Assembly (NCBI GenBank): GCA_964510635.1
Contig: CAZEBS010000008.1
Span: 30,331 to 94,330, forward strand
Reading direction: 5' to 3'
Origin: an uncultured Candidatus Bathyarchaeia archaeon
GTDB lineage: Archaea; Thermoproteota; Bathyarchaeia; Bathyarchaeales; Bathyarchaeaceae
Length of the DNA: 64,000 bases
Shown: positions 1 through 64,000 of the stretch, in pieces
How the letters are laid out: each line of letters begins with the position of its first letter
How positions within the stretch are numbered: position 1 is the stretch's first letter
Notes under the pieces: model-generated
Database searches by the model: none
What the model was told of the DNA's origin: nothing
What the model saw: only the letters and a program-made list of their open reading frames with translations
Position numbers and translations under genes: made by a program

Positions 1-228
1 TTGTGCTTTTCCATCAGCGTCTGCAACTACTAAAAAAGCATTAAAACTTTTCTGAAAATATAATGCTCTAATCTGTCTGTCTAATTTTTGATTACACGGT
101 CCATAAAATTTTGCCACTGAAATGTGAAAATTTGAGATTAATCCCTCATCCTTCATTCTATTTGTAAGTAAATTGAAGAATGGTTTTCCATAAGTATCAC
201 AACAAAAAATTTTAAGCTTCGGTGCCAT
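1..228 (-). CDS. hypothetical protein, N-terminal part only (runs off the window); possible RloB/Toprim-like partner of the upstream ATPase
   Basis: Not in the ORF track. Manual minus-strand translation from the ATG at 228-226 gives MAPKLKIFCCDTYGKPFFNLL...SFNAFLVVADADGKAQ, 76 codons open to position 1. The ATG overlaps the ATPase stop (GATGGCACCGAAGCTTAA), which suggests translational coupling. The VVADADG stretch resembles a Toprim/RloB DxD motif, but this is tentative. Confidence 0.4.
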   Translation of the reverse strand, partial: MAPKLKIFCCDTYGKPFFNLLTNRMKDEGLISNFHISVAKFYGPCNQKLDRQIRALYFQKSFNAFLVVADADGKAQ

Positions 229-1114
229 CTATGATATCCCCATAAAGCCACGATTCGCTCTGGGTAATTTTCTGTGTTCGTAGTTCACTTCTAACTTTTT
301 CGGGATCTTTTATTCTCTTGAACACTGTGCCCTCAGAACTTTTTTCTGATATTATTAATTCTTCTAATCTAGCCATATCTACAATGACTGGTGAATGTGT
401 AGTGATTATTACAGTCGCATTGGAGTTCCTTAATTCATCCGTAATAAATTCCAAAGCCTCAGCAAACAAAGAATTTTCCAGTTCATCTATCGCTAGAAGT
501 GTTGGTTTCAACTCAATAGCAGTTAATATTGCGAGGATTTTGTATAAACCATCTGGAATACTTGGAGGATCAAGTAATATTCCATCTTCAAAAATTTTGA
601 GACAAGTTCTCCCATCAGGTGATAATGAGACTTTTAGTTGAATTCCCGGGAAAAGTTGAGCCATCGCCATTTCTATTCTTTCTGGAAGTTTACCATTATT
701 TTCGAAAAACCAATTGTACAAAATATTGTGAAGATTTCCACAATATTCTGATAAAACTTCTTCTCTCTTGGGAATTGTTGGTGATTTCATGTCTTTCAGA
801 TTTGGATGACGTAACACAATCATATGATCTATTGCATCAGAAAGTTCAGTAAAAATGCGACTTGGAAGTGCTGGACGTTCTTCTTCGGATTTATCTTCAC
901 CTTTATTTGGCATAGCAAATAAAATTGATTTATCTAATCCCACAACATAACCCATAGCAACAGCAATGTTTTTTTGAACTGCAGAAAAAGCAAAACCCAT
1001 CTTTAAAGAAATTAGATTGGTAAATTCGTCTGTTATTGAGTATATCCTTTCTTTGAAATCGCCCATTTTTGGCTTTTCTTTGAAAAAAAGTGGTTCTTTA
1101 ATAGAATCACGCAA
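212..1114 (-). CDS. AAA_21/ABC-type ATPase (RloA/OLD/RecF-like), apparently 5'-truncated with no P-loop
   Basis: It has a Walker B-like LLAIDELENSL and an H-loop-like IITTHSP near the C-terminus. The frame stays open upstream to 1414 with no ATG, GTG or TTG before the TTG at 1114. The upstream in-frame peptide (IPIKGKIRLAIEDHDITYEFVF...) looks like the post-P-loop region, but no GxxGxGKS motif is present anywhere. Confidence 0.6.
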   Translation of the reverse strand: MRDSIKEPLFFKEKPKMGDFKERIYSITDEFTNLISLKMGFAFSAVQKNIAVAMGYVVGLDKSILFAMPNKGEDKSEEERPALPSRIFTELSDAIDHMIVLRHPNLKDMKSPTIPKREEVLSEYCGNLHNILYNWFFENNGKLPERIEMAMAQLFPGIQLKVSLSPDGRTCLKIFEDGILLDPPSIPDGLYKILAILTAIELKPTLLAIDELENSLFAEALEFITDELRNSNATVIITTHSPVIVDMARLEELIISEKSSEGTVFKRIKDPEKVRSELRTQKITQSESWLYGDIIDGTEA

Positions 1115-1575
1115 ACTCTTTTTGTTTTTTTGTACAAATTCTTCATCATGCTTTACTTTTAGAACTTTTCCTTCTCTCTCAAAAGTAAGTATATCATCAA
1201 TAACTATTCTTTCGTAAGGAATTTGGGAAACTCCGCCAATTGAAGTAAAAACGAATTCATAGGTGATGTCGTGATCTTCAATAGCCAGCCTAATTTTCCC
1301 CTTTATTGGAATCTCCTCACCTCTCCAAGCTGAAAAAGAGGAACTGGCAAACCAAGTGGCTACATTACAGCAATCTATCTCTGATCTTGAAGCAGAAACC
1401 GATGAACTGCAGAATCAAGTGACCATATTCCTGAACGATTTCTCCTTGTAGTGTGGTTTGTTTTGTTTCTTGGTTTTTGTGCTTTATCAAGAAAATGTGA
1501 ACTTGACCCTTTAGATTATTTGCACAGAAGTTGCCTGTTAGGCTCATAGTATGCAGCGTTGGCTGTGTCCTAGTT

Positions 1576-2097
1576 TCATGTGAGTGCTGTTAATTCGGCG
1601 AACAACTCTTTTTTGGCTTTACATATAGGGCAGATATAGGGTGGTTCTTCACGGAAGCAGACGTAACCACATTGTATACAATAGTATAGCTTCATTTTGG
1701 GTGCAGTACTTTTCTCGGACTTTTTTGTTGTTTCCTTTGCTTTCTCTGGTGTATCAGTGTAGGCTCTCATCTGTTTTTCTTGGGGTCTTCGCTCTGGGAT
1801 GGTTTTTATGGGCTTTTTTCCCTCATGGACGTCTTTTCTGACGTATAGTGCGCAGTAGCAGAAGCCGTATTCTTCTATGTCTGGATCTCGATAGTCACAT
1901 GGGCAGATTATGTCCCTGTCATACTCGATTTTTCCGCTGGCTAATCGGCATGGACAGGATGGGTAGCCGTAACGTTCCTCATTTTTTTGCAGTCCTTCAA
2001 GAAGGTCTTGTAGAATCTCCTTGTCTGACGTTAGGTAGTAGCCATATGTTTTGGCGTCGTTCTCTGCCCTTTCCCGAACCTGCTCCAGTGTTGTCAA
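1576..2097 (-). CDS. ferredoxin:thioredoxin reductase catalytic-subunit-like protein with a C-terminal rubredoxin-type zinc/iron ribbon
   Basis: The CPC...CPC...CYC cysteine pattern (SCPCRLASGKIEYDRDIICPCDYRD...FCYCALYV) is typical of the FTR beta chain. The C-terminus CIQCGY...CPICKAKK is a rubredoxin-like CxxC-x(n)-CxxC. Confidence 0.7.
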   Translation of the reverse strand: MTTLEQVRERAENDAKTYGYYLTSDKEILQDLLEGLQKNEERYGYPSCPCRLASGKIEYDRDIICPCDYRDPDIEEYGFCYCALYVRKDVHEGKKPIKTIPERRPQEKQMRAYTDTPEKAKETTKKSEKSTAPKMKLYYCIQCGYVCFREEPPYICPICKAKKELFAELTALT

Positions 2098-2378
2098 AGC
2101 TCCAGAACCTCTCGCAGTTCTTCTCTGGAGGGACCAGTCAACAAGATTTCATTGTCTATGATTACGGTTGGGTAGGCAAGTCGTCCTCCCCGACTCAAAA
2201 TGTCCTGCCTTATCGTTTCTTTGTCTTCTCTGCTGCACAGATCAATGTCAATATATTCGTGTTCAACTTCCAAGTCCTTAAGAGTCTGTTTTGCTCGTTT
2301 GCACCAGCCGCAGGTGCTTATGGCATACAAGATAACTTTATGCTTACGATTTTTGCCCTCAACTTTTGTTGTCAGCAT
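2094..2378 (-). CDS. glutaredoxin-like small thioredoxin-fold protein
   Basis: 94 aa with a CGWC active site (AISTCGWCKRAKQ) and a thioredoxin-fold layout. It overlaps the downstream FTR-like gene by 4 nt. Confidence 0.75.
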   Translation of the reverse strand: MLTTKVEGKNRKHKVILYAISTCGWCKRAKQTLKDLEVEHEYIDIDLCSREDKETIRQDILSRGGRLAYPTVIIDNEILLTGPSREELREVLEL

Positions 2379-2440
2379 CTTATACCAGATAATACCCTAT
2401 CAAGGCATGATTTAAGCATTGATGAAATGGGCTTCTGTCG

Positions 2441-3235
2441 TTATTTGATGAGGCGTTTCTTCATCAGGTTTATGGACAGAATAAACAAGACTGGCGTCAC
2501 TATCAGAATCCAAGCAAGGTTCAAGAAAATGGACGGTTGAAGGTTACTGAGGGCTAAAGCTCTTGTTACTGCTACAGCGTTGCTGAGGGGAAGAAGAAGT
2601 TGTGCGACTGTCTGCAGAAACTGGGGCATTTGAGTTAGGGGGAAGAATGTTCCGCTTAGAAGAAACATGGGGGTTATGAAAAGGAAGCTTGGGTAACTGA
2701 AGGAGTCAATGTTTGGGACAAGGGCTGTGAAGCACATGGCTATTGACGCAAAGAGGAACCCAACAAGGAATGCAAGGGGCGGAATCAGCAGAAGCAGGGG
2801 AGTGACTGGTACGCCAAAGACAACTATGACACCCAGCACTATGGACGAGTTGATGAGGCTCTTTGTTGCGCCCCACAGGATTTCGCCTGTTATAACCTCC
2901 TCTATAGTGATTGGCGTGGCTATTATGGCATCAAAAGTTTTCTGGAAATACATTCGCACAAACGAAGCGAAGGTGCACTCGTAATAAGCCGAGAACATCA
3001 TCGAAACCGCAACCAACGCAGGAGCAATAAACTGGATATACGGTTCACCATCGATTGCATCAACAAAGCCTCCAAGCCCAAAACCTAAAGCAACCAAATA
3101 AAGAACAGGCTCCAGCAGGGACGGAAGAAAATTGGTCTTGTATGTTTTCATGAAAACATCCTTGTTTCGCATCCAAACCTTCCAGACGCGGTAACTAAGT
3201 TTAGGAACCCGAAAAAGTTCAGCTATTTTACTCAT
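2441..3235 (-). CDS. ABC-2 type transporter permease
   Basis: 264 aa and multi-TM. It abuts the ATPase gene upstream (a shared base at 3235), the typical ABC-2/DrrB/NodJ arrangement. Confidence 0.7.
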   Translation of the reverse strand: MSKIAELFRVPKLSYRVWKVWMRNKDVFMKTYKTNFLPSLLEPVLYLVALGFGLGGFVDAIDGEPYIQFIAPALVAVSMMFSAYYECTFASFVRMYFQKTFDAIIATPITIEEVITGEILWGATKSLINSSIVLGVIVVFGVPVTPLLLLIPPLAFLVGFLFASIAMCFTALVPNIDSFSYPSFLFITPMFLLSGTFFPLTQMPQFLQTVAQLLLPLSNAVAVTRALALSNLQPSIFLNLAWILIVTPVLFILSINLMKKRLIK

Positions 3236-4155
3236 TAGTCCTTCAGGCTCCTTCCTGCCAACTTCAGGAAAACGTCTTCAAGGTTACTGTCTCTTATCAA
3301 GGCGCCCTTAAACGAGGCTTCATCAAGCACTTTAGCTAAGACGCCTCTTGGCTTATGGGCAAAAACTTGGATTTTGTCGCCGACAACATCTATTCTGGCT
3401 TTAGGAAAATTCTGGTTCAGGCACGTCATGGCTTCTTCACTGTAGAGGACTTCAAGAACCTCTTCGCCCACATGCTTCTTGACCATGTCCGCGGGCTTGC
3501 CTTTTTCGATGATTTTACCGTGGTCCATAATGATTGTTCGGTCGCAGAGCTGAGCTGCCTCATCCATGTAATGGGTAGTCAGTATGACTGTGACCTTTTG
3601 TTTCTGCAGGTTCCGAATCTTGGTCCATATCAGGTGACGAGCCTGCGGGTCTAAACCTGTTGTCGGCTCATCCAGAATCAGTATCTGGGGCTCATTCATC
3701 AAGGCTCTGGCAAGAATCAGTCTGCGTCTCATTCCGCCAGAAAGAGCGGTAATTATGGTGTCTCTCTTCTCTTCCAGCTGCATAAACTTGAGCAGTTCCT
3801 CCGCCTTTGTTTTTGCTTTATTTTTCGGAATGTCATAGTATCTGGCGTAGACTATAAGGTTCTGGAAAACTGTAAAATCTGGGTCCAAGTTGTCTTCTTG
3901 GGGCGCCACGCCAATTAGGGCTTTAATTTCCCTGTTGCGTTCTGTAACATCCATTCCAGCTAACTCTAATTTGCCGCTGGTTAAAGGAGAAACACTTTGG
4001 ATCATTCTCATGATTGTTGTTTTTCCTGCCCCGTTGGGTCCAAGAAAGCCGAAGCTTTCGCCTTTAAGAATTTCAAAGTTGATGCTGTCTACTGCAACAA
4101 GGTCACCGAACTTTTTGGTCAGGTTTTCGGCTTTGACCAGAACCTCCCGCTCCAT
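3235..4155 (-). CDS. ABC transporter ATP-binding protein (DrrA/NodI-like)
   Basis: Walker A GPNGAGKTT, signature LSGGMRRR and Walker B ILILDEPTTGLD. Confidence 0.9.
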   Translation of the reverse strand: MEREVLVKAENLTKKFGDLVAVDSINFEILKGESFGFLGPNGAGKTTIMRMIQSVSPLTSGKLELAGMDVTERNREIKALIGVAPQEDNLDPDFTVFQNLIVYARYYDIPKNKAKTKAEELLKFMQLEEKRDTIITALSGGMRRRLILARALMNEPQILILDEPTTGLDPQARHLIWTKIRNLQKQKVTVILTTHYMDEAAQLCDRTIIMDHGKIIEKGKPADMVKKHVGEEVLEVLYSEEAMTCLNQNFPKARIDVVGDKIQVFAHKPRGVLAKVLDEASFKGALIRDSNLEDVFLKLAGRSLKD

Positions 4156-4408
4156 AACAACAGCACCTTCTATCTCCCTTGTGCTTTCAGTCTAATAAAA
4201 GATAACAAACTCTCAGCTAACATGAAATTTGTTTCTGCTGTTTTTTCTGAAGTGGAAGAGTTTGTTGCCATTTTTGGGGTAGCCGCCATCGTTGCTGTGT
4301 TAGCTGTTGGGCTAGTCTATTTCAAGGTACGGAAGCATTGACAAGAAGTCGTCTTTGTGAAAGGTTATCAACATGGTATGTTATTGATATGTCGGGTTTG
4401 TTGCGGCG

Positions 4409-5302
4409 ATGGAGTGGCTTGTGTTTGCTTTGCTGTGCCCCGCCTTCTGGGGCTTGAACAATGTCCTCTACAAGTTTCTCATGACCAAAAAGTTTCGCGG
4501 CTACTTTCCCATGCTCTCATTCATGGGCATAGCAGATGCTCTCCTAGTAGCAATAGTGGGCTTAATTAACCCTGCCACTTTCGTTTTTCCATACACCTTC
4601 TTTGCCATGGCTGTTGGGCTTCTGCCCCTCTTGGCTTTCTGGTTCTACTCCAAAGCCCTTATGCTAGAAGAGATATCACGGATAACACCCCTGTTCCAGT
4701 TCATTCCCATCTTCGTTGCTTTGCTGTCAGTTGTTTTCTTGAACGAAATCCTAACTGCCCAACGATACTTGGGCGTTGCCATCATCATAATCGCTTCGTT
4801 GCTGATTTCATACAGAAACTCGAAAACTGGAAAGTCGATATCGGCTGCGCTAAAGTTCATGTTGCCCTTCGCTTTGATTATTGCCGTGCATTCGATTCTG
4901 GAGAAGTTTCTGTTAGCCCACATGGAATATTGGTCAGTATTCTTCTGGAACATTGCAGGAGCCTTCTGCGGCATTCTGTTCCTGATGATTTTTTCTAGAC
5001 ACCGCAGAGAATTCACTGAAACCCTTCACACTGCAGGAAAAAGAGGCTTCATTGTGATGCTCTTGGGAGAAGGCGTATACTTTTTGGGCTCAATGAGCTG
5101 GCTAATCGCCGCCTCCATGGGCTACGTCTCTTTGGTCTCCGCCTTCGCAGGCTTACAACACTTTTTTGTTTTCATTTATGTGCTGCTGTCAAGTGTGTTC
5201 TTGCCTCAGCACCTTGAAGAGGAACTGAGCAGAGGCGTAATTGTGTTGAAGGCTTCTGCGATAGCGTTGATGGTCGCAGGAACTTGGCTAATAAGCGTGT
5301 AA
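4409..5302 (+). CDS. EamA/DMT-family transporter
   Basis: 297 aa with about 10 predicted TM helices arranged as two similar halves, which is typical of the DMT superfamily. Confidence 0.6.
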   Translation: MEWLVFALLCPAFWGLNNVLYKFLMTKKFRGYFPMLSFMGIADALLVAIVGLINPATFVFPYTFFAMAVGLLPLLAFWFYSKALMLEEISRITPLFQFIPIFVALLSVVFLNEILTAQRYLGVAIIIIASLLISYRNSKTGKSISAALKFMLPFALIIAVHSILEKFLLAHMEYWSVFFWNIAGAFCGILFLMIFSRHRREFTETLHTAGKRGFIVMLLGEGVYFLGSMSWLIAASMGYVSLVSAFAGLQHFFVFIYVLLSSVFLPQHLEEELSRGVIVLKASAIALMVAGTWLISV

Positions 5303-5345
5303 CCTCGCCAGTGAGACAGCGCATGGCATTAACAGTAAAACAATG

Positions 5346-6062
5346 TTACTTTTCCAATTTGATAATTCCATCAGGCTTGGCAAGGTAGACTACATCTGCC
5401 AATCCAATGAAGAGCCCAGTTTCTATTACTCCGGGAACAAGCTTCAGCCGTCGATTCAGTTCCTCAGCATCAGATATGAGACCAAAATCCACATCCAAGA
5501 TGTAATTGCCGTTATCCGTAACCACTGCGCCAACCTTCCCTTTGGACTCCCGCAGAAAGGGCGTCCCGCCCAGCTTCTTTATCTCCGCCGTGGCTGTTGC
5601 CAAGGCAAAGGGAAAAACTTCCACTGGAACCTTAAAGGCTCCCAGCTTCTCTACAAGCTTTGTTTCATCCGCAACAATAACAACCTGCTTGGCTGCTGTG
5701 GCAACAATCTTCTCTCTTGTTAATGCTCCGCCCCCGCCCTTAATCATATCCAACTTGCCGTCAACTTCGTCGGCTCCGTCAATATCCAAATCAAGGACAG
5801 GGTGCTCATCTAAGGTCGTTAAGGGAACCCCTGACTGCACCGCCACTATCATAGCTTGACTGGAGCTTGGAACTCCCAGAACCTGCAAGCCCTCCTCCCG
5901 AATAAGGCGCCCAATCTCCTCTACAACATAGGCTGCTGTGCTTCCACTACCCAACCCAACAACAAAACCGTCCTTCACATGCTTAACTGCCGCCAAAGCT
6001 GCCCTACGTTTAGCTTCTTCTCTCCAACTCACCGTGTCAAGCCTCAGTTTCCATTTGCCCAA
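5346..6062 (-). CDS. rpiA: ribose-5-phosphate isomerase A
   Basis: RpiA motifs VVGLGSGSTA, DGADEVD and KGGGGALTREK. Confidence 0.9.
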   Translation of the reverse strand: MGKWKLRLDTVSWREEAKRRAALAAVKHVKDGFVVGLGSGSTAAYVVEEIGRLIREEGLQVLGVPSSSQAMIVAVQSGVPLTTLDEHPVLDLDIDGADEVDGKLDMIKGGGGALTREKIVATAAKQVVIVADETKLVEKLGAFKVPVEVFPFALATATAEIKKLGGTPFLRESKGKVGAVVTDNGNYILDVDFGLISDAEELNRRLKLVPGVIETGLFIGLADVVYLAKPDGIIKLEK

Positions 6063-6717
6063 GCCGCTCCAAAACCTTTTCCACCTCAGACCTTATCTGG
6101 TCAATCCTCTCTTCAGCCTCAGTTTTCTTTGGTTTCGAGGGCTTACGCGGCTTCCTGGCTTTTTCAGGGCTAGGAGACGGAACAGGAGGTTTAGGCTTGG
6201 TGACCTCAGGCTTCGGCTCTAGGTCCAGATTAATCCTTAAGCCGCCTATCTTTTTGTTTATCTCATCGAACCTTTCATTGAACAGTTTGATGAGGTCCTC
6301 TTGCATGCCTTCCAGTTCATGGAGTGAAACAACTGACTCGTTCTCGGTAATAGAATCTTTGATTTCTTTGATTCTAGACTTGTAATCTTGTGCTAAGCGG
6401 TCTCGCTCCTTCTCGTCTATCTTTCCTTCTGCATGAGCTTCATAGATACGCCTGATGCCGAAACTGAGGATTTCCCGTTCTACATCTAATCTACTAAGTT
6501 CCTTCTTGGATTTTTGAGCGTCAAAATTTGTGACCGTTCGCCCTCCCCTCAGAGGCAATATCGAAGGCGCCTCTTTTACTTTGGACGGCTCCTCGCTGAC
6601 CTTCTTTTTCCTTTCACTCCTCATCATATAGACTGCTATCAAAGCTACTATAACTGCCCCTACTGCAACAGCATACGGCAACACATCAGAAATCACGAAA
6701 CTTCCTTCTCCAACCAC
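6037..6717 (-). CDS. membrane-anchored coiled-coil protein with a Lys/Pro-rich segment, unknown function
   Basis: It has an N-terminal TM helix (VLPYAVAVGAVIVALIAVYMM), charged heptad-like helices and a KPKPPVPSPSPEKARKPRKPSKPKK segment. Confidence 0.5.
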   Translation of the reverse strand: MVGEGSFVISDVLPYAVAVGAVIVALIAVYMMRSERKKKVSEEPSKVKEAPSILPLRGGRTVTNFDAQKSKKELSRLDVEREILSFGIRRIYEAHAEGKIDEKERDRLAQDYKSRIKEIKDSITENESVVSLHELEGMQEDLIKLFNERFDEINKKIGGLRINLDLEPKPEVTKPKPPVPSPSPEKARKPRKPSKPKKTEAEERIDQIRSEVEKVLERLGQMETEA

Positions 6718-6946
6718 GTTCCTTTTTTTTATTGTTGTATATAAGCTTGAGGAACAGGTTTCTGAAGCTTTTGGTCATTTTTGTGCAAAAAACTCCCCAG
6801 ACCCCCCCGAAAAGCCTCCGTAAAGGAGTATTTGGCAAATTGGGACCAAAAAAGCTGATGACTAAAGCAGAGATGCCGCGGGGAAGAGACAATGTTTCGC
6901 GACTGACTGTTCCTTCTATTTGGTCTTCCTTTTTCCTTCCGTGTTG

Positions 6947-7309
6947 CTACTCGATTTCAAATTTTTCTGTTGACGCGAGTTCAAGCTCATGGGTAAAGGC
7001 TCTGATGGCGTGTCTTTGCTGTATTCTGGTCCATACTGTTGGACCGAACAAGGTGACAAGACCAGTCGTTATCATGGCCAATGCAATTGGAAAGACTGTT
7101 GCATAAGTGTTACTCCACCATTGAAGAGATCCCTCATAACTCCACATCTCTTCCAACGTCAGTTTTGAGGAATCCAACAATTGAGCGTAGCTCTGGATGG
7201 CGGATGTTGTGTAGAGTAAGGTGCTGAAGCCTACTACCAGAAGCAAGATTGCCGTTAAAGCCGCAAATTTGAATCGATTAATTTTTTTCAAATTTTTAAG
7301 TGCAAGCAT
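6947..7309 (-). CDS. hypothetical two-TM membrane protein
   Basis: A 120-aa ORF with two hydrophobic helices and no recognisable family. Confidence 0.4.
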   Translation of the reverse strand: MLALKNLKKINRFKFAALTAILLLVVGFSTLLYTTSAIQSYAQLLDSSKLTLEEMWSYEGSLQWWSNTYATVFPIALAMITTGLVTLFGPTVWTRIQQRHAIRAFTHELELASTEKFEIE

Positions 7310-7507
7310 GACTAGGCCCCATTCACGCTTCTTATGTCTTTTGAATTAATATATCGCTTATTTCAGGCTAGACCGTAATTCGAACTGGGACATATGTCAA
7401 AAACAACAATATGCGCTCCCGCTCGGCTGCTAGCGCCTGAACCCTGAAGACAGAGCCGGGACTAAATACTCATAAATTTTGTCCTGATATTAGGCAGCTT
7501 TTTGAAT

Positions 7508-7870
7508 TCAGTTATAAGCTTCAGGTTTTTTGTTCGTTATTGAAGCCGAAAGCTTGAACTTCATTTCATAGAGCTGGTCGAGAAGCAAAAAGTGGGCTTC
7601 AACCTCTTCGTATTCTTGTTTAAGCTTTAAGCATAACCGTTTGATGCTGACTGTCCTTATAACTTGCGCTCCCTCTTTTCCCAGCAGCTTCTCAAGATAG
7701 GAGATAGTGGACTCGATTTCGTTGCTGACCTCTTCTAGGTTCAGTGATTGTCTTCTTTTTGTAAACGAGTGAACCAACTCGGAGACGCTTTCGCCAAGCA
7801 TTAGCCTGAGTGTATCATCTAATGCCTCAAACATTAAATCGTTAAAGCTATCCATTTGATCAAATCCCAA
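7508..7870 (-). CDS. hypothetical protein
   Basis: A 120-aa ORF that is helical and acidic, divergent from the PadR gene. The start is uncertain (internal MDSFNDL is an alternative). Confidence 0.4.
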   Translation of the reverse strand: MGFDQMDSFNDLMFEALDDTLRLMLGESVSELVHSFTKRRQSLNLEEVSNEIESTISYLEKLLGKEGAQVIRTVSIKRLCLKLKQEYEEVEAHFLLLDQLYEMKFKLSASITNKKPEAYN

Positions 7871-8023
7871 AGGTGGAAACCAAAGTTGTCTATTATCTAT
7901 TTCAGATTCGGATTCTACCCTAAATATTTTTATGTTTCGTTCGGATTCGGAATTCGAATCATATGTAAAAGTTAAATAGAAAAAAAGCTACTTTAGTCTA
8001 ATTCTAAATTGGAGTCTGAGTAA

Positions 8024-8353
8024 ATGCCAACAAAAATCGTGGAAAACTTGAGAAGGCGAACCATCAAAACCTTCATGGACATGCTGATACTAGCTGAACT
8101 ACAACACAAACCCCTAAGCGGCTACGACATTATCAGCCTTATTCACAAAAGGTTCAATGTTCTCGTAAGTTCCGGCACAGTCTATTCCCTACTATATTCT
8201 CTTGAACGGAAAGGTCTCGTTGCTGCTGATCTGGATCAACGAAAACGAGTCTACACCTTAACTGCGAAAGGAGAACAAACCCTAGACACTGTGGAGAGAG
8301 CAAATGGAGAAATAAACGGTCTTGTGCAGAATCTGATATCACGCAGACAATAG
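8024..8353 (+). CDS. PadR-family transcriptional regulator
   Basis: PadR winged-helix signature: LSGYDIISLIHKRFNVLVSSGTVYSLLYSLERKGLV. Confidence 0.85.
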   Translation: MPTKIVENLRRRTIKTFMDMLILAELQHKPLSGYDIISLIHKRFNVLVSSGTVYSLLYSLERKGLVAADLDQRKRVYTLTAKGEQTLDTVERANGEINGLVQNLISRRQ

Positions 8354-8620
8354 GACGATTACCTGAATAGCGTCCATAACATCTATCGCCTCTACTGTTC
8401 TGCAGATTGCACAGACTCTAGTCTCAACAAGAAAGATGCTCTGAACTTGAATCATTTCTGTGTTGTACCCTGCTTGATGAGATTCAGGGCTCAAACCAGT
8501 AGAAGCACTAAGATACGAATAACAGTGGGGTTCAATGTATTCTAATGTGTATGTGAACTCTAGTCTGTAACCTTCTGCTGTGCTACTGAATTTCAGAAAA
8601 AGTATTTTTTCAACAATCAT
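8339..8620 (-). CDS. hypothetical protein
   Basis: A 93-aa ORF. Its 5' end and upstream palindrome are duplicated as a remnant at 21631-21686. Confidence 0.35.
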   Translation of the reverse strand: MIVEKILFLKFSSTAEGYRLEFTYTLEYIEPHCYSYLSASTGLSPESHQAGYNTEMIQVQSIFLVETRVCAICRTVEAIDVMDAIQVIVLLSA

Positions 8621-8643
8621 CTGCTATTAGCTGCCTAATAGAG
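8589..8643 (+). repeat. dispersed repeat of about 55 bp, copy 1 (partner at 21631-21686), containing the palindrome CTATTAG-N4-CTAATAG
   Basis: Copy 1 is aatttcagaaaaagtattttttcaacaatcatctgctattagctgcctaatagag. Copy 2 is aatttcagaaaaaatactgttttcaacaatgaacctctattaggaccctaatagat. Confidence 0.75.
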
Positions 8644-8761
8644 GTACATTATTGAAAATAGTCCTTTTTCGGAAAAACAAGCATAACCAGCTACTAGTTT
8701 CAGATTGGAAAGTATTATATGTGCAGATAATCGATAAAGTAGAAACGTGTTGTCTGCGAAT

Positions 8762-8911
8762 ATGCCCTTAACACAACACCTGCTGATAATTTTGGTCATA
8801 ATTGTAGCCGTCTTCATGTTCATCCTCCTTTTGCCAACCATACTTGAGCTGAGAAAGCCCAAAGACGCTGGACCACGCAAAATAACCGAAGAGGATGAGG
8901 AAGAGGACTAA
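8762..8911 (+). CDS. small single-TM protein with an acidic tail (49 aa), hypothetical
   Basis: Manual translation gives MPLTQHLLIILVIIVAVFMFILLLPTILELRKPKDAGPRKITEEDEEED. It is below the ORF-track length cutoff, and the antisense ORF 8635..8880 is less plausible. Confidence 0.3.
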   Translation: MPLTQHLLIILVIIVAVFMFILLLPTILELRKPKDAGPRKITEEDEEED

Positions 8912-8949
8912 CACAAAAAGTCTTCTTCACTGTTTTGTGAGAAAATATG

Positions 8950-9026
8950 TGGCGCCGCCGGAAGGACTCGAACCTTCGACCCACGAGTTAACAGCCCGTT
9001 GCTCTACCGAACTGAGCTACGGCGGC
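8950..9026 (-). tRNA. tRNA-Asn (anticodon GTT), CCA encoded
   Basis: The reverse complement gccgccgtagctcagttcggtagagcaacgggctGTTaactcgtgggtcgaaggttcgagtccttccggcggcgcca folds as a cloverleaf. The acceptor pairs gccgccg with cggcggc, and the T-loop is ttcgagt. Confidence 0.9.
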
Positions 9027-9188
9027 TCAATCAACAACATGAGTGATGACGCTAATCTGAGAATTTGTGGCGCTATTTAAGTTTAATCGACCAAAACCCA
9101 GATACATTATCTGTTATTCGCCATTAGCCCAGAAATGTGGTATAGAATAGAATAAATCCTGCCCCGAAAAATAGTAACATGAACACAG

Positions 9189-9473
9189 ATGAATGTTGAA
9201 GTCAAGTTTTTCACTTCTTTGCGGGAAATAACAGGCAAAAAGACAGAAGAAATCCAGCTACAGGACACAACCACTGTCGAAGAGCTGTTGACCCTCCTTT
9301 CTGAGAAATACGGCAAAAACTTCAGTGAATATGTCTACAGCAAGAACGGGAAAGTGCAGGGGTTTCTTTCATTTCTAGTAAACGGCAAAAACATCAATGC
9401 TCTAGAAGGCTTCGGCACAAAACTGAAACAAGGAGACACAGTTGCCATTCTTCCTCCAGTAGGCGGAGGCTAA
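9189..9473 (+). CDS. MoaD/ThiS-family ubiquitin-like small archaeal modifier protein (SAMP-like)
   Basis: 94 aa with a beta-grasp pattern (VKFFTSLREITGKK...GDTVAILPPVGGG) and a C-terminal Gly-Gly(-Gly). Confidence 0.8.
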   Translation: MNVEVKFFTSLREITGKKTEEIQLQDTTTVEELLTLLSEKYGKNFSEYVYSKNGKVQGFLSFLVNGKNINALEGFGTKLKQGDTVAILPPVGGG

Positions 9474-9475
9474 CT

Positions 9476-10765
9476 TCAAATTATTTCGGCTTCTAGATAA
9501 GTAGAGAAAGTGTCAACCACCCGAACCTCCACAACCCGTCCCAACAGAGACCCGTCGCCCTTAACCACCACAGGCTTGTAAGCGAAGTTTCGTCCCATCC
9601 AAGATTCACCCTTACCCTTCTCATCAAACAAAACCTTTCCCTCCCAGCCGAGCCATGCACGGTTCTTCTCAAAAGAAACGTTTCTAGACAGCTCCGCCAG
9701 CTCCCTACTTCTACGATTCACCTCTTCTGGAGGAATAGCAACCATCTTCTCCGCCGGGGTGCCTGGCCTAGAAAAAAATTTCGAAACATTAACGATATCA
9801 GGCTGAACCTCAGATATGAGCCGCTTTGTTTCCTCAAAAGCTTCCGTGCTCTCCCCAGGAAAACCACAAATAACATCTGTCGAAAGGGTTAACGGAGGTA
9901 TCTTTTCCCTAAAAGCTTCAACAACCGTCTTGAATTCCTGTACGGTGTAGTGGCGATTCATGAGCCCAAGAACCTTGTTGTCTCCGCTCTGGACAGGCAG
10001 GTGCAGAAACTTGAAAACCTTACTGCACATGTATGCTTCAACAAGGTCATCAAGCAGGTCTAACACATGATCAGGATTCATCATCCCAACCCGAACAAAA
10101 AACTCGCCCTCAACCAAGCAGACCTGCTTCAACAAATCCGCCAAATTTGCTTCAACATCCCGCCCGTAACATGCAGTATCCTGAGACGTCAGCCATATCT
10201 CCTTGGCGCCTGAACCCAAATCACGTCTGACCCGTTCAACAACGTCATCAGCAGAATAGCTTCTCAGTTTTCCCCGAGCAAAATGCACACAACAGTAGGC
10301 GCAGTTCCCCAAACAACCATAGTTGATGGGCACAATACTCACAACAGGATTCAACGGAACCCGAGGAAGCCACAAACCAGGCTTAGAAACACCCTCCAAA
10401 GAAACAACCTTCTCCCCCGCAGCCACCCGACGCAAAACCTCAACAACCTTGCCGCCAGGCGCAGGACCAGCCACCCCATCAAACTCCACCTCATTCTGCA
10501 ACCTTTCAAAATTTATTAGAGGCAAACAACCAGTCACCACAAGCTGCTTATCTTCTGGAGCCTTTCTCAAAATATCCATGACACGATTTTCTGTAGGAGA
10601 CTTGACAGCACACGTATTGTAAACCAGAATCTCCGCGTCCTGAGGCTCATCAACAACCTCGAAGCCAGCTTCTGAAAGGCAACCAGCAATGACTTCTCCA
10701 TCTGCAAGGTTTGCTGAGCAACCAAAACTTTTGACGTAGACCCGCTTTGACTTTTCAACCATCAA
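9476..10765 (-). CDS. radical-SAM methylthiotransferase, MiaB/RimO family (archaeal MtaB/CDKAL1-like)
   Basis: It has an N-terminal UPF0004 domain (VKSFGCSANLADGE), a radical-SAM CLGNCAYC motif and a C-terminal TRAM-like domain. Confidence 0.85.
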   Translation of the reverse strand: MMVEKSKRVYVKSFGCSANLADGEVIAGCLSEAGFEVVDEPQDAEILVYNTCAVKSPTENRVMDILRKAPEDKQLVVTGCLPLINFERLQNEVEFDGVAGPAPGGKVVEVLRRVAAGEKVVSLEGVSKPGLWLPRVPLNPVVSIVPINYGCLGNCAYCCVHFARGKLRSYSADDVVERVRRDLGSGAKEIWLTSQDTACYGRDVEANLADLLKQVCLVEGEFFVRVGMMNPDHVLDLLDDLVEAYMCSKVFKFLHLPVQSGDNKVLGLMNRHYTVQEFKTVVEAFREKIPPLTLSTDVICGFPGESTEAFEETKRLISEVQPDIVNVSKFFSRPGTPAEKMVAIPPEEVNRRSRELAELSRNVSFEKNRAWLGWEGKVLFDEKGKGESWMGRNFAYKPVVVKGDGSLLGRVVEVRVVDTFSTYLEAEII

Positions 10766-11021
10766 ATTTCAGCCCAATTGACACAGCCACGGTTACAGAA
10801 GCCACAAACTGAGTTATACGGTTTTTATCGTACGAGAGAAACATAAAGTTTCTGCAAGGTAGCTTTTTGACATGAAGGCGCACGGTGTCCAAGAGAGGGG
10901 GATGGAAAGTCTTATAAGTAGTGGTATGTTCATATTTGTATCATATTTGTTTCTTAACATTAAGGCATATAAGACACAACGATTCTCTTATGAGACCGTA
11001 ACAAAGGAGAACCCATAAAAA

Positions 11022-11177
11022 ATGAAACTAATCACACTACACTTACCTGAGCCCTACATTCAGGCACTAGACAACCTAGTCGACGAAAAATATTATCCCA
11101 ACAGAGCTGAGGCAATCCGCACAGCGGTCCGTGACCTCCTCGCAATCGAGGCCTGGGGAAGAAGCAGAAATGGCTAG
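11022..11177 (+). CDS. ribbon-helix-helix (CopG-family) protein, 51 aa
   Basis: Manual translation gives MKLITLHLPEPYIQALDNLVDEKYYPNRAEAIRTAVRDLLAIEAWGRSRNG. This shows the classic RHH pattern of a beta strand followed by two helices, and a GGAG motif lies upstream. Confidence 0.65.
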   Translation: MKLITLHLPEPYIQALDNLVDEKYYPNRAEAIRTAVRDLLAIEAWGRSRNG

Positions 11178-11361
11178 AGACGTAGAGAAACTCCTGAAAA
11201 TTGAAAGACTGGGGGAAGCTCCCAAATTGAGTCTTGACGCATGTGAAATTATTCCCACAACTCCCATACTGGACCTAGTTAACATAGAAGACTGCACAGA
11301 ACCCAAGATGAATGTGCACATTGACTTAGGTTTAGACCAGCTCGAAGAAGGGGAAGAGTAG
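11170..11361 (+). CDS. small acidic hypothetical protein (63 aa), start overlapping the RHH stop
   Basis: The ATG at 11170 overlaps the RHH TAG (aATGgcTAG). The product is MARDVEKLLKIERLGEAPKLSLDACEIIPTTPILDLVNIEDCTEPKMNVHIDLGLDQLEEGEE. It is the 3' part of track ORF 11131..11361. Confidence 0.35.
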   Translation: MARDVEKLLKIERLGEAPKLSLDACEIIPTTPILDLVNIEDCTEPKMNVHIDLGLDQLEEGEE

Positions 11362-11385
11362 CCTCTTCTAGCCTCAAGTTTTTCC

Positions 11386-12009
11386 TTAAAACCGTGCCAG
11401 AATTCGTTCAAGTCTAGTTTTCCAAGGTATCCCCCTTCCCATGGGAGACACGTTTCCCTTCTTGATGGCGGATACAATTTCATCAACGGCAGCATCAGAT
11501 TTTATCATCGTGTACGCTGCCCCAATCTCAGGAGCATAATGAGAGTCGCTTCCGCCCGTCTGCGGCAGACCTAAACCCTCAGCGAACCGTCGGCTATAAT
11601 GTGTCAATATAGAGAAGGGCACAGAGGATGCATTCATTACCTCAACGGCATCATAGGAACTTACTTTTCGGCTTGGCGGCGACTTATAGAATGCGGTAGG
11701 ATGAGGCGCTACAGCGATTCCTCCAGCCTCATGAATGAGTTGGACGGTTTCTTCAATTCCCCGTTTCGCGGGTATGGGCGCGGTTACGTTGAGACCGAGA
11801 AGATGACCGTCTGAGGTGGACACTTCTATTCCCGAGACAACGATGATGTCGTGGGTTTTCAGTTTGAGGGCACCTTTGACGGTGTTGTGGTCTGTGATTG
11901 CAACTCCGTCCAGTCCCCGCTTCTTGGCAAAGGAGATAACTTGTTTGAGGGTTATGGAAGAGTCGCGGGAATAGCAGGTGTGAACGTGAAGGTCAATTTT
12001 CAGGCTCAA
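11386..12009 (-). CDS. PHP-domain metal-dependent phosphoesterase
   Basis: PHP motifs DLHVHTCYSRDS, AITDHN, VAPHP and GGSDSH. Confidence 0.8.
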   Translation of the reverse strand: MSLKIDLHVHTCYSRDSSITLKQVISFAKKRGLDGVAITDHNTVKGALKLKTHDIIVVSGIEVSTSDGHLLGLNVTAPIPAKRGIEETVQLIHEAGGIAVAPHPTAFYKSPPSRKVSSYDAVEVMNASSVPFSILTHYSRRFAEGLGLPQTGGSDSHYAPEIGAAYTMIKSDAAVDEIVSAIKKGNVSPMGRGIPWKTRLERILARF

Positions 12010-12032
12010 AGGCTTCCCTTCATCTTCCAGAG

Positions 12033-13709
12033 TTAACTTTGTTTTGTGCTCCTCACCTTTTCCAGTTTGGCTTGAAGCTCTTCCTCGGATTCATCTATTT
12101 TGCTGAAAAGAGGCTTCGCCTTGCTTATCTTGTGGGCTGGCGGCAGCTCCTTTTCTGTTTCGCTCCAATTTTGCTCATGAACAGAACCTTCCAGATTGAG
12201 GAGCGTCCAAAGCTTCTCGCAGGTAAAGGGAATGAAAGGCTCCAGAATTATCGCCAACTGCTTGACAATCTGAGCAGCAACATACAGGGTATTGGCTGAC
12301 TGCTGACGGTCTGTTTTTATGGTTTTCCAGGGCTCCTTTTCGTTGAAGTATCTGTTTCCAAGGTGGGCAAGGCTTATGGCGATGCGCAGAGCCTCCTGTA
12401 ATTTGAAGGCTTCCATCCGCTCTGCAGTCTTGTTCACAATTTCTTTAGCCTCCAGAAGAATTGCCTTATCTTTTTCGTCCAAGCTGCTTGGCTGGGGCAC
12501 TGTGCTGTCGAATTGTCTGTTTATGAAGGTTAATGTTCTGTGAACGAAGTTGCCGAGGGTGTCGTTTAGGTCGCTGTTCACTTTTTCGATTAAGGTTGTC
12601 CATGAAAAGTTGGTGTCCTTCACTTCAGGGCGTATAGACATTAGGGAGTATCTCCAGTAGTCTGCCGGAAAGAGTTCCAGAGCCTCATCGATCCAGACTC
12701 CGATCCTTCGGCTCTTGGAGAAGGCTTGACCATCAAACATCAGAAACTCTGTGGAGTGCACGGTCCAAGGCAAATTGTAGTCTTCGTGGGTGGCTAGCAG
12801 GAGGGCTGGCAGTATGATTGTGTGGAAGGGAATGTTGTCCTTTCCTATGAAATACAGGGTCTTCGCTTCTTTGTTGAACCAGAATTCCTTCCACCGCTCC
12901 TCCTCTCCAAGCCGCTTAAAGTACTGAATAGTGGCTGACGGGTAACCTAGAACGGCGTCAACCCAAACATAGATTGTCTTGTCCTCAGAACCTGGAAAGG
13001 GTGACTGAATCCCCCACTTGTTATCGCGGGTCACGGGTCTAGGCTTCAAGCCCTCCTTTAGAATGTTCAGGGTGAAGTTTCGGGCGTTGTCAGGCAAATT
13101 CTCGTTATTCTGAATGTAATTAGTAAGCTTCTCGGTTAGTTTCGGCAAATCAAAATACCAATGCTTCCTTGTCTCTTTGATTGGCGCCGAATTACATATT
13201 GCACACCGAGGCTCCAAAAGATTCGTGGGCTCAAGAAGGCTTCCACAAGAATCACACTGGTCTCCCCGGGCACTATCATATCCACAGCTGGGACAAGTTC
13301 CCTCCACGAACCTGTCAGGCAAGAAACGGTCACACTTTGGACAGTAAAGCTGCTCAGTTTCTTGAGTGAAGATGTAGCCGTTTTCGTAGATTTTCATCAA
13401 CAGGTTCCGAACAAACGCCTTATGCACAGGGTTTTCTGTGCGGGTGTAGTTGCTGAAGGCTATTCCCCATCTTTCGAAGAGGTCTGACACTTGTGCGTGG
13501 TTTCTGTCTGTCAGCTGTTTTGGGGGAATGTTCAAGCGGACAGCTTCTATTTCGATGGGTGTTCCATGCTCGTCTGAGCCTGTGACGTACACAACTTCGT
13601 TTCCTTGTAGTCGATAATAGCGGGCTACAACATCCGCTGAAAGGATGGAGCTTACAATATTGCCTAGATGAGGAACATAGTTGATGTAAGGCCACGCTGA
13701 AGTGACCAA
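12033..13709 (-). CDS. metG: methionine--tRNA ligase
   Basis: It has a HIGH-type motif (PHLGN), the zinc knuckles CPKCDRF...CPSCGY and CDSCG...CAICN, and a KMSKS-like FSKSR. The start is TTG at 13709, with an in-frame stop a few codons upstream. Confidence 0.9.
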   Translation of the reverse strand: MVTSAWPYINYVPHLGNIVSSILSADVVARYYRLQGNEVVYVTGSDEHGTPIEIEAVRLNIPPKQLTDRNHAQVSDLFERWGIAFSNYTRTENPVHKAFVRNLLMKIYENGYIFTQETEQLYCPKCDRFLPDRFVEGTCPSCGYDSARGDQCDSCGSLLEPTNLLEPRCAICNSAPIKETRKHWYFDLPKLTEKLTNYIQNNENLPDNARNFTLNILKEGLKPRPVTRDNKWGIQSPFPGSEDKTIYVWVDAVLGYPSATIQYFKRLGEEERWKEFWFNKEAKTLYFIGKDNIPFHTIILPALLLATHEDYNLPWTVHSTEFLMFDGQAFSKSRRIGVWIDEALELFPADYWRYSLMSIRPEVKDTNFSWTTLIEKVNSDLNDTLGNFVHRTLTFINRQFDSTVPQPSSLDEKDKAILLEAKEIVNKTAERMEAFKLQEALRIAISLAHLGNRYFNEKEPWKTIKTDRQQSANTLYVAAQIVKQLAIILEPFIPFTCEKLWTLLNLEGSVHEQNWSETEKELPPAHKISKAKPLFSKIDESEEELQAKLEKVRSTKQS

Positions 13710-13911
13710 AATCTTAGCGAACGCAACGCACCTCCAAACAGTATCCTAAGCACAACCAGTTTCCTTACGAAACATATGTACTTAAAGACAACGGAAACAA
13801 AAAACGCCAATGAAAAAATGGAACAGCCTACTCTAACATTACGCTCTGCATTTTGTTTCCGATACACTATTCAATCAAAACAAGACAGTATGGGGGAGAG
13901 GAAAATTTCCG

Positions 13912-15174
13912 ATGGCTGACGGGAAGGAAACGGGGCAGAGCGCCAACTGTTTGGTTGTCTTTGATGTTGAAGGCATCCTGATACCGAAGAATCGTTACAT
14001 TCTTTTTGAAATCTCAAGGAAGCTGGGGTTTCTGGACTTCATACGAGCCATAATTTTAGGGCTTCTCTACGAAACTGGATTGTTACCTCTTGAGTCAGCC
14101 CTAAGGAGAATCTTTGCGATGCTCAAGGGACTCAAAGCAGAAGAGGTCCTTAAGCTCCACAAGCGGATACCCCTGATGCCCGGTACTGAAGAAGTTTTCA
14201 CAATATTAAACGAGAAAGGTTACAGGACAGCCCTCATAAGTTCAGGGCTTCCCACCCCAGTAGTAGAAGATTTAGCCACGAGACTGAATGCTGACTACGC
14301 TTATGGTCTGGAACTTGAGATAAAGGACGAAAAGTTAACTGGCGCCAGTGGAGGCGACGTTCTCAGGTCTGGAGGCAAAGCTGTTGTTTTGCAGAAGATA
14401 CTTGAGAAAGAGGGGTTAACTGCCCAGGACTGTGTTATGGTTGCTGATGACAGAAACAACCTGTCAATGTTTCCTCATTGCAGGTTAAGGATAGGCTACA
14501 ATCCAGATTTTGTGTTAACTGCCAAATCCGATTTTGTGACAAAAGGCGGACTAACAGACATTCTGCCGCTAATAACAGGAGAAAAGCCTCCAGTTTCCGA
14601 GTCTAAGCTAGCAAGTCGAGGTCTCCGAGAGGCAATTCACATGGGCAGCTTCCTATTAACGTTCATTTGCATACACCTTCTAGGAAACATCATGGTGGCT
14701 TCTTTGATACTCGGCATAACCGTCCTCTACACCCTATCCGAGATTGCCAGAGTACGGGGAATCAACATTCCCATACTTTCATCCATAACTTGGAGAGCAG
14801 CAAAAAAAACAGAACTCTACGAATTCGCGACATCTCCCATCCATTTCGCAGTTGGAATCGCAATCTCTCTTCTCATTTTTCCAGCGCCCATACGATACGT
14901 GGCAATCACAATATTAACGTTGGGCGACGCCTTCGCTCACATATTCGGAATGAAATTCGGAAAAACCCGTATCCCCTTCAACAAAGGAAAGAACCTAGAA
15001 GGAACCCTCTTCGGCTTCCTGTTTGCCTTCTTGGGCGCCATGATCTTCGTTGACCCAACAAGAGCCTTGATTGCCGCCGCAGTTGGAATGCTGGTTGAGT
15101 CCCTCCCCACCCCCATAAACGACAACTTAACCATGCCCCTAGCCTCTGGACTAGCCCTTGCCCTGATTTCGTAA
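13912..15174 (+). CDS. fusion protein: N-terminal HAD-like (phosphoserine-phosphatase-like) domain plus C-terminal polyprenol/dolichol-kinase-type CTP-transferase membrane domain
   Basis: The N-terminus is a HAD fold with VVFDVEGIL and VMVADDRNN. The C-terminus has about 6 TM helices with GDAFAHIFGMKFGKTRIPFNKGKNLEGTLFGF, the CTP_transf_1 / dolichol-kinase signature. Confidence 0.65.
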   Translation: MADGKETGQSANCLVVFDVEGILIPKNRYILFEISRKLGFLDFIRAIILGLLYETGLLPLESALRRIFAMLKGLKAEEVLKLHKRIPLMPGTEEVFTILNEKGYRTALISSGLPTPVVEDLATRLNADYAYGLELEIKDEKLTGASGGDVLRSGGKAVVLQKILEKEGLTAQDCVMVADDRNNLSMFPHCRLRIGYNPDFVLTAKSDFVTKGGLTDILPLITGEKPPVSESKLASRGLREAIHMGSFLLTFICIHLLGNIMVASLILGITVLYTLSEIARVRGINIPILSSITWRAAKKTELYEFATSPIHFAVGIAISLLIFPAPIRYVAITILTLGDAFAHIFGMKFGKTRIPFNKGKNLEGTLFGFLFAFLGAMIFVDPTRALIAAAVGMLVESLPTPINDNLTMPLASGLALALIS

Positions 15175-15283
15175 GGCAAAACGGGTATTTACGATAGAAT
15201 TAAAAGATTGCAGCTCATCATATAGTATCGACACTGCAAATTGATAGCGTCCAACAGAATTGACCTAAGGGAGTTTTCTCTGC

Positions 15284-15889
15284 TTGGCAGAATCAGATAA
15301 AATTGAGTATAGACCTGTCTCTGTTCGCGAAGCTCTCACCGAAATGAAAGATGTGTCAGAGATAATGATTGACCTAGCGTACTCATCAGCCCTTTTCAAC
15401 AGCCATGAACTCGCTGAAGAAGTCATGGAACTGGAAAAAAGGGTGGACTACCTCGATTACATAATAGATATGAACGTCATGCTGGCAGCAAGAGATGCAG
15501 AAGACGCGGAACACCTCACCGCGGTGACGACTGTAGCCGCAGCAACCAACAAAATTTCTGACGCAGCAGCAGACATAGCAGCAATTGTTCTGAAAAATAT
15601 TGGAATTCACCCTATTGTCAGGAAGGCGTTCCAGCAGGTTGAAGAAAGACTTGCGCGGGCAATTGTCAAACCAGATTCAATCTTCATCAACAAAACACTT
15701 GGGGAGCTAGAATTAGCCGCAAAGATAGGCGTTGATGTAATAGCTATCCGTCGACAGCGAGAGTGGAAAATAGACCCAGAGGAAGAAGAGAAAATTCTGG
15801 AAAATGACGTCCTAATTGCCAGAGGCGCACCCCATGGCATCGATGAATTAAACGATCTCGCATCGGGTAAACTAAAAGTGATGGAATAA
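15284..15889 (+). CDS. PhoU-like plus TrkA-C (RCK_C) domain regulatory protein
   Basis: It has a PhoU-like helical N-terminus (MKDVSEIMIDLAYSSALFN...EVMELEKRVDYL) and a C-terminal TrkA-C pattern (LGELELAAKIGVDVIAIRR...ENDVLIARG). Confidence 0.65.
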   Translation: MAESDKIEYRPVSVREALTEMKDVSEIMIDLAYSSALFNSHELAEEVMELEKRVDYLDYIIDMNVMLAARDAEDAEHLTAVTTVAAATNKISDAAADIAAIVLKNIGIHPIVRKAFQQVEERLARAIVKPDSIFINKTLGELELAAKIGVDVIAIRRQREWKIDPEEEEKILENDVLIARGAPHGIDELNDLASGKLKVME

Positions 15890-15903
15890 AGGGAAGATTT
15901 GAA

Positions 15904-16506
15904 GTGGCTATGACTGAGAAGCATTTCCAAGAAATCGTTAACAAACTGGTGGTCATGAAGGACACCTCCGAACTCATGATAGACCTAGCATACTCCTCCC
16001 TCTTTCTCAATAGCATGTCTCTAGCTGAAGAGGTTGCGGCACTAGAAAATTACATGGACGACTTACACACAGACTTTGAGCGGCAGGTTCTATCCAGCGG
16101 CTTCACAGCAGAAGACTCCAAAGATTTCCTTGGTTTAATCAGGTTGGGAGTAGTCACAGAGAAGATAGCGGACGCTGCCATGGAAATCGCTGACGTCGTT
16201 CTTAGAGGACTGGAACCCCATCCAATCCTGAAGCTAGTAATCGAGGAAGCAGAGGAAACAGTAACCAAAGTTACAGTCTCAGAAACGTCCACATTAGTCG
16301 GAAAGAAGATTCGAGAAGCCCAAATCCAAGAAGAAACAGGCATGTGGATTCTGGTCATACGAAGAGGCAACTGGTGGCTACGACCCCGCGCCAGCACAGT
16401 GATTAAAGCAGGCGACATTTTGATTGCATCAGGTTACGCTGAAGGAGAAGCCGACTTCGAATCCCTAGTTTCTGGCAACAAAGAACAGCCCCCAGAAGAC
16501 TCCTAG
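15904..16506 (+). CDS. PhoU-like plus TrkA-C domain regulatory protein (paralogue of the preceding gene)
   Basis: It has the same architecture and clear similarity to the preceding gene (MKDTSELMIDLAYSSLFLN...; GKKIREAQIQEETGMWILVIRR...GDILIASG). Confidence 0.65.
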   Translation: MAMTEKHFQEIVNKLVVMKDTSELMIDLAYSSLFLNSMSLAEEVAALENYMDDLHTDFERQVLSSGFTAEDSKDFLGLIRLGVVTEKIADAAMEIADVVLRGLEPHPILKLVIEEAEETVTKVTVSETSTLVGKKIREAQIQEETGMWILVIRRGNWWLRPRASTVIKAGDILIASGYAEGEADFESLVSGNKEQPPEDS

Positions 16507-16523
16507 AGACAATCGCCCATTTT

Positions 16524-17735
16524 TTAGACTATAAGAGCCATTGCCAATAATACAGCAGCGGTTGTAACCGTGTCTGCTAAGGAGCTCTCAACGGGGATTA
16601 CAAAGTTATCGGGATTCAAACCACGTCTAAAAGTGGAAATAGCCACAGCGAAGGCCACCACAACCATGATTACGACGGCGCAGGCGTTCGTAGTCAATAA
16701 TTGACCAGTGAAAATCAGCAGTTCATTTAGTGTGTTTACGCCACTGATAAGCACAGACAAAAGGGCGTAAACAAGGAACATCACTATAGAAGCTAGCCAT
16801 GCTCCACCAATTTCATTGATGTGTTCTTTTAGGGATGAAAAGGAGGGCTTGATCAGACCTAGGGCAAGTTTTGTGGTTGCAGTTGAGCCTATTATTGAAC
16901 CCACGCCGCCAATGGTTGCGATTATGGCAGGATAGACAGCCTGCATCCTTGTTCCACTGATTCTGTCAAGCAATGATCCAGTAACATTGACGATTAGGCT
17001 CACAAAAAGTAGGGTTGGAAGAAATTCTTGGATTGTTTCAACAAATTTTGTCTCCCCGATGTTTCTGATTAGGATATAGATGACCCAAGAGATGAAAATG
17101 ATGTCAATAAAGAAAATCAGGTAGCGCCCAATTGAGCCAAAAAGAAAGAAGAGGCTTAAACTTAGGACGTAGCAGCCTGTGTTTATTATGTCAGACACTG
17201 GAGAAGTAATCGGATACACAATAACATCTGGGTCTAGTCCTCGCCTGAAAGAAAAAACAGAAAACAACATCGTTAAGGGTGAAACAAACAACACAGACAA
17301 AGCCATCGTCGAAATAATCACCGCCAGCAACGGAAAAAAGTCTATTATAGTTGCATTCCAAAGCATCGCACCAAAGACCCAAGTCCCAGCTCCCACACTG
17401 ACGCCACTCACAAGAGCCAACGTGATAATTACACGCAAAAGAGTCCCGAACTCCTTGGTGTTTTTAGTGAAAACGGGTTTGATGGTACCTAAGTGCAGGC
17501 CAGTGCCTAGGTGACCGCTAAAGAGTCCGCCTATGGCGCCTCTGACGCTCAGAATTCCTGGAAAAAGGGCAATTACCCATGGGGCCGCGTCGATTGAAAG
17601 ATACAGAACAAAGAGGGTTCCCGTTAACAACCCAATCATATCAAAGGATAACGAGAACAGGGACTGGCCTAGGCTGGCTTTCAGCTTCTTTCCTGACAGA
17701 GCTCCAGCTATGTTGGTCTTCGTCATCGCTTTCAC
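16524..17735 (-). CDS. divalent-cation transporter, duplicated MgtE/SLC41-like membrane domain
   Basis: 403 aa and polytopic, with an internal duplication. Each half has an MgtE-type motif (GLDPDVIVYPITSPVSDIINT and GLNPDNFVIPVESSLADTVTT). Confidence 0.65.
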   Translation of the reverse strand: MKAMTKTNIAGALSGKKLKASLGQSLFSLSFDMIGLLTGTLFVLYLSIDAAPWVIALFPGILSVRGAIGGLFSGHLGTGLHLGTIKPVFTKNTKEFGTLLRVIITLALVSGVSVGAGTWVFGAMLWNATIIDFFPLLAVIISTMALSVLFVSPLTMLFSVFSFRRGLDPDVIVYPITSPVSDIINTGCYVLSLSLFFLFGSIGRYLIFFIDIIFISWVIYILIRNIGETKFVETIQEFLPTLLFVSLIVNVTGSLLDRISGTRMQAVYPAIIATIGGVGSIIGSTATTKLALGLIKPSFSSLKEHINEIGGAWLASIVMFLVYALLSVLISGVNTLNELLIFTGQLLTTNACAVVIMVVVAFAVAISTFRRGLNPDNFVIPVESSLADTVTTAAVLLAMALIV

Positions 17736-18022
17736 TTCCGTCCATCAAGCTTAGCCTCCCTTGTTGTCTTATCTTACCGGTTGCCGTGATGCGGAGCATA
17801 CAGCCGAGTGTGTAGAGTTCTTGACCCATTTCTGGATCGGCAGTCCTCTGTGATGTTAACACTGCTTCCTGTCGCTCCTTCTACAGCATAAACTCAACAA
17901 TAGCCCTTAAAGGCTTTTTGTCCACATTCACAGGCAATTGTCAACTTTCAGAAGAAACACAAAGCATCTACGATGACACAATAAAAAATAGTCCGATATA
18001 TAAAAAAGATGGAAGCCCCGAA

Positions 18023-18937
18023 CTAGACCTTTACCAGGTCAAGGCTCTTCATCAGATCCCTCTTTCTGTTTCTAACAGTAACTTCGGTTACGTTTGCCGC
18101 CTTAGCAAGCTGAGCCTGCGTCACCTTCTCTTTCAACATCCTTGCTGAGAGATAAAGTATTGCAGCTGCGAGACCTGAAGGGTCTTTTCCAGTGGTAGCG
18201 TGTTTGTTTTTGGCTTCTTTTAGCAGCTTTATCGCTAATCCCTCAACGTCACTGGAGACTTTGGCTTTCTCAGCTACCTTCGTAACGTATTCTGTAGGAT
18301 CGTCTATAGGCATCCTCATTTCCAAGTTTCTAACGATAACACTGTAGGATCGTGCAATCTCCTTTTGAGACCGATGACTGGCTTCCGCTATCTCTTTCAG
18401 AGTTCTAGGGAGTTTGGTGAACCTGACAGCGGCGTAGAGGGCTCCTGCAACCATTCCTCCGATGCTGCGTCCCCGAACCAAACCTTCGTTCAGGGTTTTC
18501 CGATAGACTATTGCTGCCATGTCATGGACTGAGGAGGGCATGTGAAGTATTTCGGAGAGGCGTTGGAGTTCACTCATTGCGAGCATGAGGTTTCTGCTTT
18601 GGGATGCGTGGACTTTTGAGCGTGTTTGCCATCTTCTGAGGCGCCACATTTGTTGTCTGGTTTTCGGTGATAGTGGGCGACCGAGGGCGTCTTTTTCTAT
18701 TCGGATGACTGTGGATAGGCCTTTGTCGTAGTGTGAGTAGTTTGTTGGGGTGCCTGCTCTTGCTCTGGAGTCTCTTTCTTGGGGGGTGAAGGCTCTCCAT
18801 TCAGCTTCTTGGCTTGGGATGTTTTCTTCGATGACTAGGCCGCAACGACCGCAGACGTATTCTCCCATCTCTGGATCTAATACAAGGTTTGTACTGCCAC
18901 ATTCTGGGCATCTGACGGCAACTATTTGCTTTGTCAC
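18023..18937 (-). CDS. tfb: transcription initiation factor IIB (TFB)
   Basis: It has an N-terminal zinc ribbon CPECGS...CGRCG followed by two cyclin-like repeats. Confidence 0.92.
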   Translation of the reverse strand: MTKQIVAVRCPECGSTNLVLDPEMGEYVCGRCGLVIEENIPSQEAEWRAFTPQERDSRARAGTPTNYSHYDKGLSTVIRIEKDALGRPLSPKTRQQMWRLRRWQTRSKVHASQSRNLMLAMSELQRLSEILHMPSSVHDMAAIVYRKTLNEGLVRGRSIGGMVAGALYAAVRFTKLPRTLKEIAEASHRSQKEIARSYSVIVRNLEMRMPIDDPTEYVTKVAEKAKVSSDVEGLAIKLLKEAKNKHATTGKDPSGLAAAILYLSARMLKEKVTQAQLAKAANVTEVTVRNRKRDLMKSLDLVKV

Positions 18938-19103
18938 GATGTTTCATCCAGTTTATGTTAACATTTATATTGTGGTAGAAGCAATATTTAAATATGACGT
19001 ATGTCATATTTCATCTCTCCGACTTTTAGTAAGACAACGGTCTACCAGAGACTCAACAAAACTTATCTTGTCTGGCTCATAAATGAACAGAACGCGATAA
19101 GAG

Positions 19104-20537
19104 ATGAAATTCTCGTTCATAAACCCAAGCCCCCCGTCGGAATCAATGTATATGGTTCCAACAGCTTGGCCCCCATTAGGGATTCTGTATTGTGCTGGGG
19201 TTTTGCGGGAGGCGGGAATCGAGGTTTCTTTGCTTGATCAGCCTGCGACATGTTTCTCTTTAGATCAGGCAGTGGATTGGGTGAAGAAGGAAGATCCGGA
19301 TATTGTGGGGTTTTCTGTTTTGCTTAGTGCTGCGAAGGAGGCGCCGAAGATTGCTGAGCGTGTTAAGGCGGAGAATCCGGAGTTGACTGTGGTTTTTGGG
19401 AGTCATCATTCGACGTTTAATGCTGAGAGGATTCTTCGGAAGTATCCTTTTGTGGACATTGTAGTCAGGGGTGAGGGGGAGTATGCTGGTGTTGAGATTG
19501 TGAGGTGTCTTGAGGAGCAGAGAGGGCTGGATAGGGTTGAGGGGGTGACTTTCAGGAAGAATGGTAGGGTTGTTTCTAATCCTGATAGGCCGTTGAATAA
19601 GGATGTTGATGCTCTGCCTTTTCCTGATCGTGATCTTGCTGGTGTTGAGTACACGTCTGCGATTTTTGGGGTTAAGATTAACAGCAGGAAGTTTACTACG
19701 TTGCTTTCGTCTCGGGGCTGTCCCTTTAATTGTAGTTTTTGTGGAATCAGGAAGTTTACTCGGAGAGCGTGGAGACCTAGGTCGGTTGAGAATGTAATGG
19801 CAGAGTTAGAGTATCTGCAGAGTGAGGGTTATGAGCAGTTTCTTTTTGCTGATGACAATTTTACTCTCGATGCTAAGAGGGTGTCGAAGCTTTGCCGCAG
19901 CATCAGGAAAGCGGGAATGGACATCGAGTGGTTTTGTGACTCGCGTGTGGATCATGTAAGTTATGACATGTTCAGGGATATGGTGAAGGCGGGTTGCAGG
20001 TGCCTCTTTTTTGGTATAGAGAGCGGGAACCAGAGGATTTTGGATTTTTACAGGAAGGGCATTACTCCTGAGCAGTCTGAGAAGGCGGTGTTTAAGGCAC
20101 GGAAGGCGGGTGTGGACATTATTGTGGGTTCTTTTATTGTGGGAGCTCCTGACGAGACTCAACGTGAGATCGTAGATACGTTGCGGTTTGCTAACAGATT
20201 AGACATTGATATACCTGACGTCAACATTCTGGGTGCCCATACTGGAACCGACATTTGGAATGATTTGGTGGCCAAGGGTTTCTTGAAAGAGAATGAGCAG
20301 TGGGAGGATGAGATCTGTATTCCCAGAGACGTGCCGACGCCTGTTCCCTACGAGGAAGTGAAGTCATTGATATACGAGTATTTCCGCGCCTTCTATCTGA
20401 ATCCCAAACAATTGTTTACTGAGATATTGAGGACTTCAAAGAGCAGTTTCAGGATAGCTGCTGCCCTAAATAACATGCGTGGTTTTCCTCAGTTAATCGA
20501 GAATCTTGCTCATGCCATCAGAAGAGACGAGAACTGA
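19104..20537 (+). CDS. B12-binding-domain radical-SAM protein (class B), substrate unknown
   Basis: It has an N-terminal cobalamin-binding-like Rossmann region (DIVGFSVL..., VVFGSHHSTF) and the radical-SAM motif CPFNCSFC. It is a paralogue of 60836..62266. Confidence 0.8.
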   Translation: MKFSFINPSPPSESMYMVPTAWPPLGILYCAGVLREAGIEVSLLDQPATCFSLDQAVDWVKKEDPDIVGFSVLLSAAKEAPKIAERVKAENPELTVVFGSHHSTFNAERILRKYPFVDIVVRGEGEYAGVEIVRCLEEQRGLDRVEGVTFRKNGRVVSNPDRPLNKDVDALPFPDRDLAGVEYTSAIFGVKINSRKFTTLLSSRGCPFNCSFCGIRKFTRRAWRPRSVENVMAELEYLQSEGYEQFLFADDNFTLDAKRVSKLCRSIRKAGMDIEWFCDSRVDHVSYDMFRDMVKAGCRCLFFGIESGNQRILDFYRKGITPEQSEKAVFKARKAGVDIIVGSFIVGAPDETQREIVDTLRFANRLDIDIPDVNILGAHTGTDIWNDLVAKGFLKENEQWEDEICIPRDVPTPVPYEEVKSLIYEYFRAFYLNPKQLFTEILRTSKSSFRIAAALNNMRGFPQLIENLAHAIRRDEN

Positions 20538-20596
20538 AAAGCTGATAAGCAAAAAGGTATATTGACTGAATGCTTGTTTAGCTGGGGAGCGGGTTT

Positions 20597-21577
20597 ATGT
20601 CGCAGGGGAACGAAAGCGCCAGAAAAGAAATTGAAATCTTGAGGATTTTGAGTGAGTTTGATAGCCCTGTTGGTTCTACGTTGCTGAAGCGGGAGCTGAG
20701 AAAAAGAGGGTTTCTTCTCAGCGAAAGGACAGTGAGGTATCATCTTCAGCTGTTGGAGGCAAAGGGTTTCCTGTTTGGGCACAAGCGAAGGGGGAGAACA
20801 ATTACGTCTCAGGGTTTGGAAGAGTTGGGTAGAGCTCTTGCTTCTCAGAGGCTAGGTTTCGTTACAACCCGTTTCATGTCTTTAGCCTATTCGGCGACCT
20901 ATGACCCCACTGTGGACACGGGAACAGTCGTTGCGAATGTGTCTCTGGTTGATAAGAGTCTTAAGGATAAAACAGTGGAGACCATGAAGGCGCTGCAGAT
21001 CATGAATCTTTTGTCGGCGCCATACATCAAGGTGCTGGACGAAAACACAGAATATTGTGACATTTCTGTTCCTGAGGGAAAAATTGCTCTTTTCACAGTC
21101 TGCAACTTGACGTTGGACAGCATTCTGATTCACTCTGGAATTCCGTTAGTTTTTGGATATGGGGGTCTTGTTCAAGTGGTGAACCGTAAGCCCATCAGGT
21201 TCGTCGAAATAATGTCCTATGAGGGAACCACGATACCGCCTCTGGAAGTTTTTGTGTACAGGAAGATGACTTCTATCATGCGGATACTGAAAACTGGCTC
21301 AGGAATGTTGTTGGCGACTATGAGGGAGATACCTGCGGAAGCCAGAGACAGAACCGTGAAGATACTTAAGAATCAGCAGAAGAAAGGGTGGGGAGGGGTC
21401 TTGGTTGTGGGAGAACCTAACGAGTCTGTGCTTGGAATTCCTGTCAGCATGGACAGATTTGGCATATGCGTTGTCGGCGGCATTGTTCCCGGAGCAGCCA
21501 TGGTGGAGGAAGGCGCCCAGATTGTCACCACTGCACCCCACTGTTTCGTTCCCATCGAAGAGATGACCCGAATCTAA
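20597..21577 (+). CDS. nrpR: NrpR-like regulator (winged HTH plus one DUF128/NRD domain)
   Basis: It has an N-terminal wHTH (ILRILSEFDSPVGSTLLKRELRKRGFLLSERTVRYHLQLLEAKGF) followed by a DUF128-like domain of about 230 aa. Confidence 0.65.
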   Translation: MSQGNESARKEIEILRILSEFDSPVGSTLLKRELRKRGFLLSERTVRYHLQLLEAKGFLFGHKRRGRTITSQGLEELGRALASQRLGFVTTRFMSLAYSATYDPTVDTGTVVANVSLVDKSLKDKTVETMKALQIMNLLSAPYIKVLDENTEYCDISVPEGKIALFTVCNLTLDSILIHSGIPLVFGYGGLVQVVNRKPIRFVEIMSYEGTTIPPLEVFVYRKMTSIMRILKTGSGMLLATMREIPAEARDRTVKILKNQQKKGWGGVLVVGEPNESVLGIPVSMDRFGICVVGGIVPGAAMVEEGAQIVTTAPHCFVPIEEMTRI

Positions 21578-21630
21578 ACAATTCTAACGCCAGTGTGAAC
21601 TGTCTTCACATAAAGTGTGCTGTGCAGAAA

Positions 21631-21686
21631 AATTTCAGAAAAAATACTGTTTTCAACAATGAACCTCTATTAGGACCCTAATAGAT
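21631..21686 (+). repeat. dispersed repeat of about 55 bp, copy 2 (remnant of the 5' end plus upstream palindrome of an 8339..8620-like gene)
   Basis: See copy 1. Here the minus strand encodes only a short fragment (..LLKTVFFLKFFCTAHFM*) resembling MIVEKILFLKFSSTAEGY. Confidence 0.7.
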
Positions 21687-21792
21687 GAAGTTCGTTTGAC
21701 CTTAACTATCGTTGAAGTTCACAATTTCTTGATAAAGACTAAACATAACTCAAACCAAAAAAAGGGATTAATCATTAGCCAAACTCTAAGTC

Positions 21793-21846
21793 TTTAGTCA
21801 AGGTTTCTTGACTAGACAAAGCGTAGTTTAGTCAAGGTTTATTGAC
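21793..21846 (+). promoter_or_regulatory. two tandem palindromic sites TTTAGTCAAGGTTT(C/A)TTGAC just upstream of a TATA-like box
   Basis: The copies lie at 21793-21812 and 21827-21846, and each contains the inverted repeat GTCAAG/CTTGAC (GTCAA/TTGAC in copy 2). An A/T-rich CTTTTTATTG follows about 30 nt before the ATG at 21891. Confidence 0.4.
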
Positions 21847-21890
21847 AAAAATACTTTTTATTGAATACTGATGCAGTTGATAGGGGTAAA

Positions 21891-24050
21891 ATGAATAGAA
21901 AAAAGTCGGTTTTTGCTGTTTTTCTGGTTCTTTCTCTTGTGTTTGTGGGTTCCACAGAGTTCAGTGTCGTAAAGGCGGAACCTCGGACGATTGTTGTTCC
22001 TGACGATTTTTTGTCGGTGTTTGATGCTGTAGAAGCTGCTTCCGAAGGCGACACCATATACGTGAAAAGTGGAACTTACGATGGTCCAATAGACCAAACT
22101 TTAGTGATCAACAAAACCCTTTCCCTTATAGGCGAAGACAAAAGCCTTACTACGCTCAATTTTTTTCCGCCCCTAGTTGAGCGCCCTTATCTTTTTGGAA
22201 CCACCTATTGGGCTAGAGATTACCCAATTCGTATTGCTGCAGATAATGTCAGCATTTCTGGTTTCACAATTGATACAATTGATTTTAACTATTCTAGTCT
22301 CAGTTCTGTTAAACCAGAAATCACGGGAACCGGAAACAACATCAGAATAGTAGACAACAACATATTAACAAATGTATATCTAGGATCCGGTTCTCACCAA
22401 ACTGTAACAGAAAATAATATAACCGGCATTTTACGAGCCAATGCCGCCTATCAAACCATTACAGAAAACATAATCACAAAGGGTATATCAAGTAGAGGTT
22501 CTTACGGCAATATTTCAAACAACCAAATAGCGTCAGGAGGAATCTCTGTGTCAGGTTCCTTCAACATAATTCACGGCAACACTATCACAGGAAGCGGTTC
22601 CACCGGACTTAACATTGAATCAGGCGGTAACAACATTACTGACAATATTGTGAGTAAGCAAGAATGTGGAATATCTCTTTTGGGGTCAAATAATATTCTG
22701 AGAGGCAACAAGATTAGCAACAGCAACTTTAATTTCAGATTAGAATGGAGAATAGACTGGACCCCTTCAAACTTTGTTAATGACATTGACAGTTCAAACC
22801 TTGTTGATGGAAAACCAATAATCTATTGGATCAACGAGCATGACAGAAGCGTACCCGAGAATGCAGCCGTTGTGGTTCTGGTTAATTGCTCGAACATTAT
22901 TGTTGAAAACCTTGACATTTCAAGTGTTGGACAAGGAATAGTAGTAGCCTATTCGACCAACTCGAAGATAAACCAGAATTCAATCAAAACTTCGGGTGAA
23001 GGAGTTATAATTCATAGTTCCTCGAGAATCACCGTGGATAATTTAATGATTGATGATAAGAATGATGCTGGAGCTGGAATTGGAGTCCATCTTGTATCCT
23101 CTTCTGAAAATACAATAGCTAATAACGTGATTATTGTTAACACAAAGGGTATCCGAGTGACTTACTCTAATGAAAATACAATACGAAATAACACTATCAC
23201 TAAGCCGGTGAGAGGAATCCAAATGGATTACTCTCACGAAAACATCATTAGTGGAAACACTATTTCTGGGGACAGCAATATAGGAATACAACTTTATGGT
23301 TCGAGAGGCAATGTTTTCAGCACTAATAAAATATCGGACTGCTTTCATTTAGCTGTAGCGTTTTGGGATAATGCTTGTGGAAACCTGTTCTACCAAAACA
23401 ATTTTGTTAATATCGCTGGGAATGTTGAAGATTATTATGACGGGTTACCGGAGTTTCCAATTAACTTTTGGGACAACGGCGCAGTGGGCAATTTCTGGAG
23501 TGACTACGACGGAAAGGACACAAACGGTGATAGAATAGGGGATACTCCCTACGTTATTAACGAGGATAACCAAGACCACTTTCCCCTGATGTACCGAGCA
23601 CAGGTTCTTGGAACTTCAACGGTTCATTCCCAGTTTTTTGACGCTGGTACATGGGAATGGACAGCCTACAAAGTTAGCATTGTTAGCAACTCACCGGTTT
23701 CAAATTTTAGTTTCAACCCTCAAGATGTGCTTGTACGGTTTGATGTGGAGGGGGAAACGGGTACAACAGGTTTTTGTAGAGTGATAATACCAAAGGAGCT
23801 GCTTTATGCTGAAAACGATTGGATTGTCTTAGCGGACGGCAACCAGATAACTCCAACAATAGGCGAAGACGCAGGTAAAACCTATCATTACATTACTTAT
23901 AGCAACAGTGTCGAAACAGTGGAAATAATCGGGACAGATGCAATTCCAGAGTTTCCATCATGGACTATTCTACCGCTCGTTTTGACTATCACACTGTTTT
24001 CAGTGATAATTAAACGAAACATCTCAAAACACGAAAAACCAAAATTTTAG
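21891..24050 (+). CDS. secreted right-handed beta-helix (NosD/pectate-lyase-like repeat) protein with a PEF-CTERM anchor
   Basis: The track ORF starts at TTG 21861, but the ATG at 21891 gives a signal peptide (MNRKKSVFAVFLVLSLVFVGSTEFSVVKA). Many parallel beta-helix repeats are present (NNIxxNxI / GIxLxxSxxNxIxxN). The C-terminus IPEFPSWTILPLVLTITLFSVIIKRN is PEF, then a TM helix, then basic residues. Confidence 0.75.
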   Translation: MNRKKSVFAVFLVLSLVFVGSTEFSVVKAEPRTIVVPDDFLSVFDAVEAASEGDTIYVKSGTYDGPIDQTLVINKTLSLIGEDKSLTTLNFFPPLVERPYLFGTTYWARDYPIRIAADNVSISGFTIDTIDFNYSSLSSVKPEITGTGNNIRIVDNNILTNVYLGSGSHQTVTENNITGILRANAAYQTITENIITKGISSRGSYGNISNNQIASGGISVSGSFNIIHGNTITGSGSTGLNIESGGNNITDNIVSKQECGISLLGSNNILRGNKISNSNFNFRLEWRIDWTPSNFVNDIDSSNLVDGKPIIYWINEHDRSVPENAAVVVLVNCSNIIVENLDISSVGQGIVVAYSTNSKINQNSIKTSGEGVIIHSSSRITVDNLMIDDKNDAGAGIGVHLVSSSENTIANNVIIVNTKGIRVTYSNENTIRNNTITKPVRGIQMDYSHENIISGNTISGDSNIGIQLYGSRGNVFSTNKISDCFHLAVAFWDNACGNLFYQNNFVNIAGNVEDYYDGLPEFPINFWDNGAVGNFWSDYDGKDTNGDRIGDTPYVINEDNQDHFPLMYRAQVLGTSTVHSQFFDAGTWEWTAYKVSIVSNSPVSNFSFNPQDVLVRFDVEGETGTTGFCRVIIPKELLYAENDWIVLADGNQITPTIGEDAGKTYHYITYSNSVETVEIIGTDAIPEFPSWTILPLVLTITLFSVIIKRNISKHEKPKF

Positions 24051-24084
24051 CCCCAAACCCAGAAGGGTAAGTCTTTAAGCGGTT

Positions 24085-24546
24085 ATGAATCATTTACTTT
24101 TGGGGGTTTGTATGGAGCTTCCTGATTATGTTTCGGTTAACGAAGTGCAAAGAGTTTGTGCAGAACTTGGAATTAGAGACTGGACTTTACTGAAAGAAGC
24201 CAAAGTGTTGCCAGAAGAGGCAGAAACGATATTGGCTGAGCTGAAAACTGATGGGATGAAAATTAGACTAGAAGATTTCAGGCTCGGGCTTGAGGTTGAA
24301 CTTGAGCATGGCATTCGTTTTCCTGAAGCAAATGTTACAAACAACCATCCTATACTGACAGGAAAAATCGTGTTGGCGCACTTCAAAGAATCACTGGATT
24401 ATTACCAGCGCTTAGAAGTGGCTGAAATCGAAGGCGACCTTCTGAAAGCAGTTGCTAGCAAGAACTATGAGAAAGTTGCAGCCCTCTATGAGAAACTTCT
24501 GAAAGCAAAGCTGGAGTTAAGTCAAGTAGAAACCAATATGCTCTAA
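24085..24546 (+). CDS. hypothetical protein
   Basis: A 153-aa soluble ORF containing LGLEVELEHG. The alternative start at 24112 gives MELPDY. Confidence 0.45.
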   Translation: MNHLLLGVCMELPDYVSVNEVQRVCAELGIRDWTLLKEAKVLPEEAETILAELKTDGMKIRLEDFRLGLEVELEHGIRFPEANVTNNHPILTGKIVLAHFKESLDYYQRLEVAEIEGDLLKAVASKNYEKVAALYEKLLKAKLELSQVETNML

Positions 24547-24785
24547 CCAACAAACAAAAACAATTATTGGCAGTTCAAACGTTTGGGTTTGGGACCTGAA
24601 ATTTAACCTAAATAGATGCATATTCGTGTGCACGTGTGTGTGGATGCACGCTCTATAGATGAGCAATTTTTTAAGCTAATTGCATTAGAATACCACAGGG
24701 GGTTCAGGGGTGGGTTATCATAGTTAGCCCTAAAAAGGGTATAAAGTCGGTCAGCGTAAGAATATTCGCAGTTGCTTATCTAACT

Positions 24786-26372
24786 TTGTTGGCTGTCACC
24801 GTGATTGCCAGTTACTTAGGTTATTCAGCCATAATGAAGCTGCAAACAGACCAAAACGACCTTCAGTCAAAGTATGACGGCATCAGCTCCCAATACGTTG
24901 GTCTTCAAGCAAACTTCAGCGAACTACAAAATAGCAACAGTGACCTTCAATTCCAACTCACCAATCTCCAGTCTCAATTTTCCTCTCTGAAATCCCAGCA
25001 GGACATGCTTCAGGCGGGTCATTACGCTCTGCAATCTCAACATTCCATGCTTGAAGCTAATTATTCCATTCTGCAATCCCAGCATGAGATGCTTAAGTTA
25101 AATTATTCTGCTCTGCAAGCCCAGCAGGACATGCTTCAGGCGGGTCATTCTACTTTGCAGGCGAACTACACTGAATTTGTGGATAATTATAGTCAAGTTC
25201 GATTGACCCCTTTCAGTTTCCTTGTATTCACTGACGGCAACGGAACTTACTACGCCGAAAATGGGACAACAAAAACCATTGAATATTCAGGAACAGATTT
25301 TGCGTCTATTTTGAATGCTGTGCTTTCTCAAGGAAAAACTTGCCATTTACTTCCAGGCGAATACCACTTAACCTCAACAGTCAATGTTTTTGGCAAAAAT
25401 GACGTATCAATTTCTGGTTCTGGATTAGAAACATCGAAAATACAGGTACCATCAGACATTTGTGCTTTCAACATTACAGGAACAGACTCGAATGCACACA
25501 ACGCTAGGTTTACCATGTCAAACATTGCCATAAACTCAACAACTTCAAGCACACAACCAGCACTGTTCTTCAAATACATGAATGACATAAAACTCAGCGA
25601 TCTGTCAGTAAACCAGTTTAACGTCGGCTATGATATCGAGTGCACAGAGAAAGTGTATATTTACCGATGTAAAGCATGGAGTAACAAAACCACTTTTTCA
25701 ACTGGATTCAAATTCGTTGGATACTCAATCGACACATTCTTAATTGATACCTTGGTACTACATAGCCAGCCCTTGGGCGTTGGTTACTCTTTTGATAATT
25801 GCGATTCAATTACATTAATAGGCGCAATTGCTAATCCGACCGTAACTCATTACGGACTTGGTGGACATGGATTCGTTTTCTTCAATTGCCACTGGGTCAA
25901 TCTCATAGGCACTATCTCAGATGGAAACGGCAGCCATGGATACTATCTGAGCAGTGGATTCAGATACTACTTCACTAGTGCTTGGGCTGGTTCAAATTTT
26001 GGAAACGGATTACAGAGCGATAGCGCAAGCCAAATATCACTTACTGGATGCTCTTTCTACACTAACCACATGGACGGAATTAAACTAAGCAACTCCAGCA
26101 GCACCACAATCTCAACCGCTATCGCTAAAGGCAATACCGAATACGGCTTAGAAGTTTCAAACACAAAGGGAATAACAGTTACATCATCAGTCTTAACCGA
26201 AAACGGCAACAAAGGCATATTCTTGGATGAGGGAAACAGCTACGCAATGATACAAAACAACAACTGCAACGACAACTTAGACTCCTCCTTCGACATATAC
26301 ATAGCAACACCACCAGCAAACTTCTCCTCCCTAGTAGCAAACAATTTCGGAAGAATATACCAAACACCATAA
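24786..26372 (+). CDS. membrane-anchored coiled-coil stalk plus right-handed beta-helix surface protein
   Basis: It has an N-terminal hydrophobic segment, a Gln/Leu-rich coiled coil of about 110 aa built from 14-aa repeats, and beta-helix repeats (GIKLSNSSSTTIS..., GLEVSNTKGITVT..., GIFLDEGNSYAMIQNN). The start is uncertain: it is TTG, and the frame is open from 24729. Confidence 0.65.
   Translation: MLAVTVIASYLGYSAIMKLQTDQNDLQSKYDGISSQYVGLQANFSELQNSNSDLQFQLTNLQSQFSSLKSQQDMLQAGHYALQSQHSMLEANYSILQSQHEMLKLNYSALQAQQDMLQAGHSTLQANYTEFVDNYSQVRLTPFSFLVFTDGNGTYYAENGTTKTIEYSGTDFASILNAVLSQGKTCHLLPGEYHLTSTVNVFGKNDVSISGSGLETSKIQVPSDICAFNITGTDSNAHNARFTMSNIAINSTTSSTQPALFFKYMNDIKLSDLSVNQFNVGYDIECTEKVYIYRCKAWSNKTTFSTGFKFVGYSIDTFLIDTLVLHSQPLGVGYSFDNCDSITLIGAIANPTVTHYGLGGHGFVFFNCHWVNLIGTISDGNGSHGYYLSSGFRYYFTSAWAGSNFGNGLQSDSASQISLTGCSFYTNHMDGIKLSNSSSTTISTAIAKGNTEYGLEVSNTKGITVTSSVLTENGNKGIFLDEGNSYAMIQNNNCNDNLDSSFDIYIATPPANFSSLVANNFGRIYQTP
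24987..25154 (+). repeat. four tandem 42-bp (14-codon) repeats inside the coiled-coil region
   Basis: The units are 24987-25028, 25029-25070, 25071-25112 and 25113-25154. They encode LKSQQDMLQAGHYA, LQSQHSMLEANYSI, LQSQHEMLKLNYSA and LQAQQDMLQAGHST. Units 1 and 4 share an identical run of about 30 nt. Confidence 0.85.
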
Positions 26373-26484
26373 GCGAACAAAAATAACCCCAAAAACTGAT
26401 GCACACACAACAAAGATTTCTGGAAATTTTTCTAGAAAATAGTTTCACAACCGTTAATATTTCAATCCAACAAAAAAGAGGAGC

Positions 26485-26691
26485 ATGCTATTTGGCAATG
26501 TCCGAAAAGCTTGGAAAAAACGAGCCATCAATCATTTAATCAAAGACGCTGGCGAAGAAGAGTGGCGCACCTTTGCCAAGGCATTATGCGGATCATCGGA
26601 CATTTGCCGCGGATTTCCCATTGAATGTAAATCCTGCTTTGACTCATACTATAATCCTGCTGAGATGCTACAGCGTATTTCAGAACAATAG
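26485..26691 (+). CDS. hypothetical small Cys-containing protein
   Basis: A 68-aa ORF in an otherwise empty 395-bp spacer, with no family recognised. Confidence 0.3.
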   Translation: MLFGNVRKAWKKRAINHLIKDAGEEEWRTFAKALCGSSDICRGFPIECKSCFDSYYNPAEMLQRISEQ

Positions 26692-26767
26692 CGAATTTTG
26701 TATTTGTTTTCGTAAGAAGCCTTTAAATGACTCTCGTTTGCATTAAGGGCATGAGGAGGGATAGTCC

Positions 26768-28312
26768 ATGAAACACGATGCAATATTGGTGCTGGACTTC
26801 GGGGGACAATACTGCAATCTTATAGCCAGAAGAATAAGAGAACACAAAGTGTACTCCGAAATAGTGCCCTGCGACATAACACCTCAAGAAATCAAAGAAA
26901 TGAACAAAACCATGAACGTCAAGGGCATGATCCTGTCAGGAGGCCCATGGAGCGTCTACGAAGAAGGCGCCCCAAAATTTGACCCAAAGATACTAGACAT
27001 GGGCATTCCCATCCTAGGACTGTGTTATGGGCATCAGATGATAGTCTACTTCTCCGGCGGAAAAGTCGAGCCTGGATCGAAAAGAGAATACGGAATAGCC
27101 CACGTCACCATCGACAAGCCGGTGGGCATCCTCAAGGGGCTGGGACCAAAAGAGAAGGTTTGGATGAGTCACGGCGACACAGTTTACGACCTGCCCGAAG
27201 ACTATGAGATGCTGGCATTCACAGAAAGCTGTCCAGTTGCAGCCTACCGCCACAAAACACGGCAGATATACGGGTTCCAGTGGCACCCTGAGGTGGTTCA
27301 CACAGAAAACGGCATGAAAATGCTCCGCAACTTCATCTTTGAGGTATGCAAATGTGAAGCAAACTGGAGACCCGAATCTCTGGTTGACAAGGCAGTTCGA
27401 GAAATCAGGGGCACAGTAGGGGACGCAACCGCAATAATCGGCTTAAGTGGAGGAATAGACTCTAGCGTTGCCACTTTTATGGCTGCTAAAGCTCTTGGTG
27501 AACGGCTTTTGGCGATTTTTGTTGACCATGGGTTCATGCGGTTTGGTGAGGCAGAGTTTGTTGAGGAAACGTTCCAGAAGCGAGGCGTTAACGTTGTTGT
27601 GGTCCGTGCCCAGGAACGTTTTCTGAAGAAGCTTGAGGGCGTCGTTGACCCTGAGAAGAAACGGAAAATCATCGGAAGCGAATTCATCAGAGTCTTTGAG
27701 GAAGCAGCCAAGAAGATAGACGCCGACTATCTCATACAAGGCACCATTTACCCTGACAGAATCGAGTCCGGCTTCAGAAAGCACTCGGACACAATCAAAA
27801 CTCACCATAACGTGGGAGGCTTACCAGAAAAAATAGACTTCAAGGCAATCATTGAGCCCCTACGAGACCTATACAAAGACGAAGTCAGAGCCGTCGCAAA
27901 AAAGATGGGACTCCCAGACAAACTGGTTCATAGACAACCCTTTCCAGGTCCAGGACTGGCAGTCAGAATCATCGGCGCAGTAACAAAAGAGAAAGCTGAA
28001 CTGGTGAGAAAAGCAGACAAAATCGTCACCGACGAAATCGAACTGACTGGACTAGGAGACAGCCTGTGGCAATATTTTGCTGTGCTAACGGAAACGAAGA
28101 GCACTGGAGTGAAGGGTGACTCCAGAGCATACGGCTACACAGTTGCCGTCAGGATTGTGGAAAGCAAGGAAGCCATGACCGCTGGTTTCGCAAGAATTCC
28201 CTACGACGTGCTCGAGAAGATTTCGACCAGAATAACTAACGAACTGCCTCAGGTAACGCGGGTTGTGTACGACATAACACATAAGCCGCCAGCAACAATA
28301 GAATGGGAATAA
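26768..28312 (+). CDS. guaA: GMP synthase (glutamine-hydrolysing), fused GATase plus ATP-pyrophosphatase
   Basis: It has the GATase motifs GLCYGHQ and HPE, the PP-loop SGGIDSS, and the C-terminal dimerisation domain ending ATIEWE. Confidence 0.93.
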   Translation: MKHDAILVLDFGGQYCNLIARRIREHKVYSEIVPCDITPQEIKEMNKTMNVKGMILSGGPWSVYEEGAPKFDPKILDMGIPILGLCYGHQMIVYFSGGKVEPGSKREYGIAHVTIDKPVGILKGLGPKEKVWMSHGDTVYDLPEDYEMLAFTESCPVAAYRHKTRQIYGFQWHPEVVHTENGMKMLRNFIFEVCKCEANWRPESLVDKAVREIRGTVGDATAIIGLSGGIDSSVATFMAAKALGERLLAIFVDHGFMRFGEAEFVEETFQKRGVNVVVVRAQERFLKKLEGVVDPEKKRKIIGSEFIRVFEEAAKKIDADYLIQGTIYPDRIESGFRKHSDTIKTHHNVGGLPEKIDFKAIIEPLRDLYKDEVRAVAKKMGLPDKLVHRQPFPGPGLAVRIIGAVTKEKAELVRKADKIVTDEIELTGLGDSLWQYFAVLTETKSTGVKGDSRAYGYTVAVRIVESKEAMTAGFARIPYDVLEKISTRITNELPQVTRVVYDITHKPPATIEWE

Positions 28313-28348
28313 AAAAGCAACAGTTCTTGTTGAGCTAAAGCTAGAGTT

Positions 28349-29101
28349 TCATGGGTCTGGATTGTATCTTGGAGTTCGGAAACGTCTGCGTTTGCCGAAC
28401 CAGTAACCAATAAAGGCGCCTGTGATTGGAGCTACCATAAAAGAGAATATCATATACTCAACGTTCCAAAATAGTCCTAAGAGGCGCATGTCTAGAAGCC
28501 TAGATAATCCACTGAGAAGGAATCCTACTCCAAAGAAGGCGATTATGTAAGCAAACACCGCCCCACCCACTATATACACGCTCTTAGCTACCGCCAATTG
28601 ACCTCTTCTGGAGAGAACTTCCCGTAGAATGTGGGTAATCATGTAAGTAATGGCTATGGCTGAGACCATTTCAGTTATGCCCTCTTGAACCCCATTCAAG
28701 TCTGTATAACCCAACGAGTAAGACGCCAAAACGAAAACTAACACGCATACGACAAAAAAGGTAGTTTCAATCCAGAAACGCCGCCACCACTTAGGCTTGA
28801 GACCCAACTGTTGACGATTCTGTTCAGGAAACTCCAACAACAAACGCGAAGCAAGAACGCCCCTTTCCGTGAGGGTGTACTGTCCAGCCTCATTCTTGGA
28901 CACGAGGTCGCCGAGAATCTTCAGGCGATAATTCATCTTTCCCGTACTAGTGATTTCCAGCGCCTTCATCAGCTCTACGTAACCGATGCTCTCTTTCTCA
29001 TGGAGCAGAAGTATAATCTTTCGTCGGTTTTCATCCTTCAAGATTTTGTGGAATGAATCAAGTCCTGAACTCATAACAAACCAAATTTGGGTTGTGGGCA
29101 A
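28349..29101 (-). CDS. winged-helix (ArsR-like) domain fused to a multi-TM membrane domain
   Basis: The N-terminus (ILKDENRRKIILLLHEKESIGYVELMKALEITSTGKMNYRLKIL) is an ArsR-type wHTH, followed by about 4 TM helices. Confidence 0.55.
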   Translation of the reverse strand: MPTTQIWFVMSSGLDSFHKILKDENRRKIILLLHEKESIGYVELMKALEITSTGKMNYRLKILGDLVSKNEAGQYTLTERGVLASRLLLEFPEQNRQQLGLKPKWWRRFWIETTFFVVCVLVFVLASYSLGYTDLNGVQEGITEMVSAIAITYMITHILREVLSRRGQLAVAKSVYIVGGAVFAYIIAFFGVGFLLSGLSRLLDMRLLGLFWNVEYMIFSFMVAPITGAFIGYWFGKRRRFRTPRYNPDP

Positions 29102-29244
29102 TTTTAGATTTTCTGACTAAAAAAGTTGTCAAACAACATCCACTAAAACAGGACACATAAAGGGCTAAATGAATGGGCACATTTGATTTTGCATCGAAAT
29201 TTATTAGGAAAAAACGGCAAAGAAGTAGTTGGGGGCAGATTTGA

Positions 29245-29727
29245 GTGGAGCTTAAAATAGTGAAAATTGAGATGCCCGCAGAGTGCAACTTGGTTTTGGG
29301 CACGGCTCATTTTATCAAAACCGTTGAAGACCTTTACGAGGCTTTAGTTAACGCTGTTCCAGGCATCAAATTTGGCATAGGCTTCTGTGAAGCTTCTGGA
29401 CCATGCCTTGTTAGGTCTGAGGGCAACGACATAGAACTGGAGAACCTTGCAAAAGATGTGGCGGCTAGGCTTGGGTGCGGTCACTCCTTCATAGTTTTCC
29501 TCAAAAATGCTTACCCAATTAATGTTCTGGACAAGATTAAGCAGGTGCCTGAAGTCTGCACCATCCATGCGGCAACAGCCAATCCGCTGGAGGTTATAGT
29601 TGCTGAGACAGAGCAGGGCAGAGGAATCATGGGCGTCATCGACGGATTCAAACCAAAGGGAACAGAAACCCCAAAAGACGTTAAAGAAAGAAAAGAGTTC
29701 CTAAGAAAAATTGGCTACAAACTATAA
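29245..29727 (+). CDS. adenosine-specific-kinase-family (PF04008-like) protein
   Basis: It resembles the conserved archaeal family by its recognised pattern: [18 protein letters not shown]...[16 protein letters not shown]...[27 protein letters not shown]. Confidence 0.55.
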
Positions 29728-29848
29728 GTTGCCGCTTTCAGCCACAATAATACTATGCGACTGCATTTGGTCTATTGATTGACAAGAACTATTCTGTTCA
29801 ACAAAATATATATGCAAAACTCTGCTGAAATTTGCACGGGAGACTCTT

Positions 29849-30280
29849 GTGGCAGGCGACGAAAAGAGGTTTGGTCATCTAGAAAGGAGGCCAAATTTCG
29901 TTCACATGGCTATTGGCTTAGTTCTAGTGACGAGCGTACTCTCGCTGGATCTTCAGCTGGTCCGTGGACTTGACCCGCCAGCTCTGGTCGCAATCATCCT
30001 CTTCAATTATCTTTTTGTTTTTCTTCTATTCCCACTGGAGGGTCCCTTTTCACGAAAAATATTTCTGCTAATTGTAGGAAACGCTGTAGGCTTTGTTTGG
30101 TACATCATTCAGACATCATTCTTGGATGCTTTTTCCTTCCTGAACACAGAAACCTTCAGGATAATGTTTCTAGTTGCCAAGCCTCTCATCGATTTTGTGT
30201 GGATAGTAGCTGTATGGTCACTTAGCCTGTCGATACTGACATCCTACAAAATTAAAATGGAGGGACTGGAAAAATGTTGA
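29849..30280 (+). CDS. hypothetical 4-TM membrane protein, overlapping the downstream GT2 gene
   Basis: 143 aa and hydrophobic, with a GTG start. Its stop overlaps the GT2 ATG (ATGTTGA). Confidence 0.45.
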   Translation: MAGDEKRFGHLERRPNFVHMAIGLVLVTSVLSLDLQLVRGLDPPALVAIILFNYLFVFLLFPLEGPFSRKIFLLIVGNAVGFVWYIIQTSFLDAFSFLNTETFRIMFLVAKPLIDFVWIVAVWSLSLSILTSYKIKMEGLEKC

Positions 30281-31548
30281 TTTGGGTTCTGAGCATAGCC
30301 TTCATGGGTTTAGCTGCCTTAATCACAGCATACCTTACAAGACATTACCTTTTCACCCTTGCCGCATTATACCACAGCAAGGAGCCGACCCAATCATCTT
30401 CTGAAGAAACATATGAGCCCATGGTTTCGGTTCTTATTCCTGCCCGCAACGAAGAACGGGTAATCGAAAGGATACTCCAAAGGATGACGGAACTGACGTA
30501 CCCTAAAGAAAAATTTGAGGTAATCGTAGTAGATGACGCTTCCACGGACAGAACAGGCGAGAAAGCAAAAATTTTTGACAAAAACCACAAATTTATACAC
30601 GTTATTCAGCGAGACCAAACAGAGGGCGGAAACGGAAAACAGGAAGCCCTGAACTGTGGACTGAAACACGTCTCCGGAGAACTCATCTACTGCTTCGACG
30701 CCGACTACTACCCCCAAAGAGACATCATCGAAAAACTCACAACATGCTTCAAAGACCCAAAAATAGGAGCCGTACAAGGAAGAGTCACAGTTCTAAACGA
30801 GCCTGACAGCCTAGTCACAAGACTTGTTGCCCTAGAAAGAACAGGAGGCTACAGGGTAGACCAGTTCGCCCGAAGCCGGCTGGAACTCATCACCCAATTC
30901 GGCGGAACCGTAGGAGGATTCAGAAGAAGCCTCATAGAACAGCTCGGAGGATGGGACCCAGACATACTCGCAGAAGACACAGACCTAACATTCAGAATCT
31001 ATCTAGCAGGATACAAAATCAAATACGTCAATGGCGCAGACTGCTACGAAGAAGCAGTTAACAATTGGAGATCTTACTGGCGGCAACGCTCCAGATGGGC
31101 AAAAGGGCACATGCAGTGCGCCTTCAGGCACCTATGGCCTGTCATCAGAAGCAAGAATCTAAGCCTACGAGAAAAGGTTGATGGATTCCTGCTTCTTAAC
31201 GTCTATTTTGTTCCCATCTTTGCAGCCTTAGCTTGGATTCTCGGTGCAGTCCTGTTTCTGTTTCAGCCCCTTGCTTGGACAAATTTCGTTTGGATGGTTG
31301 TGCCTATTTCATTCTACAGTTCGGTGGGTAATTTTGCGCCCTTCTTTGAGGTGGGCATAGGCGCGTACCTGGATGGACGGAATAGGATATGCTGGCTGAT
31401 TCCTCTCCTGTTTTTGACGTTCCTGTTAAACGTGCTAATTTGCACAACAGCCTTCATTGACCTGTGCATCTCGAAAATCACAGGAAAAAAGCGCCACACA
31501 TGGACAAAAACAGTCCACAACGGCAACGGAAATAGGCACATCAACTAA
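30274..31548 (+). CDS. family-2 glycosyltransferase, processive beta-glycan-synthase type
   Basis: It has an N-terminal TM helix, the GT-A motifs (VLIPARNEE, VVDDASTD, FDADY, EDTDL), the Q(R/Q)xRW motif WRQRSRWAKG, and C-terminal TM helices. Confidence 0.8.
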   Translation: MLIWVLSIAFMGLAALITAYLTRHYLFTLAALYHSKEPTQSSSEETYEPMVSVLIPARNEERVIERILQRMTELTYPKEKFEVIVVDDASTDRTGEKAKIFDKNHKFIHVIQRDQTEGGNGKQEALNCGLKHVSGELIYCFDADYYPQRDIIEKLTTCFKDPKIGAVQGRVTVLNEPDSLVTRLVALERTGGYRVDQFARSRLELITQFGGTVGGFRRSLIEQLGGWDPDILAEDTDLTFRIYLAGYKIKYVNGADCYEEAVNNWRSYWRQRSRWAKGHMQCAFRHLWPVIRSKNLSLREKVDGFLLLNVYFVPIFAALAWILGAVLFLFQPLAWTNFVWMVVPISFYSSVGNFAPFFEVGIGAYLDGRNRICWLIPLLFLTFLLNVLICTTAFIDLCISKITGKKRHTWTKTVHNGNGNRHIN

Positions 31549-31636
31549 ACCACGCGTAATAAATCAACGGCCAGCACATTTAATTAAAAACATGTCCAAA
31601 ATAGTGTAGACTGAGTTATTGTGGGGTGGCTGCGGA

Positions 31637-32755
31637 ATGGGCGCTCAATACGTGTCATACAAGCCTAAGAAAATCTTGAACACCCACAAGCATGCTGATT
31701 CATGGTTCTGGGACAAATACTCTGCCCACCCCTACATAGGCTGCGAGCACGGCTGCGAATACTGCTACAGCAGAGAAACCAAATACTCGCGATATAGCAA
31801 TCCCGCTGACTTCTCAAAAATCATCAAAATAAAAGAAAATGCCCCAGAGCTATTGAGAAAGGAACTGCCAAAGGTTCCCAAAGACATAGTCATTGTGGGA
31901 GACTACCAGCCCATCGAAGAAAAAACAGAACTAAGCCGCAAAATGCTGCAGGTCATTCTTGCCTTGGATTTTCCAGTATCCCTTTTGGAGAAGTCTCCGC
32001 TGGTTCTAAGAGACCTTGACCTCATAGAAGAAATCAACAAAAAAAGCTGGGCATCGGTAACTTTTTCGATAATAACCACAAAAGACGATGAAACAAGGCA
32101 GCTCTTTGAGCCTGGAGCGCCGTCAACAGTAAGCCGATTCCGTGCCCTCAAAACGTTCGCAGAAAAGGGAATACTGACTGGCGTAGCTTTCATGCCTATC
32201 CTCCCCTTCATTTACGACAATGATGCTAATCTGGAGGCAGTGGTGAAGGCTACAGCAGAAAATGGCGGAAAGTTTGTGCTGGCTGGTGGATTAACTTTGG
32301 CGTCCACCCAACGGGAATGGTATTACAGGGTTCTGGAGAAGCAGTTTCCAGAGCTGATTCCGAAGTATCAGGCGTTGTATGGCGACAATTACGGTCCAGA
32401 ATGTAACTATTCTGGAGAAATAGGCAAGAAGGTGAGCCGCCTATGCCAAAAATACGGCATCAAGGACAGGATGCCACGATATGTTCCCGCAGGACCATAC
32501 GCAGTCAACAAGCGAATATCAGAAAGACTACAAAACAAGGTCTACCACATGGAACTAGACTGCACATCACAATACAAGCTATGGGCATACAGAAAAGCTG
32601 CATGGGCACTAGAGGACCTGACCGAAAGCGTAGCAGAAATATACGTCAAAAAAGGGAGAGCAGGTTTGGAAAGCATCCAGGGTGTTGGAAAATCTTTGGC
32701 TAACGAGATTGCGCATCAACTAGAAGAAAGCGGAGAGGGCTGTTTTGAATCGTAA
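31637..32755 (+). CDS. COG1533-type radical-SAM 'DNA repair photolyase' (SplB-like) with a C-terminal PolX-like helix-hairpin-helix module
   Basis: The radical-SAM motif is PYIGCEHGCEYCYSRE. The C-terminal 70 aa or so (KLWAYRKAAWALEDLTESVAEIY...LESIQGVGKSLANEIAHQLEESG) resemble the N-terminal 8-kDa/HhH domain of family-X polymerases. The track ORF starts at TTG 31619, and the in-frame ATG at 31637 is preferred. Confidence 0.7.
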   Translation: MGAQYVSYKPKKILNTHKHADSWFWDKYSAHPYIGCEHGCEYCYSRETKYSRYSNPADFSKIIKIKENAPELLRKELPKVPKDIVIVGDYQPIEEKTELSRKMLQVILALDFPVSLLEKSPLVLRDLDLIEEINKKSWASVTFSIITTKDDETRQLFEPGAPSTVSRFRALKTFAEKGILTGVAFMPILPFIYDNDANLEAVVKATAENGGKFVLAGGLTLASTQREWYYRVLEKQFPELIPKYQALYGDNYGPECNYSGEIGKKVSRLCQKYGIKDRMPRYVPAGPYAVNKRISERLQNKVYHMELDCTSQYKLWAYRKAAWALEDLTESVAEIYVKKGRAGLESIQGVGKSLANEIAHQLEESGEGCFES

Positions 32756-33491
32756 ATGGGCAAGAAGCACAGCAGAAAGACTTGTTGACGCCATAAACAG
32801 GGAAGACCAAGAAGAGTTCTGGAGCCTCTTGAATCCAGTTTTAGATGCCAAAGTTCCGTTTCCCCTCCTTGACGAAATAGGGAGACTCCTAGGCGAGGCA
32901 GGAAAACATGACCCATCAAGGTATTTTGGAGTATTCGACACGATAATTGCATCGGATAAGATGGGCGGATACGTAATTGTTGGTCAGGCTCTATCCGCCT
33001 TCTTGGAAACAGAACTTGAAGCAAGCATAAACAAGGCAACAGAAACCGTTACGAAAGGACAGAAGTGGTACGTCTGCGACATTGTAGGAGAACGAGTCCT
33101 TGGTCAAGCCCTTGTAGACTATTTCGAGTCCGCAATCCCGGTGTTAACGCGCAAGACCGCATTAGAGGAGCAGGAGGTTAGACGCAGCATCGGGGTTGCC
33201 GTTCACTTCTTCGCCAAAAGAAGACCAAAAGACATTGAAAGAATGAAGCAACTGCTGCAGCTTCTGGCTTTTATGGTTGAGGATAGGCGGGTTTTTGTTG
33301 TGAAGGGAGTGGGTTGGGGGCTGAAAACCATTGGGAAACATCAGCCCAAGCTTGTTGAAGATTTTCTGAAAGAAATTTTGGAGACTAAAAGGATTTCCAA
33401 GCTGATGCTGCGAAAGGCTACAACATACATGGACGAGAAAACTAAAGAGAAGCTTGTGGAATGTTGGGAGAATAAAAATTGGAGTAAATAA
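32745..33491 (+). CDS. HEAT-repeat protein, DNA-alkylation-repair (AlkD/PF08713)-like
   Basis: It is all-helical, with VKGVGWGLKTIGKHQPKLVEDFLKE... resembling the AlkD-family GYGWMLRE region seen in 46956..47660. It overlaps the radical-SAM gene by 11 nt. Confidence 0.5.
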   Translation: MNRKWARSTAERLVDAINREDQEEFWSLLNPVLDAKVPFPLLDEIGRLLGEAGKHDPSRYFGVFDTIIASDKMGGYVIVGQALSAFLETELEASINKATETVTKGQKWYVCDIVGERVLGQALVDYFESAIPVLTRKTALEEQEVRRSIGVAVHFFAKRRPKDIERMKQLLQLLAFMVEDRRVFVVKGVGWGLKTIGKHQPKLVEDFLKEILETKRISKLMLRKATTYMDEKTKEKLVECWENKNWSK

Positions 33492-33655
33492 CTGTTTAGG
33501 CATAAAATATTGAATTAATTCGAAAAAATGCTTATTATGCATAAAGTTCAGGTTTTTTTAACAGTTGATAAATATGGGAAATTGGTAATATTTATATGGA
33601 ATGATGCCTAACGAAATGTTATAGACTTGTAGACCATATAATAAAAATGAGGTGA

Positions 33656-35824
<2,169 letters not shown>

Positions 35825-35840
35825 TACTGAGCTACCGCGC

Positions 35841-35872
35841 GGGGAAACTTTCCCCATTTTTCTCTCTTTTTT
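35841..35872 (+). terminator. hairpin plus T-tract downstream of cdc48
   Basis: GGGGAAActTTCCCC is followed by ATTTTTCTCTCTTTTTTG, beginning 17 nt after the stop codon. Confidence 0.5.
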
Positions 35873-36044
35873 GTTAATTCGGTTTTTTTGTAAAATAGAA
35901 TTTTTGACGAGAATTGATGTTTTAGCCGCTTCAGAGGACTTTAGAAAACTAACCGACTAACAGGAAAAACAAAAATTAATCCAGTAGGACTTGGGGTTTG
36001 AACTTAACCCACAACCCGAAAGCTGAAATATCAACTAAAGAGGA

Positions 36045-36434
36045 TTGTCTAAAGGTTGTGATTTTGTTATGGATGATGTGAGAATAATCCTTGCAGGATT
36101 ATGGGTAGCTCTTATGTTAGTTTATCTTTTGGGAGATGTGATGCGAATATTTGCAGGTGACTTTACATCAGGACAAGTAGGAGGAGTAAAAATGACTCAG
36201 AGCATGTTGATGTTAATGGCAATAATAATGTTGATTCCGAGTGTTATGCTTTTCTTGTCTCTAACGTTAACCTATCCTTTAATTCGTTGGTTAAACATCA
36301 TCGTACCCATAGGTTTGTTTATTTTTAATATCGTTGGATTGCCTGGTTACCCTGGAGCTTATGACAAATTCTTGATAATTGTTGGACTTGGGTGGAATGT
36401 GCTAACTATTTGGTATGCATGGCAATGGGTCTAA
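36045..36434 (+). CDS. hypothetical 4-TM membrane protein
   Basis: A 129-aa hydrophobic ORF. The alternative ATG at 36069 gives MDDVRIILAGLW. Confidence 0.45.
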   Translation: MSKGCDFVMDDVRIILAGLWVALMLVYLLGDVMRIFAGDFTSGQVGGVKMTQSMLMLMAIIMLIPSVMLFLSLTLTYPLIRWLNIIVPIGLFIFNIVGLPGYPGAYDKFLIIVGLGWNVLTIWYAWQWV

Positions 36435-36476
36435 ACAGGAAGGTTAGCAGCTCATCTTTTTCATGCCTGCAGTTCA

Positions 36477-37559
36477 TTATTTATTCAGGCTATCTTTCAA
36501 AACAACATTTATCAATAATTCCTCGTATCTCTCTTTTTCTTCAATCATTGGCATATGCCCTGATTTTTCAAAAATGAATAGTTTTTTACCTTTTTCAGCA
36601 TCTAAATTGTCATAAAATTTCTCAACAACAACTGTGGGAGTAGTCACATCATATTTGCCTTCAAAGAAGTATATGGGAACTTTAACAGATTGTATTTCTT
36701 TTGTAATGTCGACGTTTTTCAATTCTTCCCACATTGCATTAATAGTAAAATCAAATCCTTTATTTCTGAATGTTCTGATTCCTTCTGATAATGAGTATTC
36801 TGGCGAAGTTAAAAAGTTTAAAGCTGACATTATCAGATCCTTCATAGACTTACTGTGCAAAAATCCTCCATAGTGTCCAATATGCCCCTCCATTTCTAGG
36901 AACTCTTTCGGTGATTCATAAGGTGGTGGGCCTATTGCTTTTACTGCTTTTTGCTCTTTTACATCTCCGGATTTTTCAGCCTCGTCAACTAAAAAATTGT
37001 ATGATATTTTTTGTTGTTCATATTCGTTTATAACTTGTGCCACTCCGACATAAGAGTGAATTTTCTCAGGAAATTTATGTGCAATTTTAATTCCGATTAC
37101 CGTTCCCCCTGAATGCGCAACAATAAAAACTTTTTGAGTGCGAAATCTATTTCGTAAATAATCAATTAACTCATTACAATCCTCAACAAATCTATCTAAG
37201 GTCATCGCATCAACTGGGATATCACTATTAAATGATTTGCCAGCCCCTCGTTGGTCCCAATGAACTATTGTAAAATGTTTAATTAATTCTGTATCATATT
37301 TACGCGAACTTGACATCCCAAATAAAGGTGCACCAGGACCACCGTGTAAAAATAATAAAATTGGATTATTCTGGTCTGTACCTCTGATGAATATCCATTG
37401 TTTTAAATCACCAAGCGTAATCTCCTCTAATGAGCTTATACCATTAGATGTTTCTATTCTGGTCGAATATTTCAGATAGTTCTTATACAATAATAACCCG
37501 ATATAGAGAAACAAGAAAAATCCTGCTATGGATACAATAATTACTAAAAATATATTCAA
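36477..37559 (-). CDS. alpha/beta hydrolase (proline-iminopeptidase-like) with an N-terminal TM anchor
   Basis: It has the oxyanion HGGPG motif and the nucleophile elbow VAHSGGT. The N-terminus IFLVIIVSIAGFFLFLYIGLLLY is a TM helix. Confidence 0.75.
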   Translation of the reverse strand: MNIFLVIIVSIAGFFLFLYIGLLLYKNYLKYSTRIETSNGISSLEEITLGDLKQWIFIRGTDQNNPILLFLHGGPGAPLFGMSSSRKYDTELIKHFTIVHWDQRGAGKSFNSDIPVDAMTLDRFVEDCNELIDYLRNRFRTQKVFIVAHSGGTVIGIKIAHKFPEKIHSYVGVAQVINEYEQQKISYNFLVDEAEKSGDVKEQKAVKAIGPPPYESPKEFLEMEGHIGHYGGFLHSKSMKDLIMSALNFLTSPEYSLSEGIRTFRNKGFDFTINAMWEELKNVDITKEIQSVKVPIYFFEGKYDVTTPTVVVEKFYDNLDAEKGKKLFIFEKSGHMPMIEEKERYEELLINVVLKDSLNK

Positions 37560-37628
37560 AGCATTTTTCCCTTTATTAACGGCAATTGTTACTTTTCATA
37601 AAAGAGTCTTTGGGTTTGGGATTAGAAT

Positions 37629-38390
37629 TTAACTGTTACTCATATTTCTTCTTAAGATTAAAACCAATAATGCTATAGTAACTGATGCCACAAAGACAGC
37701 TAATGCTGAGAATTCAGGTATCACGGTTGGGTTAAGGAATATAGTTCTATTCACCTGAGAAGAACTAGTGTGGCCACTGCTACCTCCGCTACTTCCTCTT
37801 CCATTTGAATCCCAAACAATAATCAATGTATATGATTCATCTACATTCCAATCTATGTCCGATCCGGCTGAATCTCCGCTACTCAACGGCTTTTTCAACT
37901 CGATGGTGACAAGGTTTGAGGTTCCTACATTTATTATACCTACTCCATCCTGTGTTGTGTCAGAAGTTATGCTTCCAAAACCACCAAATAATATGTCACG
38001 ATATTCATTTGCGCCAATTCCATCATGACCGAAAATAGCTCCATCAGCGCCAGAAGACATGTGAGTTGTTTTTTCGAATTGGATTCCTACCCAAGGATTG
38101 GAAGAGTCGGCAGTAAATTCAATAGCTATGTACAAGTAGGTTCCGTCATGTTTTGTCCATATCTCAGCTGTTCCTGTCGGTTCTATGGAGGTGCTAGGAT
38201 AGTTACCTGCGTCGTCCCATTCGCTACCAATTACTCCATCGATTTCCACATCGGATATGCTGCTACCCATAAAGGAGTCAAAGTCGAATTGAGCATAAAT
38301 CGGAACAATTAATGAAACTAATATTGTCGCCAACAATATTGCAGAACTGATACCTAACTTGATAATGTGAAGGTTATTAGTAAAAAACAT
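37629..38390 (-). CDS. secreted protein (possible DOMON/carbohydrate-binding-like beta-sandwich) with a PEF-CTERM anchor
   Basis: It has a signal or anchor peptide at the N-terminus, a Ser/Gly-rich linker (GRGSSGGSSGHTSSS), and the C-terminus VIPEFSALAVFVASVTIALLVLILRRN. Confidence 0.6.
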   Translation of the reverse strand: MFFTNNLHIIKLGISSAILLATILVSLIVPIYAQFDFDSFMGSSISDVEIDGVIGSEWDDAGNYPSTSIEPTGTAEIWTKHDGTYLYIAIEFTADSSNPWVGIQFEKTTHMSSGADGAIFGHDGIGANEYRDILFGGFGSITSDTTQDGVGIINVGTSNLVTIELKKPLSSGDSAGSDIDWNVDESYTLIIVWDSNGRGSSGGSSGHTSSSQVNRTIFLNPTVIPEFSALAVFVASVTIALLVLILRRNMSNS

Positions 38391-38745
38391 AACTAAAAGA
38401 TTGATTTTACGGAATTTAAGGATTGATTAAAAACTGTCCCTTAAGCCTTTATTTGAGTTTTCATTCTTTGGGTTGGAGTAAAATTTAACCCCAAACCTGT
38501 ATAGGCTTCTCAGCTCACCCATTTTGTGGATATAAGTAATGAAAGATATAATATTGAAAAAACTATGGTCCCTACAATTATTTGGCTAAAACTCATAATT
38601 AGCGCTAGTATGTAGGAAATCACTGCAAGTATCCACAGGTGATACACTTTAATTTTCATCTTTTTCACTGCTTTTTACTAATTACATTTCTGGCTCAATA
38701 CTAATATGTGAAAGTTGAGCAAACTCTTCTCCAGTACATTATTAA

Positions 38746-39873
38746 TTAACGCCTATCAATTGGCACAAATTTTGTACCATAAGCGCCTATGTATCGTGAA
38801 GTTGGACGAAGCAAAACCGAATCTGAGTACTGCTCCAATATGTGGCTTACCCATCCAGTTATCCGACTTGAAGCAAAAAATAACGTGAAGTATTCTTTGG
38901 GAATAGCCATTGCACTAAGAACAATAGCAGCATAAAAATCTACATTTGGAAAAATCTTCTTTTCCTTATGGACGACGTTTTGAATCTTTCTGGCTGTGTA
39001 ATATAATTCCATCCGGTTAATTTGCTGACACAAAGATTTGCTTATTTTTCTTAGATGTCTCGATCGAGGATCATTTACTGTATAGATCCGATGACCAAAG
39101 CCCATAATCTTCTTTCCATCAAAAAGCAGCCCTTGAACATAATCCTCCACATATTTGACATTATCTACATCTGATAACATGTGCATAACTCGCTCACTAG
39201 CTCCGCCATGTAATTTTCCTCTAAGGGTTCCAACCGCAGAGGTCACTGATGAATAAACATCTGAAAGTGTGCTCGCAGTAACCCGCGCAGCAAAAGTAGA
39301 CGCATTTAATCCATGATCAGCATGCAGTATCATATATCGATCAATTGCTTCTTGTTCTTTTTCATCCGCAGGTTTTCCTCTAAACAGGTAAAGGAAGTTT
39401 TCAGAGAAGCTATACTCCTTTTTAGGCTGTACAAGTTCTTTATCATTTCTAATTCGATAAATTGCAGAAACTAAAGTTGGAACTTTAGCCACTAAACTAA
39501 TCGCTCTATTAATGTTAACTGCTTCAGAAAACTCGTTCGGATTCTCATCATATTCACCTAACTTAGAAATTGAAGTACGCAATATTTGCATTGGATGAGT
39601 GATGTTTGGTGATTCTTTAATGCTGTTAATAACTTGTTTGGGTAGTTTCATTTCTGAAAACAGTTTTTGCCGGATAGCGTCCAGTTCGATTTCATCGGGA
39701 AGTTTTCTGAACAATAAAAGGTGAATTACTTCTTCATAACTAACTCGACCTATGAGTCGATCGAGGTCATAACCGACATAATATAATGCTCCTAGTGGAT
39801 CCACAAAACTTAGGTGTGTTTGACAGGCTGCAACATCTCTTAGCCCACGAATATATTCTTTTTCATACGACAT
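38746..39873 (-). CDS. gltA: citrate synthase
   Basis: It has the catalytic-site motifs LHADHGLNAST and MGFGHRIYTVNDPR, and its 375 aa match the small archaeal type. Confidence 0.92.
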   Translation of the reverse strand: MSYEKEYIRGLRDVAACQTHLSFVDPLGALYYVGYDLDRLIGRVSYEEVIHLLLFRKLPDEIELDAIRQKLFSEMKLPKQVINSIKESPNITHPMQILRTSISKLGEYDENPNEFSEAVNINRAISLVAKVPTLVSAIYRIRNDKELVQPKKEYSFSENFLYLFRGKPADEKEQEAIDRYMILHADHGLNASTFAARVTASTLSDVYSSVTSAVGTLRGKLHGGASERVMHMLSDVDNVKYVEDYVQGLLFDGKKIMGFGHRIYTVNDPRSRHLRKISKSLCQQINRMELYYTARKIQNVVHKEKKIFPNVDFYAAIVLSAMAIPKEYFTLFFASSRITGWVSHILEQYSDSVLLRPTSRYIGAYGTKFVPIDRR

Positions 39874-40353
39874 TCAAATTCAACTCTTTTAGATAACCAC
39901 ACATACTGAAAACATATTACAAATCATCTGAAGGGGAAAACTTGCTGATTTCATCGAACTTGCTTCTATTAATTCCCTTCAGTTGTCAGTCTATGGGAAA
40001 CAATAGAAATATTTGTATAGATAATAATAAGTTTTGTTAATATTTTCTGCGGGGTTGAATGTGAGTACATTCAGTACAAAAGGAGCAAATTATTCGGGTT
40101 TAGGTTAAAATTTAGCCCAAAAAAGTAAGACCTAAAATGGGCGTTTGGGGGATGGAATAGGTCTTACTGGACCTGATGGACCATACGGGTTTAAAGGATA
40201 AAACTGATTTGGAAGCTGTTCAATTTCTGCAACTTTTGTGTTCATTTATGATACACCATGTTTTTGGCTAATAACTTGGTAATCACTACTAGCTAACGCA
40301 TTGGAGATATTTGTTGACTAAGAATAACGAAATCTAATCACATCAAAGAAGTT

Positions 40354-40929
40354 TTAGTTATTTTCTGCCTTCGAAATTAATTTCGTAATGTAACCCATCA
40401 ACTGGTAAGAAACACTTAGGCGAGAGGAAAAATCAGTTTCCGAGATGGCTTTTGAATATATCTGGAGCATTTCGTCGGTGAAAACAGCTGAGACAATAAT
40501 TTCGCCATTAGTTGTAATCCATTTTAGTTCAACAGTTTCCTCTGAAACCGAGTAACCTAACCAGCGAAGACTGCCAAACCATTTACCTTTTAGGTCAGAG
40601 GCAATTTTGTCGACTGAAAGTTCAGGAGGAAAAAATGATTGAAGTACAGGTATTCTTGTTGGGGTAGACGTCTCATGGTGCTGTTTGAGTAATTGTTTAC
40701 CTTTTGTTGTTAAGGAGTAACCGTTATCGGTTTTTTCGAGAATTTCATCTTCAGTTAATCTGGTCAGTATCCTAGAGAGGGTTTCAGGATGAATCTTCAG
40801 TCTTCTTTTTAATCCTTCAAAGGTGAAGTGCGTAAGATCTTCGATGTAAATTATTTGAATAACATCTATATCTTGTTCTTTAAGTTCCAAAATGTTGGTC
40901 CAAGATTCATCCAATATTATATCGCTCAC
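40354..40929 (-). CDS. winged-helix DNA-binding protein, hypothetical
   Basis: The central wHTH-like segment is FEGLKRRLKIHPETLSRILTRLTEDEILEK.DNGYSLTTKG. The C-terminal domain is unknown. Confidence 0.45.
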   Translation of the reverse strand: MSDIILDESWTNILELKEQDIDVIQIIYIEDLTHFTFEGLKRRLKIHPETLSRILTRLTEDEILEKTDNGYSLTTKGKQLLKQHHETSTPTRIPVLQSFFPPELSVDKIASDLKGKWFGSLRWLGYSVSEETVELKWITTNGEIIVSAVFTDEMLQIYSKAISETDFSSRLSVSYQLMGYITKLISKAENN

Positions 40930-41036
40930 GAACTATGATGGGTTCGGTCTCTTTTGAAGATTACCATTTTGTAATAAAGATTGATGCCGTTTTACATATA
41001 CTATTATAGATAAAACACGTAGAACAGTCTGAAGGT

Positions 41037-42332
41037 TTGGTGTGGGCTTTGAGGGTTGTTGCTGATCTTCATATTCACAGCAGGTTTAGCCGTGCTACGA
41101 GCCAGAGCATGAACATAACCGAGATAAGCTGTTTTGCAAAAATCAAGGGCTTGAAGCTTGTGGGCACAGGCGATTTTACTCACCCAAAATGGTTCAGCGA
41201 ATTAGCTAACGAACTGACAGAAGATTCGGACACCAGCCTGTACTGCTCCAAGATGCATCCTGATTCTCCTATCCGTTACATGTTAACGGCGGAAGTCTGC
41301 ACCATATACCCTGTTGACGGCAAATCCAAGAAGATACATCATGTCATTTTTACGCCCAGCCTAGAAACTGTCACACAAATCAATGATAGACTCAAAAAGT
41401 ACGGCGACTTGGCTGTGGATGGTAGACCAATCCTTGACATGACCTGCCCCCAGCTTGTGGAAGAGGTTATGGACGTTTCAGACCAAAACGAAGTCATACC
41501 CGCTCACGTTTGGACGCCATGGTTCAGCCTCTTCGGCGCCTTCAGCGGCTTCGACAACATAAAAGACTGCTACCAAGACATGACACGGCACATTCATGCC
41601 CTAGAAACGGGACTCTCCTCAGACCCCCCCATGAACTGGAGACTAAGCAGTCTCGACAGGTTCACATTGATTTCTAACAGTGATTGTCACAGCCACTGGC
41701 CATGGAGAATCGGCAGAGAAGCCAACGTCCTTGAACTAGAGAAGCTGACCTACATGGAAGTGCTTGATACCATACGCAAAAAGGACCCTAAACGCTTCAA
41801 ATACACAATAGAAACCAACCCCGCGTACGGCAAATATCACTGGACAGGACACAGAAACTGCAACGTCTCCCTATCGCCCCAAGAAGCCATAAAATACGGC
41901 AACCACTGCCCAGTCTGCGGCAGAAAACTCACCCGAGGAGTCGACCAGAGAATCGAGGAGCTGGCTGACCGCCCCGCCGACTACACACCAGAGAATCCGA
42001 TAGGCTACAAGCGGCTGCTGCCCCTCTCTGAAATCATCACTGCAGTTTTGGGTGTGAGTTATCAGGGAGCCAAAAAAGTGTGGAGCATCTACAACCCACT
42101 AATAGCAAAGTTTGGTGACGAATACACTGTGCTCATTGATGCCTCCAAACAGGAAATGGAGAAGATTGTTGATTCAAGGATTGCAGAAGCCATAATCAGG
42201 GTTAGAGAAGAAAAAGCCAAGGTGATACCTGGATACGATGGCGTGTATGGGCAACTTGTAATCTTTGACGAAAAACAGGAAGCCTCGGCATCCAAGAAGC
42301 CTAAACAGAAGAGCATGGTAGACTTCATGTAG
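41037..42332 (+). CDS. endoQ: EndoQ-like PHP-domain endonuclease (TIGR00375 family)
   Basis: It has ADLHIHSRFSRATS and GTGDFTHPKW PHP motifs, NSDCHS, and an internal zinc finger NHCPVCGRKLTRGV. Its length of about 430 aa matches EndoQ. Confidence 0.65.
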   Translation: MVWALRVVADLHIHSRFSRATSQSMNITEISCFAKIKGLKLVGTGDFTHPKWFSELANELTEDSDTSLYCSKMHPDSPIRYMLTAEVCTIYPVDGKSKKIHHVIFTPSLETVTQINDRLKKYGDLAVDGRPILDMTCPQLVEEVMDVSDQNEVIPAHVWTPWFSLFGAFSGFDNIKDCYQDMTRHIHALETGLSSDPPMNWRLSSLDRFTLISNSDCHSHWPWRIGREANVLELEKLTYMEVLDTIRKKDPKRFKYTIETNPAYGKYHWTGHRNCNVSLSPQEAIKYGNHCPVCGRKLTRGVDQRIEELADRPADYTPENPIGYKRLLPLSEIITAVLGVSYQGAKKVWSIYNPLIAKFGDEYTVLIDASKQEMEKIVDSRIAEAIIRVREEKAKVIPGYDGVYGQLVIFDEKQEASASKKPKQKSMVDFM

Positions 42333-42404
42333 GCTTAAGGTTCACCAACAGTTTTAAGACAGAACAAAAACCTTAATCGTCATACAAAAAGGGATGAACG
42401 TGTT

Positions 42405-43787
42405 TTGAAGGACATGCTGACGAAAGCTGTTGATTATGGCAGAAGCCTCGGCGCCGAATACGTTGAAGTTCGGGCACAAAACCTCTTCAAAACCCTCCTG
42501 ACAACCAAAGACGGCACAGTTGAAGGAGCAAAAGAGGGAACCGAAATGGGCGCAGGCGTCAGAGCCCTAGCCGATGGTGCGTGGGGCTTCGTCTCCATTG
42601 GAAAACTGGAACATAAACAGCTAACAGACGCTGTAGCTGAGGCAGTCAGGTTAGCTAAGGCGGCGGGTCTCCGCGTGAAGAAGCCTGTGAAGCTTGCAGA
42701 CGTAAAAGCTGTAGAGGATAAGGTTGTGGCGGCTCCGAGGAAGAATCCGCAGAATGTTTCTATGGAAGAAAAGATTGAGAACACGTTGGCGATGGATAAG
42801 ACGGCTTTTGGTTATGACAAGCGGATAAGAAGCTGCACTATCAATTACTTGGATGTTACAGGAACAAACATTTTCGTCAACAGTGACGGCGCATGCATAG
42901 AACAGAACAAACTTTACGTTTGGTCAAGGATTCTAGCCTCGGCACGACAAAACAGCATCTACGCATCCGCAAGAGAGGAAATAGGCTCCACCTCAGGCTA
43001 CGAAATCTTCGACACCGAAACCCCAGAAAAGATAGGAACCATGGTTGCCAAGCGGGTGGTTGAGCAACTGAAAGCTAAAACACCAAAGGGCGGAAGCTTC
43101 CCAGCAGTCATAGGACCAAACGTTGTCGGTGTCTTCATCCATGAAGCAATGGGGCACCTGGCAGAAGCAGACCTCACCCTGTCTGGCTCCGCACTTTTTG
43201 ACAAGCTTGGAAAACAGATTGCATCAGACCGTGTTACAGTCTATGATGACGGCACAGTCGAGGGCGCTTTTGGCTCCTTCAAGTACGACGACGAAGGAGT
43301 CAGAACACAAAAAACGCCACTAATAGAAAAGGGAACATTGACTGGGCTAATGCATGACAGGGAAACAGCCCACAAACTAGACATGACGCCCACAGGCAAC
43401 GCCAGAGCCGAAGACTTCAGGTCAGAACCCATCATCAGAATGCGGAACACATACCTTGCAGCGGGCGACAGCAGCTTCGAAGAACTGATCGAGGGCATCA
43501 AATTCGGTTACTACCTGAAAAGCTTCAGGGGCGGACAGGCAAACATGGACGGAACATTTCAGGTGGGCATACAGGAAGCCTATGAAATCGTTAAAGGCAA
43601 AGTAGGAGACCCTGCGAGAAGCGCGTCAATAAGCGGAAACACCCTTGAGACACTGCATAGGGTGGAGGCGGTTGGCAGAGACTTCGAGTTGTGGCCAGGA
43701 AGATGCGGTAAAGGTCAGACAGCCTTCATCTGTGATGGCGGACCCCATATTCGTGTGGGAGAGGTGATTATCGGTGGAGGAGCCTAA
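42405..43787 (+). CDS. tldD: TldD-family metalloprotease
   Basis: The HExxxH motif is present (FIHEAMGHLAEAD), with TldD/PmbA-family architecture. It is adjacent to the PmbA paralogue and overlaps it. Confidence 0.85.
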   Translation: MKDMLTKAVDYGRSLGAEYVEVRAQNLFKTLLTTKDGTVEGAKEGTEMGAGVRALADGAWGFVSIGKLEHKQLTDAVAEAVRLAKAAGLRVKKPVKLADVKAVEDKVVAAPRKNPQNVSMEEKIENTLAMDKTAFGYDKRIRSCTINYLDVTGTNIFVNSDGACIEQNKLYVWSRILASARQNSIYASAREEIGSTSGYEIFDTETPEKIGTMVAKRVVEQLKAKTPKGGSFPAVIGPNVVGVFIHEAMGHLAEADLTLSGSALFDKLGKQIASDRVTVYDDGTVEGAFGSFKYDDEGVRTQKTPLIEKGTLTGLMHDRETAHKLDMTPTGNARAEDFRSEPIIRMRNTYLAAGDSSFEELIEGIKFGYYLKSFRGGQANMDGTFQVGIQEAYEIVKGKVGDPARSASISGNTLETLHRVEAVGRDFELWPGRCGKGQTAFICDGGPHIRVGEVIIGGGA

Positions 43788-45147
43788 AATGCAAGAACTG
43801 ATGGAGATTGGGAAGAGGGCAGTTAACGTTGCCCTAAGAAGAGGCGCTGAAGAGGCTGAAGCTTATCTAAACATGAGTACAGGCACATCCATAGACATTG
43901 AGAGGGGGCAAATTGTCAGAAGCGCCAAGCATATGGACCAGGGTTTAGGAGTAAGGGCAGTTTACGGGAAAGCAGTAGGCTTCGCATACACGAACACGCT
44001 AACAAACAAGAGCATAGAAGATGCTGCAGAAAGAGCTTTCAAGGCAGCTAAAGCCAGCAAACCAGACAAGAACTGGCACAAGTTTCCCAGCCAAGGACGT
44101 TACTGTGAAACAAGAGGCACATACGACAAAAAGATAGAGGCGCTCTCTTCAGATGAGCTCGTAGAAACTGCCGCAACCATGCTAGAGACGACCACAACAT
44201 TTGATAAGCGAGTTTTGGCTGTTGAGGGAGGAGTGGGAGCATCTGTCTTTCAATCAGCTGTTGTTAATTCCAGCGGCGTTGAAGCCATCGACAGGGGCAC
44301 GGCTGTTGGATGCTCCATGGAGACTATAGCAAGGGATGGCGCAGATGTGACTCCAGCATGTTTTGAAGTGAATGCAGAGAGAGTCTATGACATTGATGCT
44401 GAGGCTGTTGGAGCTGAGGCTGCGAGGCAGGCTGTCTCATCTCTTGGAGCCAAAAAGATAGAGTCGGGTGTTTTTCCTGTGATTTTTGCTCAGCCTGCGT
44501 TTGGTTGCCTTCTCTATTACACGCTGATTTATGCTGTTAAGGCAGATTATGTTCAGAGAGAAAGGTCTGCCCTCAAGGACAAAATCGGAGAAAAGGTTGC
44601 CTCAGACATTGTTACTGTATGGGATGATGGGCTTCTTGATGGCGGCTTGTCCACAAGAAAGTTTGATGGGGAAGGCGTTCCAGCCCAAAAAACGGTGGTC
44701 ATAGACAAGGGCGTGCTCAAGAATTTCCTCTACGACAGCTACACGGCAAACAAGGCTGAAGTTGCGAGCACAGGAAACGCTTCAAGATCAGGACTAGCCC
44801 CCTACGCGTCCACGCCAGTTCTTGAAGCAAGCAACTTCACATTTAAGCAAGGAAACAAGACGGCTGAGGAGCTTGTAGCAGAGGTTGATGAGGGTCTGCT
44901 GGTGTATGGGGTTCAGGGTGCCCACAGCAGCAATCCAGAGAGTGGAGAGTTTAGTGTTGTGGCGACTCCTGTTTGGAAGATTGAGGGCGGAGAGGTGGCT
45001 TATGCTGTTCGTGGTGTGATGATTACTGGTGTTGTTTTTGATGTTTTGAGGAATGTTTCGGCTCTTGGCAGTAACGTTAAGAAGTTGGGGCAGCTTGTTG
45101 CGCCGTGGATTAGAGTGGAAGACGTCAGAGCTGTGGGAAGGTTATGA
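43774..45147 (+). CDS. pmbA: PmbA/TldE-family protein
   Basis: It shows PmbA_TldD family similarity throughout and lacks HExxxH. The start is either GTG 43774 or ATG 43789. Confidence 0.8.
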   Translation: MEEPKMQELMEIGKRAVNVALRRGAEEAEAYLNMSTGTSIDIERGQIVRSAKHMDQGLGVRAVYGKAVGFAYTNTLTNKSIEDAAERAFKAAKASKPDKNWHKFPSQGRYCETRGTYDKKIEALSSDELVETAATMLETTTTFDKRVLAVEGGVGASVFQSAVVNSSGVEAIDRGTAVGCSMETIARDGADVTPACFEVNAERVYDIDAEAVGAEAARQAVSSLGAKKIESGVFPVIFAQPAFGCLLYYTLIYAVKADYVQRERSALKDKIGEKVASDIVTVWDDGLLDGGLSTRKFDGEGVPAQKTVVIDKGVLKNFLYDSYTANKAEVASTGNASRSGLAPYASTPVLEASNFTFKQGNKTAEELVAEVDEGLLVYGVQGAHSSNPESGEFSVVATPVWKIEGGEVAYAVRGVMITGVVFDVLRNVSALGSNVKKLGQLVAPWIRVEDVRAVGRL

Positions 45148-45232
45148 AACATTTTTATTGTTAGTGGGACTCACGTCTTTACTATTGCCTTAAGAACAGA
45201 AACGGCATAAACTTCAGGAGAAATGGCAAAAA

Positions 45233-46156
45233 ATGACGGAAACAGAAGCAGCGGCGTCTCGCGGCGGAAATTCATTCAACTTTCAGGTACTCAGGAAGGT
45301 TGTCCAGTTTCTCTCTTTTCTGCTGTTTGTTGCTGTTGTTTTCGGTCTCGGACCATTACCAATTGTTCTTCCGGTCATGTTTACTTTGGGGCTCCAGCAG
45401 CAGGCAATGGGCGACGCTTTTGCTATGCTGCAGGTGATGCTGAGTGAGGGGCTTCTTCCGTTGATTCCCTTAGCCTCCTTTTTCTTGGTTACCGTTTTTT
45501 TGGGTAGGTCCATGTGTGGCTGGGTTTGTCCCTTCGGCTTTGTTCAGGACCTGATAGGATACATTAAAATTGAACATAGTGAGCTTTCGGATAGAACTCA
45601 CGAGTGGATGGTTAACATCAAGTATCTTGTTTTGTTGGCTGTGCTCCTTGTCAGTGGCTCCGTGGCGGCTGTTGTGGCTTCGGGGGGAGGTGAAGGGGTT
45701 AAGGCGGCTTTGGGGGTCTTTGCTGAGGTGCCCTTTAGTGCTTTGAGTCCTGCGGATACGTTGTTTGCGGTTATTCCAAATGGAGTTGCTAACTTAGCGG
45801 GTGGCGTTGATTCTTTTTTGGCAGGAGCTTTGGCTATTCGTCCTCTCCTGTGGGTGCGCATGGTTATTTTGGGGGCGGTGCTGGTTTTTGCATATTATGT
45901 TCCAAGGAGCTGGTGCAAGTATTTCTGTCCTCATGGCGCAATCTTGGCTTTCTTGAATCGATTTAGTTTCTTGGGTTTGCAGAGAGACCCGTTGAAGTGT
46001 ACTAAGGCGGGATGTAGCGACTGTGTTCAGGCATGTCCGATGAACGTTCCTATACTGGAGTTGCCGTGGGAGAAGTTCACGCATCCAGAGTGCACTTACT
46101 GCATGAAGTGTGTAGACGCTTGCACAACAAAGGCCATCAAACCAAAAGTCCCCTAA
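45233..46156 (+). CDS. membrane-bound 4Fe-4S protein (NapH/NosR/MauN-like)
   Basis: Its TM helices are interleaved with CGWVCPFG and CKYFCPHG motifs. It has a C-terminal 2x[4Fe-4S] ferredoxin, CSDCVQACP and CTYCMKCVDAC. Confidence 0.75.
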   Translation: MTETEAAASRGGNSFNFQVLRKVVQFLSFLLFVAVVFGLGPLPIVLPVMFTLGLQQQAMGDAFAMLQVMLSEGLLPLIPLASFFLVTVFLGRSMCGWVCPFGFVQDLIGYIKIEHSELSDRTHEWMVNIKYLVLLAVLLVSGSVAAVVASGGGEGVKAALGVFAEVPFSALSPADTLFAVIPNGVANLAGGVDSFLAGALAIRPLLWVRMVILGAVLVFAYYVPRSWCKYFCPHGAILAFLNRFSFLGLQRDPLKCTKAGCSDCVQACPMNVPILELPWEKFTHPECTYCMKCVDACTTKAIKPKVP

Positions 46157-46364
46157 GTCGAGAATTGGTTATGAAAAAGAAGTAGGCGAGCTTCAGGAAA
46201 GTAAAGTATTGATTCTGAAATGAGGAGAGCTTGAGTTCTTCTTAATCCGTTTCTTTATAAGAGTGCAAGCAGTAGTATAGTTGAAGAGCTTTCTTTTATT
46301 GAAGGGATTTCTCCCACCGAATAACTGGATTCTTTTCTATTCAACTATACAGAGGTGAAGTTAC

Positions 46365-46604
46365 ATGCCCCAAAAAAGGATGTTTGATGTTAAGTGTACT
46401 GATTGCGGCAAAGCTACTACTGTACCGTTTGAGCCCACGAAAGGCAAACCAGTTTACTGCAGAACATGTTTCTCAAAACGCAGGAATAATCAGCAGGAAA
46501 GGCCTAGTGTAAGCAGAAGGTTTGATATGAAAAATGCATGGGCAATACGCGGAGATAAATGGCAAGGAAGACAAGAAGTACATCAGAACGTTTTCAAGAA
46601 ATAG
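46365..46604 (+). CDS. CxxC-x17-CxxC zinc-ribbon protein with a basic tail
   Basis: The zinc ribbon is KCTDCGKATTVPFEPTKGKPVYCRTCFSKRR. A GAGGTGA Shine-Dalgarno-like motif lies just upstream. Confidence 0.6.
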   Translation: MPQKRMFDVKCTDCGKATTVPFEPTKGKPVYCRTCFSKRRNNQQERPSVSRRFDMKNAWAIRGDKWQGRQEVHQNVFKK

Positions 46605-46681
46605 GTGTTAAATTTTGATGCCCAAATTTTGGTGATGGGTAGTTAAATACCTGTTAAGAACGCAGGTATAGTGATTGTACT

Positions 46682-46906
46682 ATGGGTGATTCTGACTTGG
46701 TGAAATGGGAATATACTGTGCTTGCGTTGAAGACTAAGGTTCATGTTAGTCGGCACGAGAGAGAAAAAAATCCTACTATACAAAATGTGCAAAAAGAATT
46801 GAACGATTTGGGGGAAGAGGGATGGGAACTGGTGGGTGTTCAAAATATTCGCTTAGAAACGGGCATGTTGTTTACTGTTGCATATCTTAAACGGGAAAAA
46901 CCATAA
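46682..46906 (+). CDS. DUF4177-like small protein
   Basis: The pattern WEYTVL...LNDLGEEGWELVGV is typical of DUF4177. Confidence 0.5.
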   Translation: MGDSDLVKWEYTVLALKTKVHVSRHEREKNPTIQNVQKELNDLGEEGWELVGVQNIRLETGMLFTVAYLKREKP

Positions 46907-46955
46907 ACCATCAGACCAAAATACCATAACTTAAGTTAGCTTCGGGGAGCAGCGT

Positions 46956-47660
46956 ATGAACGTAGTAAACCAAGTTAGGCAAGAACTGCAAAGGAATGTT
47001 GATCCGAACACGGGGATGTATTCGCGGTCCTTTTTCAAGGAAGAAATCAAGTCTCTTGGCGTTAAGATTCCTGTGGTAACAAAGATTGCTGAAAGGCTGT
47101 TTGAGCAAATTGGGCACTTGAGTAAAGACACCATTTTTGGGTATTGTGAAGAGTTGCTTAGGTCTGGTTATGTTGAAGAGGCTTTTGTTGCCTATAGATG
47201 GTCAGATTTTCTGAAGAAAAGGTATGAGCCAGGAGATTTTGTGGTTTTCGAGAGGTGGCTGAGCACGTATGTGAGTAACTGGGCAGAATGTGACACCTTA
47301 TGTAATCATACGTTGGGTACTTTTGTGGAGAGGTATCCTGAGTATGTTGAGAGGTTGAAGGAGTGGACTCAATCGCAGAGCAGGTGGGTTAGGAGGGGGG
47401 CGGCAGTAACGTTGATTTTGCCTGCTAGAAAGGGGTTGTTTTTGGATGATGTGTTGGAGATAGCGGACAAGCTGTTGCTTGACGAGGATGATTTGGTTCA
47501 GAAGGGATACGGTTGGATGCTTAGGGAAGCAAGCAAAAAGCACCAAAAAGTAGTGTTTGATTACGTCATCAAAAATAGGGCAACGATGCCAAGAACTGCA
47601 CTACGGTATGCCATCGAAAAGATGCCGCAGGACCTACGAAAAGAGGCAATGAAGAAGTAG
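46956..47660 (+). CDS. DNA alkylation repair protein (AlkD/PF08713 HEAT-like)
   Basis: It has the characteristic WAECDTLCNHTLG, RWVRRGAAVTLI, LVQKGYGWMLREASKKH and MPRTALRYAIEKM segments. Confidence 0.8.
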   Translation: MNVVNQVRQELQRNVDPNTGMYSRSFFKEEIKSLGVKIPVVTKIAERLFEQIGHLSKDTIFGYCEELLRSGYVEEAFVAYRWSDFLKKRYEPGDFVVFERWLSTYVSNWAECDTLCNHTLGTFVERYPEYVERLKEWTQSQSRWVRRGAAVTLILPARKGLFLDDVLEIADKLLLDEDDLVQKGYGWMLREASKKHQKVVFDYVIKNRATMPRTALRYAIEKMPQDLRKEAMKK

Positions 47661-47676
47661 GTTTCTAGGCTGTCTG

Positions 47677-48234
47677 CTATTTTGTGCAGATTCCTTCTAG
47701 GCAATAGACGGTTAGTTTCTGTTTTTGTGGGCATTTGTTTTCCAAGTCGCATCTTGGGCATAGCGTGGAAATGTCAGAGATGTTCAGTGTTCCGTTGCTT
47801 TCGTGTATTGAGTAGACCAGTTTGAGGTATTTGCCTTCAGCTATCCGTGGAATCCTGTTTCTGTTTTTGAGTTCAAACCATTCGTAGAGCCGCTTATCGC
47901 CTTTTGAGCAGTTGCAGGTTTTGCATACGAAGACAGCGTTATCTGCAGTGTCTGGACCACCTCTTGAGCGGGGCAAAATATGCTCCAACGTCAAGTCACA
48001 TTTTTTTCCGCAATAAATACAGACATCAGGCTGTTCCCGTTCTTTGACGTATTCTCTGATTGAGGTAGACCAGTTGATTTCTCCAGAAACAAGCTTCTTG
48101 AAACGGTTCATAATGAAACCGTACTGCTTCTTTCCGTATCCAGCTGACTCAGCAATTATCTTCGCATACTGCCAGAAAATCAGGTCCTGAATAGTCTTCA
48201 CAGCACGGGGAGGCAAACTAAAGACCACATGCAA
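47677..48234 (-). CDS. HNH endonuclease
   Basis: The HNH core is CIYCGKK.DLTLEHILPRSRGGPDTADNAVFVCKTCNCSKGDK. The last 10 codons lie inside the 32-bp repeat at 47680-47711. Confidence 0.85.
   Translation of the reverse strand: MHVVFSLPPRAVKTIQDLIFWQYAKIIAESAGYGKKQYGFIMNRFKKLVSGEINWSTSIREYVKEREQPDVCIYCGKKCDLTLEHILPRSRGGPDTADNAVFVCKTCNCSKGDKRLYEWFELKNRNRIPRIAEGKYLKLVYSIHESNGTLNISDISTLCPRCDLENKCPQKQKLTVYCLEGICTK
47680..47711 (+). repeat. 32-bp direct repeat, copy 1 (29/32 identical to 49482-49513)
   Basis: Copy 1 is ttttgtgcagattccttcTaggcaAtagAcgg and copy 2 is ttttgtgcagattccttcAaggcaGtagGcgg. On the minus strand both encode YCLEGICTK. Confidence 0.85.
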
Positions 48235-48301
48235 CTTAGATTTGAGGCATTATTAGATTTTGCTACAAACAAATCAGGACAAAACGAATCAATGAATTCC
48301 A

Positions 48302-48715
48302 TTAGAGGGGGTTGCAGGTGTAGCATTTTTTGGTGTGGACGCAGATTACTCCGCCGCAGGTTGGGCATTTCCATTTTTCTTTTTCGCGTTCTAGGAAGGC
48401 GTCCATGCCATGGGTTTTGATGTAGTTAAGGTTGTCAATTAGGCTTAATCCGTATCTTGGGGCGTAAGTTTTTTCGATTCTTTCTAGTTGCTCACATGGA
48501 TAATATGAGCACTCGAAGCAGTAGTCAACAGGTTCCTTGTTTGCGATTGCTTTGCAGCTTTTTTTGATGAAGGCACATAATGATTTTCTTGTTCGGCAGC
48601 CTTTACAAGGGTGCTTCCGTTTTTTTCCGCTCATTGTGTAGCCAAAGAAGGCTAGGCAGGTTCCGCAGTTGATTCCGCATTGTGCGATTAGTTTTGCATC
48701 AAAGTTTTTGGTCAT
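48302..48715 (-). CDS. DUF3795-like Cys-rich protein
   Basis: The track ORF (48302..48913) was trimmed to the internal ATG at 48715. The product MTKNFDAKLIAQCGINCGTCLAFFG...CKGCR...CFECSYYPCEQL...CPTCGG matches the DUF3795 cysteine pattern. The removed 66-aa Arg/Pro-rich extension overlaps the next gene. Confidence 0.6.
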   Translation of the reverse strand: MTKNFDAKLIAQCGINCGTCLAFFGYTMSGKKRKHPCKGCRTRKSLCAFIKKSCKAIANKEPVDYCFECSYYPCEQLERIEKTYAPRYGLSLIDNLNYIKTHGMDAFLEREKEKWKCPTCGGVICVHTKKCYTCNPL

Positions 48716-48726
48716 TCGAGTTTCAC

Positions 48727-49419
48727 CTACATGTTTTGTGGTTGTTTTCCTATCATGAATAGTGCCATTTCGATGTCTGCTATGCTGAAGGGGTAGCCTT
48801 CGTTGTGGAGGTAGTCGCGGATGACTTCTAGGGTCCAGATTAGGTGTTGATAGTTTTCGCCCCATCTTTCGTCTGAGCAGATGTCTTCTGGTTTTTTGGG
48901 TCCTGCAGGGCATTTTAGAACAGGCTTTTCGTTGAATTGTAGAGTTTTTAGGGCGTTTCCAACTCTGTTGTTGTAGATGCAGAATCTGTTTTGGTCAAAG
49001 AGTCCAATAATTTTTGAGGCTTGAGAAATGTCGACGCTGTCTATTGCTAAGAGTTCTTCAACTGCTTCAGATACTTTGTCTTGGTCAACGTAGTTGAATA
49101 CTTTGCGGGTTATTTCTAGGACTTTTTGTTCGTCGCGTAAAGGAAATTTGTCCAAGCCGCCCCATCCCATTATGAGGTCAAGGGTTACTAGGTCGATTCC
49201 GCCAGAGTTTTGGCTTCGAGAAAACTCTATTGATCTTCTTATTTCGTCACGTTCTGCCAGACAGACACTAGGTTCCTTATCTCCCCACGAATAGTGTTTT
49301 CTGGCGTCGATAAGGCGTGCTTTGTTGGCTTTTGCCCAATCCAAAATAACCTGTTTGTGTTTTTTTAGAAACTGGTTTTTGTTAAGTGGTTTTTTTGTTG
49401 TGGGTTTCTCATTTTTCAA
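48727..49419 (-). CDS. hypothetical protein (230 aa), no family recognised
   Basis: A long ORF with a Lys-rich N-terminus, in the same orientation as the HNH and DUF3795 genes and tightly spaced with them. Confidence 0.5.
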   Translation of the reverse strand: MKNEKPTTKKPLNKNQFLKKHKQVILDWAKANKARLIDARKHYSWGDKEPSVCLAERDEIRRSIEFSRSQNSGGIDLVTLDLIMGWGGLDKFPLRDEQKVLEITRKVFNYVDQDKVSEAVEELLAIDSVDISQASKIIGLFDQNRFCIYNNRVGNALKTLQFNEKPVLKCPAGPKKPEDICSDERWGENYQHLIWTLEVIRDYLHNEGYPFSIADIEMALFMIGKQPQNM

Positions 49420-49481
49420 CTAATGTAACCCTTCTGTTTTTGCATCTAAAATCAGTGTTGTTGAGGGATTTATTACTTTGT

Positions 49482-49513
49482 TTTTGTGCAGATTCCTTCA
49501 AGGCAGTAGGCGG
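49482..49513 (+). repeat. 32-bp direct repeat, copy 2
   Basis: See copy 1. Here the repeat is non-coding, or a gene 3'-end remnant reading ..AYCLEGICTKTK* on the minus strand. Confidence 0.85.
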
Positions 49514-49630
49514 AGCGGTCTCCGCCGAAAATAATCTTGGGTGAGCTTCGAGGCTGCCGTTGTCGTTGAGTTATGCTATGTATTTTGGATTAACAATTCT
49601 GAAATAGGTTTTTTGAAAATACTTTTTCTC

Positions 49631-50635
49631 ATGAACAACAAAATGGACGCCTATTTTCTTCTTATCGTAATTGGCGTCGCAATTGGAGCGATTGCCTTAA
49701 TCTACTATAATCCGTTTGCATTGACCATTGGAGAGGGAAGACGTTGGGGGTTTTATGTTGAAAGTGTTAGTTGGGACAATGACACAGGTCAAATCAAAGC
49801 ATATGTTATGAATTTTGACAAATTTGATGTTACCATAAGTCAGGTTTACGTCAATGGAACATTGGATGACAATTATGTAATTGTTCCGTCAGTTTTACAG
49901 GGAGGTCAAACAGCTGAAATCACCCTATCTGAAACATACTCAAGAATGCCAAAAGAGGTAACAATTGAACTCGTTGCCGATGATGGTTACAATCCCAGAA
50001 TTCGTAAGACGTTTATCGAATTCGAAATGTTAGGGTTATACTGGGACGAGGAATGGGGTAAAATCAAAGTTGTTGTAGACTGCTATTGCGATTATCCAGA
50101 AATCGCTTTTGGTGAAATATACGTCAACGGAACATTAGATGAAGAAGTTGTTATAACTAAACAATTCTATACTGATGACCCACGAGCTTATTATTACCCT
50201 CGATATGACATATATCTGTCTGGAACATACGAAAACAAACCCACATACACGGAGCTAAGAATCATACCCGTAAACGGACATCCCTTTGATTTTGCGGTGC
50301 CCTTCCCTCAGCAGGAAAACCATCATTACTGTGCTCCTATTATTCACTCCTTTTGGTTCGATGAGAGCATTGGTCAAATCAAAGTTCTTGCGCGGTTTTA
50401 TGATACAAATATTCAGAGAGGAGCATTTACTTATGGTGACATATACGTCAATGGGACATTGGATGATGCAGCAATCATTTATCCAAGAGAAGAGCCCTTT
50501 TATGAAATAGTCCTCTCAAGAGTATATGAAGAAGTGCCTTCGCAGATAACCATCAAACTCATTACTCATTATGGAGAATTTAATGAAATAGCTACAGATG
50601 AATTGGAGGTCCGCTCTGGAAACAATTCCCCATAA
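49631..50635 (+). CDS. N-terminally anchored protein with three internal (V/I)YVNGTLD(D/E) repeat domains, unknown family
   Basis: The track ORF starts at 49541, but the ATG at 49631 gives MNNKMDAYFLLIVIGVAIGAIALIY, matching the start of the paralogue. There are three modules of about 100 aa, each with GQIK(A/V)...(V/I)YVNGTLD(D/E)..(V/I)I. Confidence 0.65.
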   Translation: MNNKMDAYFLLIVIGVAIGAIALIYYNPFALTIGEGRRWGFYVESVSWDNDTGQIKAYVMNFDKFDVTISQVYVNGTLDDNYVIVPSVLQGGQTAEITLSETYSRMPKEVTIELVADDGYNPRIRKTFIEFEMLGLYWDEEWGKIKVVVDCYCDYPEIAFGEIYVNGTLDEEVVITKQFYTDDPRAYYYPRYDIYLSGTYENKPTYTELRIIPVNGHPFDFAVPFPQQENHHYCAPIIHSFWFDESIGQIKVLARFYDTNIQRGAFTYGDIYVNGTLDDAAIIYPREEPFYEIVLSRVYEEVPSQITIKLITHYGEFNEIATDELEVRSGNNSP

Positions 50636-50765
50636 GATTTTGCTACAAGTTTCAGTTTTTTGACTGTGTTCTTTATTGTCCAACTGTGCATTTATGCTTT
50701 AAGATGAGTAATCTTATTTTGGATTCATAAACCTTAATAATTGATGCAAATAGAATCGCTTTACC

Positions 50766-51761
50766 ATGTTCCTGAAACGAAGATTAGCCATAAATATTAT
50801 TGTAATATTGGTAGTGGTCGTAATAGTTGCGTTTTCTGCAATCTTCATGTATAGTATGTCATCACCTTTTACTATAGGAGAGGGAAGGCATTGGGGGTTG
50901 TATTTTGAAAGTGTTAATTGGGACAATAACACAGGTCAAATCAAAGCATATATTGTGAATGCAGACGAAAAGGATGCTACCATAAGTCAGGTTTACGTCA
51001 ATGGAACATTAGATGACAATTATGTAATTGTTCCCCAAGTTTTAAAGCAATATCAAACAACTGAAATCATTCTATCTGAAACATACTCAATCATGCCTAA
51101 AGAGGTAACAATTGAACTCAATACCAATGATGGCTACCCCACTGGAATTTGTAAGAAATTTATCGACTTCGAAATGTTAGGGTTTTACTGGGACGAGGAA
51201 TGGGGTAAAATCAAAGTTGTTGTAAGCTGCAAATGCGATTATCCAGAAATCGCTTTTGGTGAAATATACGTCAACGGAACATTGGATGATGAAGTTGTTA
51301 TAACTAAACAATTTTATACTGATGAACCACGATATGACATGTATCTTTCTGGAACATACGAAGACAAGCCCACAAACATGGAAATAAATATTGTATCCGT
51401 AAACGGATATTCCTTTGAATTGAGTGCACCTTTCTATATTGGCAACTTTATTCGCAGTTTTTGGTTGGACGAAAACATTGGTCAACTCAAAGTTCTTGTG
51501 TATTTACATGGGGCGAATGTTGTCGAAGGAGAATTTACTTTTGGCGAGATATACGTCAACGGAACTTTGGCTGATGCAGCAACCATTTATGCATACGAAT
51601 CTGATTATTACGGGTATAGCGACATGTACGTAATAACCTTATCAAAAGTTTATGTAAATGTGCCCTCACAGGTAACCATCAAAGTCATTACACACTTTGG
51701 AGCATTTGATGAAGTAGGTACTGAAGAGTTGTGGGTACGCTCTGGAAACAATTCCCCATAA
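50766..51761 (+). CDS. paralogue of 49631..50635 (a tandem duplicate)
   Basis: It has the same three-module architecture and long identical nucleotide runs. The last codons plus the 3' flank are identical in the two copies (50612-50679 and 51738-51805, 68 nt). Confidence 0.65.
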   Translation: MFLKRRLAINIIVILVVVVIVAFSAIFMYSMSSPFTIGEGRHWGLYFESVNWDNNTGQIKAYIVNADEKDATISQVYVNGTLDDNYVIVPQVLKQYQTTEIILSETYSIMPKEVTIELNTNDGYPTGICKKFIDFEMLGFYWDEEWGKIKVVVSCKCDYPEIAFGEIYVNGTLDDEVVITKQFYTDEPRYDMYLSGTYEDKPTNMEINIVSVNGYSFELSAPFYIGNFIRSFWLDENIGQLKVLVYLHGANVVEGEFTFGEIYVNGTLADAATIYAYESDYYGYSDMYVITLSKVYVNVPSQVTIKVITHFGAFDEVGTEELWVRSGNNSP

Positions 51762-51884
51762 GATTTTGCTACAAGTTTCAGTTTTTTGACTGTGTTCTTT
51801 ATTGTGAGTTCTGCTAGTTGGTCTCGTTTCATTCCTATGAGTGTATTGTAGATTTGTTGTTGAAAAGTGGGTGGGTTCAGTTGG

Positions 51885-51972
51885 TGGCGCGGGGTGCGGG
51901 ATTTGAACCCGCGTGGCCACATGGACCACAGACTTAGCAGGCCTGCTCCCTACCAGGCTAGGAGAACCCCGC
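51885..51972 (-). tRNA. tRNA-Ser (anticodon GCT), class II with long variable arm, CCA encoded
   Basis: The reverse complement is gcggggttctcctagcctggtagggagcaggcctGCTaagtctgtggtccatgtggccacgcgggttcaaatcccgcaccccgcgcca. The acceptor pairs gcggggt with accccgc, and the anticodon stem pairs caggc with gtctg. Confidence 0.88.
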
Positions 51973-52070
51973 ACAAGATAGTTTGTTGTAGTGCGTATCC
52001 TAAAAAAAGTATCGTCGAAACCAAAACCAAGTTTTTATAAAACAGTTGTATTCCATACTGTTGGAAGACA

Positions 52071-52147
52071 GGGCCGGTTGTCTAGTTGGTTAGGATGCAG
52101 CCCTTACGCGGCTGAGGTCGCCGGTTCAAATCCGGTCCGGCCCACCA
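52071..52147 (+). tRNA. tRNA-Val (anticodon TAC), CCA encoded
   Basis: The sequence is gggccggttgtctagttggttaggatgcagcccTTACgcggctgaggtcgccggttcaaatccggtccggcccacca. The anticodon stem pairs cagcc with ggctg around the loop cTTACgc. Confidence 0.88.
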
Positions 52148-52482
52148 CCCCCTTCTATAACAGAATATTGTTCGGCGCGCGCCCACAGGTTTTTTGAAGC
52201 AACCAAATAACTCGAATAAATTCTAAGTGATACACCACCTATCGCTAATTCCTCAGATAAATTTTGGTTCAAAACGCGTTAATTATTAATATATCTGAAG
52301 ATTATAATACCTTTTTTTATGACTGTAAGAGTAAGTCAAAATCATCACTTCAATCTGAAACAGATGATTCAATGGGGGAGAAATCATTTTCCCATTAATG
52401 AAGAATACCAACGATCGAAAATCTGGAGCACTGAAAGAAAGCAGAAAAAGCTTTTCAGGAGTCAGAGGAAAAATACCAGAAT

Positions 52483-53916
52483 GTGCTTGAGCACGCTCCC
52501 GACCTTATATTAACAGTAAACGAGAAAGGAATAATCACATCATGCAATGGTGTTCTTGAAAAAAACACAGACTTCTCTAAAAAGAAAGTTGTGGGCAAAC
52601 ATTTCCTAGACACACCATTATTAAAAGAAGTTGACCCTGAAGCCACACAACGCGTATTCAAATCCATACTTGAAGGAAAACATCCTGAACGAATCGAGAT
52701 TAAGTGGCTCTTAAAAGACGGAACTCCTCACATCTCCGAACTTCGCATAGGCCTAAATAAAAAGGATGGAAAAATAGCAGGATTCACAGTAGTTGCCAGA
52801 GACATTACTGAACGTAAGAGAGCTGAAGAAAAGCTACGGGAGAGCGAACAAAAATTCCGTACAATAAGTGATTCTGTCCAAGACTCTATGATTCTGATTG
52901 GTGAAAACGGAGAAATCATTTATTGGAACCCTGCTGCCGAAAAAACATTCGGTTACACAAAAAAAGAAGCGATTGGCAAAGAAATACATAGTTTTATTGC
53001 TCCAGAACGTTTTTATGAAGATTACCACCGGGGCTTCATGAAATTCAAAGGAACTGGACAGGGCTCTGCTGTCGGAAAAACTTTGGAACTCTTTGCTAAA
53101 AGAAAAGATGGAACAGAAATTCCAATAGAACTTTCTCTTTCAGCATTAAAAGTCAAAGGCAAATGGTGTGCAACAGGCATAGTAAGAGATATCACTGAAC
53201 GCAAAGAAGCTGAGGAAAAACTGGATAGAATGATGAATGAACTAGTAGCAATTAATGAGAAATTGGGTGTTATCGGCAAATTGACCCGGCATGATGTCCG
53301 AAACAAGCTCGCTGTAATCGCAAACAACACTTACCTTGCTAAAATGAAAATGGCAACCCACCCTAATGCCCTAGAATATTTAGACGACATCGAATCGGCA
53401 GTTTATCAGATGGAGAAAATCTTTGATTTCGCAAGAAACTACGAACTGCTGGGCGTAGAAGAACTATCCTACATGCCTGTTGAGAAGAATGTTGACGAAG
53501 CAGCTTCAATGTTTTCAGAATTCGCTACTGTAAACCTTGTGAATGAGTGCAAGGGCTTGAAAGTAATGGCTGATTCGTTGCTGAGGCAAATTTTCTATAA
53601 CTTGATTGATGACACGTTGAAGTATGGAGAAAAAGTTAGCCAAATCAGAGCGTACTATGAAGAGGAAGAGGATTACCTGAAGCTGATTTATGAGGATGAC
53701 GGCGTCGGCATAAAAGAGGACGAAAAAGAAAGGGTTTTCAAGGAAGGCTATGGGAAAGGCACAGGCTATGGGCTCTATCTGATACGAAAGATTTGTGAAA
53801 ACTATGGCTGGACCATCAAAGAAACAGGTGTACCCAGCAAAGGAGCCCAATTCACCATGATAATCCCCCACCTAAGCAAAAAAGGAAAACCTAACTACAA
53901 ACTCAACACAAAATAA
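52483..53916 (+). CDS. PAS-PAS sensor histidine kinase (cytoplasmic)
   Basis: It has two PAS modules, each followed by RDITERK. The H-box is LTRHDVRNKLAVI, and the HATPase_c region includes DDGVGI and GTGYGLYLIRKI. The start is GTG, with an in-frame stop at 52432-52434. Confidence 0.8.
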   Translation: MLEHAPDLILTVNEKGIITSCNGVLEKNTDFSKKKVVGKHFLDTPLLKEVDPEATQRVFKSILEGKHPERIEIKWLLKDGTPHISELRIGLNKKDGKIAGFTVVARDITERKRAEEKLRESEQKFRTISDSVQDSMILIGENGEIIYWNPAAEKTFGYTKKEAIGKEIHSFIAPERFYEDYHRGFMKFKGTGQGSAVGKTLELFAKRKDGTEIPIELSLSALKVKGKWCATGIVRDITERKEAEEKLDRMMNELVAINEKLGVIGKLTRHDVRNKLAVIANNTYLAKMKMATHPNALEYLDDIESAVYQMEKIFDFARNYELLGVEELSYMPVEKNVDEAASMFSEFATVNLVNECKGLKVMADSLLRQIFYNLIDDTLKYGEKVSQIRAYYEEEEDYLKLIYEDDGVGIKEDEKERVFKEGYGKGTGYGLYLIRKICENYGWTIKETGVPSKGAQFTMIIPHLSKKGKPNYKLNTK

Positions 53917-54094
53917 CCGTGCATATCAGAATCCTAACAACATCAAATCCATGAAAACAGCCCAAAAAACGGTTTATGGCCCAAATTTTCTAAGCCCGTC
54001 ACAGCGTTTTTGGTTAACATTTATATGCAGCTTATTAGCCTCTCACAGTTATCAGTAGTTTGTATGCAAACTTACGATTGGAGACAACCAACAG

Positions 54095-54655
54095 ATGAAC
54101 CCCAGCGACAAAAGCTCCATCATGCGTTTTGTCAAGAAAATCGCTAAAACAAAACTTAGTAGTGTTGCACTTCAGAAAATGGAGCACGTCGCAACCAAGG
54201 TGGGCGTAGAAGAAAACGAGCTGCTGGCGCTTTACGTTGAAACCAAAAACCGTTCTATGACGGACAGTTTTGCATCCACAGACTACAGCGAAAGAGTTCT
54301 GTTGCTGCCTCAATGCCTACGTGCCAAAGACTGCCCTGCAGAGTTAAGCAAATACGGTTACGAATGCCAGCAATGTGGAAGATGCAGCATAGCAAAAATC
54401 GTTCAAATGACCAAAGATTTGGGATACAAGGGCACATTCATTCTGCCTGGAGGAAGTTTAGCAAAAAAGATACTCCATGAAGTGAAACCCAAAGCGTCTC
54501 TGGGTGTTGCGTGCTCCAAGGAACTTGTTCTCGGAAGTTTCCTCTGCGAAAAAATGGGTGTGATAGGTCAAGGTTTTGGGTTGCTTAAAGACGGCTGCAT
54601 AAACACTATCGTGGACCTGAAGGGCCTACACGATGTCCTAAAGGTTCGCATATAA
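54095..54655 (+). CDS. DUF116-family protein
   Basis: The segment LLLPQCLR...CPA.....GYECQQCGRCSI followed by PGGSLAKK matches the DUF116 pattern. Confidence 0.55.
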   Translation: MNPSDKSSIMRFVKKIAKTKLSSVALQKMEHVATKVGVEENELLALYVETKNRSMTDSFASTDYSERVLLLPQCLRAKDCPAELSKYGYECQQCGRCSIAKIVQMTKDLGYKGTFILPGGSLAKKILHEVKPKASLGVACSKELVLGSFLCEKMGVIGQGFGLLKDGCINTIVDLKGLHDVLKVRI

Positions 54656-54659
54656 AGCT

Positions 54660-55439
54660 TCAACCAAGAGACGAGCTGCCGACTGTTTCAAGAATTTTTT
54701 TCGGCGAAAAAGGAACAAGAACAGAGGGTTTAATGTAGCGCCCAAGCCTCGGAATCAACCCAACAGCGTCAGTTCCAAGCTTACAGAGAATAACCTGTTC
54801 TAGAACCCCCAAAGACTCAACTCTGATGATGTCACGAGAATGCCTCGACAACTTAACAGCCTCTTCGACATCAGAAAAACGGGAACCCAAAACAATCAAA
54901 CGATCAAACCTGCAGCGAACCCATCTGCTGAACAGAGAAACCTGCGCCTCAGAGAGAACTGCATCAACATATGTGTTCGCCTCTTTAGTGTCTTCAGCAA
55001 TCTTGACTTCAAGGGGCATATTGTCATACAAACAGAAGAGTTCAGCCAGCTCCAGAAGGGGAACGTGTTTGCCGTCAGCCAACTGGGCACACAACTGCTT
55101 CTCCGAAACAACAGCATCCGTAACTTGTGGAGAAAACACTCCAAAATCAACATAAAGCTCCTTTTTGCTTTTGCTGGAAAAAACTACTTTACCCTGCACC
55201 GTAGAGAACTTTTTCAGCTTGTCCAACGAAACGGGCGCTAACCCGATTTCTTGGTCAAGCAAACTTAAAGCTGCGGTTTCATCCTCGCCCGAGACCTCTA
55301 GTTGCATCCATCCGCGGTCTGTTGCGCCAACTAAACGCAACTGGACTTCAAGTCCGCTGACCAAATCTGAATATTGTTTCTCGAAGATTTCAGGGGCGCC
55401 TGAACCGTAAAGCTTCTCAAGGATTGTGACTGTCGGCAT
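54660..55439 (-). CDS. conserved archaeal hypothetical protein (possibly DUF2110-like)
   Basis: A 259-aa ORF in an operon-like array with the HD, TFE, Trm56 and HflX genes. The family assignment is from memory only. Confidence 0.4.
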   Translation of the reverse strand: MPTVTILEKLYGSGAPEIFEKQYSDLVSGLEVQLRLVGATDRGWMQLEVSGEDETAALSLLDQEIGLAPVSLDKLKKFSTVQGKVVFSSKSKKELYVDFGVFSPQVTDAVVSEKQLCAQLADGKHVPLLELAELFCLYDNMPLEVKIAEDTKEANTYVDAVLSEAQVSLFSRWVRCRFDRLIVLGSRFSDVEEAVKLSRHSRDIIRVESLGVLEQVILCKLGTDAVGLIPRLGRYIKPSVLVPFSPKKILETVGSSSLG

Positions 55440-55971
55440 CTGAATCGCCTATTAAAGGAACAAGCTCTTCGTGGAGCCTTATAATTCGATCTATGGCAGG
55501 ATGGTTCTCGCCTAGTTCTCTGGAAAACTTGTCTAATGTCTTTACTATGGGCACCACCCTGCATCCCTCAATCAGCTTGTCAGCGTAGGTCACAAGCTTT
55601 TCTTCCAGAGTTGTTGGAAGATAATCCTTCACTGGCCAACCAAGCTCTTTTGCTTCTTCAGCGGTTATGCCCCCGCCAATATGACGCCCAATAATAGACA
55701 CGACAGATTCAGGCAAATCCAGGGACTGGGCAATTTCCACGCCAGCAATCGAGTGATTTATGCCATGAGTTTTCGAGCGCCCAATATCATGAAGAAGAGC
55801 GCCAACCTCAACCAGCTCAACATCAACATTCGATCCTCTCTTTTTGCAGGATTCAGCAAACTTCACAGCAAGAGCAGAAACCGCCTTACAATGGGCAATG
55901 ACCTTTTCTGAGCATCCACATTCAGAAAGAAGGGTTAAAGCCTTCTGGGCTGAGGGCAGTTTCTCATTCAC
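55417..55971 (-). CDS. HD/HDIG-domain phosphohydrolase
   Basis: It has H...LLHDIGR...H motifs and overlaps both neighbouring genes. Confidence 0.75.
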   Translation of the reverse strand: MNEKLPSAQKALTLLSECGCSEKVIAHCKAVSALAVKFAESCKKRGSNVDVELVEVGALLHDIGRSKTHGINHSIAGVEIAQSLDLPESVVSIIGRHIGGGITAEEAKELGWPVKDYLPTTLEEKLVTYADKLIEGCRVVPIVKTLDKFSRELGENHPAIDRIIRLHEELVPLIGDSDADSHNP

Positions 55972-56494
55972 CTAATTCCTTCCTCAGCGCCTCAACTCGT
56001 TCCTGTAAGGACGTTTTCAGTTTCTCATTATCAAAATGCATCAATAGTTTGTTGCATCTGGGGCAACGAAAAACAAGTTCCATAGCTTCTTCAAAGGGAA
56101 TACGCTTGCAGCCCTCTGTGCCGCAGTAGTAAAAGTCATGGTTTTGCTCATATGTGAGGCGTGTTTCCAGCTTTTCTAGAACACGCCGCTTCTGGTTCAA
56201 GATGAAGCCTGCAAGCTGGTCAAGCTGGAGTCTCCAGTGGAAGATAAACCATCCAGTGGTTTTGTCTCGTGACCGTCTTAGGCCGACTAATGAATGGTCG
56301 TAGAGTTTGTAGAGGATTTTGCGGACGGTGTTGAGTCGTATCTCTGTTTGCTGTGCAATCTCATCGTCTGTGGTTTCGCCTACTCCTCTGAGGACATTGA
56401 CGATTTGAACTGCCTCTTCGCCGCCGAAAGCTTCAGCAACCTTTTGTAAAGTTTTATCATCCACGAAAGTCAACATCGAAATCCTATACTCCAA
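55964..56494 (-). CDS. tfe: transcription factor E, alpha subunit (TFE/TFIIE-alpha homologue)
   Basis: It has a winged helix (TDDEIAQQTEIRLNTVRKILYKLYDHSLV...GWFIFHWRL) followed by a zinc ribbon (CGTEGC...CPRCN). Confidence 0.85.
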   Translation of the reverse strand: MEYRISMLTFVDDKTLQKVAEAFGGEEAVQIVNVLRGVGETTDDEIAQQTEIRLNTVRKILYKLYDHSLVGLRRSRDKTTGWFIFHWRLQLDQLAGFILNQKRRVLEKLETRLTYEQNHDFYYCGTEGCKRIPFEEAMELVFRCPRCNKLLMHFDNEKLKTSLQERVEALRKELGE

Positions 56495-56551
56495 TCTTCC
56501 ATATATTAAGGGGCAACAAGGCTTAAATCTGTTACCAACTCCGCTTGTGAA

Positions 56552-57097
56552 TTAGGCTTCAACGACTTTTTTGCCTCTGACCTGAGGTACTATCTTCATT
56601 TTCGCGTTGCCAGCAAAATCCTTTGAAAGCTCCTGTCCCTCAAAATAGCGGTCAAGAAAAACTGCCAAGCTGGAGCATTCTGAGTGGGGCTGGTTTCCCA
56701 CGGCAACATTGAAGTCTGAAACGGATTCGTTGTAGAAATCAGGGGGCACTTTTTGGCTGCCCACAATAACCATCACATCCTTCTTTGTTTCTCTTATTCT
56801 TTTCATGACGTCGCTTGTTTGGATGTTTTCTCCATACGCGGTGAGGTGGACGGTAACCCCATTGTTTGCTTTCCATTCCTTGACTACACGCTTCCAGGGT
56901 TTTCCCATCTCGAAACTGAAGTTGCCTCCCCACCGTTCCATAACCCTTTCGAGGGTTTCTTTGACTTTAGTGTCCTTTATGTCTGCCATTATGAAGCCGG
57001 AAGCGCCTAAGGCACGGGCAGTCAATGCCACATGTGAGGTTAACCGTTGGTCTCTGTGCCTGTGTCCCCATCTCAGAATAACAACTTTAGGCTTCAC
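56552..57097 (-). CDS. trm56: tRNA (cytidine56-2'-O)-methyltransferase aTrm56
   Basis: The segment VVILRWGHRHRDQRLTSHVALTARALGASG is typical of aTrm56 (SPOUT family). The track ORF was trimmed to the GTG at 57097, because the 25-aa extension overlaps the end of HflX. Confidence 0.75.
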   Translation of the reverse strand: MKPKVVILRWGHRHRDQRLTSHVALTARALGASGFIMADIKDTKVKETLERVMERWGGNFSFEMGKPWKRVVKEWKANNGVTVHLTAYGENIQTSDVMKRIRETKKDVMVIVGSQKVPPDFYNESVSDFNVAVGNQPHSECSSLAVFLDRYFEGQELSKDFAGNAKMKIVPQVRGKKVVEA

Positions 57098-58862
57098 GGT
57101 TAAATTCTCCTCCCAGCTTTTCCACGCGCCCCTGAACCCTGTCCGCCAACCAAGGAATCGCCCTGAAAACACCCTTCACAAACTCCCCCTCATATTCTAT
57201 GTTCTGGACGTGGGCACGCTCAAACAGCTGCGAAACCAATGCCATGGATTCATTACTGATTTTCACGGAAAACGATGCCTCCACAAAACTTTCGAGGTAT
57301 CTTACAATCTGTTGCTTCAACACATCTATGTTGGTTCCATGTAATGCTGAAATTTGAACAGGATTTGGTGCATGCTCCTTCAGTAACTCGGTTTTGCGTT
57401 GTAGTTCGTCTTTTTCGAGCATGTCGATTTTGTTGAGTACCGTTACTATGGGTATTCCTGTTGCTCCAATCTGTTCGATGGTGTCCAGGCTGCAAGAGAG
57501 CTTCCGTTCAATGTCCTCGTCTGGTTCATTCATGTCAACAACCAAAATAATTACGTCTGAAAGGATGGTTTCTTCAAGGGTGGAGTGGAAGGCTTTGACC
57601 AACTTTAGGGGCAGACGGTCAATGAAGCCAACAGTGTCAGTCAACAAAACCTTTCTTTTATTAAACTCCACAGCCCGGGTTGTCGTGGAAAGAGTGGTAA
57701 AGACTGCATCGTCAACAGGAACCGTTTCTTCAGTAAGCAAATTAAACAGTGAACTTTTACCCGCGTTAGTGTAACCCGCCAAAGAAACCGAAACAAAACC
57801 CAGAACATCCCTTCGGGTCCGATGCAGCTGCCTTTCCTCACGCTTCTTTTTCAGTTTTCCTTCGATGGCAGTGATTCGTCGCTTCACAGCCTCAAAATAA
57901 ACATCAACTTCATACTTGCCTAACCCCATAAAGCCGGGCTGTTCCTCCATCCTAGCCAGCTTCACACGCTCCTTTGCCCTAGACAACTCATACCTGAGGC
58001 TAGCTAACTGAATCTGAAGCTCTGCCTCGTATGTTGAGGCTCGCTTGGAAAAGATTTCAAGTATGAGCTGGAAGCGGTCGATAGCCATTACTCCTGTGGC
58101 TTTAGCCAGATTGTAGGCTTGAAACGGCGTCAGCGTGTTGTCGAAAATAACCTTCTCGGAGCCAGTTTCTTTCACCAAATCGGCTAGTTCCCTTACTTTT
58201 CCTCGTCCAATCTGGTACCTAGGATCCCGTTTTCTGATTTGCTCAATGGAACCTACCGCAGTGTATCCTGCTGCCGCGGTGAGGCTCCTGAGTTCATCTA
58301 GGCTTGAAGGCTCTGACGATAGCCGCCGCTGGACGATGATTGCCTTCGTTACTTCTTTGCCTCCCTTGTCCCTCACCTTAAACTGAATAAGGTCTCCTAA
58401 GGTTGTTCCACGGGGTTTAGATGACAAAGCAGGCTGAACTTTAGGCTCCTGAGCAGGCACACGAAGCTTAATCTTCAGTGCATGCTCCAGCTTTTCTGCA
58501 AGAGCCAGATCAGGAATCATTTTGCCGCTTTCAATCTTGCGTATAACCGAAACTTTCTCCCGAATCTTTCTACCCAAGTCCTCATGGCTCATTTCCAACT
58601 CTCGTCTAGCCTTTCTCACTCGTTGACCAAGGTCGCTTGCAAGCTCTAAGCTTTCAGTCACTGTAGGCATCTGCTGTCTCTTCGAGTAAGAAATTGGTGT
58701 TGCCTGACGTTTTGTTACCCTTCTTGTGCGGGGCTGAGGTTTGGGTTCCCAGTAACCAGAACTTAACTTTCCACATTTCGAGCAGACAGTCATCTTGGCT
58801 CCTTCAATTATCGCCCTGACTGGGGTGCCAAATATTTGACGACCACATACTTCACATTGCAT
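57087..58862 (-). CDS. hflX: fusion protein: aMBF1 (zinc ribbon plus XRE-type HTH) N-terminus joined to HflX GTPase
   Basis: Residues 1 to about 150 are MQCEVCGRQIFG...VCSKCG plus the HTH MSHEDLGRKIREKVSVIRKIESGKMIPDLALAEKLEHAL. The rest is the HflX N-domain (IGRGKVRELADLV, AELQIQLASLRYEL) and the G domain (GYTNAGKSSLFN, DTVGFI, NKID). Confidence 0.85.
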   Translation of the reverse strand: MQCEVCGRQIFGTPVRAIIEGAKMTVCSKCGKLSSGYWEPKPQPRTRRVTKRQATPISYSKRQQMPTVTESLELASDLGQRVRKARRELEMSHEDLGRKIREKVSVIRKIESGKMIPDLALAEKLEHALKIKLRVPAQEPKVQPALSSKPRGTTLGDLIQFKVRDKGGKEVTKAIIVQRRLSSEPSSLDELRSLTAAAGYTAVGSIEQIRKRDPRYQIGRGKVRELADLVKETGSEKVIFDNTLTPFQAYNLAKATGVMAIDRFQLILEIFSKRASTYEAELQIQLASLRYELSRAKERVKLARMEEQPGFMGLGKYEVDVYFEAVKRRITAIEGKLKKKREERQLHRTRRDVLGFVSVSLAGYTNAGKSSLFNLLTEETVPVDDAVFTTLSTTTRAVEFNKRKVLLTDTVGFIDRLPLKLVKAFHSTLEETILSDVIILVVDMNEPDEDIERKLSCSLDTIEQIGATGIPIVTVLNKIDMLEKDELQRKTELLKEHAPNPVQISALHGTNIDVLKQQIVRYLESFVEASFSVKISNESMALVSQLFERAHVQNIEYEGEFVKGVFRAIPWLADRVQGRVEKLGGEFNREA

Positions 58863-59048
58863 GAGAAGTCATCTCCTGAACTATTTCATCACAAGTCGCT
58901 TCTTTATACTTGTCGATTTTATATAACTTGACCGTTAAGAAGCCCCCCAAACCCCCTTAGAAGCAATAGAGAGCTCTTCGTTTTGACAAAAAAGCCGCAA
59001 ATTATTTAGGGGAACGAGAACTATCATATATTGTGGAGAGATGTTTTA

Positions 59049-59288
59049 ATGCCTATGGCTTTTGTGTTGATAAATACTGAGATAGGGTCGGAAAACGAAG
59101 TTTTGAATGAGTTGAAGAAGATCGATGCAGTTAAGGAAGCTTACATGGTTTACGGTGTCTACGATGTCGTAGCAAAAGTCGGAGCAGACACTATGGACAA
59201 ACTCAAAGAGATCGTCACATGGAATGTGAGAAGGCTGGACAAAGTTCGGTCAACCCTCACAATGATAGTAATCGAGGGGCAAAAGTAG
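59049..59288 (+). CDS. stand-alone Lrp/AsnC ligand-binding (RAM) domain protein
   Basis: MPMAFVLINTEIGSENEVLNELKKIDAVKEAYMVYGVYDVVAKV is the typical AsnC_trans_reg fold pattern. The ATG at 59049 is preferred over the track start at 59031. Confidence 0.7.
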   Translation: MPMAFVLINTEIGSENEVLNELKKIDAVKEAYMVYGVYDVVAKVGADTMDKLKEIVTWNVRRLDKVRSTLTMIVIEGQK

Positions 59289-59398
59289 CCTCCACCTCCC
59301 CCTTTTATGTCCGCCTTCTTTAATCCGAAAGAAACAACTGTCACATCAAAGTACTTATCCGCCTAACAATCTAACTACAGGCATGAGCGGAAGCCAAA

Positions 59399-60724
59399 AT
59401 GGTTAAGCTGCACATAGGATTCGACGATACTGATTCACCAAACGGAGGATGCACCACCCACATAGCCGCCCTCCTCGTCGAAAAATTATGCAACATGAAT
59501 GTCTTCTTCACAGATTACCCCAACCTAGTCAGGCTTAACCCAAATGTTCCATGGAAAACCCGAGGCAACGGAGCCCTCTGCCTCCGAATAGAATGCCATG
59601 AAGACACCGTAGACGCCATCAAGGAAACAGTCCTAGATACAGTCGAAGCAAACTCTGACCTAGGTTACAGCGGAACCGACCCCGGCGTTGTCTTCCTTTT
59701 AGGGGATGTTCCCAAGCAAGTCAGGGAATTCGCCAAAGAAGCTGAGCAGCGGATAATGAAAATTGATGATGCCTTGAGCCTTGTTAAGGGAGTTGGCGCT
59801 GAGGCTGTGGGATTCAAGAAGAGGAGAGGGCTCATCGGAGGCTTAGCCGCAATCGGCGAGGAAATGAAGGGAGACCACACCTTCGAAATCATAAGTTACA
59901 GGATGGCAGAAAATCGTGGCAAACCGCGCCGCGTAAACCCTCAATCCGTCAAAGCTATGGACACAAAATCTAATGATACATTCAATAACGTAGACCCTGA
60001 AACGGGGAGAATCCTGATTACACCCAGAGGACCTGACCCCATCCTTTGCGGAATCAGAGGCGAAACCCCTGAGGCAGTTAAACATGCGTATAATTTGGTT
60101 CTCAAGGAGGAACCTGTTGAAAGATGGATGATTTTCCGAACAAATCAAGGAACGGATGCTCACCTACGGCGCGTCAGTGCAGTTAAGGATGTACAGCCCT
60201 ACAACCCCGTCGTTGCCGAGGGGCAGATATCCAAGGAACCACGGGTAATCCAAGGTGGCCACGTCATCTTTTCCATCAAAGATGATACCGGAGAGGTGGC
60301 TTGTGCTGTCTATGCGCCCACAGGAGATCTCTGTAAAACAGCAAGAAAACTTGTGGTAGGAGATATGGTGAAGGTCTTCGGAGGTGTCCGTTCCCCTTCT
60401 TCAAAACTTCAGTTGACTATCAATGTGGAGAAGCTGATGATCCAAAAGTTGGTTCCCCGAACAACGGTTGTTAATCCTGTTTGTCCTGAATGCGGGAAAA
60501 GAATGAAGTCTATGGGAAAGAATCAGGGTTTCAGGTGCGACAAGTGCGGCTTCCGTTCCTCTCAGCTACAGAAGCTGGAAGTCAAGGAAGAGCGTGGAGT
60601 TGATGTGGGACTTTACATTACGTCGCCAAGGTCTCAGAGGCATCTGACCAAGCCCCATTGCCGATACGGAAAAGAAAAAACTGGTGCCCCCCAAGAGCTG
60701 ATAGCCGGCTGGCATTCTCCTTGA
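59399..60724 (+). CDS. tiaS: tRNA(Ile2) 2-agmatinylcytidine synthetase TiaS
   Basis: It has the N-terminal motif IGFDDTDSPNGGCTTH, an OB-fold region, and the C-terminal zinc ribbon CPECGKRM...CDKCG. Confidence 0.85.
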   Translation: MVKLHIGFDDTDSPNGGCTTHIAALLVEKLCNMNVFFTDYPNLVRLNPNVPWKTRGNGALCLRIECHEDTVDAIKETVLDTVEANSDLGYSGTDPGVVFLLGDVPKQVREFAKEAEQRIMKIDDALSLVKGVGAEAVGFKKRRGLIGGLAAIGEEMKGDHTFEIISYRMAENRGKPRRVNPQSVKAMDTKSNDTFNNVDPETGRILITPRGPDPILCGIRGETPEAVKHAYNLVLKEEPVERWMIFRTNQGTDAHLRRVSAVKDVQPYNPVVAEGQISKEPRVIQGGHVIFSIKDDTGEVACAVYAPTGDLCKTARKLVVGDMVKVFGGVRSPSSKLQLTINVEKLMIQKLVPRTTVVNPVCPECGKRMKSMGKNQGFRCDKCGFRSSQLQKLEVKEERGVDVGLYITSPRSQRHLTKPHCRYGKEKTGAPQELIAGWHSP

Positions 60725-60835
60725 AAACCTGAATAAAGTCTAGGGTAGGGCTAGTGACTTTTTGAAGCTTAACGGTTTTTTGACAGTAAACTTAAATGCG
60801 TCTGCAGAAAACTTACGAAGGAAAAAGGGAAACTC

Positions 60836-62266
60836 ATGAAGTTTTCGTTCATAAATCCGGGTCCAAATCCTGAGTTGCCTATCGAAGATGTTAAGAAGAT
60901 GGTGGGAGCAGCCCCTCCCCTAGGCATGCTCTACATAGCAACCTACCTACGAGAAAACGGCGTAGACGTTTCCATAATAGACGAGGCGCCTCAGGGCTAC
61001 TCCGTAAAAGGCACAGTGGATTGGGTGAAGAAGGAGAACCCGGACATCATAGGTTTCTCCACATGTAGCAGCTCCTGCCACAAGGCAGTGCTCCTAGCAG
61101 AAAACATCAAAAAAGAGAACCCCAACATCGTTACAGTTTTCGGCAACTTTTTTGCAACCTTCAATGCTGAACGAATTCTAACAAAGTATCCCTTTGTGGA
61201 CTTTATTGTTCGGGGAGAAGGAGAACACACCAGCCTTGAGTTGGCAAAGTGTCTAGAAAAGAACGGTGATTTGAAGAAAGTTTTGGGAATTAACTTCAGA
61301 AACAATGGTCAGATAGTTTCGACTCCTGACAGACCCTTAATCAAGGATGTTGACTCGTTGCCCTTTCCAGACAGGGAAATGCTGCCCGTCGAATACCATA
61401 ACACCACAGCTGGAATAGTTGTTGCACCAAAAAAATTCAGCGGCTTCGTCTCCTCAAGAGGCTGCCCTTTTCAATGCCGCTTCTGTGGATGCCGAAGATT
61501 AGCCCGAAACCTCTGGCGCTCCAGGTCAGTGGAGAACATAATGGAGGAGCTGCATCTTCTGTCCAGTCAAGGCTACAAACAGTTCCTTTTTGTTGACGAC
61601 AACTTCACCTTGAACCCCAAAAGAGTCATCAAACTGTGCCAGAGGCTGAAGAAGGAGAAGGTTGACATCGAATTTTTTGCTGAAGGCAGAGTTGACAATT
61701 TCTCCAGAGAGATGGTGCAGGCGCTGGTGAGGGGTAACTGCAAAATGATTTACTTTGGAATCGAAAATGCCACCCAGCGGATTCTGGATTACTATGATAA
61801 GCGGACAACCCCAAGGCAGGCGGAGGAGGCGACAGCAAAAGCTCGGAAGGCTGGAATAGACGTGATAGTTGCGTCCTTTATTTTGGGGGCTCCTAACGAA
61901 ACAAGAAAAGAGATTCAGCATACCCTAGATTTTGCACGGAAGATTCAGGTGGACATTCCCCAATTCAACATTTTAGCCACTTTTCCTGGAACCGACATCT
62001 GGGAAGAACTCAAGATGCAGGGCATCGTGGATGAGAAAAAGCACTGGGAGACAGGAGTTATGGTTTCTGAGGTTTCGCCTGATGCTGTGCCCCGCCAAGA
62101 GATTGAACAGATGATCCATGCTGCATATCAGCGATTTTTTGTTCGCCCAGACTATATTGTGAAAGAGTTAATTAAAATTGGCACAAGCTCCTATCGGCTC
62201 AATGTCTTACTTAGTAATCTGAAGAGAGCTGACGCCGTCGTCGAGGGCGTGAAAACAGTCACATAA
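60836..62266 (+). CDS. B12-binding-domain radical-SAM protein (class B), paralogue of 19104..20537
   Basis: It shares the MKFSFINP start, DIIGFS, NAERIL.KYPFVD..VRGEGE, the radical-SAM motif CPFQCRFC, and colinear similarity along the whole length. Confidence 0.8.
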   Translation: MKFSFINPGPNPELPIEDVKKMVGAAPPLGMLYIATYLRENGVDVSIIDEAPQGYSVKGTVDWVKKENPDIIGFSTCSSSCHKAVLLAENIKKENPNIVTVFGNFFATFNAERILTKYPFVDFIVRGEGEHTSLELAKCLEKNGDLKKVLGINFRNNGQIVSTPDRPLIKDVDSLPFPDREMLPVEYHNTTAGIVVAPKKFSGFVSSRGCPFQCRFCGCRRLARNLWRSRSVENIMEELHLLSSQGYKQFLFVDDNFTLNPKRVIKLCQRLKKEKVDIEFFAEGRVDNFSREMVQALVRGNCKMIYFGIENATQRILDYYDKRTTPRQAEEATAKARKAGIDVIVASFILGAPNETRKEIQHTLDFARKIQVDIPQFNILATFPGTDIWEELKMQGIVDEKKHWETGVMVSEVSPDAVPRQEIEQMIHAAYQRFFVRPDYIVKELIKIGTSSYRLNVLLSNLKRADAVVEGVKTVT

Positions 62267-62324
62267 ACTTCGTACAACCAGTTACAACAAAAAAACGAAT
62301 AGCTTACATAAACAAACCAACAGA

Positions 62325-62444
62325 TGGTGCGGGGGACGGGATTCGAACCCGTGGAGGCCTGCGCCAGAGGATCTTAAGTCCTCCCCCTTCTCCTAGGGGA
62401 TCTGATATTGACCCGCTATTTAGACCTGGCTCGGGTACCCCCGC
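62325..62444 (-). tRNA. tRNA-Leu (anticodon TAA) with an insertion (intron) of about 32 nt in the D-loop region, CCA encoded
   Basis: The reverse complement (120 nt) is gcgggggta ccc gagccaggtctaa [atagcgggtcaatatcagatcccctaggagaa] ggg g gagga cTTAAga tcctc tggcgcaggcctcc acggg ttcgaat cccgt cccccgc a cca. The anticodon loop is intact, and the extra sequence lies 5' of the anticodon stem. Confidence 0.75.
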
Positions 62445-62557
62445 CATCCTTCAATATTCACAGGCACCTTCGACATAAATGTTACCTGACCATCCCCTCC
62501 TTTTGGCGTTAGGGTTATAACAGTCAACATGCAAGAAATGTTTTGGCGGAAAAATCT

Positions 62558-62702
62558 GGGCGGGTATAGAATGCTGCTGTAGCGTTCTACCGAAGCCTAG
62601 CTTGGACAGGGCACGAACAGCACAAAATGCTGGTGTATGCCTCCTAACAGGGAACTGGGAGTGAGCTCGGGGTCACGGGTTCGAGTCCCGTCCCGCCCGC
62701 CA
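62558..62702 (+). tRNA. tRNA-Arg (anticodon CCT) with three introns (62567-62594, 62617-62638, 62647-62663), CCA encoded
   Basis: The acceptor gggcggg (62558-64) pairs with cccgccc (62692-98), and the T-arm is acggg-ttcgagt-cccgt. Removing the three segments yields a 75-nt cloverleaf: gggcggg ta gcct agcttggaca gggc a cgagc ctCCTaa gctcg gggtc acggg ttcgagt cccgt cccgccc g. Each intron can be drawn as helix / 3-nt bulge / 4-bp helix / 3-nt bulge / helix, with both cuts after the second bulge base. Confidence 0.75.
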
Positions 62703-62767
62703 CCACAAAACGCAATATTCTGTGGGAAAAAAGTGTCAGTAAACTTGTTGCCTGAAAAAAGTTGGGT

Positions 62768-63265
62768 TTATTTTAGTTTAATGCTTAGCCAGCCTCTTCC
62801 GCCTCTTTTCTGTTGCTGACTCTTCTTTGGAGTCTTTTTGGGCGGAACATATCGGCTAGCTCTGGTTGCGGTTTTCTGGTTGCGTATGTTAGTCCGGATG
62901 AATTTGCCCCATCCGCCTATGGTCGAATTCGGAGGAATGACCTTTTCTGTGTCAAGCTCAAGGTACTCTTTCACGATGTCAAAGAATTCGAGGGGTTTGA
63001 AGTCTCTTGTTGCCATAATCACTGTTCCTTGTTCGACAAACAGTTTTGAATAGTCGTGTTTGGCTATGCCCTCTGCTCTCACTTTGTCTTCTACCCTATT
63101 TCGCCAAAGGTTTTTCCAGTCGGTTCTTAATTCGTCAACGAATTCTTTCATGTTGGTTGTTGCCAGTTTTTGTTCCTCCTTGCACCTGCAGAGCCAGCTT
63201 CTTTGGGCTTCTTTTTGGTGCGCGGTTTCTTTGCTGCTCTTTATTTTTCGGTTATATAAAGACAT
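62768..63265 (-). CDS. hypothetical basic protein
   Basis: A 165-aa ORF with a Lys/Arg-rich C-terminus. The internal ATG at 63151 (MKEFVDELRTDW) is an alternative start. Confidence 0.4.
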   Translation of the reverse strand: MSLYNRKIKSSKETAHQKEAQRSWLCRCKEEQKLATTNMKEFVDELRTDWKNLWRNRVEDKVRAEGIAKHDYSKLFVEQGTVIMATRDFKPLEFFDIVKEYLELDTEKVIPPNSTIGGWGKFIRTNIRNQKTATRASRYVPPKKTPKKSQQQKRGGRGWLSIKLK

Positions 63266-63428
63266 AAGAAAAGAACTTCCATACTTCTTTTCTGTAATTT
63301 TGTTATAGAACTAAACTCTAGAAAACATGCGTGATTGTTCTGTAATGGCTTGAAGAATAATATGAACAACAGATTCACAACATATTTATGCATTATAGCA
63401 ACAACTTCACACCTCCAGAGGAAAACAT

Positions 63429-63659
63429 ATGTCAACCATCGATGACATCATAATGCTGCTCAAAGACGGCAAATGGCACAACATACAAGAAGTCACAGAA
63501 ACTGTTGCATTGCCCAAATCTAAGGCAGATATGGTCATAAGCTTTCTAGAGGAATACGATTTCATCCAACACGAAGAAGGCACCAAAAAGATAAAGCTTC
63601 AAGCCTCAATGCTTGAATTCATTGAAGGAATTCAACGCCTTGAAAAAACGGGAATTTAA
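63429..63659 (+). CDS. small hypothetical protein, possibly winged-helix
   Basis: A 76-aa ORF whose pattern (LLKDGKWHNIQEVTETVALPKSKADMVISFLEEYDFI) resembles a wHTH. Confidence 0.35.
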   Translation: MSTIDDIIMLLKDGKWHNIQEVTETVALPKSKADMVISFLEEYDFIQHEEGTKKIKLQASMLEFIEGIQRLEKTGI

Positions 63660-63766
63660 GCACTCAGGCAGTTAAAGGTCGTAACCCTTTTCCAAACAGA
63701 TTTTGGGCGAAACCCCAAAAACATCTTAACCTAAGTTCAGCTGATAATAGGAACGGAGCAGCCACC

Positions 63767-64000
63767 ATGACATCCGATTCACTGAAACTGTTCGCCAAAC
63801 TGTTCATCATAATCATAGCTATTTTCATGATTTCCTTCTATCTCGTCATAGTCTTTCTGGAGCCAGCAGTGTTCTACTTCACGCCCGATGGAGCAAACGC
63901 CACCACAACCAACTTTTCAAACCCTCTGACAGTGTGGATCCTAAACATGCCAGTACACGTTTACACAGGACTTAACCTAGGCGCAATCTTCCTTGGGCTT
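63767..64000 (+). CDS. hypothetical membrane protein, N-terminal part (runs off the window)
   Basis: Manual translation gives MTSDSLKLFAKLFIIIIAIFMISFYLVIVFLEPAVFYFTPDGANATTTNFSNPL..., which stays open to the end of the window. Confidence 0.4.
   Translation, partial: MTSDSLKLFAKLFIIIIAIFMISFYLVIVFLEPAVFYFTPDGANATTTNFSNPLTVWILNMPVHVYTGLNLGAIFLGL

Follow-up and report, generated by a model that had tools for sequence, protein, structure and literature searches.

In Sulfolobus, the archaeal factor aMBF1 uses its HTH domain to bind the small ribosomal subunit. Its eukaryotic relative Mbf1/EDF1 sits on collided ribosomes (PDB 6zvi and 6zvh; PMC7486125), and HflX is a ribosome-splitting factor (PMC6310831, PMC9900803). 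The two genes have been seen together before: in the Crenarchaeota, mbf1 occurs in a neighbourhood with pan, hflX, tgt, tfb, tfe, and rpoG (PMC3062615 and its reference 25), and the neighbourhood is itself already published. For genes in such proximity, overlapping stop/start pairs with a Shine-Dalgarno (SD) motif inside the upstream gene constitute an established archaeal signature of termination-reinitiation (PMC6728339).

In the window, the whole 64,000-nt stretch of DNA analysed here (a Bathyarchaeia contig, on which all of the features given below lie on the reverse strand), aMBF1 and HflX share one ORF. As a sequence-only reading had proposed, this is a single uninterrupted frame of 591 aa (57087..58862), starting at the ATG at 58862 and ending at the TAA at 57087-57089, with no in-frame stop in the window sequence between the mbf1 start and 57087. 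NCBI and Logan both list the fused protein. Both modules are complete, also as proposed, and both score above the curated cutoffs. The aMBF1 module (58365..58862; residues 1-166) is composed of a zinc ribbon, an HTH_3 domain, and a conserved C-terminal TLGDLI tail, and matches the NCBIfam model TIGR00270 (aMBF1) over residues 2-162 (model 1-159 of 159; 142.7 bits against a cutoff of 110). The alignment begins at model position 1 and as such includes the zinc-ribbon end, where two CxxC pairs are present (C3, C6, C27, and C30; MQCEVCG...CSKCG), followed by the Pfam HTH_3 match at residues 82-133 (58464-58619; E = 1.4e-9). PDB relatives of the module are 2mez, 6zvi, and 6zvh.

The HflX module (57087..58349; residues 172-591, 420 aa if made alone) possesses N, helical middle, and G domains and a weak C-terminal domain. 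TIGR03156 (HflX) matches residues 174-522 (model 2-350 of 351; 304.2 bits against a cutoff of 216.75), and Pfam GTP-bdg_N (residues 186-271; 86.8 bits) and GTP-bdg_M (residues 274-351; 54.2 bits) are both above cutoff, with MMR_HSR1 at residues 359-478 (69.6 bits). The G-domain motifs G1 (GYTNAGKS), G3 (DTVG), and G4 (NKID) were found, while the C-terminal HflX_C domain falls below cutoff (21 bits against 26.4). Based on homology to its PDB relatives 5ady, 2qtf, and 8a57, the module is predicted to bind the 50S subunit in a GTP-dependent manner and to split ribosomes. The two modules are joined more tightly than the linker of about 30 aa originally described would imply; that stretch belongs to aMBF1 itself, as its native C-terminal tail with the TLGDLI motif, and with the aMBF1 model ending at residue 162 and HflX running from residue 172 the true junction (...FKVRDKGGKEVTK...) amounts to 6-9 residues.

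The fusion gene does head an operon-like array, with Pfam matches identifying four genes downstream on the same strand. The first, aTrm56 (56552..57097; Pfam Trm56, 151 bits; 181 aa in the Logan gene call), has a GTG start at 57097 that overlaps the end of hflX by 11 nt and is preceded by a GGAGG (57109-57113) 11 nt upstream of the GTG. It is followed by TFE, a TFIIE-alpha homologue (55964..56494; Pfam TFIIE_alpha, 76.5 bits), an HD-domain protein (55417..55971; Pfam HD, 63.8 bits) that overlaps the TFE end by 8 nt, and a DUF2110 protein (54660..55439; Pfam DUF2110_N and DUF2110_C), the last gene of the co-directional array. Upstream of the fusion, a putative mbf1 leader (58872..58926) contains a TATA-like element, TTATATAAAA (58917-58926), which may belong to the mbf1 promoter, and an SD-like AGGAGA (58872-58877) 9 nt before the ATG. 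A second copy of mbf1 was not found within the 64-kb window, where the sole weak tblastn match corresponds to TFB.

The relationship between the two genes was examined in 48 GTDB Bathyarchaeia species representatives and six JGI metagenome contigs (54 relatives), with reading frames assigned for 49 loci (the 48 species representatives and one JGI contig). Throughout the Bathyarchaeia relatives examined, mbf1 is followed by hflX in the same order, the two abutting and in different frames: hflX is in the -1 frame relative to mbf1 in 47 of the 49 loci, in the +1 frame in two, and in frame in none. Bathyarchaeia mbf1 and hflX are separate co-directional genes without a spacer, overlapping in different frames. 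The aMBF1 of 48 of the 49 relatives has its own stop codon at ~160-180 aa (L037 has an in-frame TAG), and such a stop is missing from the window protein.

The origin of the fusion can be assigned to a single nucleotide. At 58363-58365, inside the short overlap of the mbf1 and hflX frames, the window reads AAGGGAGGC where relatives of ~90% identity read AAGGAGGC, a GGG run with one G more than the GG of the relatives. The additional column is confined to the window in the 49-sequence junction alignment and the extra G is also seen in alignments to the loci L002, L004, and L055 (89-90% identity). In L002, mbf1 ends ...KEAKK* at a TAA equivalent to 58349-58351; with the extra G, this former mbf1 stop (58349..58351) is no longer in frame and the ORFs run together, and it is because of this one nucleotide that two otherwise separate genes form a 591-aa frame. 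The decisive site is accordingly 58363-58365 and not the 58380-58440 interval that had been singled out as the critical junction. All of the signals of the two-gene state are intact in the window, namely the GGAGG SD, the ACG at the start position, and the former TAA, and since these have been kept and no relative has the change, the insertion would be very recent. In the comparison with L004, one further 1-nt gap occurs at ~56482, near the TFE start.

Using residues 1-307 as a query, which span the junction, a search of 5.8 billion clusters and an exhaustive search of 1.84 billion representatives returned no genuine second MBF1-HflX fusion, and the architecture is, as had been suggested, undescribed. 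The only other junction-spanning protein among the 1.84 billion representatives, P0264, was rejected as a frameshift artefact, as it reads the MBF1 tail in the -1 frame and is garbled at both ends. Among the other listed members of the 90% cluster of the window protein, those named HflX or left unnamed are 354-417 aa in length, far below 591 aa; the list also includes a 123-aa fragment annotated as a putative transcription factor. An exact-junction DNA scan of JGI metagenomes, in which either GG or GGG was allowed, recovered five contigs, all with GG.

That the fusion is a singleton, with no instance in 49 related loci or five metagenome contigs, raises the prospect that the third G is a consensus error from assembly or sequencing and that the organism in fact has GG and keeps mbf1 and hflX apart, as all of its relatives do. 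A short G run differs in length by just 1 nt, every two-gene signal is unchanged, and the frameshifts in P0264 illustrate how such errors can mimic fusions. The same G is present, however, in two separate assemblies, the NCBI contig (99,699 bp) and the Logan contig SRR14802572_550619, which encodes an identical protein and is identical over 2514 bp of DNA, though the reads behind it may be those that also yielded the MAG. A run of three Gs is also too short for a typical homopolymer-error site, and apart from the 1-nt gap against L004 the region is without other frame-breaking indels relative to its 89-90%-identity relatives. Relative to L002 and L055, the extra G is the only frame-breaking indel within genes over the 5.4-7.8 kb of the comparison, all others being intergenic or multiples of three, and an error-prone assembly was rejected on these grounds. 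An artefact is considered unlikely, and the extra G is probably genuine DNA, since the independent Logan assembly carries it as well.

A genuine insertion does not make the fusion an evolved architecture, as had been supposed. A bifunctional protein, selected to tether a small-subunit stall sensor to a splitting GTPase, would fit the completeness of both modules and the linkage of genes that appear to be coupled across an archaeal class and that are neighbours in the Crenarchaeota (PMC3062615) and the Methanomethylicia, a linkage of the sort that typically precedes 'Rosetta-stone' fusions. Recurrence of the in-frame fusion, the hallmark of such cases, was seen in none of the 49 loci and none of the five contigs, in all of which the genes are separate and out of frame, and the loci, contigs, clusters, and representatives searched held no second genuine instance. 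The closest relatives, at ~90% nucleotide identity, lack the fusion, and the SD, ACG, and former stop are the same as in the unfused relatives, such that selection either had no time to act or was not acting. We regard a selected bifunctional protein as very unlikely, and as a conserved architecture it is already largely refuted. The MBF1-HflX fusion is a one-off variant and not an established protein architecture; most likely, the insertion is a genuine strain-level mutation that was not shaped by selection.

The loci of the relatives indicate how hflX may be translated in the two-gene state. The GGAGG SD for hflX (58360..58364) lies within the 3' end of mbf1 and an exact GGAGG is present in 44 of the 49 related loci, the spacer up to the start position measuring 10 nt in 37 loci and 7 nt in seven. 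SD-to-start spacers elsewhere in the operon measure 9 nt (mbf1) and 11 nt (trm56). In the mbf1 frame the motif is always read as NNG-GAG-GNN, which indicates conservation at the level of nucleotides. In the window, the codon at the predicted start position is the ACG of Thr172 of the fused ORF (58347..58349), a putative near-cognate start that overlaps the former stop as TAACG. ACG occupies this position in 37 loci, with ATA in eight and ATG in four, while ACG accounts for only 17.8% of the Thr codons elsewhere in hflX. Most species have no ATG, GTG, or TTG before the conserved first strand of hflX. In the hflX frame, positions -3 to -1 have an amino-acid entropy of 2.6-2.8 bits and in some loci hold stop codons (immediately 5' of the ACG in L035 and L046), whereas the entropy is at or below ~1.5 bits from position 0 to +9, so that conservation opens exactly at the ACG. 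Several metagenome proteins begin MKAIIVQRR, with ATG in place of ACG, and a Methanomethylicia HflX starts MRAIIV with an ATG at the homologous position. The stop of mbf1 and the start of hflX overlap by 1 nt in 20 loci, 4 nt in seven, and 13-16 nt in 18, taking forms that include TAACG and ATAA, as well as exactly TAATG in L008 and ATGA in L028 and L043.

Other accounts of these patterns were weighed. Where the ACG overlaps mbf1 codons (18 loci), its conservation could be due in part to dual coding, an account that is inapplicable to the 20 TAACG-type loci. Formal alternatives as hflX starts are the two Ile positions that lie 19-22 nt past the SD, with ATC, ATA, or ATT codons; the M-for-I N-termini in several NCBI-sourced HflX records suggest that these Ile-position codons have been taken as starts. 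Editing of the mRNA from C to U, converting ACG to AUG, was considered and had no supporting evidence. Gene callers place the start of HflX at many different downstream positions, as would be expected of a start codon that is unrecognisable to them; this would account for the scattered and shortened annotations, and most Bathyarchaeia HflX database entries appear to be N-terminally truncated or to have arbitrary starts.

The prevalence of the -1 frame (47 of the 49 loci) and the absence of canonical starts in most species would also be expected if ribosomes throughout the Bathyarchaeia slipped from mbf1 into hflX by programmed -1 frameshifting, with the SD-like GGAGG as a possible stimulator and the window genome carrying a hard-wired version of the product. 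The regions in which a shift would be permitted have but a single nucleotide in common across species, an X_XXY_YYZ heptamer occurs in only nine of the 47 loci and at differing positions, and RNAalifold predicted no conserved pairs around the junction. Further, the hflX frame shows no protein-level conservation before the ACG and in L035 and L046 opens only there, mbf1 has already stopped at that point in at least 20 loci, and an ATG falls exactly at the ACG position in four loci and in the MKAIIVQRR-type metagenome proteins. Lacking a shared shift region, a conserved slippery heptamer, or RNA structure, programmed frameshifting in the relatives was rejected and is, of the explanations considered, the most improbable.

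Instead, it is likely that the window records a recent strain-level merger, by one G, of separate overlapping genes in which hflX is normally started from a near-cognate codon. In the two-gene state, hflX would start at ACG in most species and at AUA or AUG in others, 7-10 nt past the near-invariant GGAGG in the last mbf1 codons, the stop/start overlap often being UAACG in place of the classic UAAUG or AUAA in place of AUGA. Ribosomes ending mbf1 would then restart on hflX, though only at a low rate because of the weak start codon. In the window genome, ribosomes from the mbf1 AUG would read through to produce an MBF1-HflX polypeptide and no free MBF1, while free HflX could still be made from the unchanged GGAGG and ACG.

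As it concerns one genome and one inserted base, the fusion alone is weak evidence and does not yet warrant an entry as a new domain architecture. The proposal that MBF1 and HflX act together does receive some support, from the conserved tight coupling of the genes and not from the fusion on which it had been founded, and this coupling strengthens a long-suspected aMBF1-HflX link. Of more use is the comparison prompted by the fusion: class-wide, hflX directly adjoins the end of mbf1 with a near-invariant SD and a start position of ACG, AUA, or AUG, making the mbf1-hflX junction a concrete and testable example in archaea of non-AUG initiation or reinitiation that is conserved. A fused protein that is real and active would show that both factors can work on the same ribosome, and the strain would represent a natural experiment, with a covalent tether between a small-subunit stall/collision sensor and a GTPase that splits off the large subunit. 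Should the extra G be genuine and a working MBF1-HflX be made, then together with the class-wide non-AUG coupling this would be the first genetic evidence for a single aMBF1-HflX ribosome-rescue module in archaea with tightly set relative expression, a combination that we view as possible but rather doubtful.

Compared with described systems, the window protein has in common with archaeal aMBF1 (TIGR00270; PDB 2mez) the CxxC...CxxC ribbon, the XRE-type HTH, and the TLGDLI tail, and differs from the stand-alone aMBF1 of its relatives (~170 aa) in having no stop of its own and 420 HflX residues added. With the HflX GTPases of E. coli (5ady) and S. solfataricus (2qtf) it shares the N, helical middle, and G domains with G1, G3, and G4, from which it departs in the N-terminal fusion and the sub-cutoff match to HflX_C, whereas the HflX of the Bathyarchaeia relatives differs from known HflX in that it mostly lacks a canonical start and apparently begins at ACG or AUA. 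The mbf1, hflX, and tfe set of the Crenarchaeota (PMC3062615) recurs, with the addition of trm56, in the window, in 48 Bathyarchaeia species, and in one Methanomethylicia locus; unlike the crenarchaeal neighbours, the Bathyarchaeia mbf1 and hflX overlap with stop/start coupling signals and, in the window, are in frame. In the relatives, the junction resembles that of a pair coupled by termination-reinitiation, but with a start other than AUG. Like the coupled ATGA and TGATG pairs (PMC6728339, PMC10666635), it has 1- or 4-nt overlaps and a strong SD near the 3' terminus of the first gene. A literature search for ACG or AUA initiation in archaea found nothing relevant, and it is in the restart codon, ACG or AUA instead of AUG, GUG, or UUG in 45 of the 49 loci, and in the longer overlap of 13-16 nt in 18 loci, that mbf1-hflX is set apart from those pairs.

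A single 591-aa ORF runs without interruption at 57087–58862 (−) and, as the sequence-only reading held, encodes a complete aMBF1 followed by HflX. The aMBF1 equivalog TIGR00270 matches residues 2–162 over its entire model length (142.7 bits; cutoff, 110) and the HflX equivalog TIGR03156 matches residues 174–522 (304.2 bits; cutoff, 216.75), with the Pfam domains HTH_3, GTP-bdg_N, GTP-bdg_M, and MMR_HSR1 in that order along the ORF. The two halves are ordinary members of their respective families, with related solved structures for both HflX (5ady and 2qtf) and MBF1 (2mez, MBF; 6zvi and 6zvh, Mbf1/EDF1). The segment previously read as a linker of ~30 aa belongs to aMBF1 itself as its native tail, which leaves an actual junction of 6–9 residues.

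The 120 best matches to the full-length protein are, without exception, stand-alone HflX (362–460 aa; identity ≤93%) from the Bathyarchaeota. The closest homologue with DNA context, on a JGI contig (L002), has the gene order of the window with separate mbf1 (172 aa) and hflX, and the junction DNA differs at one place only (GACAAGGGAGGC in the window versus GACAA-GGAGGC in L002); with one G fewer, mbf1 of L002 ends ...KEAKK-TAA and hflX goes on in the −1 frame. Based on one genome per GTDB species, hflX directly follows mbf1 in all 48 Bathyarchaeia loci, within about 1.76–1.78 kb. With L002 added, hflX lies in the −1 frame relative to mbf1 in 47 of 49 loci and in the +1 frame in two, such that the suggestion that relatives might carry the two as adjoining, separate genes holds for all 49 loci, none of them in frame. 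A GG is present in all five further JGI contigs carrying this exact junction. The 90%-identity cluster of the fused protein has 55 members, and among those listed the HflX-named or unnamed others are 354–417 aa; a further listed member, a 123-aa fragment, carries the name putative transcription factor. Searches with the first 307 residues, spanning the junction, returned no genuine second fusion among either 5.8 billion clusters or 1.84 billion representatives. The absence of a genuine fusion from the relatives, the listed cluster members, and both large searches makes the MBF1-HflX fusion a singleton.

The sole other protein with a match spanning the HTH-to-HflX junction, a 178-aa entry in the representative library (P0264), was rejected as a second fusion, because its MBF1 tail is translated in the −1 frame and both of its ends are garbled; its sequence is probably the product of indel errors, and it illustrates the ease with which spurious fusions arise from the mbf1-hflX pair. 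Separately, the mbf1 linker of one Bathyarchaeia MAG (L037:3001–3530) contains an in-frame TAG (...LLAPAT*EKLPKQ...TFTLGDLIKSKEKAEATK*), which may reflect a sequencing error, pseudogenization, or stop-codon recoding.

The extra G of the window, in a GGG run at 58363–58365, is probably genuine DNA. An identical 2514-bp sequence, GGG included, was recovered from run SRR14802572 in an independent Logan assembly, and the fused protein is likewise recorded on a 99,699-bp NCBI contig. In comparisons with three relatives (89–90% nucleotide identity; 5.4–7.8 kb each), all other indels against L002 and L055 are intergenic or multiples of three, so the assembly is not indel-prone; the L004 comparison adds a single 1-nt gap (~56482) near the start of TFE. 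The insertion falls at the 5′ edge of the Shine-Dalgarno (SD) motif, inside a ~28-nt stretch with both frames open, and leaves unchanged the GGAGG (58360–58364, −), the ACG (58347–58349, −), and the former mbf1 stop TAA (58349–58351, −). As the two-gene signals are all undecayed and the change occurs in no relative, the insertion is very recent. Ribosomes initiating at the mbf1 AUG would produce MBF1-HflX at the loss of free MBF1, and no second mbf1 occurs within the 64-kb window; the internal start could still give free HflX. Such an insertion may be tolerated, slightly deleterious, or beneficial. In eukaryotes, Mbf1/EDF1 is active at collided ribosomes (PMC7486125, PMC8848926), and in bacteria stalled ribosomes are split by HflX (PMC6310831, PMC9900803), which makes a joint role plausible.

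The fusion would have been universal under programmed −1 frameshifting from mbf1 into hflX. This rival was rejected, as the regions permitting a shift have just one nucleotide common across species, an X_XXY_YYZ heptamer occurs in only nine of 47 loci and at differing positions, and RNAalifold detects no conserved base pairs across the 105 nt surrounding the junction.

With junctions aligned on the conserved first HflX strand (KAIIVQRR), 44 of the 49 loci show an exact GGAGG, and the codon 10 nt 3′ of it (7 nt in one clade) is ACG (37 loci), ATA (8), or ATG (4). All of the Thr codons at this position are ACG, which elsewhere in hflX accounts for just 17.8% of Thr codons. Amino-acid conservation in the hflX frame begins exactly here (entropy, 2.6–2.8 bits at positions −3 to −1 and ≤~1.5 bits at 0 to +9), and some loci have stop codons at −3 to −1, including L035 and L046 with a stop immediately 5′ of the ACG. 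The mbf1 stop overlaps this codon as TAACG in 20 loci, with the classic TAATG in L008, and as ATAA or ATGA in seven; mbf1 extends 10–13 nt further in 18. The two +1 loci (L041:3473–3577 and L042:3479–3583) retain an ATA or ATG start along with the SD, and therefore the start signals are conserved and the frame relation is not. A Methanomethylicia HflX (L050) starts MRAIIV (MRAIIVEV), with a canonical ATG at the homologous position. SD spacing is alike in neighbouring genes of the window operon (9 nt, mbf1; 11 nt, trm56).

Gene callers place the HflX starts of relatives at a dozen positions, mostly within the N domain, because in most species no ATG, GTG, or TTG precedes KAIIVQRR in the hflX frame. 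Database N-termini of Bathyarchaeia HflX (P0001–P0120; loci L002–L049 and L051, junctions at about 3460–3590 in most) are highly inconsistent (e.g., MEQVRK, VGS, LDEL, VVQRR, and LVKETG) and most cut into the N domain, likely due to an apparent ACG/ATA start that gene callers refuse. Several NCBI-sourced records begin with M at a codon for Ile (MVQRR... and MNVILVQRR), pointing to the use of ATC or ATA codons as starts. Class-wide non-AUG overlap coupling would imply systematic mis-annotation of HflX N-termini.

The fused ORF does head an operon-like array, as initially proposed, with Trm56, TFE, an HD protein, and a DUF2110 protein co-directional downstream (−). At 57087–57113 (−), trm56 (overextended in the longest-ORF listing; 56552–57172, 206 aa) begins with a GTG at 57097, giving an 11-nt overlap with the end of hflX, and a GGAGG precedes this GTG by 11 nt; mbf1, hflX, and trm56 thus have the look of a serially coupled set. 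Upstream of and divergent from mbf1 (59031–62266, +) are a stand-alone 85-aa AsnC/Lrp ligand-binding-domain protein that lacks a DNA-binding domain, TiaS (agmatidine synthase), and a radical-SAM enzyme of the B12-binding type, an arrangement likewise found in L002. In the Methanomethylicia locus (L050:1793–4686), hflX clusters with mbf1 (convergent, downstream) and with trm56 and tfe (divergent, upstream), and thus the neighbourhood reaches beyond the Bathyarchaeia with differing gene orientations.

The mbf1-hflX-tfe neighbourhood is already known from Crenarchaeota (PMC3062615), and the in-frame MBF1-HflX variant, a singleton, is new. Also new, and more robust than the fusion, is the apparent class-wide mbf1-hflX overlap coupling with its putative non-AUG start; no literature was found on ACG starts in archaea. 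Termination-reinitiation coupling has a signature described for archaea and bacteria (PMC6728339), and from the overlaps and SD we infer that the mbf1-hflX pair shares this signature, but differs from the described pairs in its apparent near-cognate restart codon.

Follow-up and report, generated by a model that had tools for sequence, protein, structure and literature searches.

A tRNA-Arg(CCU) gene with three short bulge-helix-bulge introns in a probable relative of Candidatus Bathyarchaeum

In Archaea, introns of tRNA precursors are removed by the splicing endonuclease EndA, which cuts the RNA in two bulges, and the exons are ligated by RtcB. Up to three introns with bulge-helix-bulge (BHB) motifs per tRNA gene have been described, for the most part in Thermoproteales but in Thaumarchaeota as well (PMC8450103, PMC4033280, PMC3218864), and in multi-intron tRNAs one intron is removed before the motif of the next one forms (PMC8450103). 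Introns in non-canonical positions are reported to be cut only by EndA of the (alpha-beta)2 and epsilon2 types, which carry a specificity loop (PMC5829648). The library that we were able to search contained no literature on multi-intron tRNAs of Bathyarchaeota or Bathyarchaeia, and absence there is no proof of novelty; genes of this kind may already be picked up by tRNAscan-SE 2.0 as a matter of course.

The locus considered here, in positions 62558-62702 of the forward strand of the window (the whole 64-kb stretch of DNA that was analyzed), is very probably a functional tRNA-Arg(CCU) gene of an organism close to Candidatus Bathyarchaeum, carrying three short BHB introns in tRNA positions 9/10, 29/30 and 37/38 (Table 1). 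The sequence of the locus agrees base for base with the one given by the earlier reader of this DNA. It contains the acceptor halves GGGCGGG and CCCGCCC, discriminator G, a CCA end encoded in positions 62700-62702, and a textbook T-arm, ACGGG-UUCGAGU-CCCGU. The earlier note had observed that the acceptor halves are 145 nt apart, leaving about 67 nt too many for a tRNA, and this surplus is accounted for exactly by introns of 28, 22 and 17 nt. Deletion of the three introns (62567-62594, 62617-62638 and 62647-62663) leaves 78 nt, or 75 nt without CCA, the latter being the mature length predicted in that note. In the 78-nt spliced sequence ARAGORN calls tRNA-Arg(cct) with an error-free cloverleaf, no mismatched stem pairs and A20 present, and the anticodon stem CGAGC/GCUCG with the loop CUCCUAA is restored as expected.

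Table 1. Features of the tRNA-Arg(CCU) locus and its surroundings (positions in the window; BHB scores are central pairs of four, inner run, outer run)
Feature	Positions	Strand	Description	BHB score or basis
tRNA-Leu(UAA)	62444-62325	minus	Insertion of ~32 nt in the D-loop; adjoins tRNA-Arg(CCU); unseen by ARAGORN and Rfam	
TATA-like box TTATAA	62515..62520	+	Putative promoter, in the conserved block GGCGTTAGGGTTATAACAG	Inferred
Leader GGCGG	62545..62549	+	Partial copy of the 5' acceptor strand; complementary to CCGCC 62693-62697	
Leader CU	62556..62557	+	Positions -2/-1; lengthens the outer helix of BHB1 to 5 bp (CUGGG/CCUAG)	
Exon 1	62558..62566	+	tRNA positions 1-9, GGGCGGGUA	ARAGORN on the spliced sequence
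Intron 1	62567..62594	+	28 nt, non-canonical position 9/10	3, 9, 5
Exon 2	62595..62616	+	tRNA positions 10-29: D-arm, position 26, first 3 nt of the anticodon stem; A20 present	
Intron 2	62617..62638	+	22 nt, non-canonical position 29/30	4, 5, 3
Exon 3	62639..62646	+	tRNA positions 30-37; anticodon CCU 62643-62645	
Intron 3	62647..62663	+	17 nt, canonical position 37/38	4, 3, 2
Exon 4	62664..62702	+	tRNA positions 38-76: 3' strand of the anticodon stem, variable loop, T-arm, 3' acceptor strand, discriminator G, CCA	Also the retrieval pattern for 10 genomes

The unspliced locus 62558-62702 yields no tRNA call either by ARAGORN, with the intron mode on or off, or by Rfam, with gathering or E-value thresholds; both tools detect only a T-arm fragment here, and identify three ordinary tRNAs elsewhere in the window. 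This failure is a limit of the tools and not evidence against the gene.

The geometry of the splicing motifs was scored directly, since plain minimum free energy (MFE) folding failed to reproduce two of them. With the 5' cut placed behind nucleotide a and the 3' cut behind nucleotide b, nucleotides a-5..a-2 and b-5..b-2 form the central helix, the bulges are a-1..a+1 and b-1..b+1, and the score consists of the number of central pairs out of four, the inner run and the outer run. In the motif of intron 1 (BHB1), the central helix CGG(G)/(A)CCG has one mismatch, G7.A32, which makes it a relaxed form; the bulges are UAU and AAG, the inner hairpin AGAAUGC/GCGUUCU has 7 bp, and the outer helix reaches into the leader. 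Intron 2 forms a full hBHBh' motif (BHB2), with the outer helix AGG/CCU, central helix GCAC/GUGU, bulges GAA and AUG, and inner helix CAGCA/UGCUG. In the motif of intron 3 (BHB3), the central helix is CUCC/GGAG, the bulges are UAA and UGA, and the inner helix CAG/CUG is closed by a GGAA loop; the anticodon stem serves as the outer helix, having 2 bp in the primary transcript and 5 bp after the removal of intron 2. Hence, every helix and bulge listed in the earlier note is present, including the single mismatch of BHB1, and its placing of both cuts of each intron behind the second nucleotide of the bulge agrees with the scoring. Direct scoring recovers all three motifs; the plain MFE fold of the pre-tRNA returns neither BHB1 nor BHB3.

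The two strands of the window offer 6.26 million candidate site pairs, and equal or better BHB geometry arises among them by chance at a rate of about 1.0-1.2e-5 per pair for each of the three introns. As the junctions are set independently by the tRNA exons, the coincidence of three BHB motifs with them is not a chance event. The only alternative junctions that yield the identical mature RNA are 8/9 and 38/39, with the score 2, 0, 0.

For intron 1 one may also consider splicing in a different register or via another relaxed motif, using either the register of the MFE fold or the junction 8/9, with the same mature product. The MFE fold of the leader plus pre-tRNA indeed prefers a 3-bp helix G6-U8/A32-C34 (pairs U8-A32, G7-C33 and G6-C34) with bulges of 2 and 3 nt, and covariation does not discriminate against this register. 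Only the 9/10 junction gives two 3-nt bulges, four positions apart, that are each cut behind their second nucleotide, though this junction is formally ambiguous because of a repeated A; the 8/9 junction scores 2, 0, 0. The G.A mismatch in the central helix of BHB1 as proposed is invariant, and broad-specificity EndA is known to act on relaxed motifs (PMC4033280); still, the first nucleotide of intron 1 varies freely, being T, A, G or C, which fits an unpaired third bulge nucleotide. We consider the other register unlikely, and the 9/10 junction with BHB1 as described above is used below.

The exon 4 pattern matched 10 species-representative genomes, all with insertions at the same three sites. 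Nine of these genomes bear the name Bathyarchaeia, Bathyarchaeota or Bathyarchaeum, and the tenth is given simply as 'Thermoproteota archaeon'; the closest relative among them is a Candidatus Bathyarchaeum sp. MAG (87.9% identity over 6.8 kb). A gapped pattern, allowing for 0-30 nt at sites 1 and 2, yielded at least 120 metagenome loci. In this way, 132 copies of the gene (that of the window and 131 related ones) were parsed among the matches listed in Bathyarchaeia genomes and metagenomes. If the presence or absence of introns 1, 2 and 3 is denoted, in this order, by 1 or 0, these matches comprise 73 copies of class 111, 7 of class 110, 9 of class 100, 2 of class 010 and 31 of class 000, the remaining 10 being truncated or partial. 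Classes 001, 101 and 011 were not seen among the 132 copies listed, that is, the 37/38 intron occurs there only in genes with both introns 1 and 2.

In the listed copies the exon sequence at each junction is identical with or without the intron. In particular, intron 1 is missing at the exact junction in 000 and 010 alleles, intron 2 in 000 and 100 alleles, and intron 3 in 110, 100, 010 and 000 alleles, so that nature itself supplies the "spliced" alleles. With the Rfam tRNA model RF00005, 63.9 bits are obtained for intron-less alleles and 44.6 bits for the intron-2-only allele, an intron-1-only allele gives no more than a partial match, and genes with two or three introns score nothing. The predicted mature sequence of the window gene is identical to an intron-less allele in 72 of 78 positions (92%), the differences being in loops and in the pair 49:65.

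These alleles bear upon the possibility that the tRNA match obtained after three deletions is a chance result of the free choice of deletions. ARAGORN is permissive in this respect, as 332 of 1889 single deletions in the neighbouring tRNA-Leu gene gave some tRNA call. However, the same exons exist uninterrupted in nature, with the Rfam score given above, the junctions match the BHB geometry, expected at about 1e-5 per site, three times, and the T-arm and acceptor were also picked up by an independent scan. The natural intron-less alleles effectively refute this explanation, and its probability may be taken as negligible. The claim that introns at 9/10, 29/30 and 37/38 interrupt a tRNA-Arg(CCU) gene is thus borne out by the ARAGORN call, the intron-less alleles and the compensatory changes described below. 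On the other hand, the proposal that a triple-intron tRNA is a taxonomic marker, made with Thermoproteales in mind, failed: the named relatives are all Bathyarchaeia, with Candidatus Bathyarchaeum sp. being the closest, and, the number of introns ranging from 0 to 3 within this group, it marks a subclade at most. In this family, one tRNA with 0, 1, 2 or 3 introns at fixed junctions provides an unusually clean natural series for studies of evolution.

Among 64 distinct three-intron sequences, the exons (G+C content 70.5%) are invariant and the introns (41-59%) are variable, the invariance of exon 1 across all copies being partly built in, as the search pattern required it. An inference of thermophily from a tRNA of 70% G+C in a genome of 44% G+C was considered and dropped, having no supporting evidence. 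In the alignment of the 64 sequences, 93.7% of cells in BHB1 and BHB2 are paired, and 8 pairs have changed on both sides, in 90 cells; this covariation score was reached in none of 500 shuffles, and when the partner was slid by 1-3 columns as a control, pairing dropped to 36-47%. The two-sided changes sit in the intron hairpins, affecting 5 of 7 pairs in intron 1 and 3 of 5 pairs in intron 2. The inner helix of intron 1 is paired in 97% and the central helix of BHB2 in 99.6% of cases. Moreover, RNAalifold with no structure supplied yields the hairpin of intron 1 and, for BHB2, both the central and the inner helix, separated by the GAA bulge.

The central helix of BHB3 is paired in 93% of cases across the same 64 sequences, and its inner helix shows no family-wide conservation (41.8% paired); in one subfamily intron 3 has 12-13 nt, a C.A mismatch and no inner helix, being a relaxed form. 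No two-sided covariation is seen in the central and outer helices, whose exonic strands are invariant. The central helices demonstrate only one-sided changes that preserve pairing, such as G54:U79 to G:C in 9 sequences, or C to U opposite G5 or G6, and the variants ACUGAA and AUCGAA of the 3' end of intron 1 retain G.U pairs with exon 1. Taken together, the alignments point to evolutionary maintenance of the motif helices in the case of the inner helices of introns 1 and 2.

The same data are hard to reconcile with a decaying tRNA pseudogene, in which the insertions would be junk or remnants of mobile elements that are never removed, with tRNA-Arg(CCU) supplied by another gene. The exons are invariant over the 64 sequences while the introns vary, compensatory changes keep the intron helices, the BHB geometry is precise at all three junctions, the promoter and leader blocks are conserved (see below), and the arrangement is kept in ten species. 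What speaks for a pseudogene is that standard tRNA finders do not call the gene, that the visible part of the genome is 64 kb, leaving room for a second intact tRNA-Arg(CCU) gene, and that in relatives tRNA-Arg(CCU) is targeted by integrating elements. We regard this explanation as highly improbable, and a functional gene with three introns is assumed in what follows.

Upstream of the gene, a TATA-like box, a putative promoter element, is found 38 nt before the mature 5' end, and the block containing it is conserved upstream of three-intron orthologues. The leader also contains GGCGG(G), about 8 nt upstream of CU (Table 1). Among the matches listed, such a copy of the acceptor strand (GGCGG or GGGCG) is present in all 77 non-redundant genes with intron 1 versus 2 of 25 genes without it, and the 77 genes span three clades with otherwise different upstream regions. 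The two exceptions (L034 and L035) have their upstream region in common with the intron-1-only clade and appear to have lost the intron recently. Similarly, CT in positions -2/-1 is found, among the matches listed, in 75 of 79 genes with intron 1 versus 3 of 25 without. The association of the leader with intron 1 has Fisher p = 7e-21, a value that ignores shared ancestry. None of 71 other tRNA genes examined in the DNA retrieved has an acceptor-copy leader, and none of the 71 has a 5'-proximal intron.

In the MFE structure of the window sequence with the leader, GGCGG is paired with the 3' acceptor strand, and this pairing is inconsistent over orthologues (8/8, 4/5 and 7/64, the latter being the three-intron ones). 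A reasonable yet unproven idea is that the leader acts as a clamp on the 3' acceptor strand for as long as exon 1 takes part in BHB1. The intron-1-specific leader provides a lead on how a BHB motif competing with the acceptor stem is presented.

The motifs also compete with each other. The outer helix of BHB2 (A21-G23 with C31-U33) and the central helix of BHB3 (C32-C35 with GGAG) share nucleotides C32-U33, the outer helix of BHB3 is interrupted by intron 2, and BHB1 occupies G1-G7, that is, the 5' acceptor strand. Due to the shared nucleotides, the three motifs cannot coexist in one conformer, which argues for stepwise splicing, and the removal of the three introns is probably sequential. When nascent 5' segments are folded, a BHB1-like domain appears first and a BHB2-like domain second. 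A plausible scheme, and one attractive order of events, is splicing from 5' to 3' as the RNA emerges, possibly co-transcriptionally. The transcript would start near 62545; in the first step, the D-stem strand and the end of intron 1 would join the leader and exon 1 in BHB1; BHB2 would follow, and the outer helix of BHB3 would be completed after the loss of intron 2. At each step EndA would cleave the intron in the two 3-nt bulges flanking the 4-bp helix, the exons would be joined by an RtcB-type ligase, and the predicted end product is the 75-nt tRNA plus the encoded CCA.

At six loci among the matches listed, tRNA-Arg(CCU) is represented by its 5' half alone, which breaks off in the anticodon loop. 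Five of these half-copies continue in frame into an ORF, and the two ORFs tested, of about 300 aa, match the archaeal integrase family PF16795. Two half-copy contigs also carry a complete intron-less copy, at a distance of 2.3 or 7.3 kb. The half-copies that have intron 1 reside behind the host-type promoter and leader of intron-1-only genes, while the upstream region of the complete copy differs; this placement of promoter and leader shows that integration swapped an intron-bearing half for an intron-less one. These loci mark tRNA-Arg(CCU) as an integration site for mobile elements, in relatives and not in the window.

A long-standing idea, credited to Randau and Soll in PMC3293823, holds that tRNA genes are shielded by their introns against integrating elements. 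Among the matches listed, no half-copies are found near 80 genes with two or three introns, compared with six near 42 genes with one intron or none (p ~0.002-0.007, the samples not being independent). The protection idea thus becomes testable within one lineage.

As for the enzyme, no EndA was found among 28 window ORFs screened. In 20 related loci, an EndA homologue is encoded on the strand opposite to the orthologous tRNA, 2.7-9.2 kb downstream of it, and by synteny the EndA gene of the window organism would be located about 2-4 kb past the window end. The relatives' EndA has domains PF01974 and PF02778 and matches TIGR00324 with 84.9 bits (cut-off 59.6), and its best match in PDB is 1A79, the alpha4-type enzyme of M. 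jannaschii (E = 4e-27). It is a single unit with one inserted and one deleted residue relative to 1A79, and the alignment to 1A79 shows no insertion of the specificity-loop, or crenarchaeal, type. Of the catalytic positions, the equivalents of Tyr115 and Lys156 are kept in all 20 sequences, and the equivalent of His125 is Thr in 19 of them and Pro in one. No second EndA paralogue was detected within 860 kb of the relatives' sequence examined. This protein could play a structural part beside an unseen catalytic subunit, or else be an atypical enzyme. Its presence near the gene in relatives is a lead on which enzyme cuts the BHB motifs.

A bolder, tentative and rather doubtful interpretation is that in Bathyarchaeia non-canonical multi-intron pre-tRNAs are processed by a single-unit alpha4-like EndA with no specificity loop and with Thr for the catalytic His, the RNA leader GGCGG...CU compensating for this. 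By clamping the 3' acceptor strand and lengthening the outer helix, the leader would then offer the enzyme a near-canonical BHB. If true, this would contradict the rule that only (alpha-beta)2 and epsilon2 EndA cut non-canonical introns, and would add an RNA-level solution to substrate presentation.

The adjoining tRNA-Leu(UAA) gene on the opposite strand is another one hidden from the tools. Its arrangement is conserved in 27 distinct syntenic sequences, and in more distant relatives there is a second insertion after the anticodon loop. Placement of the Leu intron by ARAGORN-guided single deletions was abandoned in view of the permissiveness noted above, and the intron was placed by inspection of the D-arm. 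A search with the neighbouring radical-SAM gene yielded a 1.9-kb contig only. In total, the window has four introns in five tRNA genes, and ARAGORN and Rfam overlook two of the five (Arg-CCU and Leu-UAA). Annotation with tools of this kind hence makes Bathyarchaeia MAGs appear short of tRNAs that are actually present.

Among known systems, multi-intron tRNAs of Thermoproteales (Pyrobaculum, Thermofilum, Caldivirga; found with SPLITS and tRNAscan-SE 2.0) likewise have up to three short BHB introns, in the canonical position 37/38 and in non-canonical ones, that are set close to each other, need ordered removal and are missed by ordinary finders (PMC8450103, PMC4033280, PMC3218864). Unlike these, the present gene belongs to Bathyarchaeia, its host not being a member of the order Thermoproteales, the 9/10 intron is tied to a leader element, and the relatives' EndA lacks the crenarchaeal-type loop. 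In Thaumarchaeota (Nitrososphaeria), also a TACK lineage outside Crenarchaeota, many non-canonical BHB introns are similarly observed, and a clade-specific model was needed there to detect them (PMC8450103).

In tRNA-Thr(GGU) of Caldiarchaeum subterraneum (Sugahara et al. 2012, PMC3293823), as here, variants of intron content are accompanied by a tRNA fragment and a recombinase/integrase, and this combination suggests that integration of mobile elements alters the intron state. The difference is that in our case the integrase ORF reads through the 5' half of the tRNA, which is the SSV-type arrangement (PF16795), and the intron-1-bearing 5' half is replaced by an intron-less one, in relatives and not in the window. 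Pairing of flanking sequences has also been proposed to present the BHB motif in split and permuted tRNAs of Nanoarchaeum, Caldivirga and Aeropyrum (PMC3218864, PMC4090602), whereas here the gene is contiguous, and the hypothesized partners of the leader are the 3' acceptor strand and A14-G15 rather than another transcript. Overall, the three-intron layout is known but uncommon, and the tRNA-Arg(CCU) gene described here is another example of it in a different lineage.

Among the matches listed, the leader element upstream of mature tRNA-Arg(CCU) is associated with intron 1 (tRNA positions 9/10): it precedes all 77 genes that carry this intron, versus two of the 25 genes that lack it. GGCGG in the leader and the 3' acceptor strand are complementary, and the leader CU lengthens the outer helix of the bulge-helix-bulge (BHB) motif of intron 1. 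In two related loci, L034 and L035, intron 1 is absent, yet a decaying copy of the element is retained, and this persistence suggests that the intron was lost there recently and precisely.

Six related loci contain 5' half-copies of tRNA-Arg(CCU). Five of these six halves continue in frame into an ORF, and in L118 a copy of intron 2 is read through by the integrase ORF. Both ORFs tested, each of about 300 aa and fused to a half-copy, encode archaeal integrases (PF16795, E = 1e-6 and 4e-10). L079 and L128 also contain a complete intron-less tRNA-Arg(CCU) copy, 2.3 or 7.3 kb downstream of the half-copy. Since those half-copies that bear intron 1 are preceded by the host-type leader, integration has exchanged an intron-bearing half of the gene for an intron-less one. 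Among the matches listed, no half-copies were seen adjoining tRNA-Arg(CCU) genes with two or three introns.

Genes and elements of the window and of related loci (L numbers)
Feature	Location	Strand	Remarks
MetRS	window 12033-13709	-	
TFE-alpha	window 55964-56494		
aTrm56	window 56552-57172	-	tRNA 2'-O-methyltransferase
TiaS	window 59399-60724	+	agmatidine synthase for tRNA-Ile2
tRNA-Leu(UAA)	window 62325-62444	-	120 nt, CCA counted in; second hidden tRNA gene of the window
Leader element	window 62545-62557	+	GGCGG(G)-A-rich spacer-CU; compared across the leaders of L002-L131
Single-unit EndA gene	L011:2261-2836; L010, L080, L002, L097, L045 and 14 other loci		PF01974 and PF02778, TIGR00324
tRNA-Arg(CCU) 5' halves	L056:61; L079:2125; L118:2977; L127:1437 (- strand); L128:11; L129		end in the anticodon loop

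The gene of the splicing endonuclease EndA is syntenic with tRNA-Arg in 20 related loci, lying on the opposite strand 2.7-9.2 kb downstream, and that of the window's organism is predicted about 2-4 kb past window position 64000. In the catalytic triad Tyr and Lys are kept in all 20 proteins, while the position of the canonical His is occupied by Thr in 19 and by Pro in one. The relatives' enzymes have no loop insertion compared to the alpha4 enzyme of M. jannaschii (1A79), and no second EndA paralogue was found within the 860 kb of related DNA examined.

The tRNA-Leu(UAA) gene of the window, called by neither ARAGORN nor Rfam, is transcribed divergently from tRNA-Arg. Its D-loop contains an insertion of about 32 nt, ATAGCGGGUCAAUAUCAGAUCCCCUAGGAGAA, with a junction that is ambiguous across an AA repeat and a BHB of relaxed form only (three central, three inner and no outer pairs). 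The insertion is retained in 27 distinct syntenic orthologues, and more distant ones have an extra second insertion 3' of the anticodon loop.

The 64 kb of the window hold several tRNA-related genes, namely those of aTrm56, TiaS and MetRS, and the gene of TFE-alpha as well. The ORF immediately 3' of tRNA-Arg (62768-63265, minus strand) has no Pfam match at E <= 0.001, and three plus-strand ORFs (49541-50635, 50766-51761 and 29849-30280) have none at E <= 0.01. In L013, a metagenome contig bearing tRNA-Arg(CCU) with intron 1 only, positions 1646-1745 (minus strand) match Rfam PYLIS_3 at 56.2 bits. This family represents the mttB pyrrolysine insertion element, and the match hints at a pyrrolysine-containing methyltransferase in this relative.

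If the presence of introns 1, 2 and 3 is coded by three digits, the 132 tRNA-Arg(CCU) copies among the matches listed (L002-L131 and the window) comprise combinations 000, 100, 010, 110 and 111, and none of them is 001, 101 or 011. The canonical 37/38 intron occurs, in these copies, only where both non-canonical introns are also present. The canonical intron of tRNA genes is usually expected to be the ancestral one, and the distribution observed here is the reverse of this expectation.
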